The notes below the pieces were generated by a model. That model searched no databases and was not told the origin of the DNA. It saw nothing but the letters and a program-made list of their open reading frames with translations. A stretch of DNA of 64,000 nucleotides from assembly GCA_963782055.1 (NCBI GenBank), contig CAWAIF010000003.1, positions 2,752,001 to 2,816,000 on the forward strand. Reading direction: 5' to 3'. Each line of letters starts with the position of its first letter. Positions within the stretch are counted from its first letter, which is position 1. Position numbers and translations under genes: made by a program. Source of the DNA: an uncultured delta proteobacterium (GTDB lineage Bacteria > Myxococcota_A > Polyangia > Polyangiales > Polyangiaceae). Positions 1-64,000 of this stretch are shown here, piece by piece.

Positions 1-1
1 G

Positions 2-739
2 CCTCGCACCGCGTCGGCCGAGCCCATGGGCAACGGCGGGGGCGCGCCCCTGGGCCAGGAGTCGCAGCCGCGGGACGTGGAGCGACCGGGCCTGGGCACC
101 GGCTGGGGTGAGACACGCGAGTCGCGCGTCCACGAGGTCGCCTTCCTGCGCGACAGCAACCAGCCCTTCGCGGTCGCCACGCTCCACTACAACAACCTCG
201 CCGGCGTCCGCGCCCTGGCGGCCTTCCACGCCGACCAGGTGGGCCACTGGACGGAGGTCCCCGCCGGCGGCGGCGCCATCACGGTCTCCATCCGTGACGA
301 GAACGGCGACGCGCTCAACGCCCTGAAGGTCAACGACCGCACCTACGTCATCGGCCGCGATGGCCAGCGCTACACCATCACGGTGACCAACCACACCAAC
401 CACCGCTTCGAGACGGTGGCGAGCGTGGACGGCCTGGACGTCATCAACGGCCAGCCCGCCGCGATGGACAACCGCGGCTACCTGCTGATGCCCTTCGCCA
501 CGCTGCAGATCGACGGCTTCCGCCGGAGCCAGGACGCGGTGGCGGCCTTCCGCTTCTCGCACACCAGCGAGTCGTACGCCGCGCAGACGAGCGGCGACCG
601 CAACGTGGGCGTCATCGGCGTGGCGTTCTTCGCCGAGCGCGGCGACTCCTTCACGCCCTGGACCGACGGCGAGCTGCGGGAGCGCGACACCGCGAGCCCC
701 TTCCCGAACGATCCGAGGTTCGCGCAGCCGCCCCGCTGA
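2..739 (+). CDS. Conserved hypothetical protein, 5'-truncated by the window
   Basis: Frame is open from the window edge. Contains the motifs RYTITVTN..RFETVASVDGLDVING and FRF..SYAA...NVGVIGVAFF, which I recognise from a widespread uncharacterised bacterial family. Confidence 0.7.
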   Translation, partial: PRTASAEPMGNGGGAPLGQESQPRDVERPGLGTGWGETRESRVHEVAFLRDSNQPFAVATLHYNNLAGVRALAAFHADQVGHWTEVPAGGGAITVSIRDENGDALNALKVNDRTYVIGRDGQRYTITVTNHTNHRFETVASVDGLDVINGQPAAMDNRGYLLMPFATLQIDGFRRSQDAVAAFRFSHTSESYAAQTSGDRNVGVIGVAFFAERGDSFTPWTDGELRERDTASPFPNDPRFAQPPR

Positions 740-800
740 GACGAGCCGCACGCGGGCGTCGATGGACCTCAGAGGGGCGGCGCGTGCCTCCCCTCCCAGG

Positions 801-2573
801 TCAGTGCGGCGTGGGGGGCACGACCACCGTGTTGATCGGCTTCACGCTCGCGCCGGCCGGGTACGCGTAGCTCGACGCGCTGTCGTAACCCCACACCGTG
901 ATGCCGAAGGGCACGTCGCTCTTCGCCGTGTGGAGGCCGTTGTCGCACTTGCCGACGCCGGACCCCGCCTTCGCCAGATCGACGTGCACGTACTCGTACT
1001 GCCCCGACGTGCCGACGGGCTGCCAGCCGGTGACCTTGCCCACGCAGTCGACCGTCACGTCGTGGAAGGTGTTGTCGCCCGCCTTCTTCCTGGTGATGGC
1101 GATCTCGCTGTAGCCGTACGTCGGGTCGGTGAAGAAGATGTACGACGGCAGGTACTGCGCGGGCGGCACGACGTTCACCGTCTCCGGCCCGCCGACGTTG
1201 TAATAAGTCGACTCGTTGCCCACGGCCACGTACTCGTTCCCCAGCGCCTTGACGGGCGGGATCTGCTGGTGGGCCGAGTCGCAGTCGTAGGCGGGCCGGT
1301 GCGCGGCCAGATAAAACGGATGGTTGGCGTCCTGTGACTGGACGTGGAACGCGCCGGGCCCGGCGAACTCGACGACCTGCCCTTCGTTCAACGTCGCGGG
1401 CGCGCTCGCGTTCGGCGGATCGTAGGTGAGCTTCGTTCCGTCGACCGTGCCGAGGATGCGCCAGTTCGGTGGGTTGGGCTGCACCTCGCAGACGTGCCCG
1501 CCCCACAGCCCCATGGGCAGGTTGGACTGGATGATGCTGCCGGAGAGGTCGTTGCCCTGGCCGTCGGCGTACTGGACGAAGTGGATCGTCTCGCCCTGGT
1601 TGAGCGTGTAGGTCTGGGGCTGCCCCTTCGTCGCCGCGCTGACGCCCGTGCCGGCCGTGATGTCGACGGTGGGCAGGATCGTGATCTTGGTCCCGTTCTG
1701 CGCAGCGACGAGGTTGAGCGTGGTCTGGTGGGTCGCGTCGTCGGACATCGTGGTCGCCACGTAGTTGACGTCCCAGGCGGTCGTCGGCAAGAGGAGCGTC
1801 GCGCTCGAGATGTACGAATGGGCGCCGCCGAACGGGTAGATGTCGTAGACGACGGCCGGCACGCTCGTCTTGATCTCGATCGCGTGGGAGACGGAGGTCG
1901 AGTGGGTGACCATGTCCTCCGTGGTGACCGCGGCCGTCGTGCCCGCGGGGCAGGGCGTGTACTCCGAGAAATTGGAGTCGCCCCCGCCCGGGTAGTCGTT
2001 GAGGAAGACGATGGCCATGCTGTTCGGCGGGATGCCGCTGGAGGGGACCTTCGTGTACTTGACGGAGGAGCCGGAGCCCGATGGCGTGAACGCGTGGTCG
2101 TTGCCGTTGATCGTCTTGCCCTTGTAGACGAGGGTGACGTTCATGTCGGAGGACCAGTTGTTGGTCACGAACGCGGCGAAGCAGCTGCCCGGCGTGCCGT
2201 CGCTGCCCATCGCCTGGTTCCAGCCGTCGGAGGGTATCGAGTAGTAGTCGCAGCCGACGGAGCTCTTGTTCTGCGCGGCGGCGTCGCACGCGGCGATGCA
2301 GCCCCCCTGCCCGCAGCCCGTGTTGCCGGTGCAGGTCTGGACGACGGTCGGATTGTCGCCGCACGTGAGCACCTCGTGCAGGTCCGCCGAGCACTGCACG
2401 CACGTGGGCGCGTCCGAGCTGGCGTCGGGGAATGCGATGTCGACGTCGTCCCCCGTCCCGTCGACCGAGGCGTCGCCGCCGCCGTCGTCGGAGAACCGGT
2501 TGTCGGTGGAGTCGCCGCATCCGACGAGGGCCGCGATGGCGAGAAGAGTGGTGACCAGGGATAGACGCCGCAT
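801..2573 (-). CDS. IgGFc-binding-domain lipoprotein (paralog 1)
   Basis: Lipobox signal MRRLSLVTTLLAIAALVGC; motifs SSVGCDYY, SATLLLPTTAWD, HQQIPP, YIFFTDPTY, SYAYPAG. The 957-aa ORF call over-extends upstream. Confidence 0.85.
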   Translation of the reverse strand: MRRLSLVTTLLAIAALVGCGDSTDNRFSDDGGGDASVDGTGDDVDIAFPDASSDAPTCVQCSADLHEVLTCGDNPTVVQTCTGNTGCGQGGCIAACDAAAQNKSSVGCDYYSIPSDGWNQAMGSDGTPGSCFAAFVTNNWSSDMNVTLVYKGKTINGNDHAFTPSGSGSSVKYTKVPSSGIPPNSMAIVFLNDYPGGGDSNFSEYTPCPAGTTAAVTTEDMVTHSTSVSHAIEIKTSVPAVVYDIYPFGGAHSYISSATLLLPTTAWDVNYVATTMSDDATHQTTLNLVAAQNGTKITILPTVDITAGTGVSAATKGQPQTYTLNQGETIHFVQYADGQGNDLSGSIIQSNLPMGLWGGHVCEVQPNPPNWRILGTVDGTKLTYDPPNASAPATLNEGQVVEFAGPGAFHVQSQDANHPFYLAAHRPAYDCDSAHQQIPPVKALGNEYVAVGNESTYYNVGGPETVNVVPPAQYLPSYIFFTDPTYGYSEIAITRKKAGDNTFHDVTVDCVGKVTGWQPVGTSGQYEYVHVDLAKAGSGVGKCDNGLHTAKSDVPFGITVWGYDSASSYAYPAGASVKPINTVVVPPTPH

Positions 2574-2738
2574 GGGCCTCATCGTGTCATCGCATGAGCC
2601 TCGCCGCACGGATTTTGCGCGTGCTCGACGCGTCGCGCCACGCGCCCGCCGGACCTCCTGGGGCGGCGTTTCCCGGTCGGCAGACCCGACCCGAAGGACG
2701 CGGTCCGGTTGGCCGCCCGTCCTGATATGCTCGCCGCA

Positions 2739-3677
2739 GTGCGCTCGCTCGCCGTGCTCCTCGTCGTCTCCCTGTCCGCCCTCCCACCTCTGCTCGCGTG
2801 CGGCGGCGACGACGCCCAGGGGCAGCCGGACGCCTCCGAAGACGCGACCGCCGACATCACCGGCGATCTGGACGCCGGCGTCGACGAGCCGGACGCTGAC
2901 CTCGGGCCCGAGCCGGTCATCTGGGCCAACAGCACCACCACCCTGTATCGCTTCGACCCCCTCGCGCACGTCCTCTCCAAGGTCGCCGACTTCGACTGCA
3001 ACGGCGAGCCCATGCTCGACATCGCCGTCAACTCGAAGCAGGAGCTGTACGGCGTCACGAGCGAGACCCTGGTCAAGATCGACGAGAAGACGGCCCTCTG
3101 TTACCCGATCGCCAAGGGCAACTACCCGCCGACGCTCGCCTTCTTGCCCGCCGGCACGCTCGACCCCAACGAGGAGGCCCTCGTCGGCTACAAGCTCGCC
3201 CAGTACGTCCGCATCGACCCGCAGACGGGCGCGACCTCCTTCGTCGGCTCGATGAACCCCAACGACGCGGGCGGCTACTACGAGATCTCCGGCGACGTCG
3301 TCTCCATCGCCGGCGGCGACACCTACCTCACCGCGGTCGGCTTCAACCCCACCAACGGCGATGGCCTCACGGTGGTGGATCCCGCCACCGGCAAGCCCAC
3401 CAAGTTCCTCGGCTTCGCCGGCAAGCCGGGGCTCCTCGGCCTCGCGCAGTGGGCGGGCGTCCTGTACGCCTTCAGCGCGGCCGGTCACGTCTACCGCGTC
3501 AAGCTCCCGCCCGATGGCGGGCAGCCGCAGGTGTTCCTCTTCGACCTGGACGCCGGCCTCCCGCCGGACGACGCCTCCGTCCCCCTCGACGCTGCAGTCG
3601 ACGGCGACGCCGCGCCGGAGCCCTTCCGCCCGTCCTTCCACGGCGCCGCCGTCACCACCCGCGCCCCCGCCCATTGA
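2739..3677 (+). CDS. Lipoprotein, probable beta-propeller
   Basis: Signal ending LLAC, acidic DAG linker, then repeated blade-like motifs (LYRFDP, MLDIAV, LVKIDEKT, LTVVDPATG). GTG start lies 7 nt after TATGCT; alternative ATG at 2727. Confidence 0.75.
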   Translation: MRSLAVLLVVSLSALPPLLACGGDDAQGQPDASEDATADITGDLDAGVDEPDADLGPEPVIWANSTTTLYRFDPLAHVLSKVADFDCNGEPMLDIAVNSKQELYGVTSETLVKIDEKTALCYPIAKGNYPPTLAFLPAGTLDPNEEALVGYKLAQYVRIDPQTGATSFVGSMNPNDAGGYYEISGDVVSIAGGDTYLTAVGFNPTNGDGLTVVDPATGKPTKFLGFAGKPGLLGLAQWAGVLYAFSAAGHVYRVKLPPDGGQPQVFLFDLDAGLPPDDASVPLDAAVDGDAAPEPFRPSFHGAAVTTRAPAH

Positions 3678-3713
3678 GGGCGCACGCGACGCTCCGCGAG
3701 CGCGGGCGAGGCG

Positions 3714-4994
3714 TCACTTCAGCCAGACGTTCGCGCCCCAGTGGTGCTCGTGGCCGTTGCCCTTCGAGACAAGCTCGTAGGTCGCGTAGCCGTAGGTGGG
3801 CTTCGCGTTCAGGGTGATCTGCAGGTGCGCCGGCGTGCCGTCGTTGACCGTCGTCGTGTCGAGCTGGAAGGAGAGCACATCCGCCTTGTCGCCGTAGCGC
3901 TTGCTCGTCTCGTTGACGGCCAGCGACCAGTCGCCGGTCTTGCCGTCGGCGAAGGGCTGCAGGTCGATCGTCGCCGTCTCCCCGACGGCCAGATACAGGT
4001 TCTGCTTCCCCGTCCCCGGCGCCACGTTGAAGTACGGGTCGGTCGGCGCCGTCACGCACGGGTCGTGGCCGCCCAGCGCGGAGACGTTGGACCAGCCGCG
4101 CTGCACGTTGTGGCCGCCGGCGTCGGTGCCGTCGAAGCCCCAGGGGTGATCGCAGAGATCGCCCACCTCGTCGCCGTACCACTGCCACGAGGTGTCCTGC
4201 ATGACGTAGCCCCGGTCCTTGCCGGGGTGCGCGTCGGTCGCGGCCTCGATCAGCTCGTGGCTGGCGGCGAAGAAGAGGTAGCTCGTGTAGTTGCAGCGCG
4301 GCTCGACCGCGTACGCGCCCTCCTGCGTGCCGGCGTCGCCGAGGTCGAAGGTGGCGGAGTAGTGGTACGCCCCGTAGTTCTGGCAGCTCTTCGACCCATC
4401 GAAGCTGATGGTCGTCGAGGATGGGAAGTAGAGCATGTAGATGGTCTGATCGTCCGGCGGGGGGAGGTCGCCGCTGGTGATGTGCTTCTGGATGAAGTCC
4501 ACCACCGTCGAGCCCTTGCCGCTGTCGGTGTCGACGAGGCTGGTGGGGGCTGCCTCGTTGAGCACCACGTGCCCGCCGCCGGAGCCCGGGCCGATGCACG
4601 GGCCACCCTGCGGCTGGACGCAGTACTCCGCCGTCGCGTCGGTCCACCACTGCGTCTGCGTGACGCCGTCGTCGAAGTCCTGCACGTTCTTCACGACCGT
4701 CGCGTCGTCGCCAGCGAAGGTGACGGTGATGATCTTGGCGGAGGTGAGCAGCGCGCCGCCCATGTAGTCGACGGTCGCCATGCGCGCGCCGGGCGGGTCC
4801 GGCGCGACGTAGCGGTCCACGCCCACGTCCACCGCCGCGGCCTCGGTGCCGGCGTCGAAGGCGTCCGCCGCGGCGTCGAAGCCGCCGCCCTCCGCAGAGG
4901 CGTCCGGAGTGGAGGCGTCGTCGCCGCTGCCGCACGCCATGAGCAGCGCGGACACGCACACGCCCACGGTCGCCGCCGCCTGAAGCCCGCGCAT
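3714..4994 (-). CDS. Lipoprotein with Phi-1/EXORDIUM-like core
   Basis: Lipobox LLMAC; motifs YMGGALL, YGAYH, ASHELIEAATD, EVGDLC, VQRGWSN. Confidence 0.7.
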   Translation of the reverse strand: MRGLQAAATVGVCVSALLMACGSGDDASTPDASAEGGGFDAAADAFDAGTEAAAVDVGVDRYVAPDPPGARMATVDYMGGALLTSAKIITVTFAGDDATVVKNVQDFDDGVTQTQWWTDATAEYCVQPQGGPCIGPGSGGGHVVLNEAAPTSLVDTDSGKGSTVVDFIQKHITSGDLPPPDDQTIYMLYFPSSTTISFDGSKSCQNYGAYHYSATFDLGDAGTQEGAYAVEPRCNYTSYLFFAASHELIEAATDAHPGKDRGYVMQDTSWQWYGDEVGDLCDHPWGFDGTDAGGHNVQRGWSNVSALGGHDPCVTAPTDPYFNVAPGTGKQNLYLAVGETATIDLQPFADGKTGDWSLAVNETSKRYGDKADVLSFQLDTTTVNDGTPAHLQITLNAKPTYGYATYELVSKGNGHEHHWGANVWLK

Positions 4995-5042
4995 CCCATG
5001 ATTGTCGGTGGGTTGTCGTGCTCGGGCAAGGCGAAACGGCCT

Positions 5043-6509
5043 TCACTCGCGCGCGGTCTGCTCCTCCAGCGTCGCGATGGTGACCTTCGGTCCGGCGAAC
5101 TTGCCCTTCACCAGCGTCACGTAGGTGAGCCCGAGCAGCGCGGCCACGCCGACGACCACCTCTCCGTACACCTGGTTGGGCGGCACGGCGAAGGTGGCGA
5201 CGACGAACGCCGAGTACGCGACCGCGAGCCACGCGATTGGCACCCCCGCGCCGCGCAGGTGGAAGGGGCCGCGCCGCTTCCACCGCCCGCGGGTGCGCGC
5301 GACGGCGCCGAGGGCGATGGGCGTCGCGTACGACACGTACAGCGCGGTCGTCGCGAGCGACGACACCGCGTCGAACACCTGGCCGCTCATCACGCGCGTC
5401 GCCGAGACCAGCGCGCAGGGCAGGAGCGTGGCCGCGCCGATGGCCACCACCGGCGTGCGGAAGCGCGCGCTGACGGTGCGCAGGCGCGACGACCACGGCA
5501 GGCCGCCGTCGCGTGAGAAGGCGTAGAAGGTGCGGGAGGCCGCCGTCACCGAGGACAGCCCGCAGAACCACATCGCCGCGATGGCCAGCCCCATCGCCGC
5601 GCTCCCCGCGTGCGGGCCGAGCGCGCCTCGCAGGATGAAGAGCGCCGGCTCGTCGCTCGCCGCCGTCGCCGGCAGGTCCTTGATGGCCAGCGTGAGCGCG
5701 CACACCAGGGCGTAGCCGGCCACCGCGCTCACCAGCACCGCCGAGAGGATCCCCGCGGGCGCGCGGCGCGCCGGGTCGTGCGTCTCCTCGCTCGCGTGGG
5801 CGGAGGCGTCGAAGCCGGTCATCGTCCACATGCCCAGCGTCATCGCGTTGAGGAAGCCGAAGGCGTACAGGCCATCCTCGCGCGTGGTGAAGCCGGTATG
5901 AGCGAGGAAGCCGACGGGCTGTGCCCGGCCCAGCGCGAAGAGCAGCGCCACGAGGATGACCACGCCGGCGACGTGCACCGTGGCGGACAGGTCGTTCAGG
6001 TAGGCGACGAGCCGCACCGAGATGACGTTGACCCCCGCGTGCGACGCGATGACCGCGAAGAAGAGCACCATGTCCCACGGCGCGCCCAGGCCCAGTGTCG
6101 CCGCGAGGGTCTTGGCGCACCCGAGGTCGATGGCGGCGACGATCGCCACCTGTCCGACCAGGTTCATCGAGGCGACGAACCACCCGGCGCCGGGCCCGCC
6201 CAGCAGCGCCGACCAGTGATAGAGCGCGCCGGCCGTCGGGAAGGCGCTCGCGAGCTCCGCCATCGCCAGCGCGACGAGCAGCGTCCCCGCGCACACCAGC
6301 GGCCAGCCGACGCCCAGGCCCGCCGGCCCGCCTCCGTCCAGCGCCACCTTGTAGGTGGTCACCACGCCCGTCAGGATGCTGATGATGGAGAAGCTGAGGG
6401 CGAAGTTGGAGAAGCCGCCCATCCCGCGCAGCAGCTCCTGCGCGTACCCGAGACGACCCAGAGCGCGCGCGTCGGCCTCGTCCCCCGCCTTCCGGCCGCC
6501 CGTCTCCAA
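5043..6509 (-). CDS. APC-family amino acid permease
   Basis: LGYAQEL.R..GGFSNFA.SFS, AELASAFPTAGALYHW, GFDASAHASEET, YAFSRDGGLP; about 12 hydrophobic segments. TTG start chosen because it lies 7 nt after TATAGT; alternative ATG at 6533. Confidence 0.9.
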   Translation of the reverse strand: METGGRKAGDEADARALGRLGYAQELLRGMGGFSNFALSFSIISILTGVVTTYKVALDGGGPAGLGVGWPLVCAGTLLVALAMAELASAFPTAGALYHWSALLGGPGAGWFVASMNLVGQVAIVAAIDLGCAKTLAATLGLGAPWDMVLFFAVIASHAGVNVISVRLVAYLNDLSATVHVAGVVILVALLFALGRAQPVGFLAHTGFTTREDGLYAFGFLNAMTLGMWTMTGFDASAHASEETHDPARRAPAGILSAVLVSAVAGYALVCALTLAIKDLPATAASDEPALFILRGALGPHAGSAAMGLAIAAMWFCGLSSVTAASRTFYAFSRDGGLPWSSRLRTVSARFRTPVVAIGAATLLPCALVSATRVMSGQVFDAVSSLATTALYVSYATPIALGAVARTRGRWKRRGPFHLRGAGVPIAWLAVAYSAFVVATFAVPPNQVYGEVVVGVAALLGLTYVTLVKGKFAGPKVTIATLEEQTARE

Positions 6510-6577
6510 GGCGGGGACTATACAATCCTGCATCCCGTCTTGACACCCCCTCGCCGTACCGGTGATGTGTCGCGCGG

Positions 6578-8695
<2,118 letters not shown>

Positions 8696-8699
8696 GGCC

Positions 8700-9248
8700 G
8701 TGGTGAGCGCGCCGGACCGTATCGAGGCGCTCGCCCGCGCGGCCACGGGTGCGGGCTGGCAGGTCGAGCGCCGCGATCCCGCGCGACCACTCGACCTGCC
8801 GGAGGAGATCACGAGGCGGTACCCGGTGCTGTCCCGCGGTCAGCAGGAGCTCCTCCGCCGGATCGCGCGCGCCACCAGCGCCGACGAGGCGGTGTGGTTC
8901 GTGTGCGAGGACGACTTCCGCCGCGACGACCCCGAGGGCTTCGCCTGGAACGAGATCGAACGGATGGAGCTGGAGAGCGCCGCCTCCGCGAGCGAGCGGC
9001 GCGCGATCGTTCGCTTCTGGGACCGGCACGTGCCCGTCATGATGGCGCCCGACGGCGACTACGACTACCTGGCCATCGCCCTCGACAGCGGGGCGGTGGT
9101 GCACGGGTGCGCCCCCGACTGGGAGGACGTCGTCGTCGTCGCCGGCGCCCTCGACGACTGGCTCGCCATGCTCTCCCGGGCGCTGCGCGATCCGCGGCCC
9201 CGCCGGGGGGATCCGCTCGCCCTCCGGCTGATGGCTCGCCGTGGCTGA
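8700..9248 (+). CDS. SMI1/KNR4-family protein
   Basis: FAWNEIERMELE..FWDRHVPVMM..DGDYDYLAI..GAVVHG..V.VVA..LDDWL, resembling the SMI1/KNR4 C-terminal pattern. Confidence 0.65.
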   Translation: MVSAPDRIEALARAATGAGWQVERRDPARPLDLPEEITRRYPVLSRGQQELLRRIARATSADEAVWFVCEDDFRRDDPEGFAWNEIERMELESAASASERRAIVRFWDRHVPVMMAPDGDYDYLAIALDSGAVVHGCAPDWEDVVVVAGALDDWLAMLSRALRDPRPRRGDPLALRLMARRG

Positions 9249-9283
9249 TTGTTTGGGACGCGCGGGCGGGCAGGCCGGAGTCG

Positions 9284-9730
9284 CTACGCGCGGCCGAAGA
9301 GGGCCTTCACGCTCGGGCGCTGGAGCACCATGATCGTCCAGATGCCCAGGCCGGTCCCCAGCGGCACGCTCAGGCACGCGAAGCACGACATGGCGAAGGC
9401 GAGGCCGTAGCGCGTCCGCTTCTTCAGGCCCGCGGCCGCGAGCAGGTGCAGGATGAAGAGCGGGATGAAGGCGATGCCCATGACGATGCCCACCACGCCC
9501 ATCACGCCGGCCGCCATCGCCTGGTTCTCCGCGGCGTGCGGAGGCGCGTGCGACCCCGTCGGCGCGTTCGCGACGAACGCCGCGATCATGATGAAGTACC
9601 CGGTGAGGCCGATCCCCGAGCAGCCCAGCATGGCCGACCAGACGTAGTGCAGGATGCTCAGCAGGTTGAGGTCGCTCTCGTCCTTGGCACGCGTGGCCGC
9701 CGGGTCCGGCTGGTACGGGTATGCGTTCAT
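9284..9730 (-). CDS. Small membrane protein (3-4 TM)
   Basis: LNLLSILHYV ... CLSVPLGTGLGIWTIMVLQRPSVKALF. ATG lies 6 nt after TATGCT. Confidence 0.75.
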   Translation of the reverse strand: MNAYPYQPDPAATRAKDESDLNLLSILHYVWSAMLGCSGIGLTGYFIMIAAFVANAPTGSHAPPHAAENQAMAAGVMGVVGIVMGIAFIPLFILHLLAAAGLKKRTRYGLAFAMSCFACLSVPLGTGLGIWTIMVLQRPSVKALFGRA

Positions 9731-9807
9731 GGCTGGAGCATACAGCGACTCCGGCGAGTCACGACAAACTCGTGGCCCCCGCCCTCGCGCGACCGGAGAG
9801 GCCGCCG

Positions 9808-10167
9808 TCAGCCGTGCCGCCGGTCGAACCGCATCGTGGTCATCGGGATGCCGATGGTCGCGAGGAAGAAGACGCTGGCGCCGACGATCCAGTTGTTCCA
9901 CGACGCGGCGGACGAGAGCGACGCGAAGTGCAATGCCCACGGCGAGACGAACGCCCAGCCGCCGAGCAGGACGGTCACGCCGTCGGCGGCGCGCATCCTG
10001 GGTCGAGCGAGGCCCCAGAGGGCCAGAAGGACGATCACGCTGCCGAGGATCCAGGCGTTCACCGCGGCGGCCGTGCTGCTCGCGTAGCCCAGGACCCACG
10101 TCGAGATGAACAACCAAGCGCCGAGGCCGACGTTGGCCCAGTCTTCCCATCGAGTCCACGGCTTCAT
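9808..10167 (-). CDS. SPW-repeat membrane protein
   Basis: Two repeats, WEDWANVGLGAWLFISTWVLGY and LLGGWAFVSPWALHF; AGGAG SD upstream. Confidence 0.88.
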   Translation of the reverse strand: MKPWTRWEDWANVGLGAWLFISTWVLGYASSTAAAVNAWILGSVIVLLALWGLARPRMRAADGVTVLLGGWAFVSPWALHFASLSSAASWNNWIVGASVFFLATIGIPMTTMRFDRRHG

Positions 10168-10228
10168 GATTTGTCTCCTGATGCGTGCCGGCGCGCGGAC
10201 GTGCCGGCGAGGTTTACGACGACCTCGA

Positions 10229-10244
10229 AGCATCGCGCGTGCCG
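10229..10244 (-). promoter_or_regulatory. Putative sigma-54 -24/-12 promoter for the SPW gene
   Basis: CGGCACG-CGCG-ATGCT (GG-N10-GC), about 60 nt upstream of the ATG. Confidence 0.5.
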
Positions 10245-10501
10245 CGCCTGCCTCGAGCGTCTCGCCCGTCTGCGGTAGGCCCACATCGGAACGACGGCCT
10301 CGGAAGAGCTGACGCCGCGCGCGCAGCACCTGGCACGGGCACGCAACCCGTTCGCGCCCGCGCGGCATGCTCGACCTCGGCAGCGCGGGGACTGGGGCTC
10401 GAAGGCCATGCGCTCGGCGCTCGGCTTCCGGTGCATCGACGACCACGTCGAGCCAGCCGTTCCGTGCCACCCACCGAGCCGTTCGGGGATATCGTCTGCA
10501 C

Positions 10502-12100
10502 ATGGACGACATCCCCGCGGACACCCTCCGGAAGCTTCGCCGCCTGACCGTCGAGGCCGACCAGCTCATCGAGGCCTGCGTGCGCGACCGGCTCTCCCTG
10601 GGCGCGCTGATGGGGCGCTTCCTGCCGGCGCTGGGGAACTGGATCGGCGTGAAGGGCGCGCTCGTCACCACGCGCAACGAGCACCTCGTCGAGGAGACGT
10701 ACACCTTCGGCGAGTGGACGCTGCTGGGCGGCGCCGACCTGCATCAGGAGGAGGAGCTGCACGCCGTCGTGGTGGGCAGCGGCACCTCGATGTGGATGAA
10801 GCTCTGCGTGGCGGGCGTCGAGGTCGGCCGGCTGGCGGTGCTCATGCCCGGCGATCGTCAGGCCGACGAGGCGGAGCTGCGCCTGCTCCTCGAGACCGTC
10901 TGCGCGGAGCTGGACGTCGTGCTCTCCACCGTGCACACCGCCGCGCACAAGCAGCGGCTCGTCGTGGAGGTGGAGGAGCTGCTCACCGACGCCGTCTTCG
11001 ATCACGGCGTCGACGCCGCGGTCCGCGCGATCTACCGCGAGATCAAGCTGGTGGACTTCGCCCTGCTCTACCACGACGAGGTGGAGCGCGGCCGCTTCCG
11101 CTACCGCATCTACCATCACGGCGAGCTGAAGTACGGATTGGAGGGCCCGCGCCACGCGCAGCTCGACGCGGCCATGGCCGAGCGCGGCGACGAGCTGCTC
11201 GACCCCGCCTCGAGCCTCCTGCGCGAGGTGCTCGGGTCGCCTCGCGGCATCGAGGTGGTGCTCTCGACCGGGATGACGCAGTCACGCCGGCTCGGCAAGG
11301 TGGTGTGCGGCGCCGACGAGCAGGGCTTCTCCGCGTTCGCGCTGGACGTGGTGCAGCTCATGACCGAGGCGATGAGCCAGCGCCTGGTCGACTTCAACCG
11401 CGAGCGGCGCCACCTCGCGCAGTTCTTCGCGCCGAGCGTCATCACCGAGCTCCTCAACGACCCGGCCTACCACCAGCGCTACCTCACACCGCGCGAGGAC
11501 GCCATCGCCGTGCTGTACGCCGACATCAACAGCTTCACCAAGCTCAGCGAGCAGGTGCTGCAGCGGCCGGCGGCCATCGCCGAGTTCGTCAACCGCTGGA
11601 GCGCCGGCGCGGTGGACTGCCTGTGGGAGAACGGCGGCGTCTTCGACAAGATGGTGGGCGACTGCGTCATCGGCCTCTTCGGGCCGCCCTTCTTCCGGGA
11701 CGCCCCCGCCGACCGCGCCGTCGCGGCGCTCAAGGCGGCCGCCGGCATCGCCAGCTTCACCGCCGCGCTCGGGGGCGAGCCCCCGTACGACGCGATCGCG
11801 CGCTCCGGCGTGGTGCCTGGGCTGGGGGTCGCCATCGGCCTCAACCTGTGCCCGATGGCGGTCGGGCTGCTGGGGCCCAACCAGGACTACACCGGCTTCT
11901 CCTCCGGCATGAACAGCGCGGCCCGCCTCCAGTCGCTGGCGGGGTATCGCGAGGCGCTCGCGATGGAGTCGGTCTGCGAGGCGGTCCGCGGGGTCGACGA
12001 CGACTTCGTGCGGCGCCTGGAGCTCGGCGAGCTGCGCGAGACGCCGGTCAAGAACGTGAAGGAGCCGATCCGCTACCGGAAGGTGACCTTCCCGGCCTGA
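10502..12100 (+). CDS. Class III adenylate/guanylate cyclase with N-terminal sensory-like region
   Basis: LYADINSFT, FDKMVGDCVIGLFG, DYT, MNSAARLQ, VKNV. The K and D residues suggest ATP specificity. ATG lies 6 nt after TATCGT. Confidence 0.88.
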   Translation: MDDIPADTLRKLRRLTVEADQLIEACVRDRLSLGALMGRFLPALGNWIGVKGALVTTRNEHLVEETYTFGEWTLLGGADLHQEEELHAVVVGSGTSMWMKLCVAGVEVGRLAVLMPGDRQADEAELRLLLETVCAELDVVLSTVHTAAHKQRLVVEVEELLTDAVFDHGVDAAVRAIYREIKLVDFALLYHDEVERGRFRYRIYHHGELKYGLEGPRHAQLDAAMAERGDELLDPASSLLREVLGSPRGIEVVLSTGMTQSRRLGKVVCGADEQGFSAFALDVVQLMTEAMSQRLVDFNRERRHLAQFFAPSVITELLNDPAYHQRYLTPREDAIAVLYADINSFTKLSEQVLQRPAAIAEFVNRWSAGAVDCLWENGGVFDKMVGDCVIGLFGPPFFRDAPADRAVAALKAAAGIASFTAALGGEPPYDAIARSGVVPGLGVAIGLNLCPMAVGLLGPNQDYTGFSSGMNSAARLQSLAGYREALAMESVCEAVRGVDDDFVRRLELGELRETPVKNVKEPIRYRKVTFPA

Positions 12101-12139
12101 GGATCACTCCGCCTCGACCCGCGCCCGCCGAACTTCGGC

Positions 12140-12145
12140 TACCAT
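12140..12145 (+). promoter_or_regulatory. Putative -10 element of a leaderless transcript (host gene of the intron)
   Basis: TACCAT followed by 7 nt and then ATG (12153); no SD; same geometry as at least 7 other genes in the window. Confidence 0.55.
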
Positions 12146-12722
12146 CGCGGCCATGGTGCGCCGTGAAGAAGCAGGTCGTCCGTCGGGCATGCCCGACGAA
12201 CGACCTGCCTCAAGCTGCGCTTCTCCAGCGGGTGAGAGTCCCGCACCGGTAAGCGTCGGAGCGCCGGGTAGCAGGCCCCAGCCGAGCGGGAGAGATCCCG
12301 TCGGCCGAGCGGGGCGTCGAAAGGGTCCACGGACCGAGCGAGCACGCGGGCCGCAACATGAAGTGAAGCTTGCAGCCTCGTCAGATCTACAAACCGGGAG
12401 CCGAGCCGATCATGTCGCGGCGAAGGCAATATCGGCGGCGCCAGATCCGAAACGCGCCGTCGGTCCCGGCGGGGTAGGGAGCGCAGCACGCGTGCAAGGA
12501 GGAGTGCGGAACTCGGGAGGCCCGTCTGCGTCGCCCTCGTCGGGGCAAGGCGCGTCGTATAAGCCAGAGGCGAAGTCGGCCGCTGCGCAGCGGGAGTCCG
12601 AGGGGGTCACTGTACCGAAGAGCGAGGCGCGAGCTTCGCGAACGAACGCCGTGAAGAACAACGCGGCAGGAGGGAAAGACCCCTGCAGTGGTCGTGTCGG
12701 CGGAGCAGGTAAGCGCGAGGGC

Positions 12723-14072
12723 ATGGCCGGCGAGACCGGTCCCAACCACCCCCATCGGCGACAGCCCATGGACAAAGTGCGACAACTGCAACGCCGGCTG
12801 TGTGCCGCGGCCAAGCGGCATCCGGAGCGCCGATTCCACGCGCTGTATGACCGCATCGCGAGGCGTGACGTCCTCGCGGAAGCGTGGAAGCGGGTAAGGA
12901 GGAACAAGGGAGCCGCGGGCGTCGATGCCCAGACGATCGCGGCGCTCGAGGTGTACGGAGTGGATCGACTCCTCGGAGAGATCCATGACGTGCTCCGTGC
13001 AGGCAGGTACCGGCCGGCAGCGGTGCTGCGCCGGTACATCCCGAAGGCCGATGGGAAGAAGCGGCCGCTTGGGATCCCGACGGTCCGAGACCGGGTGGTG
13101 CAGATGGCGACGAAGCTCGTGCTGGAGCCGATCTTCGAGGCGAGCTTTCGCTCGTGCTCGTACGGCTTCCGTATCGGGCGGAGCGCGACGGACGCCCTGG
13201 AGACGCTGAGGAAGCTCGGCGCGAAGGGGTACAACCACGTGCTCGACGCCGACATCCGTGACTACTTCGGGAGCATCGATCACGACAAGCTGATGAAGCT
13301 CGTCGAGCGGCGCATCTCGGACCGGAGGGTGCTCAAGCTGCTGCGGCAGTGGCTCACGGCGGGGGTGATGGACGAAGGCACGGTGACCAACCCCTCCAGC
13401 GGCACGCCGCAGGGCGGGGTGATCTCGCCGCTGCTCTCGAACATCTACCTCGCCGTGCTCGACGACGTGTGGACGAAGCGGTGCGCGCATCTTGGCGAGC
13501 TGGTTCGTTATGCGGACGACTTCGTCGTGATGTGCAGGACGAAGCGTGACGTCGACGAGGCCGAGCTTCGCGTGAAGCACGTGATGACGCGACTCGGGCT
13601 TGAGCTGCACCCGGACAAGACGAGGAAGCTGGACCTCTCCTGGGGTAAGAAGGGGTTCGACTTCCTCGGCTGCCACCTGCGGAAACGCTTGAGCGGGTCC
13701 ATCTGGGAGAGGTCGCGCAAACGCGTGTACTTCCTCCAGCGCTGGCCATCGGCTCGCGCGATGAAGCGGATCCGGCAGCGCGTGAGGGACCTCACCCCGC
13801 GATCACGCTGCCACGCGGACCTGCGCGACGTCGTCGCGCAGCTCAACCCCGTGCTGCGTGGCTGGGGCGAGTACTTTCGCACCGGGAACGCCGACGTGAA
13901 GTTCAACCGACTCGACGAGTACGTGTACGAACGGCTTCGAGCGCTGCGCCTGAAACGGGCCGGCTCGAAGCTCAAGGCCGGACAAGCCGAGCGCTGGACC
14001 CGCGACTACTTCGTCGAAGGCTTCGGGCTCCACCGCCTGCGCGGGACCATCCGCTACCCGGAGGCCGCGTAA
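12723..14072 (+). CDS. ltrA: Group II intron reverse transcriptase/maturase, no C-terminal endonuclease
   Basis: RFHALYD, NKGAAGVD, IPK.DGKKRPLGIPTVRDRVVQ, SYGFR, DADIRDYF, GTPQGGVISPLLSNIYL, RYADD, FDFLG, LNPVLRGW.EYF (X domain). Alternative start at 12768; the frame is open back to 12153. Confidence 0.95.
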   Translation: MAGETGPNHPHRRQPMDKVRQLQRRLCAAAKRHPERRFHALYDRIARRDVLAEAWKRVRRNKGAAGVDAQTIAALEVYGVDRLLGEIHDVLRAGRYRPAAVLRRYIPKADGKKRPLGIPTVRDRVVQMATKLVLEPIFEASFRSCSYGFRIGRSATDALETLRKLGAKGYNHVLDADIRDYFGSIDHDKLMKLVERRISDRRVLKLLRQWLTAGVMDEGTVTNPSSGTPQGGVISPLLSNIYLAVLDDVWTKRCAHLGELVRYADDFVVMCRTKRDVDEAELRVKHVMTRLGLELHPDKTRKLDLSWGKKGFDFLGCHLRKRLSGSIWERSRKRVYFLQRWPSARAMKRIRQRVRDLTPRSRCHADLRDVVAQLNPVLRGWGEYFRTGNADVKFNRLDEYVYERLRALRLKRAGSKLKAGQAERWTRDYFVEGFGLHRLRGTIRYPEAA

Positions 14073-14096
14073 TGCCGCGTCACGAGAGACCACCGG

Positions 14097-14192
14097 TAAG
14101 CCGTGTGCGGGAAATCCGCACGCACGGTTTGAGAGGGGGTCTTGACTCCAACCGCCGCCGTAGGGCGGCCAAGGTGTAAGGATCTACCAATG
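14097..14192 (+). ncRNA. Group II intron domains V and VI
   Basis: AAGCCGTGTGCGGGAAATCCGCACGCACGGTTT has the AGC triad, GAAA loop and AC bulge. DVI stem is GGGGGTCTTGAC ... GTAAGGATCT-A-CC. Confidence 0.93.
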
Positions 14193-15044
14193 CGACGCCG
14201 GTTGGCTCACCCGATCGCCACACGTGCCCTCCTGGCGTCGCTCGCCGCGCTCGGCTTCGCGGCCTTCGCCGCGTGCCACGAGGACGCCCCCGGTCCCACG
14301 ACCGACCCGTGCGCGGTGCTCTTCGGGAGCCCCAACGACAAGACCGGGCTCACAGCCGACCAGTGCAAGCCCTCGTGTGCGTGCGGCGCGGACGCGTTCG
14401 CGCCGCCTGCCTACGACTCGGCGTTCGTCGATTCGCTGGTGAGCGACTGGACGCTGGCCACCCCCTTCGCTCCCGTCGACGTCGATCCCTACGCGTCGCC
14501 GGCCCCGGCGCCGGACTCTCCGGACACGGTGTGCGGGGTGCTGCCGCAAGGTCCGCCCGGCACCGTGCCGCGCCCCTACACGCTGGTGACGTACCCCTCG
14601 ATCGACGCCGCGAGCGCGGCGGGCGCGACGCCCACGCACTACGGCCGCTGCGGCGTGTGCTCGCCGCTGGTGGACCTGGCCGTGTACATGCGCGAGCAAG
14701 ATCTCGGTGGGCCGGCGCGCGCGTGCGGGCTCGTCGGCCTCACCGACGGTGGGGCGGCCAACGTCGCGTGCCTGGAGAAGCTGGGCTTCGACCACCCGTG
14801 CGCGCAGGCGTGGTACTGGGACACGCTCAACACGCGGAAGAACTGCCTGGGCATCTGCCTCGCCACGCCGGCGGTGCCCTACGAGGAGCCGGACGGCGCG
14901 CTCAACGCGTGCGTCCAGTGTGACGAGGACCAGAGCGGGCCGGTCTTCAAGGCGGTGGCCGGTCGCACGCGGCGCAACTCCGGATTGCCGACGGCGCTTT
15001 GTCGGCCGTGCTCGGAGGTCCGCCCGATCGTGCACGCGTACTGA
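14190..15044 (+). CDS. Cys-rich lipoprotein, intron host gene (spliced form join 12153..12155,14193..15044)
   Basis: Signal MRRRLAH...FAAFAAC; motifs THYGRCGVCS, CAQAWYWD..NTRKNC, CVQCDEDQSGPVFK.VAGRTRRNSGL. Confidence 0.82.
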   Translation: MRRRLAHPIATRALLASLAALGFAAFAACHEDAPGPTTDPCAVLFGSPNDKTGLTADQCKPSCACGADAFAPPAYDSAFVDSLVSDWTLATPFAPVDVDPYASPAPAPDSPDTVCGVLPQGPPGTVPRPYTLVTYPSIDAASAAGATPTHYGRCGVCSPLVDLAVYMREQDLGGPARACGLVGLTDGGAANVACLEKLGFDHPCAQAWYWDTLNTRKNCLGICLATPAVPYEEPDGALNACVQCDEDQSGPVFKAVAGRTRRNSGLPTALCRPCSEVRPIVHAY

Positions 15045-15064
15045 GCCGGGAGGCGGGCGCGGGG

Positions 15065-16120
15065 TTACTGGTGTGCGTGCCCGTGGTGCACGTCCGGCGC
15101 GTGCTCGTGATCGTGCTCCACCGGGTCGTGCCGGTGCGGGTGCGTGTGCTCTCCCGCGACGGGGGGCTCGTGCACGTGATCGTGGTGCCCGTCGTCGTGG
15201 CGGTGCGCGTGCTCGTGCTCCAGCGCGGGGTGCGTGTGGCGGTGCCGGTGACGCTCCGTCGCGTGCAGGACGACGCCCGCGGCGAAGAGCGCGCCGGCGA
15301 TCGCCGTCCACCCGGCGTGCGACCTGTCGCCGAGCGCCCACGCGATCGCGGCGCCGACGAAGGGTGCCAGCGCGAAGATGGACCCCGTGCGCGCCGCCCC
15401 CATGCGCCGCTGCGCCAGCAGGTACAGTCGCAGGCTCAGGCCGTAGCCGGTGGCGCCGCACGCGAGCAGCACGAGGGCCGGGCCCGTCTCCGGGAGATGC
15501 TCCCGCGCGAAGAGCGCGGCCGTGCCCGTCAGCGCGACGCCCAGAGCGCCCTTCGCGGCGACGACGCGCGCCGGGTCCTGCTCGGCGAGCCCGCGCGTCA
15601 GCGTGTTGTCGAGCGCCCACGCCGCCGTCGCGCCGGCGACCGCCAGCGCCCCGAGGCCGCTCCAGCCGGCGTGCGCCGCCGGCCCCGCGGTGAGCGCGGC
15701 CCCGCCCAGCGTCATGAGCAAGAGCGCCCCCGCCACGCGCGAGCCGATGGGCTCGCGGTAGAAGGCGCGCGCGAGCAGGACGGTGAAGACCGCCTCCAGG
15801 TTGAGGAGCAGCGAGCCGGCCGTCCCCCCGGCGCGCTGCAGACCCCAGGCGAGCAGGGTGGGGGCGATGCCCGCTCCCAGGAGCGCGATCGCGAGGAGCC
15901 GGCCCAGGTGCGCGCGACGCAGCGGCGCCCCGCTCCCTGGAGAGACCGCGCCGAGCGCGAGCGCGGACGCGCAGGCCCCCGCGTAGAGCAGCGCGGCCGT
16001 GGTGAGCGGGCCCACGCCGCGCCCGGCGAGGGCCACGAAGGGCGTGGTGATCCCGAAGCTCAGCGCCGCGAGGACCGCGAGCCACGCTCCTGCCGTGAGG
16101 GGGGAGTGCCGCGTCGTCAC
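15065..16120 (-). CDS. EamA/DMT-family transporter with His-rich C-terminal tail
   Basis: About 10 TM segments, SLLLNLEAVFT, WALDNTLTR, AQRRMGAART; tail ERHRHRHTH...PDVHHGHAH. Confidence 0.9.
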   Translation of the reverse strand: MTTRHSPLTAGAWLAVLAALSFGITTPFVALAGRGVGPLTTAALLYAGACASALALGAVSPGSGAPLRRAHLGRLLAIALLGAGIAPTLLAWGLQRAGGTAGSLLLNLEAVFTVLLARAFYREPIGSRVAGALLLMTLGGAALTAGPAAHAGWSGLGALAVAGATAAWALDNTLTRGLAEQDPARVVAAKGALGVALTGTAALFAREHLPETGPALVLLACGATGYGLSLRLYLLAQRRMGAARTGSIFALAPFVGAAIAWALGDRSHAGWTAIAGALFAAGVVLHATERHRHRHTHPALEHEHAHRHDDGHHDHVHEPPVAGEHTHPHRHDPVEHDHEHAPDVHHGHAHQ

Positions 16121-16174
16121 GAGATCAGTGTAATCGCTGGCCCCGGCGCCGGTGGTCCCCGGCGGGGCAGCTCG

Positions 16175-17941
16175 TCACTTCGGCGTCGGCGGCACCACCA
16201 CGGTGTTGATGGGCTTCACGCTCGCGCCTGCCGGGTAGGCGTAGCTCGACGCGCTGGCGTAACCCCAGACGGTGATGCCGATCCGCCCGGTGCTGGTGAT
16301 CTTGTGCAGCCCGTTGTCGCACTTGCCGACGGGCGCGTTGGCGTGCCGCAGATCGACGTGCGTGTACTCGTACTGCCCGCCCGCGCCCACCGGCTGCCAC
16401 CCGGTGACGGTCCCGAGGCAGTCCAGGTTGACGTCCTTGAAGCCGTCCTTCTCCTTCACGCGCACCAGCGAGATCTCGGTGTAGCCGTAGGTCGGGTCGG
16501 TGAAGAAGATGTACGAGTTGAGGTACTGGGCGGGCGGCACGACGTTGACCGTCTCCGGCCCGCCCACGCTGTAGTCGGAGGACTCGTTGGCGATGGCGAC
16601 GTACTCGCTGCCGAGCGCCTTGATAGGCGGGATCTGCTGGTGGCCGGCGTCGCAGTCGTAGCCCGGGCGGTGGGCGGCGAGGTAGAAGGGGTGCTTGTCG
16701 TCCTGCGAGGTGACGCGGAACGCGGCCGGCCCGGGGAACTCCACGAGCTGGCCCTCGTTCAGCGTCTTGGGCGCGCCGGCGACCGGCGGGTCGTAGGTGA
16801 GGGTGGTCCCGTCGACGGTGCCGACGATGCGCCACGGCGGCGGGTTGGGGTCGGTCATGCAGAAGTGCTCGCCCCACACGCCGATCGGCTTGGTGGACTG
16901 CACGATGCTCCCGGTCAGGTCGTTGCCCTGGCTGTCGGGGAACTGCATGATGTGGACGTTCTGGCCCTTGTTGATGGTGTAGGTGACCGGGCTGCCCTTG
17001 GTCGCCCCCTTCACGCCGCCGGCCGCGGTGATGTTCTCGGTCGGCAGCAGCGTGATCTGCGTGTTGTCCTCCTGCGCGACGAGGTCGATGCCCGGCGGGA
17101 AGGCGGTGGGCTGCTCGCCCATGGTCGCGGCGACGTAGTTGGTGTCCCACGCGGTGATGGGCAGCAGCAGCGTGGCGCTGGAGATGTACGAGGCCGCGCC
17201 GCCGAACGGGTAGATGTCGTAGACGACGGCGGGCACGCTGGTCTTGATCTCCATCGCGTTGCCGATGTTCGTCCCGTGGAGGACCATGTCCTCGCTCTCG
17301 ACCGCGGCCTTGGTGCCGGCGGGGCACTGCACCTTGAACCCGCTGCCGCCCTGCGTCTGGTTCAGGAAGACGATGGCCATGCTGTCTTGCGGGATGCCCG
17401 ACTGCGGGATGGGCTGGTAGGTGATGGAGTTGCCCGAGCCCTTCGGGATGTAGGCGTAGGGCGTGGCGTCGATGGTCTTGCCCTTCCAGACGAGGGAGAC
17501 CTTCATCGACGAGGTCCAGTTGTTGGTGACGAACGCGGCGAAGCAGTTCCCGGCGGCACCGCCGCTGTTGTAGGACTGGTTCCAGGCGTCGGCCGGCAGC
17601 GCGTAGTAGTCGCAGCCGATGGAGCTCTTGTTGGCGGCGGCGGCGTCGCACGCCGCGATGCACCCCGTAGGGCCGCACCCCTGATCGCCGGTGCACGTCT
17701 GCAGGACCGTCGGGTTGTCCCCGCAGCTCAGGATCTCGTGGAGATCGCCGGAGCACTGGGTGCACTGGTTGCCGCCGTCGGACCCGCCCTCGATGTCGAA
17801 GTTGGGGTTGCCGGAGTCGTTAAGCGGGCCGCCGTCGGTGGAGGCGTCGCCGTCGCCGAAGCGGTTCTGCTCCTGTGATCCGCAGGCAAAGGCAACGATG
17901 GCGAGGCCAAGAAGAGGAAGCGAATGGACAATGCGCCGCAT
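16175..17941 (-). CDS. IgGFc-binding-domain lipoprotein (paralog 2)
   Basis: Lipobox IVAFAC; collinear with and highly similar to 801..2573 over its whole length. Confidence 0.85.
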   Translation of the reverse strand: MRRIVHSLPLLGLAIVAFACGSQEQNRFGDGDASTDGGPLNDSGNPNFDIEGGSDGGNQCTQCSGDLHEILSCGDNPTVLQTCTGDQGCGPTGCIAACDAAAANKSSIGCDYYALPADAWNQSYNSGGAAGNCFAAFVTNNWTSSMKVSLVWKGKTIDATPYAYIPKGSGNSITYQPIPQSGIPQDSMAIVFLNQTQGGSGFKVQCPAGTKAAVESEDMVLHGTNIGNAMEIKTSVPAVVYDIYPFGGAASYISSATLLLPITAWDTNYVAATMGEQPTAFPPGIDLVAQEDNTQITLLPTENITAAGGVKGATKGSPVTYTINKGQNVHIMQFPDSQGNDLTGSIVQSTKPIGVWGEHFCMTDPNPPPWRIVGTVDGTTLTYDPPVAGAPKTLNEGQLVEFPGPAAFRVTSQDDKHPFYLAAHRPGYDCDAGHQQIPPIKALGSEYVAIANESSDYSVGGPETVNVVPPAQYLNSYIFFTDPTYGYTEISLVRVKEKDGFKDVNLDCLGTVTGWQPVGAGGQYEYTHVDLRHANAPVGKCDNGLHKITSTGRIGITVWGYASASSYAYPAGASVKPINTVVVPPTPK

Positions 17942-18011
17942 GCGCAAGAATCTGCCATCCGGTCCACTCTCCGTCAATTGAAGGGGCGCGACGCGGTGCG
18001 GCGTCGGCGCG

Positions 18012-18607
18012 TCAACGCGCGGACGCCGGCCGTGCGCAGGCGCGCTCCAGCTGGCGCAGACGACGCTCCCGATGTCTCTGCGCGCGGCGCTCGCGGTCGC
18101 GTGCGCGCACGACCCAGAACCCGTACTCGGTGAGACGATCGAGGGTGGCCTCGTCGCCGAACCCAAGGCGAATGCGCATGCAGAGCGCCTCCAGGTGCCT
18201 GCGCGCCCGTGCGCACGCGCGCGGGGCGGGCCAGCGGCGCTCACCCGGCGCAAGCGCGCCGTCGAGCGCATGCCTGACGTGCCCGACGAGCACCAGCCCG
18301 AAGAACGCCCGGGCACCCGCCGACGCCCCTCCGCGGTGAGCGCGACGATGCAATCGCGCCCATCGCGCCGCCGCGTGACCAGCCCCAGCTGCTCGAGCGA
18401 CCGCATCATGCGGCTGATGGTGGAGCGCGCGACGCCGAGCCCGCGCCGAAGGTTGCTCTGCAGATGAACGCAGCCCGTCCCGAGCCGGTACAGCGCATCG
18501 AGCAGGTCGTACCGCGCCGCCGTGAGCCCCATCGCCGCCAGCGCCCGCCGCGTCAGCTTGAGCGTCGCGTAGTAGGCCCGCTTGATCGTGAAGAACACAG
18601 GGTCCAT
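18012..18607 (-). pseudogene. MarR-family regulator with a frameshift near 18314 (real lesion or sequencing error)
   Basis: GLTAARYDLL..QSNLRRGLGVARSTISRMMRSLEQLGLVTR..VALTAEGR wHTH. A plausible C-terminus (RAFFGLVLVGHV...LRQLER) continues in another frame. Confidence 0.65.
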
Positions 18608-18708
18608 CCCGCCCACCCAGAGCACGCCCCATGCCACCCCCCCTCCCCTCCAGAATGCCGCCGAAACGTCGAAGGGCGAGCCTGCTTGCAATCCGACGTT
18701 TGGTGTCC

Positions 18709-18772
18709 GGGGACAGGGAGGGGGGACAGGGGGGACAGGGGGGACAGGGGGGAGCAGGGGGACCAGGGGGAC
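18709..18772 (+). repeat. Intergenic G-rich tandem repeat, (GGGGGGACA)n-like
   Basis: About 6-7 imperfect 9-nt units with G4-G6 runs. Confidence 0.85.
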
Positions 18773-18965
18773 GCGACGGATAGCAGCGAGGGGAGGTGGA
18801 GCGGGCGCGGGCTGGGCTGGAGGAGGGCAGCGGGGGGGGGCGTGTGGGGGGATGTCTGCGCGAAGCGCCCATCTCCGAGGCGAGCCCTAGAACCTTGCGC
18901 GGGAGGGCAGGGGGGTGGCACGCTCGAGTGAGCGTTCCCTTTCCCACTATGCTTCTGGAGGCTTC

Positions 18966-19706
18966 ATGCGAGTCGCTTCGATCCTTTCCCTCGTGTTTGC
19001 TTCCTCCCTCGTCGTCGCGTGCAGCGGCGACAACGGCTCGTCGACGACAGACGACGGCGGCACGAACGACGGCGGCGGCACGACCGATGGCGGCACGACC
19101 GACGGCGGCGCGACCGATGGCGGCACGACCGACGGCGGCACGACCGACGGCGGCGGTGCCGACGGCGGTGTCCTGAACTGCGCCAACGCGAAGCCGGTGG
19201 TGCTCACCATCGGCAGCTGCAGCACCCTGACGGCCTGCGGCGGAGACCCCACGGGCACGTGGAACTACACGCAGGGCTGCCTCGCGGACCCCTTCGCGCA
19301 GGCGAAGAAGACCTGTCAGGCGCTGAACGTGACGCAGCAGACCGCAACGGTCCAGGGCTGCATCCAGTTCGCCGGCAACCTCGTCGGCCGCAACGTGAAG
19401 GTCAGCTACAGCGCGTCCGCGACCTTCCCGCTCGCCTGCGCGCTCGGCGACTGCGCCAACGCGGAGACGGCCCTCAAGGGCTACTTCCAGACCGCCACCT
19501 GCACCAAATCGACCACCGAGTGCAACTGCACCGTCGCCTCGACGTACACCACCACCGGCGGCGATACCTACTCGACGGCGAACAACCAGATCGTGACGGG
19601 CGCCGGCGACCACTACGACTTCTGCGTCAACGGCACGTCTCTCGGTTACTCCCACGTCTCGGGCAGCGCCCAGGAGCCGGGCAACTACACCCTCACCAAG
19701 CAGTGA
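18966..19706 (+). CDS. Cys-rich lipoprotein with (TTDGG)n linker
   Basis: GGAGG SD, lipobox LVVAC, 15-nt coding repeats, ACGGDPTGTW motif. Confidence 0.82.
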   Translation: MRVASILSLVFASSLVVACSGDNGSSTTDDGGTNDGGGTTDGGTTDGGATDGGTTDGGTTDGGGADGGVLNCANAKPVVLTIGSCSTLTACGGDPTGTWNYTQGCLADPFAQAKKTCQALNVTQQTATVQGCIQFAGNLVGRNVKVSYSASATFPLACALGDCANAETALKGYFQTATCTKSTTECNCTVASTYTTTGGDTYSTANNQIVTGAGDHYDFCVNGTSLGYSHVSGSAQEPGNYTLTKQ

Positions 19707-19749
19707 TCCCACTGGACGGCGGGAGGCATGGGCCCCACCTTCGAGGGCC

Positions 19750-20400
19750 ATGTCCTCCCTCGCCGTCGACGTCTTCTCCGATGTGGTCTGTCCCTGGTGC
19801 CTGATCGGCACCACCCGGCTCGATCAGGCCCTCGCCACCTTCCCCGACCTCCAGGCGACGGTGGTCTACCACCCGTTTCTCCTGGACCCGTCCACCCCGA
19901 CGGAGGGCCAGGATCTGCGCGAGCGGCTGCGCGCGAAGTACGGGGCAGACCCCGAGCGCATGTTCGAGCGGGTGGAGCACGAGGCGCGTGCCAGCGGCAT
20001 CCCCCTCGACTTCTCGCGGGTGAAGCGCTCGATCAACACGGTGAGGGCGCAGACGCTCCTGCGCCTCGCGCAGCAGAGGGGCACCCAGCGCCCCCTCGCG
20101 AAGGCCCTGTTCGCCGCCTACTTTCTCGAGGGCCAGGACGTGAGCGACCCGGAGGTGCTCGCCGCGCTGGCCTCCTCACACGGCTTCACGTCGGATGAAA
20201 CGCGCGCGCTCGTCGCCGACGAGGCGGAGCTGGAGCGCACCCGGCAGGAGGCGGCGGCCGCGACGGAGGAGGGCATCCAGGGCGTGCCCTTCTTCGTGTT
20301 CGATGGCCGCCTCGCCTTCTCCGGCGCCCAGCCGGTGGAGACCTTCCGGCAGGTCATCGCGCGCGCCCTCGAGCCGCGCGAGGAGGACCCCCAGACCTAG
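19750..20400 (+). CDS. DsbA/FrnE-family oxidoreductase
   Basis: DVFSDVVCPWC.IG, LF.AYF.EG.DV, GIQGVPFFVFD..AFSGAQP. Confidence 0.92.
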   Translation: MSSLAVDVFSDVVCPWCLIGTTRLDQALATFPDLQATVVYHPFLLDPSTPTEGQDLRERLRAKYGADPERMFERVEHEARASGIPLDFSRVKRSINTVRAQTLLRLAQQRGTQRPLAKALFAAYFLEGQDVSDPEVLAALASSHGFTSDETRALVADEAELERTRQEAAAATEEGIQGVPFFVFDGRLAFSGAQPVETFRQVIARALEPREEDPQT

Positions 20401-20468
20401 TCGCGCCGTCGCAGGCCCCGCGCGCGCCCCGCGGTCGTCGCAGGCCCCCGCGCGCTCCGCGCAGTCGC

Positions 20469-20876
20469 TCAGGGTTGGCGCACGACAGGCGTGCACGTCG
20501 TGCAGTCGTTACCCTCGCAGAACACCAGGTTGTCGCCCTGCTTCGACCACGTGCCCGTCTTCTGGTTCCCCAGGTCGGAGAAGGTGTTGCCGCACGGGTC
20601 GAAGGAGACGACCAGCGGGGCGACGCACATGCCGTCCTGCAGCGTGAGCTGGAAGGTGGCGTTGCCGCACGCATACTCGCCCGCGGGGCAGGTGCACACA
20701 CCACCGCCGCCGCTCCCACCGCCCCCGCCAGGGTTGTCCCAGGAGCTGGGCGGCCTGTCGGTGCTGCCGTGGACGGGGTCGCTGGCGCCGCCGTCGAGCA
20801 GGTCGCGCGGCGTCCCCGTACCGCCGCACGCGAGGGCGGCGGCGGCGACGACGGCGATGCAGAGAGGTGCGCGCAT
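20469..20876 (-). CDS. Small Cys-rich lipoprotein
   Basis: MRAPLCIAVVAAAALAC; TGATG overlap with the upstream OMP gene. Confidence 0.7.
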   Translation of the reverse strand: MRAPLCIAVVAAAALACGGTGTPRDLLDGGASDPVHGSTDRPPSSWDNPGGGGGSGGGGVCTCPAGEYACGNATFQLTLQDGMCVAPLVVSFDPCGNTFSDLGNQKTGTWSKQGDNLVFCEGNDCTTCTPVVRQP

Positions 20877-21721
20877 CAGAAGTAATATAGCGCGGAGACC
20901 GAGTTGGTGAAGATCGCCCACGGGTCGTTCTGGAACGTCGTGCCCACGCCGATGGTCGACAGGTTCGCGCCGTTGTTGTTCTGCGACGCCCACACCGTGT
21001 CGTAGCGGAAGCTCAGGCCGACGCTCCCCTGCAACGAGAGCTGCGGGATGCCGATGAACCCGAACTGCAGCTCCGCGCCGATGCGCGCGCCGATGTCGAG
21101 GCGGATGCCGTTCAACCCGATGTCCGGCGCCCCGCTGATGCTCGTCCCCGCGTAACCGAAGTTGACCTCCGGCACGAGCTCGAACGCGAAGTGCTGCGAG
21201 TACGCGAGGGCGAGCGGGACGCCGCCGTGGACGGCGAAGCCCACCACCGCGGGGGTGTTGTTGTCGGTGGTGACGCCCGCGTTGGTGACCGAGCCGGTGG
21301 CGCTGGAGACGCCGATGCCCAGGCCCACGTCCACGCCCATGCGGTTGTTCAGCCAGTAGCGCACCCCGATGACCGGCGCACTGACGGTGCCCTCCGTCAC
21401 GCCGGTGCCTGCGATCTGCGCGATGGGCACCTGCGAGACGCCGAGGTAGCCCGCGGCGAGGTGTCCGACGACCTGCTCGTGGTCGGTCTTCCCGGACGCC
21501 GCGTCGGGTGTGGCGGCGGCGGGGGGCGGGGTGGCGGCCGCGACCGTGGCGGTGGCGGTGGTCGCCGGCGGCGGAGGCGGCGGGGGCGGCGTGGTGGCGG
21601 TCGCGGTCGCGGTCGCGTCGCCACCGGCCGTGGCGCTCGTGTCGACGCCGGCGCCCTGCGCGAGCGCGAGGGCCGGGATGAAGAGCGCGGGAACCGTCAG
21701 TACGAACGTGGATGCTTTCAT
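20876..21721 (-). CDS. Outer-membrane beta-barrel protein
   Basis: Signal peptide ALALAQ, Pro/Thr linker, amphipathic strands, C-terminal SALYYF. Confidence 0.8.
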   Translation of the reverse strand: MKASTFVLTVPALFIPALALAQGAGVDTSATAGGDATATATATTPPPPPPPPATTATATVAAATPPPAAATPDAASGKTDHEQVVGHLAAGYLGVSQVPIAQIAGTGVTEGTVSAPVIGVRYWLNNRMGVDVGLGIGVSSATGSVTNAGVTTDNNTPAVVGFAVHGGVPLALAYSQHFAFELVPEVNFGYAGTSISGAPDIGLNGIRLDIGARIGAELQFGFIGIPQLSLQGSVGLSFRYDTVWASQNNNGANLSTIGVGTTFQNDPWAIFTNSVSALYYF

Positions 21722-21762
21722 GAATCACCTCCCTGGAAATCGGATGGAATCGTCACGTCTCG

Positions 21763-24096
21763 TCAGCGCACCAGCTCCAGGCGGGAGACCGCGCCGAAGC
21801 AGGCCATGTGGCCGCTCTCCTCCGCGACGTACACGTTGCAGCGCTCGTCGACGCGGAGCATGTCGGGGATCGCCTCGCAGGGGCCCACCGTCGCGAGCTT
21901 CTGGCCGTCGCGCGGGCGGAACACGTGCACGTCGGTGCTGGGCACGTACACCGCGCCGGAGCGCAGCACCGGCTCCAGGCGTCGCGGCACGTCCGCCTCC
22001 AGCACGCGCCCCAGCACGTGCCGGTAGCAGAGCGCGCCGGTCTCCCCGTCCAGGGCGACCAGCTCGCCCGTCGGCGTGTTGCCCACGATGCGGTCGTCGA
22101 TGGCCAGCCACGACGTGCCCATCGGCGCGACGGTGTGCGGCGAGGCCCAGCGCAGCGCGCCGGTGTCCCGCTCGAAGGCGCAGAGCCGCACGCCCTGGCG
22201 GTCGCGCACCACGATCACCACCGCGCGCCCCAGCACCAGCGGCGCGCCCTCCACCGTGCACGCCGCGCCCTTGTCGGCGCGAAGGTCGCCGCGCGAGTCC
22301 GGCCCGGGCACGTCGGTCGCGAAGCGCACGGCCCCGGAGTAGGGGTCGACGCCGTAGAGCTGCGTCGCGCCGCCCAGGCCACCCGCCACCGTGAAGAGCG
22401 CGTCGTGATCGACGGCGACGGCGCCGGAGAAGCGGAGCCGATCGCGCACGCGCCACACCACCGCGCCGGTGAGCACGTCGATGGCGCCGAAGGCGCTGTC
22501 GCCGCTGGTGAAGTAGAGAAGCTTGCCGTGACGCTTGAGGCGCAGCATCCCGCCCTTGCCCCACGCCGTGCGCCAGCGCGCGTCGCCGGTGGCGAGGTCC
22601 ACGGCGGAGAGGTGCCGCTCGCCCTCCGCCAGGATGACCATGCGCGGCAGCCCCGGCGCGCTCACCACCGCGCCCGCCGGCGGTCCGCCCGTCCGGGGTC
22701 GCACCCGCCCGCGCACCACGATCTCCCCCGTGGCGTAGTCGTGCAGGGCGAGCTCCCCGTCGGCGTGGAGCCGCGCGATCCCGGCCGGCGTCGCCACGCT
22801 GGAGGCACGGCGCGTCGGTACGCGCCACATGACGTCGCCGGTGGCCCGGTCCAGGCAGAACGTCTCGTGCGATCCACCGACGATCATCCGGTCGCCGCAG
22901 AGGAAGGTGGAGCGCAGGTCGATGCCCGGGACCAGCGCGCGCCACCGCATCGCGTAGCGCAGGCGCGCGCTCCCGCTCGACGGCGCCGCCTGCACGCGGG
23001 GCGGCCGCGCGGTGTGGACGAAGGCGCGGTACGGCTCCGGCTGCGGGTTCTGCTTGGAGTCGGCGCGGCACGCGTCGCGCACCTGGTCGCTCGTCTCGCG
23101 CAGCTCGCGGCGGAAGGCGGAGAGCCGGAGGTTGTGGGCCTGCGAGCGATCCCGCCGCAGCACCGCCCGCACCAGCGAGCGCCCGAAGCCGATCGCCGCG
23201 ATGGTGGCGTCGACCACCCGGAGGGCGGGGAAGGTGCACGGCTCGCGCTCCGGACCGCGCGGCCAGAGCGAGAGCGCCACCTCGCCGGCGACGTTCAGCC
23301 GCACTCCCACGCCCGCGCCGCCGGCGTCCTTGCGCACGTGGAGCGTGCGGCCGTGCTCCCACGCGCCGAGCGCCTGACGCATCACCGCGAGCAGCGACTC
23401 GGCGAACAGGAAGGGGTGCCCGCTCCCCAGCTCCACCACCCGCCCCCGCACCAGCGCGCGCATCCGGCCGCGGAAGAGGAGCCCGTGCAGGTCGGCGCGC
23501 TCGATCGGCTCGCCCTGGACGTCCGGCGCGGCGCGCACCGCGAAGTCGGCGGCGAAGGAGAGCGGCGCGTCGGCGTCGAGCTCCAGGGAGACCGGGCAGA
23601 GCTCGGAGTCGGGCGCGACCTCGTCGTCCTCCACGTCGATCGCCGCGAGCGCCCCGGACGAGGCCTCCAGCGCGGCGCGGTCGTGGAGGGCGAGCGGCCG
23701 CTCCAGCGCCCCGGCCACCGCCTCCTGCGCGGCGCCCACCACGTCGGGGAAAGGCACGCGCGCGTCGTAGACCGCGATCTCCGGCAGCGCCCCGGTGCGA
23801 TACACGCTGAGCGAGGCCTGCCCCCCCAGCCGCTCGATGCAGAGCTCCCAGGGCTCGTCGTAGAACCGGACGATGGCCTTGCCGCGCGACGCGCCGGCCA
23901 GCTCGACGACGGCCGACGCCAGATCGCGCAGTACGGTGGCGCCGTGTCCTTCGCCCACGCGGGCGGTGACGTTGGCGCCGTGCACGAACACGTCGATGGC
24001 CGCCGAAGCGTCGCCGGAGGCGGATCGCAGGCCGTTGGGGTGGGAAAGACCGCGGCGCGGGGCCGGCGGGGCGAGGAAGATCTCGATCGCTCTCAT
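21763..24096 (-). CDS. PQQ-like beta-propeller repeat protein
   Basis: Repeated C-terminal blades (CLDRATGDVMW, AVDLATGDARW, AIDVLTGAVVW, AFERDTGALRW). Start uncertain; GTG at 24165 is possible. Confidence 0.8.
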   Translation of the reverse strand: MRAIEIFLAPPAPRRGLSHPNGLRSASGDASAAIDVFVHGANVTARVGEGHGATVLRDLASAVVELAGASRGKAIVRFYDEPWELCIERLGGQASLSVYRTGALPEIAVYDARVPFPDVVGAAQEAVAGALERPLALHDRAALEASSGALAAIDVEDDEVAPDSELCPVSLELDADAPLSFAADFAVRAAPDVQGEPIERADLHGLLFRGRMRALVRGRVVELGSGHPFLFAESLLAVMRQALGAWEHGRTLHVRKDAGGAGVGVRLNVAGEVALSLWPRGPEREPCTFPALRVVDATIAAIGFGRSLVRAVLRRDRSQAHNLRLSAFRRELRETSDQVRDACRADSKQNPQPEPYRAFVHTARPPRVQAAPSSGSARLRYAMRWRALVPGIDLRSTFLCGDRMIVGGSHETFCLDRATGDVMWRVPTRRASSVATPAGIARLHADGELALHDYATGEIVVRGRVRPRTGGPPAGAVVSAPGLPRMVILAEGERHLSAVDLATGDARWRTAWGKGGMLRLKRHGKLLYFTSGDSAFGAIDVLTGAVVWRVRDRLRFSGAVAVDHDALFTVAGGLGGATQLYGVDPYSGAVRFATDVPGPDSRGDLRADKGAACTVEGAPLVLGRAVVIVVRDRQGVRLCAFERDTGALRWASPHTVAPMGTSWLAIDDRIVGNTPTGELVALDGETGALCYRHVLGRVLEADVPRRLEPVLRSGAVYVPSTDVHVFRPRDGQKLATVGPCEAIPDMLRVDERCNVYVAEESGHMACFGAVSRLELVR

Positions 24097-24230
24097 TTCG
24101 GGTGGGCCGTGCCCGAGGTGAATCGTAGGAAGTTCCGGCGTCACGACGTAGTTTTCGGCAACCACTGACGGGGATTGGACTTCACACGACGAGGCTGATA
24201 GCGGGCGCGGCAGGGGGGTATGCTGGCCGG

Positions 24231-25733
24231 ATGCGAGGCGCGATGGCGGGGCTCTCGGTGCTGATCGCGTCCTGCGGCGGTGCCCCGCGGCAGCCGCCGC
24301 GCTCCGCACCGAGGCACGCCAGCGTCGTCATCCCCGCGGCGGCCTCCGGGCTGCGCTGCGCGCCGTCGCCCCCGCCGGGCTCGTGGCGGACAGGGCCTCG
24401 CGCCGTGTCGCCGGACGGCAAGACGCTCGCCAGCGCGAGCGAGCACGACCTCGTGCTCTTCGACACCGGGACGTGGAAGCCTCGCGCGACGATTCACCGG
24501 AGCGGGACGCCCACGCTGGCGCTGGCGTTCTCCCCGGACGGGCGCTGGCTCGCCGTGGACGCCGGCGCGAAGGGCGCCGCGGTAGGCACGCTCGACCTGT
24601 ACGAGAGCGCGAGCGGGAAGCGCGTCGAGACCCTCCACACCGCGAACGCGCCAGAGGATCAGGACCCTGTGATGGCCTTCGCCCCGGACAGCAGCTGGAT
24701 CGCCTGGCCCCGACGCATCGCGGACGACGCGCCGCCCGAGGTCGGGATCCAGCGCATCGGCGTCCCGCACGGCGTGACCGTGGTCCGGGGCCCGTCGACC
24801 GCCGCCGCCGGCGACGACGAGGTGCCGCCGACGATTCGTCGGATGGAGGCGAGCGGGGACGGCAAGGTGCTCGCCGTCGCGTGGGACACGGGTGAGGTCG
24901 CGCTCGTCGCCGTTCCCTCCGGGCGCCGGATCGCCACGGTGAAGCCGGACAGCCAGGTCGGCTTCGCCTTCTCCTCCTCCAGCCGCTACTTCGCCGCCGG
25001 CACCACCGTCATCGACCTGCGTACCGAGCGGAAGCGCACGCTCCACGACGCGGCCTGCTCCGGCGGGCTCGGCGCGCCCCTCTTCAGCCACGACGGGGCG
25101 CGCGTCGCCATCGGCGGGAGCGTCTTCGTCACGTGCACCTTCTTCAGCGGGACCGGCCGGCTCGACCGGCGCTTTCCGGGGACTCCACCCCCGCTCCCCG
25201 CCCACATGGAGGACGAAGGGATCGTCATGCCGGTGGTCTGGACGCCGCACGATCACGGGCTCCTGGTGGCCGCCATGCTGGGCAGCATCCCCACCCTCTG
25301 GAACGTGCAGACGCAGACGAAGGTCCCTCTGGGCGACGACGTCGCCTCGGTCCGTGACAGCCTGATCCGGCCCGACGGATCGGTCGTGCTCCTCTACGAC
25401 AGCGGCTTTCCCTACGCGAATCTCGTCGACGACAGCCGGCTCGTCATGGTGACCCAGCCCCCCCACGACGAGGACGACGCCCCACAGGGGGAAGCCGGCC
25501 GCAGCGCCGACGGCGAGATGCTCGCCCTGAGCTACGAGGACGGCCCGCACCTGGTGTCCACACGCGACGGTCGCGTTCGCTCCCGGATCGCCGCGCCCGA
25601 CGTGCGCGTCGTGGGATTCGATCGGCACGCGCACTTCGTCTTCACCATGCAGGACGAGCTGCGCGTCTGGGACGTCGCCACCGGCGCGCTGCGGCTGAAG
25701 CCCCCGAGCTGCACCGGCTGCGGATGCCGCTGA
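24231..25733 (+). CDS. WD40-repeat lipoprotein
   Basis: LIASC lipobox; AVSPDGKTLAS, LAFSPDGRWLA, LRVWDVATG. ATG lies 6 nt after TATGCT. Confidence 0.78.
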   Translation: MRGAMAGLSVLIASCGGAPRQPPRSAPRHASVVIPAAASGLRCAPSPPPGSWRTGPRAVSPDGKTLASASEHDLVLFDTGTWKPRATIHRSGTPTLALAFSPDGRWLAVDAGAKGAAVGTLDLYESASGKRVETLHTANAPEDQDPVMAFAPDSSWIAWPRRIADDAPPEVGIQRIGVPHGVTVVRGPSTAAAGDDEVPPTIRRMEASGDGKVLAVAWDTGEVALVAVPSGRRIATVKPDSQVGFAFSSSSRYFAAGTTVIDLRTERKRTLHDAACSGGLGAPLFSHDGARVAIGGSVFVTCTFFSGTGRLDRRFPGTPPPLPAHMEDEGIVMPVVWTPHDHGLLVAAMLGSIPTLWNVQTQTKVPLGDDVASVRDSLIRPDGSVVLLYDSGFPYANLVDDSRLVMVTQPPHDEDDAPQGEAGRSADGEMLALSYEDGPHLVSTRDGRVRSRIAAPDVRVVGFDRHAHFVFTMQDELRVWDVATGALRLKPPSCTGCGCR

Positions 25734-25784
25734 CGACCTCTCGCGCGAGGCGCTTCACGCGGCCGGACGTGATACGAGGGCCGC

Positions 25785-26336
25785 ATGACCTTCACCGCGT
25801 ACCTCCGGGCCATCCAGCGTCTCTATGCCGGCGCCGATAGGCGCCTGGTGCTCTCGCGTCCCGCCTCGGAGACGAAGCTGAGCGCGCTGGAGAAGCAGCT
25901 CGGCGCCAAGCTCCCCGCCGCGCTGCGCAGCGCGTGGCGCGCCGCCGACGGCGGGCCGGACTACACGCCAGTCTTCGCGCGGCCGGGCTTCCTCACCGGC
26001 TACGACTTCCTCCCGGTCGCCGGCGCGCGTGACGCGCACGCGGGGTTCCGCCGGCGCGCCCCCCAGTACGAGGGGTACGAGCCGCCGAAGAAGCGTGACA
26101 GGCGCATCCGCCCCGGATGGTTCGAGCCCGGTTGGGTCCCCTTCGGTGCCTTCGGCGGGGCGACGCTGGTGCTCATGGTCGACCTGAGCCCGAGCGCGAA
26201 GGGCGTGAAGGGGCAGGTCATCGCCTTCACGCACGATCCCGACGAGATCACCTGGGTGGCCCCGTCCTTCGCCGATTTCCTCGCGCGATCGGCGAAGGCG
26301 TTCGCCAAGGACTCCGACGAGCTCCTCGAGGAGTGA
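25785..26336 (+). CDS. SMI1/KNR4-family protein
   Basis: PASE..LSALEKQLGAKLPAALR..W..ADG ... WVPFG...LMVDLSP...G..GQVI...HD...VAPSFADFL. Confidence 0.9.
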   Translation: MTFTAYLRAIQRLYAGADRRLVLSRPASETKLSALEKQLGAKLPAALRSAWRAADGGPDYTPVFARPGFLTGYDFLPVAGARDAHAGFRRRAPQYEGYEPPKKRDRRIRPGWFEPGWVPFGAFGGATLVLMVDLSPSAKGVKGQVIAFTHDPDEITWVAPSFADFLARSAKAFAKDSDELLEE

Positions 26337-26339
26337 CGC

Positions 26340-26603
26340 TCAGCGGGTCTGCACGTTGCAGCTGCACCGGCCGAAGGACCACCGGTAGAGGTCCGGCCGG
26401 CAGCACAGGTCGCAGCTCCTGGACCCCAGCTCGTGCCGGCATCGCGCGGTCGACGCCGGCGCGGGCCGGAGCCCCGCGTTGTAGTACTCGGCGAAGACGA
26501 AGGTCGCGAGCACCAGGACGAGCAGACCCAGCCCCAGGTAGACCGAGCGCATGGCGCGCCGGGTGATCTCGTTCTGGGGCTCGGGCTGGAACGGCGGCTC
26601 CAC
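26340..26603 (-). CDS. Small single-TM Cys-rich hypothetical protein
   Basis: One hydrophobic helix followed by SCDLCC...CSC; fills the gap between neighbouring genes. Confidence 0.5.
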   Translation of the reverse strand: MEPPFQPEPQNEITRRAMRSVYLGLGLLVLVLATFVFAEYYNAGLRPAPASTARCRHELGSRSCDLCCRPDLYRWSFGRCSCNVQTR

Positions 26604-26652
26604 CTGCCGATGACACCACGCGCGTGCACGCGGAGCAACCGCAGCTCGGCTC

Positions 26653-27492
26653 TCAGAGCGGGTTCATCGTCGCGCACGTCCCGAGCGGGCCCGCGCCGTT
26701 CTGCACCGGCGTCGACCAGCCGCTGGCGGTGCACTGGTACCAGACGCTGTCGTACTTCGACTGCACGCACGTGCGGGGAGGCACCGCGCGACCCAGCGTG
26801 CCGGAGTCGCACCACGGGTAGGAGGTGGTGCAGGCGGTCTTGCCCGACACCCAGTTGCCGTCGACGCAGTGGTACCACGCGGCGTCGCCTGCCGACTGCA
26901 GGCAGGTGCCGTCGGGGACGTCGCCGTCCAGCGTGCTGGACGCGCAGTCCGCCGGCGCTCCCCCGCCGCCGCCCCCGCCGCCGCCCCCGCCGCCCGCGCA
27001 CGGGCCGAGGGGCGTGGAGCTGCTCACCTTGGTGACCTTGACCGGGAAGCGATCGCTCCACCCCGCGCTCTTGGTGCCGAAGAGGTGCTCGGAGACGAGC
27101 GGCGAGGCGTCGATGATGGCGCGGCCGGCCGCGTTCTCCACGCACACGTCCGGGCCGTAGTCGTCCGTCTCGGCGACGACGCACTTGCCGTTGGCCTCGA
27201 TCTGGATGTGCGCCCCGCACCCGAAGCGCTGACGGCTCGCCGCGTAGTACCAGCTCCCGTGCTTGGTGTACTCGCCGCAGGACATGATGCCGTCGTCGCC
27301 GGGGCTGAAGCCGAAGGACGTCAGGTAGTACTGCCCGCTGGACGCCTGCGCGCTCGACGCCTTGCCGTGGCACCCGGAGAGCCCTTCGGTGGCGCTCGAC
27401 GAGGAGCTGAGCCCGGAGTCCTCCGGCGCGCTGCCGCATGCCACGACGAGGACGGAGGAGATGGCGATGGCGCCGAGGACGAGACGGTTCAT
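26653..27492 (-). CDS. Lipoprotein with RlpA-like double-psi beta-barrel and two Cys-rich repeats
   Basis: LVVAC lipobox; CG..I.I..NGKCVVAETDDYGP...IIDASP; poly-Gly linker; two C.S.TL...VP..TC.QS...WY.C..G.W repeats. Confidence 0.72.
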   Translation of the reverse strand: MNRLVLGAIAISSVLVVACGSAPEDSGLSSSSSATEGLSGCHGKASSAQASSGQYYLTSFGFSPGDDGIMSCGEYTKHGSWYYAASRQRFGCGAHIQIEANGKCVVAETDDYGPDVCVENAAGRAIIDASPLVSEHLFGTKSAGWSDRFPVKVTKVSSSTPLGPCAGGGGGGGGGGGGAPADCASSTLDGDVPDGTCLQSAGDAAWYHCVDGNWVSGKTACTTSYPWCDSGTLGRAVPPRTCVQSKYDSVWYQCTASGWSTPVQNGAGPLGTCATMNPL

Positions 27493-27652
27493 GGACGCTC
27501 TCCGGGAAAGAGTTCGCGATGGGTCGCGAGCCCGAGCTGGATCTGGATCGGAGAAGGATCAGCAACTCCGACCTGGGTGGATGTGGGATAGCCCCAGCAC
27601 CCGCGGAAAGTTGCCGTGCGAACGTGCGCGAACCCGCGCGAGCATCCCCCCA

Positions 27653-27668
27653 AGCAGCCGGCGTGCCA
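27653..27668 (-). promoter_or_regulatory. Putative sigma-54 -24/-12 promoter for the RlpA-like gene
   Basis: TGGCACG-CCGG-CTGCT, in an intergenic region and correctly oriented. Confidence 0.6.
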
Positions 27669-27744
27669 CTCCCCGCCGCGGCCGCGCGCCACGGTACTTC
27701 TGCCGCGGGGCGCCCGCGCCGGCGCCGTGGTATGCACCACGCCC

Positions 27745-28939
27745 ATGCCCGCCGAAGACTCCTTCGCCGCCCTGTTCGAGGCCCAGTCCACCGGTCCGGA
27801 TCGCCGCCCGCGCCAGCTCCGCGTCGGCGAGACGCTGGAGGCCGTCGTCATCCAGGTGGGCCAGGACACTATCTTCCTGGAGATCGACGGCAAGCGTCAG
27901 GCGATGCTCGACACCGCCGAGGTGCGCGAGGAGGACGGCGCCGTCGAGGTGAAGGTGGGCGACACCCTGCGCGCCAAGGTGGTGGAGGTGGACCCGACGA
28001 GCGGCAGTGTCCGCCTCGCGCGCTCCTTCGGCAAGTCGGGCGATCCGACGCAGAATCCTCCAGGCCTACGAGGCGGGCCTCCCGGTGGAGGGCAAGGTCA
28101 CCGGCGTCAACAAGGGCGGCATCGAGGTGGACCTCGGTCGCGGCGCGCGCGGCTTCTGTCCCATGTCGCAGATCAGCGCGCAGCGCGGCTCGGTGGACGC
28201 CAAGGAGCTCGTCGGCGAGTCGCTCTCCTTCCTGGTCACCGAGCTGAAGGATGGCGGACGCAGCATCGTCCTCTCGCGCCGCCGCCTGCAGGAGGCCGAG
28301 GCGCGCGAGGGTCGCGAGGAGACGCTGCGCACGCTGGAGAAGGGCAAGCTGGTGCGCGGCACGGTCACGGCGGTGCGCGACTTCGGCGCCTTCGTCGACC
28401 TGGGGGGCATCGAGGGCCTCATCCCCGCGTCGGAGATCTCCCACGAGCGCGGCGTCCCCGTCTCCGACCGCATCCGCGCGGGGGAGGTGGTGGAGGCGCA
28501 GGTGCTGGACATCCGGGACGACGAGAAGGGCCAGAAGCGCATCAGCCTCTCGCTCAAGGCGCTGCTCCCCGCGCCGGAGCGCGCCCCCCAGAAGGTCGGC
28601 ACGCGGCCGACCATCGGCGCCATCGTGAAGGGCAAGGTGGTGCGCATCGAGCACTACGGCGTCTTCGTGCAGGTGGACGGCACCGAGGGCCGGGAGGGGC
28701 GTGGACTCGTCCCCGCCGCCGAGCTCGGCGTCCCGCGCGGGACGGACCTGCGCAAGAGCTTCCCCGAGGGCACCGAGCTCACCGCGAAGGTGCTGGAGAC
28801 CGGTGACGGCCGGCTCAAGCTCTCGGTGAAGGGCGCGAAGGACGCCGCGGAGCGGGCGGAGTACGAGACGCACCGGGAGAAGGCGTCGGCGCCCTCCGGC
28901 TTCGGCACCTTCGGAGATCTGCTCAAGAAGAAGAAGTGA
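27745..28939 (+). CDS. Multi-S1-domain RNA-binding protein (RpsA-like paralog), frameshift near 28054
   Basis: Four S1 repeats (GFCPMSQI, DFGAFVDLGGIEGLIPASEIS, YGVFVQ) and C-terminal GFGTFGDLL. Removing one A from CAGAATCC joins the two frames. Confidence 0.85.
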
Positions 28940-30393
28940 CGCCCTGGTCGCGCGCGTGGTCGTGGCTCGCGCTGGGCGTGGCGCTCGTGGCGTGCCTCTC
29001 CATGTGGGGCTTCACCGTGGACGACGCGCTCATCCCGGTGCGCTACGCCCGCCACCTCGCCGAGGGCGTGGGCTATCGCTTCAACGCCGGCGGGCCGGTG
29101 ACCGACGGCGTGACGCCGCTGCCGTGGGCGTTCGTGCTCGCGCCGCTCGCGCACGGCGGCGCGCTTCAGGTGCTGGCGCGCGCCAAGATCCTCGGCGTCG
29201 CGGTGTGGGCGGGCGCAGCGTGGCGCCTGGGTCGCGTCGTCGGGCGGGCGCGGGCGCCGGTGGCGGTGCGCGCCGTCGGGTTGATCGTCGCGTGCTCCGC
29301 GCTGCCCGTCGCCGCGCACGCGGTGAGCGGGATGGAGACCGCGGTGGCGATGGCGCTGTGCACCCTCGCCGCGACGAGCGCGGACCGCCCGCGCCTCGCC
29401 GCGGGGCTGGCCGGCGTCGCGGCCGCCTTCCGTCCCGAGCTCGCCCCGTGGGCCGCCACGCTGGGCCTCGGCTTCGCCCTCGCGCGGCCGGCGCCGGTCG
29501 AGAGCGCGCCGTCCAGCCCCTCCGCGCGGCTGGTGTCCGCGCCGGTGCTGGTGTGCGGGGCGATCGCCCTCGCGCCGCCCTTGCTCTGCATCGCCGCCCG
29601 GCTCGTCGTCTTCGGCCACCCGGCGCCCCTGGCGGTGCAGGCCAAGCCGAGCGATCTCACCCACGGCGCGGTCTACGCGGTGGCGGCGCTCGTGGTCTGC
29701 GCCACGCCCGCCCTCGCGCTCGCGCCCTTCGCCGTGCGTCGCGCGCCGGGCTGGGTGCGCGCGCTGGCCGTGGCGCTCCTGGTGCACGCGCTGGTCGTCT
29801 TCGCCGTCGGTGGCGACTGGATGCCCTACGCGCGACTGATGGCGCCGGTCACCCCCGGCCTCGCCCTCGTCTATGTGTACTCTGCAAATACATCGCGGCT
29901 CCCCTCCCTCGGCCTGCGCGGGGCGGCGGCGCTGGCGCTCTGCGCGTGGGAGTGGACCGTCGCCGCCCCCGCGGGGCGCCACGTCATGCGCGACCGCGTC
30001 GCCCTCGTCACGCGGGCGCGACCGCTGCTCGCCTCGCGGGCGCGCGTGGCGGCGCTGGACATCGGCTGGGTGTCCGCCGCGACCGACGCCGACATCGTCG
30101 ACCTCGCCGGCCTCACCGACCCGACCATCGCCGCGCTGCCCGGGGGCCACACCTCCAAGCACGTCGACGCCAACATGCTGGTGGACCGCAAACCGGACGC
30201 GCTGCTCGTCTACGTCACCAACGCCGGCGCCCTCACGCCGGCGACGTGGCGAGACCGCGCCGCCTTCGGCCACGCCGTCACCGCGCGCCTCGCCACTTCC
30301 ACCCTCGTCGAGGAGCGCTTCCACGCCGAGGAGATCCTCCCCCTGGGCACCCAGGGCCTCGGCTACGTCCTCCTCACCGCCACGCCGCGGTGA
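28936..30393 (+). CDS. Polytopic membrane protein, GT-C/AftB-like glycosyltransferase
   Basis: DDALIPVRYARHLAEG.G.RFN..G.T..W, SGMET, RPE, GGDWMPYARL. Confidence 0.7.
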   Translation: MTPWSRAWSWLALGVALVACLSMWGFTVDDALIPVRYARHLAEGVGYRFNAGGPVTDGVTPLPWAFVLAPLAHGGALQVLARAKILGVAVWAGAAWRLGRVVGRARAPVAVRAVGLIVACSALPVAAHAVSGMETAVAMALCTLAATSADRPRLAAGLAGVAAAFRPELAPWAATLGLGFALARPAPVESAPSSPSARLVSAPVLVCGAIALAPPLLCIAARLVVFGHPAPLAVQAKPSDLTHGAVYAVAALVVCATPALALAPFAVRRAPGWVRALAVALLVHALVVFAVGGDWMPYARLMAPVTPGLALVYVYSANTSRLPSLGLRGAAALALCAWEWTVAAPAGRHVMRDRVALVTRARPLLASRARVAALDIGWVSAATDADIVDLAGLTDPTIAALPGGHTSKHVDANMLVDRKPDALLVYVTNAGALTPATWRDRAAFGHAVTARLATSTLVEERFHAEEILPLGTQGLGYVLLTATPR

Positions 30394-30397
30394 GGCG

Positions 30398-31003
30398 TCA
30401 CCGCAAGACTTCGAGCACCTTCTTGCGGCCCAGCACGATCAGCGTGGCGATGGGGAGGATCATCCCGAAGCAGGAGCCCATCAGCCCGCCGATGAGCCCG
30501 CCCATCGCGGCGCCGCGGGCGACGGGGCTCGCCGCGTCCAGCTTGTCGAGCAACAGCGGGTAGGCCACGACGGCCATCACCGCCTGCCCGATGAGCATCA
30601 GCACGATGGAGGAGATGCCGTACGCGATGCCCGTCGTGCGACACCACCGCTTGCCCATGAACAGGCCGATGCCCGTCGAGAGCAGGAGGATGGCGAGCAC
30701 CACCCCGAAGACGAGCGACGCGTCGAACCACAGCGCCGCCGGGCCCTCCCACATCGCGTGGTCGAGCTCGCGCGACACCGGGTCCTTCGCCGCGTGACGC
30801 GTCACCAGCGTCATCACCGGCGAGAGCAGACCCAAAAGGCCGAAGAGGATCTGGAAGACGGCCAGCACCTTCAGGCCGGCGCCGGGGCCGGGCGGCGGCC
30901 CGTACCCCTGCTGCGGCTGGGCGTAAGCCTGCGGAGGCTGGGCATAGCCCGGCTGCGGCGGCCCGTACCCGTGCGGCGGCTGCGCTCCCCCGTTGGGCGT
31001 CAT
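30398..31003 (-). CDS. Membrane protein with Pro/Gln/Tyr-rich N-terminus
   Basis: PPQPGYAQPPQ repeats followed by about 4 TM helices; starts 4 nt after the pnp stop. Confidence 0.7.
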   Translation of the reverse strand: MTPNGGAQPPHGYGPPQPGYAQPPQAYAQPQQGYGPPPGPGAGLKVLAVFQILFGLLGLLSPVMTLVTRHAAKDPVSRELDHAMWEGPAALWFDASLVFGVVLAILLLSTGIGLFMGKRWCRTTGIAYGISSIVLMLIGQAVMAVVAYPLLLDKLDAASPVARGAAMGGLIGGLMGSCFGMILPIATLIVLGRKKVLEVLR

Positions 31004-31007
31004 GGAA

Positions 31008-33228
31008 TCACCGGCGCCCACGGCCGCGATCGCGGCCGCGGTCACGGTCGCCGTCGCGGCGCGGCGGACGCTCGCCACCGCCCTCGCGGGCGGCCTGCAA
31101 GCGGGCCTTGGCGCGCTCGCCCTCCTCGCCCTCCGGGAAGGGAAGGAGCTCGCGGCGCGAGAGGCGGACCTTGCCGTCGCGGTCCACGCTCAGGACCTTG
31201 ACCTCCACCATGTCCCCCTCCTTCATCACGTCGGTGACCCGCTCGACGCGGGTGTGCGCCATCTCGGAGACGTGCAGGAGGCCGTCGGTGCCGGGGAGGA
31301 TCTCGATGAAGGCGCCGAAGTCGGTGATGCGCTGGACGCTGCCCTTGTAGACCTCGCCCACCTCCGGCTCGGCGGTGAGGCCCTTGATGATGTCGAGGGC
31401 CTTCTTCACCGCGTCGGAGTCGCTGGAGGCGATGTTGACGGTGCCGTCGTCCTCCACGTCGATGGCGACGCCGGTCTGGTCGACGATGCCCTTGATGGTC
31501 TTGCCACCCGGCCCGATGATGACGCGGATTCTGATCCGGCTTGACCTTGATGGTGGTGATGCGCGGCGCGTGCGGCGAGAGCTCCGGGCGCGGCTGCGCG
31601 AGGGTCTCCAGCATCTTGCCCAGGATGAACAGGCGGCCGTCGCGCGCCTGGTTGAGCGCGGTGGCGAGGATCTCCCGGCTGAGGCCGGCGATCTTGATGT
31701 CCATCTGGATGGAGGTGACGCCCTTCGCGGTGCCGCACACCTTGAAGTCCATGTCGCCGAGGTGGTCCTCGTCGCCAAGGATGTCGCTCAGGATGGCGGT
31801 GCGCTTGCCGTCGGAGATGAGGCCCATCGCGATGCCCGCGACCGGCGCCTTGATCGGGACGCCCGCGTCCATGAGGCTCATCGTGCCGCCGCAGACCGCG
31901 GCCATCGACGAGCTGCCGTTGGACTCCAGCGTCTCCGAGACGATGCGGATGGTGTAGGGGAAGTCCGCCTGGTCCGGCATCATGCGCACGAGCGCGCGCT
32001 CGGCGAGGGCGCCGTGGCCGATCTCGCGGCGGCCGGGGCCGCGCAGCGGCTTGGTCTCGCCGGTGGAGAAGGGCGGGAAGTTGTAGTGGAGCATGAAGCG
32101 CTTCCACCGCTCGCCGTTGAGCCCGTCGATCTTCTGCTCGTCGCTGGAGGTGCCGAGGGTGGTGGTGACCACGGCCTGCGTCTCGCCGCGCTGGAAGAGC
32201 GCGGAGCCGTGCACGCGCGGCAGGAGGCTCACCTCGGTGGCGATGGCGCGGATCTGGTCCATCGCGCGGCCGTCGATGCGCTTGTTCTGCGAGAGCACGT
32301 ACTCGCGCACGACGTTGTACTTGCGCTCCTCGAACTCCTCTTTGACCAGCTTCTCGACCTCGGCGAACTTCTCCGCGCCGAGCTCGGCGGTGAGGGCCTC
32401 CGCGAGGGCGGTCTTGCCGGCCTTGTAGCCGTCGTAGCGCGCCTTCTTGTCCTTGATGAGGGAGCTCTCCAGGATCTTGGCGTCGCTGAGCTTGGCGACC
32501 TTCTCGGCGATGGCCGCGTCCAGCTTCTTGGCCGCGAACTCGCGCTTGGGCTTGCCGACGGCGGCGCGCATGCGCTCGATGAGCTCGATGATGGGCTGCG
32601 CCGACTTGTGCGCGAACATCAGCGCCTCGATGACGTCGGCCTCGGAGGCCTCGGCCGCGCCGCCCTCCACCATCACGATGGCCTCCTTGGAGCAGGCCAC
32701 GACCATGTCGATGTCCGCCTGCGCCTGCTGCTCGAAGGTCGGGAAGACGACGAGCTCGCCGCCCACCCGCGCGACGCGCATGCCGGCGAGGGGGCCCGCC
32801 CACGGGATGTCGGAGAGGTGCAGCGCGGCGCTGGCGCCGGTGAGGCCGAGCACGTCGGTGGGGTTCACCTTGTCGCTCGAGAGCACCGTGGCGATGACCT
32901 GCGTGTCCTTCTTGTAGCCCTCGGGGAAGAGGGGGCGGCAGGGGCGGTCGATGAGCCGGCAGGTGAGGATCTCCTCCTCGCGCTGCCGCCCCTCCCGCTT
33001 GAAGAACCCGCCGGGGATCTTGCCCGCGGCGAAGGTCTTCTCGACGTACTCGCAGGTCAGCGGGAAGAAATCGAGGCCGGGGCGCTCGTCGCCGCTGACC
33101 GCGGTGACCAGGACCATGCTCTCGCCGTAGCTGATCAGCACGGCGCCGTGCGCCTGCTTGGCGAGGCGGCCGGTCTCGAAGGTGAGGGGCTTGCCGTTGA
33201 CGAGGACGGATTCGCGGACGAAGGCCAT
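31008..33228 (-). CDS. pnp: Polyribonucleotide nucleotidyltransferase, frameshift near 31530 (probable sequencing error)
   Basis: [56 protein letters not shown]. The KH (IIGPGGK) and S1 domains are in a second frame; one extra A in CAGAATCC. Confidence 0.95.
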
Positions 33229-33436
33229 GGGTGCTCCAGAAACGCCGCTGCGTGCGGCCGACGCCCGGCGCGTGAAGGCCTCGCGATCGGGAGGAGCCGC
33301 GCCGGGCCCGCCTGGGCGGGGCGCCGCGGCCGGTGGTGGCGCTCCCGGAGCCTCAGTTCCTCGGTTTCTGCTCCTGACGGGGGGATTGTCGGGGGCAGGA
33401 ATCGAAGAGCAAGGCGGGGGGACCGCCGAAACGAAG

Positions 33437-33466
33437 GAGCCCGTGCCGAAGGGACGGCACAGGCTC
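33437..33466 (-). terminator. Hairpin directly after rpsO (terminator or processing stem)
   Basis: GAGCCTGTGCCG-TCCCTT-CGGCACGGGCTC followed by CTTCGTTTC. Confidence 0.6.
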
Positions 33467-33470
33467 GTGG

Positions 33471-33740
33471 TTACTTGCGAAGGTTGAGGGCGCGGACCAC
33501 GTTGCGGTAGCGCTCCAGGCTCGACTTCTTGAGGTAATTCAAGAGGCGGCGGCGCTTCGACACGAGACGAAGGAGGCCGCGCCGCGAGTGGTGGTCCTTG
33601 ATGTGGGTCTTGAAGTGCTCGGTCAGGTATCCGATGCGCTCCGAGAGGAGCGCGATCTGCACCTCGGGCGAGCCCGTGTCCGACTCGTGCGTGCGGAACT
33701 TGCTGATCAGCTCGACCTTTTTCTCGGTGTGAAGCGGCAT
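33471..33740 (-). CDS. rpsO: 30S ribosomal protein S15
   Basis: [27 protein letters not shown]; canonical position upstream of pnp. Confidence 0.98.
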
Positions 33741-33776
33741 GAGTCCAAAAGTCTCCGGGCTAGTGCGAGGCGGCGG

Positions 33777-33804
33777 AGTATAGGCGGAACCGCTCTCCCG
33801 TCAA
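33777..33804 (-). promoter_or_regulatory. Putative sigma-70 promoter of rpsO-pnp
   Basis: TTGACG-16 nt-TATACT. Confidence 0.6.
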
Positions 33805-33915
33805 TCCCTGCCTGAACCCGTTCTCCCTGGGGGACAAAGAGAGAGGTAGGTTTACGGGGATGGGGGTGGCTTCGCCTGCAAGGCGGTGGGGGGGTCTGGT
33901 AGTCTGGGCTGCGAG

Positions 33916-35583
33916 ATGCCGACCGGCGGTCCGATCCGCACCGCTCCGCTCCCGCCGGCGTCCGACATCGCGCGGGAGGCGGGGAAGGTGGAGCTGGCGC
34001 CCTCGCCCAGCCCCCCGGCTTCGGCCGTGGTGCCCGCCGAGACCCCGGCGCCGACCCTGCCGAAGGTCTGCGCGACCTGTCAGAACCGCTACCCGGCGGA
34101 CTTCCTCGTCTGCCCCCGCGACGCCACGCCCCTCACCGACGAGTCGGGCAGCGACATCGATCCGCTGCTCGGCAAGGTCCTCGGCGAGGCGTACCAGATC
34201 GTGAGGGCCATCGGGGAGGGCGGCATGGGCCGCGTCTACGAGGCGCGCCACACCCGGCTGAAGGACCGGCGCTACGCGGTCAAGGTGCTGCACCCCGAGT
34301 TCGCGCGCGATCAGGAGATCGTCGCGCGCTTCCAGCGTGAGGCGGAGAGCGCGAGCTCCATCGGCCACCCCAACGTGGTCGAGGTCTACGACGTGAACAC
34401 CACGCCGGACGGCCTGCCGTACATCGTGGCGGAGTACCTGGAGGGCGAGGAGTTCGGCGGGCAGATCGAGAAGCTGGGCCGCACCGACGTGCCGACCTCC
34501 ATTCATGTCACGCGGGAGGTGTGCCACGCGCTCGCCGCCGCCCACGAGCGCGGCATCGTCCACCGCGACATGAAGCCGGAGAACGTCTTTCTGGTGGAGC
34601 GCGACGGCGCCCTCTCGGTGAAGGTGATCGACTTCGGCATCAGCAAGGCGGGCACGGCGGCGGGCAGCCCCAGCCTCACCCGCACCGGCATGATCATGGG
34701 CACGCCCAGCTACATGTCGCCGGAGCAGGCGCGGGGCGACAAGGTGGACCTGCGCGCCGACGTCTACGCGGTGGGGGCGATGCTCTACCACGCGCTCACC
34801 GGCAAGCGACCCTTCGAGGCGGAGGACCCGACGTCGACGCTCTCGCTCGTCCTGACCGAGGAGCCCGCGCGCCCGCGCTCGCTCAACGCCAAGATCCCCG
34901 AGGCCCTCGAGCTGGTCATCCAGAAGGCGATGGCCAAGGAGCCCGGCGACCGCTACGCGACGATGCCCGAGCTCGACGCCGCCCTGGCGCCATTCGACAG
35001 CGGGGACGTGAAGATCCCGACCGCGATGCAGGCGGTCGTGCACAAGGGCACCGTCGTCTCCCGCGGCGGCGCCGACCCGAACGCGCGCACCATGATGGCC
35101 TCCGGCGTGTCGCAGACGGAGTCGCCGGGCATGTCGCGGCCGACGATCGTACTCGGGGGTCTCGGCGTGGTGCTGTGGATGATCGTCGGCGCCGTGGACG
35201 CGCTCGGAGGCGTCGTGCGTTATCTGCGCGGGGACGAGCTCACCAGCGTGGAGACGATCCTGCTCACGGTGGGGGCGTCGCTCGTCGTGGCCAGCCCCGC
35301 CGCGTTCTTCATGGTGCACGTCAAGCGCAAGGTGTGGCCGAACAGCGTCAAGGCCATGGAGCTCGCCCGGGATGTGCGCAGCGTCTTCCTCTGGGCGGTG
35401 GTGACCTACGGCCTGGCCGCCCTGGGTCTGCGCGCGGGGCTGACGGTGTACGCCCGCCAGAGCGTCCTGCTGGGCAACGGCTTCTGGGATTTTACCGCCT
35501 TCGGCGTCAGCGCGGCGCTCACGGGGTTCGTCTTCCTGATCGGGCGCATCGCCCGCGCCTGGCGGCGTCGCCGGAAGTCCTGA
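33916..35583 (+). CDS. Hanks-type Ser/Thr protein kinase with N-terminal Zn-ribbon and C-terminal TM helices
   Basis: CATC...CPRD; GEGGMGRVY, AVKVL, HRDMKPEN, DFG, GTPSYMSPEQ, DVYAVG. Start uncertain. Confidence 0.93.
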   Translation: MPTGGPIRTAPLPPASDIAREAGKVELAPSPSPPASAVVPAETPAPTLPKVCATCQNRYPADFLVCPRDATPLTDESGSDIDPLLGKVLGEAYQIVRAIGEGGMGRVYEARHTRLKDRRYAVKVLHPEFARDQEIVARFQREAESASSIGHPNVVEVYDVNTTPDGLPYIVAEYLEGEEFGGQIEKLGRTDVPTSIHVTREVCHALAAAHERGIVHRDMKPENVFLVERDGALSVKVIDFGISKAGTAAGSPSLTRTGMIMGTPSYMSPEQARGDKVDLRADVYAVGAMLYHALTGKRPFEAEDPTSTLSLVLTEEPARPRSLNAKIPEALELVIQKAMAKEPGDRYATMPELDAALAPFDSGDVKIPTAMQAVVHKGTVVSRGGADPNARTMMASGVSQTESPGMSRPTIVLGGLGVVLWMIVGAVDALGGVVRYLRGDELTSVETILLTVGASLVVASPAAFFMVHVKRKVWPNSVKAMELARDVRSVFLWAVVTYGLAALGLRAGLTVYARQSVLLGNGFWDFTAFGVSAALTGFVFLIGRIARAWRRRRKS

Positions 35584-35639
35584 GCCCGGTCACGCCGGCG
35601 ACGCTTGCCATCGCGCCGTGGAGGTCTAGGCTGATGGTC

Positions 35640-35855
35640 GTGGGAAGCGCACCGGACATCGATCAGCTCGTGTGGGACCTCGCGTCGATCCGGTGCGCGC
35701 TGGAGCAGCCGGTGACCGACGCCGTCGCGGCGGAGCTGCGGGAGCGGGAAGAGGCGATCGTGGCGGTGCTGCGCGAGTCCGGCCTGCTGCCCGCCGGGCG
35801 CCGGACGCCGCCGCCGGCGCATCGCACATCCATCGCGCCGCAGACCTGGTTCTAG
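35640..35855 (+). CDS. Small hypothetical protein
   Basis: Helical ORF filling an intergenic gap; GTG lies 7 nt after TAGGCT (or ATG 35634 with GGAGG). Confidence 0.45.
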   Translation: MGSAPDIDQLVWDLASIRCALEQPVTDAVAAELREREEAIVAVLRESGLLPAGRRTPPPAHRTSIAPQTWF

Positions 35856-35975
35856 GCCCCCCGGAAATCCCCCGGTTCACACCCCGATCGTGCACCGCGC
35901 TTCACGGTTCACGACTTTCTTCGCGCGCCCCGCGCCGGCGTTGAATGGTGGCGTCCCCAGGCCCGTCGGTCGGGC

Positions 35976-37499
35976 ATGCGCAAGCTCCTTGGCCTCGCTT
36001 TTCTCGCCCTGACCGCCGCCACCGCCTGCGGGCCCATCTCCGGGCAGGGCGGCTCCAACCCCAACGATCGCACCGGCGGCGGCAACAACGGCGACCTGCT
36101 CCTCACCGGCGGCATGGTCATCTCGCCGGACGGCGCCTTCGCCGTCATGCAGCGCAACACCGTCACCGTGCTGGTGGACGTGGCCGCGCGCACCGCCACG
36201 CAGATGCCCTTCCAGGCGGATCGCTACCTCTTCTCCAGGACGCGGCACGTCCTGTACGCGGTGAAGCAGAACCGCGCCGGCGTCGTCGCCCTCGACCTGG
36301 ACCACGGCATGAAGGAGCTGTGGAGCACGACGCCGGTGTTCGTCACCACCGCCGGCGCGCTGCTCATGCGCGTGCGCGACGACGACTCCGCGCTGGTGCT
36401 CGGCGACTACGACCGCGCCTTCGTGCTGGACCCGCAGACCGGGTCCATCCGCGGGACCATCGACGTGGGCACCCCGCCGACCGACGTCGCCTTCCTGAAG
36501 AACGACGAGGCGCTGGTGGTGGGCAGCGTGACCTGGACCGACCACGAGCCCTCGACCGCCGTCGTCTACGCCAACACCAGGACGCTCGCGAGCACCGAGA
36601 TCCAGATCCCCAACTGCGACGCGCCCATCGCGGTGCTGCCCGACCAGACGCGCGCCTTGCTCTCGCCCACCTACTGCGAGGAGGGCGAGGCCACCAACCC
36701 CAACCAGACCTGGACAAACCCCGACCCGGTGAGCGTCATCGATCTGGCGCAGGACGGGCCGCACTTCCTGAAGAACCTGCCCGGCTTCGGCCCGGTGGCG
36801 CTCACGCCCGACGGATCGCGCGCGGTGGCGTACCTGGACACCAAGCGCATGGACCCCTCCATGTTCGACGACAAGTCGCTCGTGCCCGGGCCCGGCGCCG
36901 ACCAGTACCACCTGATGGTGATCGATCCGAAGACGCTCGCGTTCACGCTCACGCCGATCGGCGACGCCCTCCCGCGCTTCGCCATGACGCTGGACGGCAA
37001 GGGCCTGCTCGTCGACGCCACCGTCGCCGCGGTGCGCGGCGGCGCGTACGCCAACGTCAACGTCGGCCCGGACGGGCTGACCGCCAGCGCCGGCGTGTTC
37101 GGCGGGGCGAAGGCGCCCTTCGGGTACTTCGACCTCGGCGGGCTCGCCTTCACGCCCTTCCAGGGCCCCGGCGCCACGCTGGACCGCTTCGTCCAGAGCG
37201 CCGACGGGCGCAGCGTCTACACCCTGAAGCTGCAGTCCGACGGCCTGGGCGGCCAGCTCTTCGACATCGACATGACGTCGAAGCAGACCACCGACCTGCA
37301 GAAGAGCCTGCGCGACATCGGCATCCTCCCCGACGGCCACACCGTCATCCTGCGCATCCGCCTCCCGGCGGCGAACATCGACGGCAAGCTGTACACGCAG
37401 GAGGACTACTGCTTCAGCCAGGACGCGGTGAGCTGCGACTACACGATCCACTTCCAGTCGACGACGCCCACGCAGGACTGCTCGCACGACTGCTACTGA
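35976..37499 (+). CDS. YncE-like beta-propeller lipoprotein
   Basis: ATAC lipobox; ISPDG, IDVGTPPTDVAF, VALTPDGSRAV, LMVIDP. Confidence 0.78.
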   Translation: MRKLLGLAFLALTAATACGPISGQGGSNPNDRTGGGNNGDLLLTGGMVISPDGAFAVMQRNTVTVLVDVAARTATQMPFQADRYLFSRTRHVLYAVKQNRAGVVALDLDHGMKELWSTTPVFVTTAGALLMRVRDDDSALVLGDYDRAFVLDPQTGSIRGTIDVGTPPTDVAFLKNDEALVVGSVTWTDHEPSTAVVYANTRTLASTEIQIPNCDAPIAVLPDQTRALLSPTYCEEGEATNPNQTWTNPDPVSVIDLAQDGPHFLKNLPGFGPVALTPDGSRAVAYLDTKRMDPSMFDDKSLVPGPGADQYHLMVIDPKTLAFTLTPIGDALPRFAMTLDGKGLLVDATVAAVRGGAYANVNVGPDGLTASAGVFGGAKAPFGYFDLGGLAFTPFQGPGATLDRFVQSADGRSVYTLKLQSDGLGGQLFDIDMTSKQTTDLQKSLRDIGILPDGHTVILRIRLPAANIDGKLYTQEDYCFSQDAVSCDYTIHFQSTTPTQDCSHDCY

Positions 37500-37521
37500 C
37501 CTCACCCCGCCCCCCCTTCAT

Positions 37522-39447
37522 CTAGAAGCGCGCCGAGAGCGCCACGCCCAGCCCGAACCGCGTCGGATCCTGGAACACGCGGAGCGAAGCCGTCCCCTCG
37601 TTGGGATCGCGCACCACCAGGGTGGCGTTGTTGTCGTAGGCGATCTGCGCCCAGCCGACCGCGCTCAGGATGGTCGACAGGTCCCAGCGCAGGCTGACGC
37701 GCGCCTGCACGATGGGCGCGCGCCCCTTCCCGAAGGGCAGGATCGACTCGTCGCCCTGCGCGCGCACGACGATGGTGCGCGAGCCCACCAGACCACCGTC
37801 GGTGAACTCGCTCTTGAAGGTCGTCGGGAGCTGGAAGCCGCCGCCGATGCCCGGCGTCAGGTGCAGCCGCGGGATGTAGTAGTCGGCGGCGAGCGCGGCG
37901 AAGAACTCCGGGTCGGTCTTGGTCTGCGAGGGGAGCGTCTCGAAGGGAATGAACCCCGGGACGTTGCGCACGACGAAGTTCAGATCGCGCAGGATGCCCG
38001 TCGCGCTGACGCGCAGGTACCCCGTCTCCAGCACGGCCTGACCGGCGACGGCGTAGGCGAGCTGGTCCTTCGTCTTGCCCTCGACGTCGTAGTTCTTGAG
38101 GTGCTGGCCGAGCATGTCGCTCTCGACGCTGACGCTCCACTTGGTCTTGCCCGGGTCGTACTTGGGCAGCGAGAAGAGCGTCATCGGGGCGTTGGGGTCG
38201 TTGCGGTAGAGGGTCAGGTCGACTGACTGCGGCACCGGCATCTTGTCGTGCACGACCAGGCGCGCCGCGCCGCCGTAGGTGTAGACGGGCAGGCCGCGCA
38301 CGTCCTCCAGGTCCAGCTTGCCCTGCTGGAAGAAGCCGCCGCTCGCGTCGACGCGGAAGTTCTTGGTGATGTCGGCGCCGGCGCCGCCCAGCACGCCGAA
38401 GTTGGTCTCGCCGACGCGCACCGTCTCCACCTGGTTCTCCCCGCCGGGGTTGAGCACCTGCACCGGCTGGACGATCTGCGCGGTCTTCACGGCGCCGAAG
38501 GCGTAGAAGCGGTCGCTGTCGAACTGCAGCTTGGCGCCGGGCGCCGAGCCCTGGATGCGCGGGAAGATGGACTGGTTGATGTACGCGGCGGAGCCGCCCC
38601 ACGTGATGTCGTAGAGGTAGCCCACGCGCACGCGGTCGGCGTCCAGCGGGAGGAAGACCGCGGAGAACCCCGCCGGCTTCGCGTCGGTGCCGCCGGTCTT
38701 GTAAAATACACGGATATACGAGCCGGAGTCGTAGAGCGCCTGGTTGAGGCTGCCCGTGCTGGCCGCGAGCGACGCGAGGTCGAAGCGGAGCACCACCGCC
38801 GCCTCGGTCGTGAGGTTCTTTATGAACCCCGGCATCTTCTTGTACATCACCAGGTGCGTGAGGTTCTCGCGGCCCGCGAAGCGGGAGTTCAGCGAGTCGA
38901 AGAACATGCGGTACTGCGGCCTGTCGCCGATGGAGAAGGTCGGCGAGAGGGGGATGAGCGCGCCGGTCGGGTGCAGGATGTCGTCGTCGCCGAACGTCCA
39001 CGTCAGGCGCGTATCCATGAAGTTGGAGTAGTTGACGTTCGCGGGCGCGAGGCCGACGGCGCGCGCGCCGGCGGTGCCGGTCACCAGCTCGTCGGTCGAG
39101 GCGCCGTGGTCGTCCTCCGACGGAGGAGGTGTGGCCGTGCCGCCGGTGGTCGCCGCCGCCGCACCCGTCGCGCCGCCGGCAGTCCCGGAGGCCGCGCCTG
39201 CGGGTGGGGTCGCGGGCGCGCCCGCGTCCGGAGGAGGCGTCGCCTCGGTGGTGCCGGTGGGCGCGGGCGGCGGCGTGGTCTGCGTGCCGCTCGGCGCCGG
39301 CGCGGGCGGCGCGCCGGCGTCGGCGTCCTCCGTCTGGGCGAGGGCCGGACGCGCGACGAGCGCCAGCATGGCCGCGGCCAGGGCCGGGCAGACGAGGCGC
39401 GGCACGCGCCGGAGGAGCGAGGAGGTCCCGAGGTTCTTGTTGGTCAT
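37522..39447 (-). CDS. Outer-membrane beta-barrel protein
   Basis: Signal ending PALAQ, Pro/Ala/Thr linker, amphipathic strands, C-terminal LGVALSARF; ATGA overlap with the upstream gene. Confidence 0.8.
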   Translation of the reverse strand: MTNKNLGTSSLLRRVPRLVCPALAAAMLALVARPALAQTEDADAGAPPAPAPSGTQTTPPPAPTGTTEATPPPDAGAPATPPAGAASGTAGGATGAAAATTGGTATPPPSEDDHGASTDELVTGTAGARAVGLAPANVNYSNFMDTRLTWTFGDDDILHPTGALIPLSPTFSIGDRPQYRMFFDSLNSRFAGRENLTHLVMYKKMPGFIKNLTTEAAVVLRFDLASLAASTGSLNQALYDSGSYIRVFYKTGGTDAKPAGFSAVFLPLDADRVRVGYLYDITWGGSAAYINQSIFPRIQGSAPGAKLQFDSDRFYAFGAVKTAQIVQPVQVLNPGGENQVETVRVGETNFGVLGGAGADITKNFRVDASGGFFQQGKLDLEDVRGLPVYTYGGAARLVVHDKMPVPQSVDLTLYRNDPNAPMTLFSLPKYDPGKTKWSVSVESDMLGQHLKNYDVEGKTKDQLAYAVAGQAVLETGYLRVSATGILRDLNFVVRNVPGFIPFETLPSQTKTDPEFFAALAADYYIPRLHLTPGIGGGFQLPTTFKSEFTDGGLVGSRTIVVRAQGDESILPFGKGRAPIVQARVSLRWDLSTILSAVGWAQIAYDNNATLVVRDPNEGTASLRVFQDPTRFGLGVALSARF

Positions 39448-40949
39448 TGTCGGTTGGGGTCGGTGCCGTTGGCGCGGACGCACGCCTTGTCGGAAGTGAG
39501 GGGCGTCCCGTTGGGGTCGACGATGATGTCGTCGTCGCACCGGGCCTCGATGGTGAACTGCCCGCCGCCGGAGAAGTAACGGACGGTGCCGGTGAATGCC
39601 TTGATGTCCTGTCCCTTGTGCTCCACGGGATCGAAGGAGGTCGCCGCGGATGCGTTGAGCTGGGCCTTGCCGCTCGTGCTGCCGTCGGACATGACGACCG
39701 AGAAGTCGCCCTGCGAGAGGAAGCCGGAGAACTCGGTGCACTCCACGTCGTTCTCGCAGTTCTTCGCGCAGGTGCCCTCGCTCGGGTCGGCGAAGTCGAT
39801 CTTGCCGCTGCCGTCCAGGTCGCAGTTGGTGGCGTCCGCGGTGGGCGAGAAGCTCGGGCCTACCGGCTTGCCCGGGCCGAAGTTCTTGCCCACGTGGATG
39901 GTGATGCCCGCGTTCCCGTCGGCGAGCAGTCGCACCAGGCCGGACTCGTACTTGAAGTAGTTGGCGTGGGTGGCGTCGTTCAGGTCCCCGATGGTGAGCA
40001 GGAACGGATCCGGCACCAGGCACGGCCGCACGGCCGGGTTGTAGTACTCGACGCTCCATGTCGGGAAGCCGAGCTCGGTGAAGCCGTAGAAGTCCGACGC
40101 GGTGCCCTGGAGCAGCCGCAGCCTGTCGCAGACGCCGATCTTGCTGGGCGACGAGAAGGTGTACGCGAAGACGCTGGCGTAGCCGCGCGCCTGCTGGTCC
40201 TGCACGTCGGTGACGTAGAAGCCGGTGGAGGCGATGCGCGTGACGACGGTGTCGAAGGCGAAGGTGTTGGTCGCGTCGTCGTAGCCGGTGTCGATGTCCA
40301 GCTGCTCCTTCGGGAAGGGGGTGGCCTGACCGCCGGAGGTGGACACGCCGCGCACGTCGGCGATGCGGGGGCGGGCGTAGTAGATGACGTCGCTCGCGCC
40401 GGCGGCGCCGGAGCCGGCGTCCTCGGTGTCGTCGACGGCGCTGAAGCAGCCCGGGTCCGCGGGGTAGTCGGTCACGCCGTCGCCGTCGTTGTCGATGCCG
40501 TCGGAGCACGCCGGCGGCGGGTCGCGCTTGGCGTCGACCGGCTCGTAGCCCAGGTCTTGCGCCCAGATGCGCACGTCGCCGTAGCCCGCGATGATGCTCA
40601 CCGGGACCTGGTCGGCCACACCGTTCGTCAGCTTGACGTCGAAGCGGCTGACCGGGTTGCCCGTCGTGTAGACCGAGCCGGGCTTGGCCACCAGGTGGAC
40701 GTAGGAGTTGAAGCCATCGTCCAGGCTGCCGTCGGAGCGGTGCATCTCGATGCGGAAGAGCACCGGGTTGGAGGGGTCGAAGTTGATGGGCAGGCGCGCG
40801 TCCGGCGCGCCGAGCGACCCGCTCTGGGTCGTGAAGACGATGTGGCGGTTGGCGATGGACTTGGGGAAGGGGCTGCTGCAGCTCGACACCGCGGCGGCGA
40901 CGACGACGCCGGCGAGCACGCCACGCGCGAGGAGGCGCCGCGCCCTCAT
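39444..40949 (-). CDS. Lipoprotein with CSDGIDNDGDG motif and OB-fold-like domains
   Basis: VSSC lipobox; VVTRIASTGFYVTD..SVFAY..CDRL..LQGT.SDFYGFTEL resembles nuclease-associated OB folds; ATGA overlaps on both sides. Confidence 0.72.
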   Translation of the reverse strand: MRARRLLARGVLAGVVVAAAVSSCSSPFPKSIANRHIVFTTQSGSLGAPDARLPINFDPSNPVLFRIEMHRSDGSLDDGFNSYVHLVAKPGSVYTTGNPVSRFDVKLTNGVADQVPVSIIAGYGDVRIWAQDLGYEPVDAKRDPPPACSDGIDNDGDGVTDYPADPGCFSAVDDTEDAGSGAAGASDVIYYARPRIADVRGVSTSGGQATPFPKEQLDIDTGYDDATNTFAFDTVVTRIASTGFYVTDVQDQQARGYASVFAYTFSSPSKIGVCDRLRLLQGTASDFYGFTELGFPTWSVEYYNPAVRPCLVPDPFLLTIGDLNDATHANYFKYESGLVRLLADGNAGITIHVGKNFGPGKPVGPSFSPTADATNCDLDGSGKIDFADPSEGTCAKNCENDVECTEFSGFLSQGDFSVVMSDGSTSGKAQLNASAATSFDPVEHKGQDIKAFTGTVRYFSGGGQFTIEARCDDDIIVDPNGTPLTSDKACVRANGTDPNRQ

Positions 40950-43339
40950 CGGCCCACCATGGTGACGCGGTTGTCGGTGACGGCGCCCAGCTTGTCGTCG
41001 GCGCACGCGACGATCTCGCAGAGCTGTCCGCCGGCGTCGCACGCGGACAGGTCGTCCTGACAGGTCTCCGACTGCGAGCCCGTGCAGCGCTGGCTGCGCA
41101 GGGCGGCGAGCTGGTCGCGGCACGTCTTGAGGACGCAGCGGCCGTCGTTGTCGCACGAGCTGGACGCGTTGCCCTGGCAGGTCATGGTGTCGCCGGAGCC
41201 GACCGGCGTGCTCGAGCCGTCGCAGTTGCAGACGTAGCCCGCGCCCGGGCCGTCGGCGCCGGTGCAGTCGGTGTCGGTGGAGCAGGCCTTGAGGCCGTCC
41301 GGGGTGCCGAAGTCCGGGTTGTACCCGCAGGGCTTGCCCCCGCGCAGGTAGTCGATGACCGCGTCGCGCTGCTGGATGTGCGTGTTCACCTGCGTGGTGT
41401 TGCGCTGCAGCACGCGGAAGCCGGAGCCGCCGCCGGCGAGGTAGTCGCTCGTCGCCAGCTCGTAGAGCCCCGTGGGCTGGATGGGCGACATGCACACGCC
41501 GGTGTCGCCGATGTTCTGCTTGGAGCAGGCCCCGGGCATCGGCTTGCCGTCGCCGTCCAGGCAGTCGGCGTCGGACGTGCACGACGTGTTGGTGAAGCCG
41601 ATGTACATGTTGTCGGCGCACGCGGTGAGGTCGCACACGTTCGTCGTGGGGTTGCACGTGCCCGCTGTCGCGCCCGGGAGGCAGTCGGAGTCCTGCGTGC
41701 ACGGCTGGCGGAAGGTGGTGCGGGCGCAGCCGTTGCAGTCCAGCCGCACGCGGGAGCCGGCGATCTGCGCCTGCGAGGTGCACCCGCGGCTCGCCGAGCG
41801 ACGCGCGATGAAGTCGTACATCTCCGCGACCTCGACGCCGGAGAGCTCCATCTTGGTGATGGCGTTGTCGAAGGGGAAGATGTTGTACATCTCCTCGACC
41901 GTGACCGGACCGGGGAGCAGGTCCTGCCGGATGCCGGTGGAGTTGGTCATGGAGAAGTCGGTCTGCACGCCGAGGCGCAGCCAGTTGGCGGTGGCGATCA
42001 TGTTGCCCAGCGGCGAGTCGCCGCCCTGCGAGGCGATGCGCTTGGCGCCCGACGGCGAGAAGCCGGCGACCGTGTTGAGGTCCGCCAGGATGGCGAGCTG
42101 GCGCTTGTAGGGCTCCAGCATCTCCTTGACCGCCGGGTCCTCCGGCACCTTGTCGGTGATGGGGAAGGGGAAGTACTGGCTGCTCACCACCTCGAACCCG
42201 TTGATCGGGTCGTAGTCGTCCGGGTTACCGGTGGGCGAGGCCTCCTTCGGCGTGTTGGACAGGATGAGGTCGATGCGCCCGACGTACTTGGCGAACGCGC
42301 CGGAGTGCGCGAGCAGGACGCGCCGCGGCTTGCAGTACCGCTTCATCTGGTACGGGTGGCCGACAGGGTCGGGGTGGTCGGCGTCGTCCGGCGGCGAGCC
42401 GTTGCGGTTCACCTGGAGGTTGGGATCGAGCACCCAGATGTAGCCGGGATCCTGCGGGTCCGCGGAGCAGTCGGGGACCTCCTCCGGCGGGTTGATGACG
42501 ATGTGGTTGTGGCTCCCGAGCCACGCGTCCACTCCCGTCGTCTCGCTGATGACGCGCTGGTCGACGTCCAGCCCCAGGTGCGAGTCGACGACGACGACGT
42601 CCACCATCGGCCGCAGGAGGTCGACGTAGAACTGCACCACCTCGGTGGAGTTGAGCGGGGTGATCCCCAGGCTGTTGGGCTGGTCGAAGATGGAGGTGAG
42701 GCTGGAGAGGTTGGCCATCCCGATGACGCCCACCTTCAGTCCGCCGGTGTTGATGACGGTGAAGGGCTGGATCACGGTGGACAGCGGAGTGCTCGTCGGC
42801 AGCGACGGGTCGGCGATGTCGTAGTTCGCCGCGAGCACGGGGAAGGTCGCCCACTTCTCGATCTGCCGCCACACGTTGAGGGGGCCGCGGTCGAACTCGT
42901 GGTTGGCCAGCACCATCACGTCCACGCCGAGCGCGGCCTGCGCGCGCATCTCCGGCTCGCCGGAGAAGAAGTTGAAGATGGGCGCGCCCTCGAAGACGTC
43001 GCCGCCGGAGATGTGGATCACCCGCTCGGAGCGGGCGCGCTCGCGGTTGATGATGTACGCCATGCGCGCCACGCCGCCCACGTTGGCCACCTGGCCGGTG
43101 GTGCCCAGGCTGAGATCGCCATCCACCTGGGTGATGAGCACGTCGTAGGGCAGCAGGCGGGAGTGGATGTCCGCGGTCTGCAGGAGCGTCAGGTGGACCT
43201 GGCAGGTCTCCCCGGGCGGGCAGGGAGTCTGTCCGGCGCCGTCTACCTTGGAGGTGCAGCTCGGCGTCGCGGCTTCCGCGATGGCGAACGCGGCCAGCGC
43301 GAAGAGGGCGGCAGACGCAGTACGTCGAAAAATGGCCAT
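40946..43339 (-). CDS. Bifunctional metallophosphatase/5'-nucleotidase with Cys-rich inserts
   Basis: ADIHS, GGD.F.G, ANHEFD, SHLG, GSHNH, DSPLGN, NSTGIRQ, IFPFDN, ATSDYLAGGGSGF. Confidence 0.9.
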   Translation of the reverse strand: MAIFRRTASAALFALAAFAIAEAATPSCTSKVDGAGQTPCPPGETCQVHLTLLQTADIHSRLLPYDVLITQVDGDLSLGTTGQVANVGGVARMAYIINRERARSERVIHISGGDVFEGAPIFNFFSGEPEMRAQAALGVDVMVLANHEFDRGPLNVWRQIEKWATFPVLAANYDIADPSLPTSTPLSTVIQPFTVINTGGLKVGVIGMANLSSLTSIFDQPNSLGITPLNSTEVVQFYVDLLRPMVDVVVVDSHLGLDVDQRVISETTGVDAWLGSHNHIVINPPEEVPDCSADPQDPGYIWVLDPNLQVNRNGSPPDDADHPDPVGHPYQMKRYCKPRRVLLAHSGAFAKYVGRIDLILSNTPKEASPTGNPDDYDPINGFEVVSSQYFPFPITDKVPEDPAVKEMLEPYKRQLAILADLNTVAGFSPSGAKRIASQGGDSPLGNMIATANWLRLGVQTDFSMTNSTGIRQDLLPGPVTVEEMYNIFPFDNAITKMELSGVEVAEMYDFIARRSASRGCTSQAQIAGSRVRLDCNGCARTTFRQPCTQDSDCLPGATAGTCNPTTNVCDLTACADNMYIGFTNTSCTSDADCLDGDGKPMPGACSKQNIGDTGVCMSPIQPTGLYELATSDYLAGGGSGFRVLQRNTTQVNTHIQQRDAVIDYLRGGKPCGYNPDFGTPDGLKACSTDTDCTGADGPGAGYVCNCDGSSTPVGSGDTMTCQGNASSSCDNDGRCVLKTCRDQLAALRSQRCTGSQSETCQDDLSACDAGGQLCEIVACADDKLGAVTDNRVTMVGR

Positions 43340-43405
43340 GGCGGGCGCGCGCACCCTACCACCGCCCCCGGCGTGGCCAAGAGGCAATTTACCAACATCG
43401 CGCCC

Positions 43406-45247
43406 TCAGCCAATCTCGCCTTCGCCGGTGCCGGTGAGCAGGTCGCGCATCCGGGGACCGAAGGTGGTCTCCAGCAGGTACTCGACGTCCTCCGTCGTCT
43501 CGCAGGCGAGCGCCTTGGCGGCGACCTCCTCGCACTCGGCGACCGTCACGCGGGCGAGGGCGGCCTTGACCTCCGGGATGGCGGCGGCCTCCATCGAGAG
43601 CTCGCGCAGGCCGAGGCCGATGAGCAGCGGGGCGGCCAGGACCTCCGAGGCCACAGCCCCGCACACCGCGACCGGGATGTCGGCGTCGGCCGCCGCCTTG
43701 GCGACACCGCGCATCAGCCGCAGGATGGAGGGGTCGAGCGGGGACGCCAGGCGGGCGAGGGAGCGGCTCGTCCGGTCCACCGCGAGCGAGTACTGGACCA
43801 GATCGTTGGTGCCGAGGCTGAAGAACTCCGCCTCCCTGGCGAAGACGTCCGCCATCACGGCTGCCGCGGGCACCTCGATCATCATGCCGATGGGAATGTG
43901 CTCGGCGCGCGCCTGGCCGCGGGCGTCCACCTCCGCCTGGGCGCGCGCCATGAGCTGCCGGACGCTCCGCATCTCGGTCAGGCTCGCCACCATCGGCACC
44001 ATGACGCGCACGTCGCCGTGAGCGCTCGCGCGGACCATGGCGCGAAGCTGCACCATGAACACCTCCGGCTGGCTGAGCGCGAGGCGCACCGCGCGCAGGC
44101 CGAGCGCCGGGTTCATCTCCGCGGGCAGCTGGAAGGAGCTGACGAACTTGTCGCCGCCGATGTCGAAGGTGCGCAGGATGACCGGGCGCGGCGCGACCGC
44201 CTCGGCGATGGCGCGGTAGACGGCGTACTGCTCCTCCTCGTCGGGGAGCGTGGCGCGGTCGACGTACAGGAACTCGGTGCGGTACAGGCCGATGCCCTCC
44301 GCGCCGTGGTCGAGCGCGAGGATCGCCTCGGCGGGCAGCTCCACGTTGGCCTTGAGGCTGACGCGAGTGCCGCACCCGGTGACGCACGGCTTGTCGCGCC
44401 CCAGCAGCAGGCCGCGGGCGAAGGCGAGGTGGCGCGCGGCGCGGGCAGAGGCGTTGGCGATCTGCTGCTCGGTGGGGTGGACGATCACCTCGCCGCGCAG
44501 GCCGTCGACGATGACGGTGTCGCCGGTGCGGATGGCGGCGAGGGCGCCCTCGGCGCCCACGACGGCGGGGATCTCCAGCGCGCGCGCCATGATGGCGGTG
44601 TGGCTGGTGCGGGTGCCGATCTCGGTGACGAAGCCGAGCGCCGGCTCCTTCACCATGCCCGCGGTGTCCGCGGGGGAGAGGTCCTTGGCGACGATGACCG
44701 CCGGGTTGTCCAGCTTGGGGATGACGCGGTCGGGCTGCCCGGCGAGCGCGCGCTGGAGGCAATCCGCCACGAACTCCACGTCGTGCCGGCGCTCGCCGAT
44801 GTAGCCGTCCGCCTCCCCGCCGGGCGCGCCGAACAGGCCGGCAATCTCCTCGGCCGCGTCGGCGATGGCCCACTCCGCGCACTTCTTCTCCTCCCGGATG
44901 CGGCGCTCGATGAGCTCGTGGAGCATCGGGTCGCCCATCATCAGGAGGTAGGCCTCCAGGATGGCGTTCTGGTCGTGAGCGCCGCCCTTCGCCATGCGGT
45001 TGCCCACCTCGCGGAGGCTCTCCTGCGCCTTGGCGACGGCCGCGTGGACGCGCGCAATCTCCCCGGAGATTTGCGCCGAGTGCACGTGGCGCTTGGCGTA
45101 GCTCCCGCGCCCGTCGCCCAGCACCAGGGCGGGCCCCACGGCGACGCCCGGCGAGCCGGCGATGCCGCTGAAGGCAATCGTCGGCTCCGCCGCGTCGAGG
45201 GTGCTCGACGAGGGCGGCGGCATCGGCTTGTCGGGTGTGCCGGCCAT
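43406..45247 (-). CDS. ptsI: PTS enzyme I (no GAF domain)
   Basis: GIAGSPG, TSHTAIMAR (phospho-His), GIGLYRTEFL, RTFDIGGDK, EMNPALGLRA, MIEVPAA, GTNDLVQY. Confidence 0.95.
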   Translation of the reverse strand: MAGTPDKPMPPPSSSTLDAAEPTIAFSGIAGSPGVAVGPALVLGDGRGSYAKRHVHSAQISGEIARVHAAVAKAQESLREVGNRMAKGGAHDQNAILEAYLLMMGDPMLHELIERRIREEKKCAEWAIADAAEEIAGLFGAPGGEADGYIGERRHDVEFVADCLQRALAGQPDRVIPKLDNPAVIVAKDLSPADTAGMVKEPALGFVTEIGTRTSHTAIMARALEIPAVVGAEGALAAIRTGDTVIVDGLRGEVIVHPTEQQIANASARAARHLAFARGLLLGRDKPCVTGCGTRVSLKANVELPAEAILALDHGAEGIGLYRTEFLYVDRATLPDEEEQYAVYRAIAEAVAPRPVILRTFDIGGDKFVSSFQLPAEMNPALGLRAVRLALSQPEVFMVQLRAMVRASAHGDVRVMVPMVASLTEMRSVRQLMARAQAEVDARGQARAEHIPIGMMIEVPAAAVMADVFAREAEFFSLGTNDLVQYSLAVDRTSRSLARLASPLDPSILRLMRGVAKAAADADIPVAVCGAVASEVLAAPLLIGLGLRELSMEAAAIPEVKAALARVTVAECEEVAAKALACETTEDVEYLLETTFGPRMRDLLTGTGEGEIG

Positions 45248-45522
45248 CACTGCGCCTCGCCGAACTTGCCGGCGATGAGCTCGCCGATCGACTGCACGCA
45301 CTCCGCCGCGCGCTCGCCGCGCGCGCGGATCTCCACCTCGGTGCCCTTGGAGCCGCAGAGCAGCAGCACGCCCATCACGCTCTTGGCGTTGGCGATCTGG
45401 TCGCCTCGCGAGATGTCCACCTCGCAAGGGTAGCGCGAAGCGAGCTGGACGAGCTTGGTCGCCGCACGGGCATGGAGCCCCAGCTGGTTGACGATGATGA
45501 ATTTCCCGGTCGCCTCGTTCAC
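45247..45522 (-). CDS. ptsH: Phosphocarrier protein HPr/NPr
   Basis: GLHARAA (His15) and NAKSVMG (Ser46). Confidence 0.95.
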   Translation of the reverse strand: MNEATGKFIIVNQLGLHARAATKLVQLASRYPCEVDISRGDQIANAKSVMGVLLLCGSKGTEVEIRARGERAAECVQSIGELIAGKFGEAQ

Positions 45523-46450
45523 GACTTTCCCCCTTCGGCCCCGCGCTCCACGTCCCGGTGCACGACGGCCACGTCGCCGCCCAGGCGGCGCGCCAGCTCG
45601 TCCGCCACCACCACCGACCGGTGCCTGCCTCCCGTGCAGCCGATGGCGATGGTCAGGTAGCTTTTTCCCTCGGTCTCGTACTTGGGCATCATGAAGGTCA
45701 GGAGGTCCTGCGTCTTGGCCAGCAGCTCGACCGTCTCGGGGAGGTCCAGGACGAAGCGCGTCACGCGCGCGTCGGTCCCCGGAAGCGGCTTGAGCTCCGG
45801 CACGAAGAAGGGGTTGCGGAGGAAGCGCACGTCCAGCACGAGGTCGGCGTCCACCGGCGTGCCGTACTTGAAGCCGAAGGACACGATGCGCGTGGCCATG
45901 CGAGGCGCCCCGCCGGAGGCGGGACCGAAGTGCCCGATGATGGTGCGGCGCAGGTCGTGGACGGACAGGCGCGTGGTGTCGATGACGTAGTCGGCCGTGG
46001 CGCGGAGCGGTGCGAGGCGCTCGCGCTCCAGCGTCACGCCGTCCAGCACGGCGACCGCGCCCTCGCTGCCGGCGCCGCGCGCGCGCAGGTCCGCGGCCTG
46101 GCGCGCGAGCGGGTGCGGCCGCCTCGTCTCACCGAAGCGCCGCAGGAGCGCCTCGTCGGAGGCGTCGAGGAAGAGCACCTGCAGCGCCCCGGCCGCCCCG
46201 AGCTGGGAGAGCACCGTGGTCACCTCGCCCAGGAACTCGCGCACCCGCACGTCCATCCCGAGCGCGACGCGCGTGATGCCGCCGCGCTGGCACACCGCCA
46301 CGGCCTCCGGCGCCATGACCGTGGGCAGGTTGTCGATGCAGAAGAAGCCGAGATCCTCCAGCGTGTGCAGCGCGGTGGACTTCCCCGCGCCGGAGAGGCC
46401 GGTCACCACGATGACCGAGGGTCCCGCCTCGCGCGGCTTCGCCCTGGCGC

Positions 46451-46454
<4 letters not shown>
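45519..46454 (-). CDS. rapZ: RNase adapter RapZ
   Basis: TGLSGAGKS, CIDNLP, ETRRPHPL, SFGFKYG, DVRFL.NP, GCTGGRHRSV. Confidence 0.95.
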
Positions 46455-47568
<1,114 letters not shown>

Positions 47569-47572
<4 letters not shown>

Positions 47573-48042
47573 TGCCGCTCGGTCTCCTCGGCGAGGAGGA
47601 GGCGGTAGGCGCTGCCCGCGTCCGGCGCGGCGAGCAGCCGGTCGCGGAAGGACTTGCTGCGCAGCAGGCGCGAGACGCGGGCGAGCGTCTTGAGGTGCTC
47701 GCCCGACGCCCGCTTGGGTCCGATGACGGCGACCAGGATATTGACCTTGGCGCCGTCGATCGCCTCGAACTCCACGCCCTCGGGCGCGGTGAGCAGCGCC
47801 GCCACCTGGTGGTCCAGCTCCGGCAGCGCGCCGTGGGGGATCGCCACGCCCTCCCCGATGCCGGTCGACTGGAGCTGTTCTCGCTCGAGCAGGACCCTCT
47901 CGATGGCGTCCGGAGGAAGTTTGGCGCCGCGCGCCAGCAAGTCCGCGAGCAGGTGCACCGCGCCCATCTTGTCGAGGGGCTGGGCGTCGCCGTTCGGTCT
48001 CACGGCGACGCGATCGGCGCTGAGCAGGTCAGTGAGGTTCAT
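47569..48042 (-). CDS. ptsN: PTS IIA (Ntr-type)
   Basis: EREQLQSTGIGEGVAIPH, FEAIDG, HLKTLARVSR. Confidence 0.9.
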
Positions 48043-48197
48043 TCAAGCCTCGAAGCGCGTGGTCGGGCGTCCGCACCCTCGCGTTCGGCTCGGGCCACGG
48101 ACCGGATCTCCCCCGCCGGAAGTAGTCGGCAGGGATCATCCCCCAAACTCGCCGCGCCGCAAAGCTCCGTTTGAGTTTCGAGATGGGGCGGGTGGAA

Positions 48198-48530
48198 CTA
48201 CTCCTCGCCGGACTCGTCGAGGATCAGGCGCTCGGACGCGCGCTCCTGCCCCTTCTTGGACTGCTTGGTCCCGCGGATCTGCCGCTCGAGCTTGTCGATG
48301 ACCTTGTCGATCGAGGCGTACATGTCCTCGCTCGTCTCGTGCGCGTGGTGGTGCGCGCCGCCGGAGTGGACCTCCACCTCCGCGCTGTGTTTGCGGTGCT
48401 GGCAACTGAGCGTCACCTGCGCCTTCATCGGTTGGCGGAGGAACCTCTGCAGCCTGCTCACCTTCTCGTGGGCGTAGCCCTTCACCGCGTCGGTCGCTTC
48501 CATCTGCCGAAAGGTGATCGAGATATTCAT
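48198..48530 (-). CDS. hpf: Ribosome hibernation factor HPF/RaiA (short form)
   Basis: MNISITFRQMEATDAVK.YA.EK, DMYASIDKVIDKLERQI; GGAGG SD; directly downstream of rpoN. Confidence 0.92.
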   Translation of the reverse strand: MNISITFRQMEATDAVKGYAHEKVSRLQRFLRQPMKAQVTLSCQHRKHSAEVEVHSGGAHHHAHETSEDMYASIDKVIDKLERQIRGTKQSKKGQERASERLILDESGEE

Positions 48531-48823
48531 GCTTCCTCCTGACGTCAGCGTGTCCATCCGTCCGGCGAAGCCGGGCGGTCGAGGCGCGTGGGAGCGGTTG
48601 ACGCATCAAGCTTCGGCTGCGCCTGGGCCCGGCACTCGAAGTCGGGAGCGGGAGAGCGAGGCGACCTAGCGATGGCGCGCGCGGCAGCGAGCATCAACGT
48701 CCAGGGCAAAGCATAACGCTCCGCGAGGCCGCGCCACCGAAAAAAGCGCAACCGAAGCGTTTGTTCCCCGTCACGATTCTTGCCTTGGGAGCGCGAGCAG
48801 GGGAGGGGCTTGGCGGCCGGCCG

Positions 48824-50350
48824 TCAGAAGAGCTTCTTGCGCTTGCTCGACGAGAGAATGCCCAGCATTTCCCGATACTTGGCCACGGTGCGGCGGGCAA
48901 TCTGCACGCCGTCCTGCTTGGCGAGCAGCTCGACGATGGCCTGATCGGAGAGGGGGTTGGACTTGTCCTCGCCCTCGATGATCTTCTTGATCGCCTGCTT
49001 CACGCTCTCCGAGGCGATGTCGTCCTCGGTCGCGCGGCGGATGGACGAGTTGAAGAAGTACTTCAGCTCGAAGAGGCCCTGCGGCGTGTGGACGTACTTG
49101 TTCGTCGTGACGCGGCTGATGGTCGACTCGTGCATGCCGACCGCGTCGGCGACGTCACGCAGGATCATCGGCTTGAGGAACGCGACGCCCTTGTCGAAGA
49201 ACTCGCGCTGCTTCTCCACGATGCACTCGGTCACGCGGATGATCGTCTTGCGGCGCTGCTCGATCGCCCGGATGAGCCACTGCGCGTTGCGCAGCTTCTC
49301 GCCGATGAACTCCTTGGCGCCGGGGTCCTTCAGGAGCTGCTTGGTGAGGGCCTCGTTGATGTAGAGGCGCTGCACGCCGCGGTCGTTGTCGGTGACCGCC
49401 CACTTCTCGCCGTCCTTGAGGACGTAGACGTCGGGAGTGATGGCGATGGTCTTGTCGTCGGCCTCGACGTAGTTGCGCGCCGGGCGGCTCTCCAGCTTCT
49501 GGATCTCCTTGACCGACTCGTAGATCTCCTCGACGGGCACCTTCATGTCGCGGGCGATGGCCTGGTAGTTGTGCTTCTCCAGGTTGTGCAGGTGCTTCTC
49601 GATGATCTGCAGGTCCATGTCCTCGTAGCCGAAGACCTCCGCCTGCACGTGCAGGCACTCCTGCAGGTCGCGCGAGCACGAGCCGACCGGGTCCCACTCC
49701 TGCATGATGCGGAGCACCTCCGGCGCGTCCTCCGGGTCGAGGCCGGCGTCCTCGGCGAGCTCGTCGAGGCTGATGTCCGGCGTCCGGGTGCCGTCCTCGC
49801 GCTCGGTGCCCTTGAGGTCGAGGAAGCCGTTGTCGTCCAGGTTGCCGAGCACCAGCTCGGCGAAGCGGCGCTCGGCGTCGTTGAAGTCGCTCAGCTGGAG
49901 CTGCCACTTGAGGTGATCGACCAGGCTCTCGCGCTTGGTGAGGTTCTGCTCGATGGGGGGCAGCTCCTCGAAGCCGCCCCGGCTCTGCGGCAGGGGCTGC
50001 TGCAGGGTGCGGTTCTCCAGGAACTGCTCCCAGTCGATCTCGTTGACGCGCTTCTCGTCCGCGACGCGCTGCAGCTCGTCGGCCTTGTTGCGCTCCGACA
50101 TGCGCTCGGTCAGCTCCAGGCGGCTGTCGGAGGCGGCGGACGGCGACTCTGGCTGGGCGTTGCCTTCCGGGCCGCTGCTGCGCGGCCGGGGCTCCACCTC
50201 GTCGTCGGCCAGGACCGGGTTGGCGTCGAGCTCCTTGCGGATCTCGTCGATCAGCTCGAGGCGGGAGAGCTGCAGCAGCCGGATCGCCTGCTGCAGCTGC
50301 GGCGTCATCACCAGCTGCTGACTGAGCTTGAGTTGCTGCTTGATCTCCAT
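48824..50350 (-). CDS. rpoN: RNA polymerase sigma-54 factor
   Basis: QQLVMTPQLQQAIRLLQL, HESTISRVT.NKY, ELKYFF, RpoN box ARRTVAKYRE. Confidence 0.98.
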   Translation of the reverse strand: MEIKQQLKLSQQLVMTPQLQQAIRLLQLSRLELIDEIRKELDANPVLADDEVEPRPRSSGPEGNAQPESPSAASDSRLELTERMSERNKADELQRVADEKRVNEIDWEQFLENRTLQQPLPQSRGGFEELPPIEQNLTKRESLVDHLKWQLQLSDFNDAERRFAELVLGNLDDNGFLDLKGTEREDGTRTPDISLDELAEDAGLDPEDAPEVLRIMQEWDPVGSCSRDLQECLHVQAEVFGYEDMDLQIIEKHLHNLEKHNYQAIARDMKVPVEEIYESVKEIQKLESRPARNYVEADDKTIAITPDVYVLKDGEKWAVTDNDRGVQRLYINEALTKQLLKDPGAKEFIGEKLRNAQWLIRAIEQRRKTIIRVTECIVEKQREFFDKGVAFLKPMILRDVADAVGMHESTISRVTTNKYVHTPQGLFELKYFFNSSIRRATEDDIASESVKQAIKKIIEGEDKSNPLSDQAIVELLAKQDGVQIARRTVAKYREMLGILSSSKRKKLF

Positions 50351-50425
50351 CGCTTGCGGGGGGGGGCTCGAGGTGGGGCCGCGGGACCCGAACAACAGGG
50401 TAACACCGCGAAAGGGGCCGGTCAC

Positions 50426-50441
50426 AGCGATTTCCGTGCCA
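50426..50441 (-). promoter_or_regulatory. Sigma-54 -24/-12 site upstream of rpoN itself
   Basis: TGGCACG-GAAA-TCGCT, about 75 nt upstream of the ATG. Confidence 0.65.
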
Positions 50442-50632
50442 GGCTCAGCCGAGCCGCGGAGAACGGCCCACCGCGACGTGGCGGATGATGTAGACCGATG
50501 GGTTCGGTGGGCCGTAATGGCTCCCCAAGGAGGTCCTCCGTGCGCTTGCTCCACACCCGTCCCCACGCCGAACCCGGCAGCCTCGCCACCCGCCCGCTGC
50601 GGGAGCCGGCTCGCTCGCCCGAGGGGGCGCAA

Positions 50633-52615
50633 ATGCGCTCGCCGCTGGGGCTCGTTTTGGCCGCCGTCCTCGCCGTCGGTGCGTTCGGCTGCGGCCGGCA
50701 GGCGCTCGTCAGCACCGACGCGCTGCCGCTCAAGCGCGTCGTGCTCTACCGCAACGGCGTCGGGTACTTCGAGCGCTCCGGCCACGTCGAGTCCACCGAC
50801 GTGCGCTTCAAGATGCGCGGCTCGGAGGTGGGCGACTTCCTCGCCACGCTGGCGGTGATGGAGCGGGGCGGCAGCTCGGTGCGCGCGGCGGCGTTCCCGC
50901 TGGACGACGACGATCAGGACGGTGAGGACGCCAAGCCGCGCAACCAGATGACAGAAGACGAGAGGAAGGGCCTCAAGACGGTCGACCTGTCCCTCGACGG
51001 CAAGAAGCACGACCTGCAGGTGGGCTACGTGGCGGAGTCGCCGGTGTGGAAGCCGTCGTACCGGCTCGTCGTCCGGGACGGTGGGCAAGCGGACCTGCAG
51101 GCGTGGGGCATCGTGCAGAACCTGTCCGGGGAGGACTGGAAGAACGTGCGGCTCTCGCTGGTGGCCGGCGCGCCGCTCGCCTTCGAGGCGCAGCTGGGCG
51201 TCGCGGTGATCCCGCCCAGGCCGACGGTGACCGACACCGGCGAGGTCATCGCCGCGGTGCCGAAGAGCGAGACGACGCTCGCGCAGCGGGACGAGACCCG
51301 GGGTGGGCGCGCGCCGGCGACTGGCGCTCCCGCCGACGAGGCGGGCGAGGGCGACATGGACGATCAGACGGCCGTCGCGCAGAACAAGCCGACGGGCCAC
51401 AGCGGCGGCTACGGCCGAGGTGCCGGGGGGCTCGGCGGCGCCGCTGGACCGCGGGCGAGCGCCTCCACGCGCGCGCCGAGCAGGAGGCTGGACGTCGCCA
51501 AGCGGAAGGCGATGCAGGCGGAGGCCCCGCCGCCGCCGCCGGAGGCCGTGGCGCGGGCGGGCATCTCCGCTCCGCGCAACCTGCGCTCGCTCGCGGCCGT
51601 CGCGATGGAGGGCGGCGCCACCCGCTACGACCTGCCGATGGCGGTGACAATCCCCGACAAGAGCGCGACGATGGTCCTGCTCACCTCCAGGCAGGTCCAC
51701 GGCGAGGCGATCTTCCTGTTCGCGCCCGACGGCGGCGTGGCCGATTCCATGACGCACCCCTTCCGCGTGGCGCGCTTCGTCAACGAGACGGGCGGCGTGC
51801 TGGAGCGCGGCCCCATCGCCGTCTTCCAGCAGGGATCCTTTCTGGGACAGGGGATGGTCGACCCGCTCCCGTCGGGCGCGACCGCCACCGTTCCGTTCGC
51901 CCTCGAGCGCGCCATCGCGGTGGAGCAGGAGCGCAAGTACGACGAGGTCGGCGCGCGCATCGCGAAGATCGAGAACGCCCAGCTCTGGGTCGAGCGGGAC
52001 GCGGTCACGCAGACCAAGTACCGCATCCGCAACGGTGGCAACGCTCCGGCGAAGGTCCTGGTCAAGCACCCGCGGCAGAGCGGCACGCGGCTCTACCAGC
52101 CGCCGAAGGGGACGGAGGACAACGTCGGCACGGGCTCGGCGCTGGTGCCGATCCAGATCGACGCGCACAAGACCGCCGAGCTCGTCGTGGACGAGCGGCA
52201 GACGACGCGCCGCTTCGAGGACTGGTTCTCCACGGTCGCCGACAACGCGGTGAAGGCGTACCTGGCGGACTCGCGCGCCGACAAGAAGGTGGCGGCCAAC
52301 CTGTCCGCCGCGTGGGGCTACCGCGACCAGATCGTGGCGCTCCGCGAGGCGCGCGGGAAGTTCGCGCAGGAGCAGGTGGACCTGCAGAACCAGACGCAGG
52401 AGACGCGCCGCAACCTGCGCGCGATCGAGAAGAACAAGTCCGCCGCCGGCCTCCGGGCCAAGCTCACCGCGCGGCTCGGCGAGATGGCCACGCGGCTGGA
52501 CGAGATCACCAAGCACGTGGTGGAGATCGACTCCAAGCTCGCCGAGCTCGGAGTCCGCTTCCGCGAGGCGGTGCGGGAGATCAAGGTGGAGCAGCCGCTG
52601 CCGCCGAAGCCCTGA
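50633..52615 (+). CDS. DUF4139-like lipoprotein
   Basis: AFGC lipobox; LPLKRVVLYRNGVGYFER, PVWKPSYRL, WGIVQNLSGEDWKNV.LSLVAG.P; C-terminal coiled coil. Confidence 0.82.
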   Translation: MRSPLGLVLAAVLAVGAFGCGRQALVSTDALPLKRVVLYRNGVGYFERSGHVESTDVRFKMRGSEVGDFLATLAVMERGGSSVRAAAFPLDDDDQDGEDAKPRNQMTEDERKGLKTVDLSLDGKKHDLQVGYVAESPVWKPSYRLVVRDGGQADLQAWGIVQNLSGEDWKNVRLSLVAGAPLAFEAQLGVAVIPPRPTVTDTGEVIAAVPKSETTLAQRDETRGGRAPATGAPADEAGEGDMDDQTAVAQNKPTGHSGGYGRGAGGLGGAAGPRASASTRAPSRRLDVAKRKAMQAEAPPPPPEAVARAGISAPRNLRSLAAVAMEGGATRYDLPMAVTIPDKSATMVLLTSRQVHGEAIFLFAPDGGVADSMTHPFRVARFVNETGGVLERGPIAVFQQGSFLGQGMVDPLPSGATATVPFALERAIAVEQERKYDEVGARIAKIENAQLWVERDAVTQTKYRIRNGGNAPAKVLVKHPRQSGTRLYQPPKGTEDNVGTGSALVPIQIDAHKTAELVVDERQTTRRFEDWFSTVADNAVKAYLADSRADKKVAANLSAAWGYRDQIVALREARGKFAQEQVDLQNQTQETRRNLRAIEKNKSAAGLRAKLTARLGEMATRLDEITKHVVEIDSKLAELGVRFREAVREIKVEQPLPPKP

Positions 52616-52664
52616 GCCTCAGCCCGCCGCGCCTCTCCACTTCGTGGAGAGGCAGAGGAGAAGG

Positions 52665-53249
52665 CTAGCGGGGCCGGCCAATCTGCCCGGCCGGGGGGCG
52701 GGAGACAGCGCGGCTGTCGGCGTCGAAGAAGCGCCACGGCTTGTCTGCCCATGGGCCGGCGTAGGCGACGCCGACCCGCGCGCTGGTGGCGACCTTCACG
52801 CGGCGCGGGCGCGGCAGGAAGTGGATGGGGCCGGGGCCGTGGAGCCGCGCGCCCTGGTCGGCGCGCGTCAGGCCGAGCGCGCGCGTGAAGCGGCCCGGTC
52901 CGTCGGCGCGCACCCCCGCGGGCACGCCGGCGAGCGGTTCGGCGGCGCGCACCAGCACCGCGTGACCGCGACCCTCGCGCAGGCACACCACGTTGAAGCA
53001 CTCGTGCATGCCGTAGATCAGGAACACGTAGGCGTGGCCGGGCGGACCGAAGAGCGTGCGTGTGCGCGCGGTGAGCCCGGCGCGCGCGTGGCACGCGAGG
53101 TCGCGCGGCCCGCAGTACGCCTCGGTCTCCACGACGCGCGCCACGCGCTCGTCGCGATCGCGTCGCACCACGATGACCGTGCCGACCAGCGCGCGCGCGA
53201 CGACGCGCGCGTCGCGGGCAAAGAAGGGCACGTCGAGCGGCGCGCTCAC
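52665..53249 (-). CDS. mpg: DNA-3-methyladenine glycosylase (AAG/MPG family)
   Basis: FFARDA..VARAL.G, VETEAY.G..D.ACH, FGPPGHAYV..IYGMH.C.NVV, AVLVRAAEP, GPG, RVGV...PWRF. Confidence 0.92.
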   Translation of the reverse strand: MSAPLDVPFFARDARVVARALVGTVIVVRRDRDERVARVVETEAYCGPRDLACHARAGLTARTRTLFGPPGHAYVFLIYGMHECFNVVCLREGRGHAVLVRAAEPLAGVPAGVRADGPGRFTRALGLTRADQGARLHGPGPIHFLPRPRRVKVATSARVGVAYAGPWADKPWRFFDADSRAVSRPPAGQIGRPR

Positions 53250-53773
53250 GGCGAGGCCCAGACGACGACGCGCACCGCGCCCGAGCCGTCCAGGTGAAGC
53301 ACCGGCGCGTCGCCCTTGCGCACGCACACCGGACCCTCGGCGCCCAGCGCGCCGCGCGCCGCGCCCGCGTCGCCGGTCCGGTCCGTCGCGTCGCCCAGCG
53401 GACCGGACGCGCCGCGCAGCGACGCGCGCACCGGCTCGTCGGCCTCGAACGCCGCGCGCAGACAGGTGTCGGCGCCAGCAGCGGGGAGCGGCACGTCGTG
53501 CGGTCCGGCGAGCACGAGCTCGGTGCGCAGGATCTCGCGCATGCCCGGCGCCAGCTCGGCCTGACGGGCGGCGAGGACCTCCAGCGGCGGCGGGCCCGCC
53601 TCGCGCGGGGGGCCCGCGTCGGCGTGCGCGCTGGCGTCGGCGCCGGCGTGCGCGACGCGAGGAGGCGGAGGTGCGGCGTGCGGGCTCGCGCCCGCGCACG
53701 CGATCAGCGCGAGCGGCACGCTCGCGCACGCGACGACGAGGACGGCTCGGGCGCGCCGGACGCCGCTCAGCAT
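53246..53773 (-). CDS. Hypothetical lipoprotein
   Basis: LALIAC lipobox, GPVCV motif; GTGA overlap with mpg. Confidence 0.6.
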   Translation of the reverse strand: MLSGVRRARAVLVVACASVPLALIACAGASPHAAPPPPRVAHAGADASAHADAGPPREAGPPPLEVLAARQAELAPGMREILRTELVLAGPHDVPLPAAGADTCLRAAFEADEPVRASLRGASGPLGDATDRTGDAGAARGALGAEGPVCVRKGDAPVLHLDGSGAVRVVVWASP

Positions 53774-53780
53774 GGCGCCG

Positions 53781-54164
53781 TCAGGACGGGGCGGAGGCGC
53801 CGGTGGCCTTGATCGGCGCCTTGGTGTCCACCGGATCCATGCGGCAGCTCCCCTGGAACTCGACGCCCCTGTCGATGAAGAGGGACGGGGAGTGCAGGTT
53901 GCCCACGAGCTTGCCGGGTGCGTGGATCTCGATCGCGTTCTTGGCGCGGATGTTCCCGTGCACGACGCCGCCGCGGACGATGACCGTCGCCACGTCGATC
54001 TCGGCGTGCACCTCCGCGCCGTCACCGATGATGAGCGTGTCGTCGCTCTTGATCTCGCCCTTGAAGGTCCCGTCGATGCGCACCCGACCTTCAAACTGGA
54101 GCTTGCCCTCGAAGCGCGTGCCGCGTCCGAGCAGCGCGGTGATTTCGGTGCCGGTGGCGTCCAT
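53781..54164 (-). CDS. Bactofilin (polymer-forming cytoskeletal protein)
   Basis: LLGRGTRFEGKL.FEG.VRIDG.FKGEI...LIIG..A.V.AEI...G.V.GNI...G.EFQGSC.M. Confidence 0.93.
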   Translation of the reverse strand: MDATGTEITALLGRGTRFEGKLQFEGRVRIDGTFKGEIKSDDTLIIGDGAEVHAEIDVATVIVRGGVVHGNIRAKNAIEIHAPGKLVGNLHSPSLFIDRGVEFQGSCRMDPVDTKAPIKATGASAPS

Positions 54165-54642
54165 GTCGACCTCTCCGGGCGCCGCGCGCCCGTACGGAAG
54201 GGGAGGCCGTGTGTAGCACAAAACTCCCGCCGTCGGCGACCGGCCTCCGCGCGGCCAGCGGGGGCACCGGAGACCTCCCTGGCGGTTGCCCGGGCCACGT
54301 CTCCGGTTCGCGTGCTGACGGTCTGGCGCCGGGCCAGCCTACCCCGGAGAACCGTAAGCGGGCTGTCGGCGGCGGCGGCCCGCGGCGTCAGGACCGTCAC
54401 GGGCGTAACGGCCCACCCGCGGCCATCCGAAATAAGCTTGAATTATCGAGCGGTTGACTTTCGCCTACCCTGGGAACGAAACGTGCATGGGGTGCAGACG
54501 TTCAGGCCGGGGCCTGGGGGGAAGGGACACTCCTCCGTTGACATCCGGGCTGGCTCAAGGCACTCGCGTTTCTCGTTTCGTTCGACACGTCACGGTCCGG
54601 GCTCCGGGGACTCTCCTGGCTCGGACGGCAGGAGCCCCTCAC

Positions 54643-56154
54643 GTGAACTCGCGCCCGCTCTTCACGATCCTCGGTCCGGCGGCCCTCGCGGCCATGCTCG
54701 TGGCCGCCCCCAACGCCTTCGCCCAGGGGTCCACCCCTCCCTCCGGCACGACCCCGGCGCCCTCCGCCGCCCCGACGACGGGCGCGGCGACTCCGGCGAC
54801 GGCCGGAAAGAAGGACGACAAGAAGGACCAGAAGAAGACGGACGACAAGAAGTCGGACGACAAGAAGAACGCGCAGGGCGCCGCTGCCGCGGGCTCTCCG
54901 GCAGGCGCCACGCCCCCGCCGGCCGCACCGCCTCCCGCCGCACCGCCTCCCGCTGCGCCGCCCCCCGCCGCGCCGCCTCCCGCCGCGCCGCCTCCCGCCC
55001 CGGCGACACCGCCTCCCGCCCCGGCGACCGCTTCTGCCGGCGCTGACGTGACGGCGGGCGCCGCCGTGACGACCACTCCGGCAGACGCCACCGCCGCGGA
55101 GGACACCGGCGCGCACTCCGGCCAGCCCGCGCTCTGGTCGTCGACCTACCAGGTCCCCAACAAGGACAAGCCCACCGAGAAGCCGAAGGAGAAGCTGCGC
55201 TGGGCCGACAGCCAGATGTTCCTGCAGGTCGGGATGACGCCGAACGCCTTCGACCCGGGCATGGTGCAGTCCGCCGACGTCACGGTGGACTCCTTCGCGT
55301 ACGTGCAGCCGCGCTTCTCCATCACCAAGGACTGGCAGCTCCGCGCGCTCCTCTACTTCTCATACGAGTTCACCGACACGGTGAACTCCTCGACCACGCG
55401 CGCGCACGAGGTCCAGTTCGGCGACATCACGCCGTCGGTCTACTACAAGGGCATCCCCTCCTTCGCCGGCGTCCACGCGCAGCTCGGCGTCGCCGTCGGC
55501 CTGCCGACCTCCGCGGTGTCGCAGGCGCGCACGATGATCCTGAGCCCCTCGCTCCAGGGCACGCTGTCGCGCGACTTCGAGCACGTGCTCGGGGGCGACT
55601 TCGCCGTCGTGCTGAGCGGCATCTACTCGCACCCGTTTTACCAGTACAAGACCGCCGGCCTGGAGAACCAGCCCGCCTACCAGCCCAACTGCTTCAGCGG
55701 CGGGGACTCGAGCTGCGGCCTGCAGGCTTCGGGCGCGGCGAACACCGAGAACGCGATCGTGTGGAGCGTGCTGCTCAGCCAGACCTGGGGCAAGTGGAAC
55801 CCCGGCGTGCTGTTTCGCATGACGCACTCCTTCGTCTACCAGTTCCAGGATCTGCCCGGCGTGTCGCGCATCGACAACCCCTCGAGCGTGCGCCAGTCGG
55901 TCTACTTCGCCGCCTTCGTGGACTACAACATCAACTCGTGGCTCACGGGCGAGGTCGGCTACCAGCTCTCGCGCAACATCCTCAACGCCGACAGCACCTA
56001 CGGCAACCCCTTCTACGATCCGAACCAGGACATGCGCCTGTACCTCGGCGTGAACGTGGGTCTGGACAAGCTCTACGAGGCCGTGCGCGGCAAGTCGGCG
56101 AAGGCGGGCATCGTTCGCGTCAAGAACGACACCTCGCCGGTGGTTCGCTTCTAG
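54643..56154 (+). CDS. Secreted/outer-membrane beta-strand-rich protein with K/D-rich and (AAPPP)n linker
   Basis: AGGAG SD plus GTG; signal ending NAFAQ; amphipathic strands; terminal F. Confidence 0.75.
   Translation: MNSRPLFTILGPAALAAMLVAAPNAFAQGSTPPSGTTPAPSAAPTTGAATPATAGKKDDKKDQKKTDDKKSDDKKNAQGAAAAGSPAGATPPPAAPPPAAPPPAAPPPAAPPPAAPPPAPATPPPAPATASAGADVTAGAAVTTTPADATAAEDTGAHSGQPALWSSTYQVPNKDKPTEKPKEKLRWADSQMFLQVGMTPNAFDPGMVQSADVTVDSFAYVQPRFSITKDWQLRALLYFSYEFTDTVNSSTTRAHEVQFGDITPSVYYKGIPSFAGVHAQLGVAVGLPTSAVSQARTMILSPSLQGTLSRDFEHVLGGDFAVVLSGIYSHPFYQYKTAGLENQPAYQPNCFSGGDSSCGLQASGAANTENAIVWSVLLSQTWGKWNPGVLFRMTHSFVYQFQDLPGVSRIDNPSSVRQSVYFAAFVDYNINSWLTGEVGYQLSRNILNADSTYGNPFYDPNQDMRLYLGVNVGLDKLYEAVRGKSAKAGIVRVKNDTSPVVRF
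54912..55025 (+). repeat. Coding tandem repeat (AAPPP)n, 15-nt units
   Basis: Visible directly, e.g. GCCGCACCGCCTCCC repeated with variation. Confidence 0.85.
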
Positions 56155-56267
56155 GCACGCCGCCCCGCTTTTTCGCGGCGCCGCACGTCATTTTCTGCGT
56201 GGCTCTACCGCGCGGAGGAGTATGGTAGCGCGCCCGCATGCAAGCGGCCTTCCAAGGAGGACGAGCG

Positions 56268-56750
56268 ATGGCGATTCAAGTCGGCGCCGAAGCCCCTGAC
56301 TTCGAGCTGCCCTCGAGCGAGACGTTGGAGAACGACCGGCCGGGTAAGCCCATTCGGCTGAGCGATTTCCGCGGCAAGAAGAGCGTGGTGCTCGCGTTCT
56401 ACCCGCTCGACTTCAGCCCCGTGTGCACGACGGAGCACACGTGCTTCCGCGAGGATTCCACGACCCTGGAGGCCGCCGGCGCGCAGGTTCTCGGCGTGAG
56501 CGTCGACAGCGTCTGGGCGCACGCGGCCTACAAGAAGCAGCTCGGGCTGGACTACCCGCTGCTCGCCGACTTTGCCCCAAAGGGCGCCGTCGCGGCCAAG
56601 TACGGCCTGTACCTCGCGGAGAAGGGCATCACCGCGCGCGCGACGGTCATCGTGGACAAGGCGGGGAAGGTGGCTTTCGTCAAGGAGCAGGCTCTCGGCG
56701 AGCCGCGTGACGACAAGACGATCCTCGCCGAGCTCGCCAAGCTGTCTTGA
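56268..56750 (+). CDS. Peroxiredoxin (AhpE/BCP-like)
   Basis: [54 protein letters not shown]. Confidence 0.92.
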
Positions 56751-56779
56751 TCAATCGCTTCGAGGAAGGGACGACATCG

Positions 56780-57808
56780 ATGGTTCTGTGGAGGAGGAGC
56801 AGCGCAGCCCTCGTGGCGGCGTGCGTGGCGGTGGGTGTGACGTTCACGACCGCGGCGCGAGCCGACGGCAGCGACACGCAGCCGGCGGCGACGGCAGGGG
56901 CGCCCGCGGACGCCGGCCCGAAGACGCTGGAGCCGCGCTTCGAGCCGCTCTACATCGGCCTGGATACCGTCATCGGCTTCGGCGACTTCGCGGCCGTCGA
57001 GCGCCAGTTGCCGGAGACGGGCCAGGTCGACCCGACGTATGCGCTGGTCAACGCGAACATCCGCACGGCGACCTTCACGCTGATGGCGCACTACGACTTC
57101 AAGAAGTTCGGCATCGGCGCGAGGCTCCCGCTCATCGCCGGCGTGGTGCGCGACTACGGCGGCCCCATCACCGGGCAGAGCATCTTCTCCAACGGCGGGC
57201 TCGAGCTGTCGATGGACATGCCGAAGAAGGTGTCCGAGTCGGTCCGCTACCTGCCCGAGCTCGCGCTGGTCGTGCCGCTCGCGCCAGGCACTGCGCCGCC
57301 CCCGCACGAGGAGCTCGCCGGCAAGGTCTACGATCCCGGCACCGCCAACGCCTACGATCGCTACGCCGTCGGGCTCGCCGCGGCCTACGCACACGGCGGG
57401 GAGGACGACGCGCTCTACCTGAACTGGCGCCTGGGCGTCGTGCCGAAGGCGGAGCTGGACCTCAAGTTCAACCACACCAAGATCGAGCCCTACGTGAAGA
57501 TCCCCATCATGATCTCCATGCAGGGAGACTCCCCGGAGCCCTTCCGCCTGGAGGCCGTGGGCGCGGTGCGTGTCGCGCAGGAGATCGGCCCGGTGGACGT
57601 GGGCGTGCGGCTCGTCGGCAACCTGCCCATCGCCGCCATGTCCACCATGCGCGACCCGCTCTTCGCGGTCGAGCCGGAGGTGCGCCTGCACATCACCCCG
57701 TCGTCGGAGCTGTGGGTCGGCGGCGTCATGGTGCTGGGCGGTTCGCAGACGATCTACGACAAGGGCGACGCTGGCGCCTTCCAGATCGGCTTGAGCGCCA
57801 CCTTCTGA
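56780..57808 (+). CDS. Outer-membrane beta-barrel protein
   Basis: Signal ending ARA; amphipathic strands; C-terminal IGLSATF. Confidence 0.72.
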   Translation: MVLWRRSSAALVAACVAVGVTFTTAARADGSDTQPAATAGAPADAGPKTLEPRFEPLYIGLDTVIGFGDFAAVERQLPETGQVDPTYALVNANIRTATFTLMAHYDFKKFGIGARLPLIAGVVRDYGGPITGQSIFSNGGLELSMDMPKKVSESVRYLPELALVVPLAPGTAPPPHEELAGKVYDPGTANAYDRYAVGLAAAYAHGGEDDALYLNWRLGVVPKAELDLKFNHTKIEPYVKIPIMISMQGDSPEPFRLEAVGAVRVAQEIGPVDVGVRLVGNLPIAAMSTMRDPLFAVEPEVRLHITPSSELWVGGVMVLGGSQTIYDKGDAGAFQIGLSATF

Positions 57809-57872
57809 GCCGGCGGGCCGCCCGCCAGCCCGTTTATTTTCCCCCGTCGTGATGGCGTGCTCTACTCGGAGC

Positions 57873-58526
57873 ATGCGCGCTAGGCTTGCGTGGTGGTCCC
57901 TGGTGGCGGTGGCACTCGCCCCGTTGCTCGTGGTCCGCGCGTCGCCCGCGCAGGACACGCCCGCGCAGCCCGCGCCGTCCGCCTCCGCGTCGCCCTCGGC
58001 CAGCGCCGAGCCCTCGGTTCGCCCGGCGACGGGGTACGGCTGGAGCGATCACAAGTCCAGGGGCGCCGCGCACCCGCACCGGCACGTGCGCCACCACGCG
58101 GTCAAGCGCGCCGGCCCGGTCGCCACCATGCCCGGCTTCGAGCTGCTGGGGGACGGCGGCTCGCGCTTCTTCGTGCAGCTCACGCAGCAGGTCCCGGTGG
58201 AGTCTCACAAGGCGAAGGGCAAGCTGACGTACGTGCTGAAGGGCGCGCACGTCGACCGCCGCAACAACCTGAACCCGCTGGTGACGGTCCACTTCAACAC
58301 GCCGGTCACCCGCGCGCGCCTGGTGCCCGCGGGCAAGAACCTGAACTTCGTGCTGGAGCTGCGCGCCGACGTCACGCCCACCTACAAGGTGGTGCCGGGC
58401 AAGGACGGCACGAGCCTGCTGGTCATCGACTTCCCGAAGGGCAAGTACCTGCCCAACGCCGCCGTCGCCGCCGTCACGGCGACGGGCGACGCGAAGGATG
58501 CGGCGAAGGTGGACGGCCACCGCTGA
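57873..58526 (+). CDS. Secreted AMIN-like domain protein
   Basis: Signal peptide; SRFFVQLT, PLVTVHFNTPVTRARL, FVLELR, LLVIDFP. Confidence 0.65.
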   Translation: MRARLAWWSLVAVALAPLLVVRASPAQDTPAQPAPSASASPSASAEPSVRPATGYGWSDHKSRGAAHPHRHVRHHAVKRAGPVATMPGFELLGDGGSRFFVQLTQQVPVESHKAKGKLTYVLKGAHVDRRNNLNPLVTVHFNTPVTRARLVPAGKNLNFVLELRADVTPTYKVVPGKDGTSLLVIDFPKGKYLPNAAVAAVTATGDAKDAAKVDGHR

Positions 58527-60426
58527 GGCCTGCCACGCCCGGGCCGCGCGGGCGCTCGCCCCCGTGCTCGCGGCGACGGGGATCGTGTGCGCGCCGCGCG
58601 TGGCCCGCGCGCAGCAGGCGGTGGATGTTCACGCCGATCAGGTGCAGGTGGACGTGAAGCTGCACGAGCTCGACCTTGTCGGGCACGTGCGCGCGGACGC
58701 GCCGCCGTTCCACCTCTCCGCCGAGAGGCTGCGCCTGACGCGCTCCCGCCGCGGCGTGGAGGTGCAGGGGGACGGCAAGCTCACCTTCTGCCCGTGCCTG
58801 GGTACGCCGCTCACCGTCGCCTTCAAGCGGGCGACGGTGGCCCCACCCGGCGACCTGCTGCTCTCCAACGCCAGCCTGCGGATCTACGGCCTGCCCATCC
58901 TGTGGCTGCCCTTCTTCTGGCTGCGCGCGCCCACGCGCGTGGGCCTGCTGCCGCCGGAGATCGCCTATCGCGGCGCGGACGGCTTCTTCCTCGGCGGCGG
59001 CGTGCACGTTCCGCTCGGCGCGCGGCGCGGCGAGGCGCTCGACCTGCGCGCGGGGGGCTACTTTCTCGGCGGCTTCGCCGTCGACGCGAGCGCGCGGACG
59101 GCCACGACCAGCACGCACGTGCGCTTCGACCGGCTCGCCACGCCGGCGCTCGAGGGCTTGCCGGGCGACGGCAACGGGCTGCTCGTGGACGCGCGCGGCG
59201 CGCTCACCCCTGGGCCGGAGACGCTGGCGTGGGACGTCGACACGGTGCTCGGGGCTCGCGGTCTCGACTCGGTGGTCGACCTGGACACGGCGGCGCGGCC
59301 CTACGACACGGCGGCGATGGAGGCCTCGGTGCACGGCCCCTTCGTGGTGAGCACCGGCCTGCGGGCGGTGTCCGAGCGCGGCGGGGAGCTCTTGGCCGCC
59401 GACGTGGGAGGGCCGGTCGCCACGGTCGGGCGCTCCGGCGCCATCGGCTCGGTAGGCACGTACGACGCGACGATCGACGCGGGCGTCTTTCGCTTGACGG
59501 GTCAAGCGTTGCCCCCCGGCGTCACCGACCCGCGAGCGCTGTCCTTCGCGCGGGGCGACGCGGGCGTGCTGCTCGCCGGGCGCGCCGGTCCGGTGGGGGT
59601 GCGCGCGACGATGCGCGCGGCGGGCGACGTGGGGTCCGACGGCGTGACCGATGGGCTGGACGGCGCGGCGTCGGCGCGGCTGGAGGCGGGGCTCCCGCTA
59701 GTGCGGGGCATCCAGAGCGCCGACGCGGCCGACCCCTGGCGCCACCGCGTCGAGCCGCTGGTGTCCGTGGCGGGTCTGGTCAGCCGCGGCGACGAGCTGC
59801 TCGGGCTGGCCCCCGGCCGCGGCCTCGGCGGGGTGGCGGACGGCGCGGTGGACGGTCGCGCGGTGGTGGCGGACGTCGGTGTGCGCAGCGCCCTCGGCCG
59901 CTGGGGGGCGGGCCTGGGGTTGCAGGTCGCCGGCGCGGGCGGCGTCGCCGTGGGGTCGGACGGCGCGGCGGTGGGCGTGGTGCGGTGGCGCGCGGCGGCG
60001 TCCCTCGGCGCCTTCGGGCTCGACGCGGAGGGCGGGGACGTGCTCGGGCGGGGTCACGTGGTGGTGGCCGCGGCGCGCGTGGGGCGGCCGTCGGGCCTGC
60101 ATCTGCGTGTGTCGGTCGCCGGGCGGGAAGAGGCGGACCCGGTCCTGGCGCGGGCGCTGGTGGACGCGCCGCTGGAGCCGAGCGCGGGGTTCTTGGCGCG
60201 TGAAGGTTGGACGGGCGGCGTGCGCGCCGGCATCCCGTGGACGAGCTTCCTGGTGACGCGCGGTGGGGTGGACATGGACCTCGGCGCGCTGGTACCGACG
60301 GCGGCGGTCGGGAGCGTCGAGCTGCGCGACAAGTGCGGGTGCTTCGCCTTCCGGGTGACCGGAGCTCACCGGCTGGGGCGCGACGGCGTGGATGTGTGGG
60401 CGAGCGTCGACTTCGTCCCGAGGTGA
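58498..60426 (+). CDS. LptD-like outer-membrane protein (divergent)
   Basis: ADQV, LVGHV, TFCPC, NASLRIYGLPILWLP, GLLPP, HRVEP and C-terminal DKCGC. Start uncertain. Confidence 0.6.
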   Translation: MRRRWTATAEACHARAARALAPVLAATGIVCAPRVARAQQAVDVHADQVQVDVKLHELDLVGHVRADAPPFHLSAERLRLTRSRRGVEVQGDGKLTFCPCLGTPLTVAFKRATVAPPGDLLLSNASLRIYGLPILWLPFFWLRAPTRVGLLPPEIAYRGADGFFLGGGVHVPLGARRGEALDLRAGGYFLGGFAVDASARTATTSTHVRFDRLATPALEGLPGDGNGLLVDARGALTPGPETLAWDVDTVLGARGLDSVVDLDTAARPYDTAAMEASVHGPFVVSTGLRAVSERGGELLAADVGGPVATVGRSGAIGSVGTYDATIDAGVFRLTGQALPPGVTDPRALSFARGDAGVLLAGRAGPVGVRATMRAAGDVGSDGVTDGLDGAASARLEAGLPLVRGIQSADAADPWRHRVEPLVSVAGLVSRGDELLGLAPGRGLGGVADGAVDGRAVVADVGVRSALGRWGAGLGLQVAGAGGVAVGSDGAAVGVVRWRAAASLGAFGLDAEGGDVLGRGHVVVAAARVGRPSGLHLRVSVAGREEADPVLARALVDAPLEPSAGFLAREGWTGGVRAGIPWTSFLVTRGGVDMDLGALVPTAAVGSVELRDKCGCFAFRVTGAHRLGRDGVDVWASVDFVPR

Positions 60427-60456
60427 ACGGCGCGGGCGCGGCCTCGCCGCGTGGGG

Positions 60457-60927
60457 TCAGGAGTGGATCTGCTGGGCGAGGTAGTTGGCTTCGCCCACCT
60501 GCTTCATCAGATCGAACTGCCCCTCCAGCCAGTCGACGTGCGACTCCTCCGACACCAGGATGTGGCGGAGCAGGTCCTCGGAGCCGTTGTCGGCTGCGTC
60601 GCGACAGAGCTGCATGCCGCTGTTCAGACGGGGGATGGCCACCAGCTCCAGCGCGTGATCGTTCTTCAGGATCTCCGGCACGCTGGTGCCCACCATGATC
60701 TTGCCCAGGCGCTGCACGTTGGGCAGTCCCTCCAAAAATAGCACGCGCTCGATGATCTGATCGGCGTGCTTCATCTCGTCGATCGACTCCTTGCGGATGG
60801 ACTCGGCGAGCCTCTCGTAGCCCCAGTTCCGGCACATGCGCGCGTGCAAGAAGTACTGGTTGATAGCGGTCAGCTCGTTGGTGAGCACCTCGTTCAAGAG
60901 GTCGATGATTTTGGCGTCGCCCTTCAC
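60457..60927 (-). CDS. bfr: Bacterioferritin
   Basis: [62 protein letters not shown] plus GTG. Confidence 0.96.
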
Positions 60928-61132
60928 GATCTCCTCCGGCTGTTGCTGCGGATGGGCCAGAGGACCAAATCGGACGCCCGGATGCAACCGGGGAGGGGTG
61001 GCCCACCCCGGCCCGTGGACCATGCGTCGGAGCGCAAGCAAGCTAGCAGTCCGACGGCTGGGAGCAGCGCTGGAGGGGGCCACCAGGGCCGTGCTGGCGC
61101 AAGCGTTGGGAATGATTCAGCTATGGTAGGGC

Positions 61133-61161
61133 TTGAAATCGAAAACCGTTTTCATTATCTT
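61133..61161 (+). promoter_or_regulatory. bfd sigma-70 promoter overlapped by a Fur-like box
   Basis: TTGAAA-17 nt-TATCTT. Palindrome GAAAAC-C-GTTTTC at 61141-61153. The minus strand reads GATAATGAAAACGGTTTTC, 14/19 to the classical Fur box. Confidence 0.72.
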
Positions 61162-61174
61162 CAAGACACCGAGC

Positions 61175-61378
61175 ATGTACGTCTGCGTCTGCCACGCCGT
61201 CACCGATGACAAGGTCCAGTCCGCCCTCGCGGGCGGTGCGACCACCCGCGAGGAGGTCACCCGCGCCTGCCGGGCGGGGGGTGACTGCGGGGCCTGCCAC
61301 GGCCACATCGAGGACATGATCGAGGAGCATCAGGAGCTGGTCGCCGCCAGCCGCCTGGTTCGCGAGCGCGCCGCCTAG
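61175..61378 (+). CDS. bfd: Bacterioferritin-associated [2Fe-2S] ferredoxin
   Basis: MYVCVCHAVTD...AGGDCGAC; adjacent to bfr. Confidence 0.92.
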   Translation: MYVCVCHAVTDDKVQSALAGGATTREEVTRACRAGGDCGACHGHIEDMIEEHQELVAASRLVRERAA

Positions 61379-61439
61379 ACGGCGAGGGCCAGCAGAAGCT
61401 GCCCCCATCTGGCCGCAGCGCCGGGGGCCAGGGCCGCGT

Positions 61440-61814
61440 CTACTGCGACATCTCCACGGTGACGGCCTGCGTGATCACGTGGCACCCGCCCTGGTCCACC
61501 GGGATGTCGGTGACGAAGGTGTCCTGGTAGCTCGCGCGGGAGACGTCCACCTCGTAGGTGCCGGGCCGCTCGAAGGCGCCCTGGTAGTCGCACGAGGAGA
61601 CCGGCCCGGCGGGCTGCAGATCCTCCGAGTAGGCGCCATCCACCGCGGTGACCACGGCGTCGCAGATGCGATCGCCTGTCGCCTGGTCGACGACGACGAC
61701 GTCCAGACCTGGCTGCGAGATGTTGTCGTTGCAGGAGGGGGTGGTGTTGATGACGCAGCCGCTGGTCACGGCTGCCCCGACCAGGAGAAAGGACAATAGC
61801 AAGCGATGGGTCAT
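61440..61814 (-). CDS. Small lipoprotein (carboxypeptidase-regulatory-like beta-sandwich)
   Basis: VTSGC lipobox; L.V.VVD..TG..ICDA.V, ERPGTYEV.VSR..Y. Confidence 0.7.
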   Translation of the reverse strand: MTHRLLLSFLLVGAAVTSGCVINTTPSCNDNISQPGLDVVVVDQATGDRICDAVVTAVDGAYSEDLQPAGPVSSCDYQGAFERPGTYEVDVSRASYQDTFVTDIPVDQGGCHVITQAVTVEMSQ

Positions 61815-61888
61815 GGGGCTTGGACGAGGGTAGAGCACGTTGTACGCAGCGGGCGCACACGAAGAACGTAAAGAAATCTCACGAAGGC

Positions 61889-62638
61889 TCAGGCGCGCTC
61901 CCCGCAGAAGCGGTCCACCAGGAAGGAGGCGACCGCGGAGGGGGTGGTGCCGGGGCCGAACCCTGCATCGTAGCCTAGCTCCAGGGCGAGCTTGTGGTCG
62001 ATGCGCGGGCCGCCGAGCAGCAGCACGAGGTTCTTGCGCACGCCCTTCTTCTCCAGGAGCGCGACGAAGGCGCCGGCGTTCTCCTTGTGGCAGTTGCGCT
62101 GGGTGATCACCTGGCTCACCAGCACCGCATCCGCCTTCAGCGCGAGGGCCCGCTCGGCGAGCTGCTCGTTGTCCACCTGCGCGCCCAGGTTGTAGGCCTC
62201 GAAGCCCTTGTAGCTCTCCAGGCCCTTGTCCCCCGCGTAGCCTTTGTAGTTGAGGATGGCGTCGATGCCGACGGTGTGGGCGTCGGAGCCGGTGCACGCG
62301 CCGACGACGACGATCTTGCGACCCAGCCGCGCCTTGATGCGGCGCTCGATCTCCTCGCGGGTGAGCGCCTCGGTCCGCACCTCCGGCACGTCGATCTTGG
62401 AGGCGTCCACCGCGTGGCGCGAGTGGCCGTAGACGACGAAGTAGCAGTAGCCCTCGGCGCACTCCTCCATCGTCGCGACGATGGGCTCGCGCAGGCCGTG
62501 GAGCTCGGCGAAGCGCTTGGCGGCCTCGCGCGCGCGTGCGGAGGGCGGCAGCTCGAGCACGAAGCTCATCTGCACCATGCCGTCGCCCTCGCGGTCGCCG
62601 TAGGCGCGCAGCGGGTTGTTGGGGGGCGTCGCACGCAT
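61889..62638 (-). CDS. kamE: Lysine 5,6-aminomutase beta subunit (B12-binding)
   Basis: YGD..GDGMVQMSF.L, GACTGSDAHTVGIDAI (DxHxxG), NYKGYAG..GLE.Y (PLP Lys), LVSQ..TQ, GYDAGFGPG. Confidence 0.93.
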   Translation of the reverse strand: MRATPPNNPLRAYGDREGDGMVQMSFVLELPPSARAREAAKRFAELHGLREPIVATMEECAEGYCYFVVYGHSRHAVDASKIDVPEVRTEALTREEIERRIKARLGRKIVVVGACTGSDAHTVGIDAILNYKGYAGDKGLESYKGFEAYNLGAQVDNEQLAERALALKADAVLVSQVITQRNCHKENAGAFVALLEKKGVRKNLVLLLGGPRIDHKLALELGYDAGFGPGTTPSAVASFLVDRFCGERA

Positions 62639-62640
62639 GA

Positions 62641-63999
62641 CTAGGCTCCCGCCTCCAGCGCTTCCAGGATGGGGTTGAGGTACTCGGCGTGGCGGGGGGT
62701 GACTCCCGCGTAGCCCTTGCCGCCGGTGCGCGTGCGCTTCACGTCGGCGAAGGCGCCCTTGCCGATGGCCTCCCAGATGGTGTCGCGGCGGACCTCCTCC
62801 AGCGTGCCGTGGGCCTCGTCCAGCACCTGGACTGCCCGGCGGGCGACGCGCCCGTCCGGCTTGAAGGCGATCTCCTCGCCCAGGTGCTTGCATGCATTGA
62901 ACACGTACTTCGTCGCCTTGAGGGAGAGGTAGCGGTCCATGAGCAGGGGATTGTGGACGGCCTCGCTGAACATACCCAAGAGCTCGATGGACTGGTTCGT
63001 CGTGATGCCCACCACGTTGAACATGGCGTCGTGGACGTGGCTCTGGAAGACATCGCCCGTCTTGTGCTTGGTGGGAGGCATCCACTTGATGGGGTGGCGG
63101 TCGAAGATCTGCCGGACGAGCTGCGCCTGCGCGATCTCCATGAGGAAGCTGTCCTCGATCCACGGGTCGATCTCGAAGGCGTGGCCGAGGCCCATCTGCT
63201 CCTCCTTCAACCCCGCGCGCAGGGCGAAGGCCTCGTTGATGAACTGGCTGGCGAGCACCGTGTGCGCCTTCTCCACCGCGTCCGCTGTCGTCAGGTAGTT
63301 GTCCTCGCCGGTGTTGATGACGATGCCGCTGCGGGCGATGAACCGACGCGACACGTACTGATCGACGAAGGTGCGGCACATGTTGATGTCGCGGAAGAGG
63401 ATGCCGTACATCGCGTCGTTGAGGAGCATGTCCAGCCGCTCCACGGCGCCCATCCAGGCGATCTCCGCCATGCAGAGGCCGGAGGAGTAGTTGGTCTGGT
63501 GGATGTAGCGGTCGTACTTGTCCGTCGCCTCGTCCAGGGCGTCGCGCACGATGCGGAAGTTTTCCTGCGTGGCGAAGGTGCCGCCGTAGCCCTCGGTCGT
63601 GGCGCCGTGGGGGACGTAGTCGAGCAGCGACTGCGCGGTGGCGCGGATGACGGCGATGACGTCGGCTCCCGCGAACGCGGCGGCCTTCGCCTGCACCGCG
63701 TCGTCGTAGATGTTGCCCGTCGCGACGATGACGTACTTCAGCGGCGTGGGGCCCGGCGGCACGCGCGCCTTGAGCTCTTGCCGCTGCGCGCGGGCGGCGT
63801 CGATGCGGTCGAGCGCGGCGGCGACGTGCGGGCGCAGGGCGCCGCGGACCTCCTCGGAGGAGGCGCCGGCCTCGCCGCGGTCCACCTCCGGACCGAAGGC
63901 GAGGCGCTCGGCCGCGTCCTGCACGTTGCGGGCGCCGGCGAGGAGGGCGCGGCCGAGGAAGAAGCTGATGCCGCGGCCCAGGAGCCCGGCCTGGTGGTA
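62641..63999 (-). CDS. kamD: Lysine 5,6-aminomutase alpha subunit, 5'-truncated by the window
   Basis: YVIVATGNIYDD, GADVIAVIR.TAQSLLDYVP.GATTEG.GGT.ATQENF, NYSSGLCM.EIA, INTGEDNYLTT, MGLGHAFE, MPPTK. Confidence 0.95.
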   Translation of the reverse strand, partial: YHQAGLLGRGISFFLGRALLAGARNVQDAAERLAFGPEVDRGEAGASSEEVRGALRPHVAAALDRIDAARAQRQELKARVPPGPTPLKYVIVATGNIYDDAVQAKAAAFAGADVIAVIRATAQSLLDYVPHGATTEGYGGTFATQENFRIVRDALDEATDKYDRYIHQTNYSSGLCMAEIAWMGAVERLDMLLNDAMYGILFRDINMCRTFVDQYVSRRFIARSGIVINTGEDNYLTTADAVEKAHTVLASQFINEAFALRAGLKEEQMGLGHAFEIDPWIEDSFLMEIAQAQLVRQIFDRHPIKWMPPTKHKTGDVFQSHVHDAMFNVVGITTNQSIELLGMFSEAVHNPLLMDRYLSLKATKYVFNACKHLGEEIAFKPDGRVARRAVQVLDEAHGTLEEVRRDTIWEAIGKGAFADVKRTRTGGKGYAGVTPRHAEYLNPILEALEAGA

Positions 64000-64000
64000 G

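Follow-up and report, generated by a model that had tools for sequence, protein, structure and literature searches.

Endonuclease-less group II introns that probably home behind the start codons of leaderless genes and end in UG

Where does a group II intron end when ATG stands at both of its borders, and how does it come to lie directly behind the start codon of a gene? These questions are raised by an intron in a stretch of 64,000 nucleotides (the window, whose numbering is used throughout) of contig CAWAIF010000003.1 from an uncultured delta proteobacterium (assembly GCA_963782055.1). An earlier note had described it as a start-codon-targeting intron that ends in AUG instead of AY. The flanks given there, cggccATG/GTGCG at 12153-12160 and GATCTACCAATG/CGACGCCGG at 14181-14201 (slashes mark junctions), read exactly so in the window.

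Rfam identified the element as a group II intron by matches to domains D1-D4 and D5/D6: RF02003 at 12226-12361 (77.1 bits), RF02005 at 12374-12475 (55.8 bits) and RF00029 (D5/D6) at 14096-14158 (44.2 bits against a cut-off of 40). It opens with GUGCG at 12156, in agreement with the GUGYG expected at a 5′ end; at the 3′ end, AY is expected and ...AAUG was found. Its main parts are the following.

12156..14192, plus strand: group II intron of 2037 nt, GUGCG...CUACCAAUG, with Rfam matches and with ends taken from EBS1 and EBS3 covariation
12171..12208, plus strand: variable 5′-subterminal hairpin at the base of domain I, differing in length and sequence among relatives
12602..12684, plus strand: domain III, from the consensus fold of 58 distinct sequences
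14097..14131, plus strand: domain V with an AGC triad, from RF00029 and the fold
14135..14188, plus strand: domain VI with the bulged branch-point A at 14186, from the fold and the family geometry

The hairpin at 12171-12208 was skipped by the nhmmer alignments of relatives. A sub-threshold Rfam match to P37 on the minus strand coincides with this hairpin. RNA contigs from four soil metatranscriptome runs span 12215-14138 only and include neither joints nor flanks.

Nine insertions were found in the intron's own genome, seven full copies and two disrupted ones; eight stand behind ATG and one behind GTG, and all of them end in CCAAUG. The full copies are listed at 100% in the BLAST table, yet copies differ in at least one base. 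No stray intron fragments were found in this genome. As read from its sequence, the intron at 12156-14192 is an intact, presumably self-splicing element that was probably mobile until recently.

Relatives of the protein encoded by the intron (IEP) numbered 577 in species-representative genomes, belonging to Myxococcota, Acidobacteriota, Planctomycetota, Pseudomonadota, Actinomycetota and other phyla, and the best 80 of these 577 were used. Fourteen of the 80 were left out since their 5′ or 3′ end could not be called, owing to a contig end or to lack of a match (L026, L029, L034, L042, L043, L057, L065, L066, L067, L068, L076, L080, L081 and L095). Both ends could be called in 66 relatives, which together with the seven own copies made up a set of 73 loci. 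The claim that the intron homes to initiation codons held for 9/9 own-genome copies and for nearly all of the 66 relatives. The alignment of homologue boundaries, which the earlier note had proposed as a check, gave a start-codon site in nearly all cases, an RUG end in all 73 loci (AUG 67, GUG 6) and an invariant UCCGA at J2/3 throughout the family. The 5′ end was GUGYG in 63/73 members and UUGCG or UCGCG in 10/73.

Flank sequence alone cannot fix the intron ends, because ATG on both sides gives four equivalent excision registers. Excision of 12156-14192 does restore the host frame to the ATG at 12153, as had been claimed; it is not the unique solution that it was held to be, since all four registers yield the same product. 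The ends were located through pairing between intron and exons, for which the following elements are needed.

12152..12155, plus strand: IBS1 (CAUG), the last base before the start plus the host ATG at 12153-12155; end of the 5′ exon
12411..12414, plus strand: EBS1, 5′-CAUG-3′, in the loop AUCAUGUCG, pairing with the host (C)AUG
12477, plus strand: EBS3 (G), pairing with C14193, the first base of the 3′ exon
14190..14192, plus strand: terminal AUG, read in the same frame as the host ORF; G14192 closes the intron and is the proposed γ′

EBS3 and IBS3 were paired in 69/72 genome loci (G:C 26, U:A 19, C:G 18, A:U 4, G:U 1, U:G 1), with an MI of 1.44 bits compared with 0.44 for the next best column. 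When neighbouring positions were set against EBS3 as a slide control, only 25-40 of 68-73 were paired. At least six independent EBS3-IBS3 switches were seen among introns at least 90% identical, and the pairing was replicated in 36/38 independent metagenome loci. The base that covaries with EBS3 is the one following the terminal G; therefore, the intron ends in G.

Similar covariation was found at the 5′ border. Position −4 covaries with 12414 (93% paired; G:C 53, U:G 8, C:G 4 and further combinations), the R at −3 pairs with 12413 in every case, and introns in which EBS1 is CAC have GTG as their 5′ flank in 3/3 cases of the genome set and 37/50 of the metagenome set. No EBS2-type contact was found: between −5 and −13 of the flank, the MI with any column stayed at or below 0.31. 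These patterns show that the ribozyme, by its predicted pairings, contacts only five target bases, and they place the junction directly behind the G of the start codon.

The branch point bears on the same question. The minimum-energy fold (z −4.1) has A14186 bulged as the 7th nucleotide from G14192, just as the earlier note had stated and inside the 7-8 nt usual for group II introns, and the bulged A is 7th from the end, two pairs below, with a 4-nt tail AAUG in 60/63 unique family members. Thus, the claim of an end in G and not in AY is borne out by the EBS3 covariation, the contiguous pairing of EBS1 with (C)AUG, the constancy of the 3′ triplet and the position of the branch A.

It could be argued that the register is shifted by one base, G/GUGCG...CCAAU (12155-14191), so that the intron ends in AU and the start codon is split as AU/G, comparable to the UA/A of groEL introns. 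The ligated product would be identical, the 3′ end would become a canonical AY, the 10/73 members with UUGCG or UCGCG would gain a 5′ G, and a clade with stop-codon-internal insertion is described by Gomes et al. 2025 (PMC12584367). However, the base that covaries with EBS3 is the one following the G (69/72) and not the G itself (40/73), and C12411 of EBS1 pairs with that G, adjoining the other IBS1 pairs. With the shift, the branch A would also stand 6th from the end, compared with 7th in the IIC consensus and in Ni.ha.I1; J2/3 has C, where a terminal U calls for A; and positions 3-5 (GCG) align across all variants only when the register is unshifted. We consider the shifted register improbable.

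A second possibility is that the terminal ATG is the original codon of the host, and that ATG-GUGCG...CCA was inserted ahead of it, the upstream ATG being brought by the element. The product would again be the same, and terminal GUG is enriched where EBS1 demands GUG targets (19/39 versus 3/70). However, among identical copies in one genome the 5′ triplet varies (ATG or GTG) and the 3′ triplet is constant: L009 has GTG where the eight other copies have ATG, L084-87 have two GTG and two ATG, and L091/L092 are a further case. Moreover, EBS1 pairs with the context of the upstream triplet at −4. To our knowledge, there is no precedent for a group II intron starting AUGGUGCG, which also counts against this possibility. 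Insertion ahead of the start is extremely improbable in our judgement, and we keep to an insertion behind the start codon with a terminal G.

A strict rule by which the terminal triplet must pair with EBS1 was tried and rejected, leaving an enrichment and no more: in a metagenome scan aimed at them, introns whose EBS1 is CAC end in AUG 20 times and in GUG 19 times. The combination of CAC with a terminal AUG occurred in 0/73 loci of the genome set.

The γ-γ′ interaction was judged as well.

12599..12601, plus strand: J2/3, C-G-A; C12599 is the proposed γ, within the UCCGA invariant in the family

C12599, G12600 and A12601 stand at J2/3 as the earlier note had it. Its further proposal, γ = C pairing with γ′ = G, agrees with three outgroups; within the family both bases are invariant, and the RNAalifold consensus fold alternatively pairs C12599 with G12508, into D2. 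Because of this invariance and of the D2-D3 fold, γ was judged by outgroups. The three outgroup introns with a C end have G-GA at the aligned J2/3 position (L112 from S. meliloti pSymB and L235 from A. ferrooxidans were left out, having no clear ends or D3 motif). C-GA here against G-GA there is the compensatory pattern expected of a swapped pair, and the comparison fits a γ-γ′ pair changed to C-G.

The IEP raises the question of how it is translated.

12153..14072, plus strand: continuous open frame of 639 codons that begins at the host ATG, crosses domains I-III and continues into the IEP
12768..14072, plus strand: conserved part of the IEP in domain IV, reverse transcriptase and maturase (X), from Pfam

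Pfam gave RVT_1 (E 4.9e-37) and GIIM (E 5.8e-17) in 12768-14072 and nothing else, and no endonuclease domain was found in the 434-aa IEP. The IEP is in phase with the host start codon in 51/62 unique introns. Over the same 62 introns, stops numbered 52, 420 and 495 in frames 0, 1 and 2, and a stop-free path to the RT motif existed in frame 0 in 49/62 and in frames 1 and 2 in 0/62 each. The in-frame distances from host start to IEP have 19 different lengths, and the frame is broken or shifted in 13/62 introns. The M at 12768 is not conserved, the commonest residues of its column being R 9, V 7, I 6, S 5 and L 4 of 48. These comparisons show that the predicted IEP has no conserved start of its own and that the frame is kept open from the host start through about 205 codons of ribozyme. 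It seems that the intron borrows the start codon of the host gene for making its IEP.

We then compared the sequences ahead of the start codons.

12140..12145, plus strand: −10-like box TACCAT, a leaderless-type promoter element, 7 nt upstream of the host start codon

A TANNNT box lies 5-8 nt ahead of the start codon in 64/69 unique insertion sites of the own genome and the relatives; the background at this spacing is 419 of the 81,111 CRTGY sites of the own genome (0.5%). The distance from box to start is 6, 7 and 8 nt in 38, 18 and 7 of the 69 sites, and an upstream SD-like motif was present in only 7/69. The host genes of the insertions are non-housekeeping. Such a box at a spacing of 5-8 nt is the layout expected of leaderless genes. 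A strict scan of 11800-14600 gave no complete sigma-70 promoter with both hexamers, and the leaderless reading is drawn solely from the −10-like box and its spacing; the scan demands a −35 box and is uninformative for this GC-rich host. In promoter-adjacent, leaderless genes the lineage very likely inserts exactly between start codon and codon 2.

This preference could also be a matter of survival. If the intron inserted at any CRTG/Y, only the copies behind leaderless starts would express the IEP and multiply, and copies away from start codons would be sterile, because the IEP depends on the host start. The 5-nt pairing with no further covariation between intron and target would agree with this, as would a −10 spacing that varies as in natural promoters instead of being fixed. 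However, sterile copies should persist, yet 9/9 own insertions are at such starts with no stray fragment; only 0.5% of the matching sites qualify, and the box is lacking at just 5/69 sites. Such survivorship is in our view unlikely, and insertion directed to leaderless starts is preferred.

At this locus, the host gene has the following layout.

14179..14182, plus strand: SD-like AGGA in the 3′ strand of D6, 7 nt ahead of the terminal AUG
14193..15044, plus strand: 3′ exon, the host gene from codon 2, lipoprotein-like; C14193 is IBS3

Read on from the junction as CGA CGC CGG..., the host gene encodes MRRRLAHPIATRALLASLAALGFAAFAAC, a signal peptide of lipoprotein type; no Pfam family matched the product of 14193..15044. 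Intron-less relatives, which the earlier note had advised looking for, were found as two orthologues of the same genus with the same layout: TACACT-7 nt-ATG CCG CGC in L103 and TAGACT-6 nt-GTG CGA in L104. The host frame is also in phase with the terminal ATG of the intron. AGGA, GGAG or GAGG lies 5-16 nt ahead of the terminal start codon in 41/63 unique introns and is absent in 22/63, so that the motif is not universal. The insertion may be nearly harmless to the host, as had been suggested.

Taken together, we hold with good confidence that this is an endonuclease-less lineage that retrohomes behind leaderless start codons, has a UG end and has its IEP read from the host start. Transcription from the host promoter would begin at the A of AUG. 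Ribosomes would load on this 5′-terminal AUG and read through domains I-III into the reverse transcriptase/maturase, which would aid splicing, restoring a leaderless mRNA with AUG followed by codon 2, and would also aid mobility. The terminal AUG, with AGGA ahead of it in two thirds of members, might yield host protein from unspliced RNA; in that case the cost of insertion is proposed to be small. Insertion is probably into the lagging-strand template, as with other endonuclease-less introns. The own-genome copies are on the plus strand at 1.99-3.17 Mb and on the minus strand at 4.46-6.98 Mb, with the cumulative GC skew peaking near 3.5-3.6 Mb, a strand bias that is confounded with the overall tendency of genes to run in the direction of replication.

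We tentatively add a bolder reading, whose truth as a whole we regard as rather doubtful, in which the lineage senses a state and not a sequence, namely the promoter bubble that is melted at leaderless genes. The non-template strand would be bared by RNA polymerase between the −10 box and about +3, and there the RNP would reverse-splice through CAUG/N alone. The intron would then live wholly on borrowed signals and return a spare AUG to the host, its core termini being re-wired by a C-G γ-γ′ pair, a penultimate U and a dispensable 5′ G. If this were true, it would be the first retroelement aimed at transcription-initiation complexes.

A literature search for group II introns at leaderless starts, for AUG-ending introns and for bacterial IEPs read from a host start found none, the papers of Michel et al. 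(2007) and of Simon et al. (2008) being outside its scope, and the terms 'start codon' and 'initiation codon' do not occur in the review of Zimmerly & Semper 2015. The lineage is widespread and apparently undescribed in the literature. An AY end and an R-Y γ-γ′ pair are treated as near-universal; a large, apparently mobile UG-ending lineage in several phyla, part of which starts with U, would mean that a re-wired terminus is acceptable to the active site, and pipelines that predict boundaries from AY will mis-call such introns. Specificity for leaderless starts with 5 bp of pairing makes context recognition by a retroelement a testable question, and reading from the host start would couple intron expression to leaderless translation. 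Such introns may be used to mark leaderless genes in poorly studied phyla and possibly as gene-tagging tools that do not silence.

Michel et al. reportedly described, in 2007, an IIB1 (CL1) clade at initiation and termination codons. Gomes et al. 2025 and related work (PMC12584367, PMC4465626) place members of this clade, such as Avi.groEL and EcKTE56.groEL, at such codons, and the likeness to the present lineage is insertion at a start or stop codon with the functional codon recreated. Members of that clade have a CL1-lineage reverse transcriptase with a C-terminal endonuclease domain, an insertion of 300-700 nt, an SD of their own with a UUG start in subdomain IVa, long pairings between EBS and IBS, and hosts that are housekeeping genes (PMC12584367). 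In contrast, the present introns have no endonuclease, only a 38-nt hairpin (12171-12208), an IEP that would be read from the host start, a 5-nt pairing, non-housekeeping hosts and a UG 3′ end.

The closest catalogued IEP is that of Ni.ha.I1 (class F), with 40% identity; identities to other plasmid-borne endonuclease-less introns are 34-38%. Simon et al. are said to have treated bacterial class F and endonuclease-less varieties in 2008. IEP identity inside the lineage is at least 56% among the best 80 of 577 relatives, compared with about 40% to Ni.ha.I1, and by these identities the lineage probably forms a clade of its own. Class F and the endonuclease-less varieties g1-g4 are covered by Toro & Martinez-Abarca 2013 (Table S2) and Nagy et al. 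2013. Shared with class F are the IIB-like ribozyme, alignable D1-D3, a similar D6 and the lack of an endonuclease, and the branch A of Ni.ha.I1 is 7th from the end as here. However, Ni.ha.I1 ends in CUCUAC, has G-GA at J2/3 and does not lie behind a start codon, and the class F introns studied end in AY and pair over 5 bp or more through EBS1 and EBS2, whereas here we found a 4-bp IBS1, no EBS2 covariation and a UG end. In the most probable interpretation, the ribozyme is IIB-like and the introns are a distinct endonuclease-less lineage, with an active-looking copy here. The database entries So.us.I2, Mx.xa.I1 and Sg.ce.I1, possible members of the lineage, are labelled 'putative non-coding sequence'.

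Class C (IIC) introns (PMC12584367, PMC4028801) resemble the lineage in a very short IBS1, the lack of EBS2, an endonuclease-less IEP and a target defined by context, and they insert after transcription terminators or attC sites (PMC12584367). Their 3′ consensus is CCUACYCGAU (PMC4028801) compared with CUACCAAUG here; in that consensus the branch A is also 7th from the end. The IIC context is a DNA hairpin ending transcription units; the context here is promoter-adjacent start codons behind −10-like boxes. The IIC IEP has its own start, in contrast to the IEP here, which lacks a conserved one. The D5 triad and J2/3 of IIC probably also differ from those here.

Finally, reverse transcriptase reading from the host start would be the bacterial counterpart of in-frame organellar intron ORFs. 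In the yeast mitochondrial introns aI1 and aI2, the RT ORF continues the frame of the upstream exon through the ribozyme, as is proposed here. However, aI1 and aI2 are organellar IIA introns within a long coding exon, whereas the 'exon' of the present lineage would be a single leaderless start codon.

The junctions in the window sequence read cggccATG|GTGCG on the 5' side and GATCTACCAATG|CGACGCCGG on the 3' side, and on re-reading they were identical to those in the earlier note. The following features of the intron, which lies on the + strand, were located in the window.

12226-12361: group II D1-D4 model RF02003 (Rfam, 77.1 bits)
12374-12475: group II D1-D4 model RF02005 (Rfam, 55.8 bits)
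12768-14072: part of the ORF of the intron-encoded RT/maturase protein (IEP), with RVT_1 and a group II maturase domain and no further domain
14096-14158: D5/D6 model RF00029 (Rfam, 44.2 bits, cut-off 40)
14179-14182, + strand: AGGA, SD-like, before the terminal AUG of the window copy

Because RVT_1 and maturase are the sole domains in 12768-14072, the IEP is without an endonuclease domain. D5 and D6 fold as expected (−45.6 kcal/mol, z −4.1), and the predicted D6 has one bulged A (14186) with two pairs beneath it and a 4-nt tail, AAUG. A sub-threshold match to the Pseudomonas sRNA P37 (12167-12230, − strand, 33.7 bits, cut-off 50) was rejected; it is the intron's long 5'-subterminal hairpin on the opposite strand. 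The upstream gene (10367-12100, + strand, 577 aa) stops 52 nt ahead of the host start codon and shows a weak match to an adenylate/guanylate cyclase catalytic domain (E = 9.2 × 10−5).

The window's own genome (7.58 Mb, 72% GC) contains nine insertions, all on contig C3. Seven are full length (2037 nt); the BLAST table prints 100% identity, yet at least one base differs among the copies. One copy (L008, L012; 5377583-5381151) has its D6 broken by an insert of about 1.5 kb with a gene for an IS66-family transposase (DDE_Tnp_IS66, E = 1.5 × 10−34), with 10 bases repeated at both junctions. Another (L009-L011; 2503249-2504075 and 2517650-2518302) is split, with an internal deletion from about intron position 775 to 1340 and its 3' part about 14 kb distant on the opposite strand; this arrangement resembles an inversion in which a breakpoint fell within the intron. 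BLAST of the genome found no stray intron fragments elsewhere. The 5' junction is cATG in eight copies and cGTG in one, while CCAATG stands at every 3' junction, with C as the next base in eight copies and T in one. In all nine copies the terminal ATG shares its frame with the downstream ORF (20 to 515 codons). The products are diverse and include lipoprotein-like or secreted hypotheticals, a HEAT-repeat protein and a weak ATC_hydrolase match. No housekeeping gene was evident among these nine host ORFs. The shortest, at L003 (position 4455606), has 20 codons only and may represent either a small leaderless ORF or a stretch that is not a gene. Between 1.99 and 3.17 Mb the copies are on the + strand, between 4.46 and 6.98 Mb on the − strand, and the switch coincides with the cumulative GC-skew maximum (about 3.5-3.6 Mb). 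This pattern fits insertion into the lagging-strand template, although gene orientation is a confounder.

A scan of species-representative genomes gave 577 stretches encoding IEP relatives. The best 80 of them (56-90% identity) came from Myxococcota, Acidobacteriota, Planctomycetota, Beta- and Gammaproteobacteria, Actinomycetota, Spirochaetota and others. Both ends were called in 66 of the 80 (14 were dropped), which with seven own-genome copies gave a set of 73. Homing to start codons, as the earlier note had proposed, was borne out: like the nine own copies, the relatives in this set have ATG or GTG as 5' flank, except L071, from a Vicinamibacterales MAG. There, AGG stands behind a normal TAGAAT box, and mutation may have destroyed the host start codon once the intron was in place, leaving the intron's own AUG. 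All 73 introns end in RUG (AUG 67, GUG 6), with CUACC or a close variant just before. The observation in the earlier note is confirmed and goes well past anything that chance would give. The 5' end is GUGYG in 63 introns and UUGCG or UCGCG in ten (L070, L083-L088, L096, L099, L100). A 5' G seems dispensable for mobility, since the U-starting introns include identical copies at four sites of one actinomycete MAG.

The earlier note had argued that only excision of 12156-14192 restores the host frame. This is no proof of the ends, because ATG occurs at either junction, and excision in any of four registers would yield one identical ligated product. The terminal G itself, in place of AY, is supported by EBS3-IBS3, EBS1-IBS1, identical copies and the branch-point position. 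EBS3-IBS3 by definition engages the first base of the 3' exon. We found that G12477 covaries with the base directly after the terminal G (MI 1.44 bits; next best column, 0.44) and that this column is complementary to that base in 69 of 72 loci (G:C 26, U:A 19, C:G 18, A:U 4, G:U 1, U:G 1). Shifted controls with the same column were paired in 33/73 (terminal-triplet U), 40/73 (G), 25/68 (+2) and 25/68 (+3). The pair showed at least six independent switches among introns at least 90% identical, and was present in 36 of 38 independent metagenome contigs used as a replicate. Judged by this covariation, G12477 behaves as EBS3 and the base after the terminal G as IBS3.

EBS1 is CAUG (12411-12414) in the loop AUCAUGUCG. 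Position 12414 covaries with flank position −4 (93% paired), and U12413 pairs with A or G at −3. Introns with EBS1 CAC instead of CAU have a GTG flank at 3/3 sites in the genome set and at 37 of 50 called sites in the metagenome set. Because IBS1 and IBS3 adjoin in the target, the insertion point lies between the start-codon G and the next base. Identical copies within a genome vary at the 5' triplet (own-genome L009 with GTG; L084-87 with two GTG and two ATG; L091/L092) and are constant at the terminal triplet; therefore the 5' triplet belongs to the host and the 3' triplet to the intron. The bulged A14186 is the 7th base from G14192, as previously counted, and this geometry recurs in 60 of 63 unique members, in the class F intron Ni.ha.I1 (CUCGACUCUAC) and in the printed IIC consensus CCUACYCGAU (PMC4028801). 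We conclude that the intron spans 12156-14192 with G as its last base, and this non-canonical terminus rests on covariation. Terminal GUG occurs in 19 of 39 introns with the GTG-specific EBS1 CAC (metagenome L114-L193 plus L033, L083 and L094) versus 3 of 70 with CAU, a strong unexplained enrichment and no strict pairing rule.

The earlier note also proposed γ = C pairing with γ' = G. J2/3 is indeed C12599-G-A, and three more distant En-less introns fit: Ni.ha.I1 (40% IEP identity) has GUC-G-GA at the aligned position and ends in C, and a Rhodococcus plasmid intron and a Bacillus thuringiensis plasmid intron have G-GA with the ends UUUCAC and ACCCGAC. With G-GA and a terminal C in all three, the pair would be G-C in distant relatives and C-G in the present family. 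Against this, the consensus fold can pair C12599 with G12508 instead, and UCCGA is invariant throughout the family, so that within-family γ-γ' covariation is not possible. The proposed pairing agrees with these three outgroups and is tentative.

We then considered the target. Of 69 unique sites, 62 lack a Shine-Dalgarno motif ahead of the start codon, and 64 have a TANNNT box 5-8 nt ahead of it (spacing of 6 nt at 38 sites, 7 at 18 and 8 at 7). No other position in the 60 nt upstream has the box more than once; the own-genome background is 419 of 81,111 CRTGY sites (0.5%). The window site reads TACCAT-cgcggcc-ATG. Intron-less alleles were found in same-genus orthologues with an equivalent layout, TACACT-gcgtttc-ATG and TAGACT-cgaggc-GTG. 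The −10-to-start distance suggests leaderless genes, with transcription from the A of the start codon. Intron columns showed no covariation with flank positions −5 to −13; therefore the target pairing comprises just five bases, which falls far short of what the exclusive location would require.

Starting at the host ATG, an uninterrupted frame of 639 codons crosses domains I-III and enters the IEP. In 51 of 62 unique introns the IEP shares the phase of the host start codon. Frame 0 is stop-free up to the RT motif in 49 of the 62 and the other two frames in none (52, 420 and 495 stops in total). Lengths differ among the in-phase introns, with 19 values that are each divisible by three. The would-be conventional IEP start Met (MDKV...) is replaced in most relatives, most commonly by R (9), V (7), I (6), S (5) or L (4) of 48. 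The simplest reading is that the RT would be translated from the host's start codon; the 13 copies that break the open-frame rule may be decayed. The terminal triplet is always a start codon (AUG/GUG) in frame with the host ORF. AGGA, GGAG or GAGG precedes it by 5-16 nt in 41 of 63 introns and hence is not universal. The terminal AUG may allow synthesis of the host protein from RNA that still contains the intron.

The interpretation in the earlier note is thus supported and extended. Searches of the accessible full-text literature and of passages in the 2013 and 2015 compilations turned up no account of such introns being targeted to start codons or leaderless genes, and as far as our search reached, neither the targeting habit nor the translation strategy is in print. 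Abebe et al. (2013) mention new, unpublished classes with boundaries that escape their profiles. Among database entries, some that resemble the lineage in size and host taxa and are described as lying in 'putative non-coding sequence' may be members. Introns of the codon-associated clade IIB1/CL1 (Michel et al. 2007; Gomes et al. 2025) encode an endonuclease domain, carry a 5' insertion of 300-700 nt, have an SD and a start of their own in domain IVa, and sit in housekeeping genes; the present intron has none of these traits. Among catalogued IEPs, those of class F and the g1-g4 varieties come nearest, with 34-40% identity versus at least 56% within the lineage. Studied class F members have canonical ends and longer pairings, whereas the present lineage ends in G and pairs over five bases. 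The element is of a known kind, a group II intron, and this lineage's variant of it is new.
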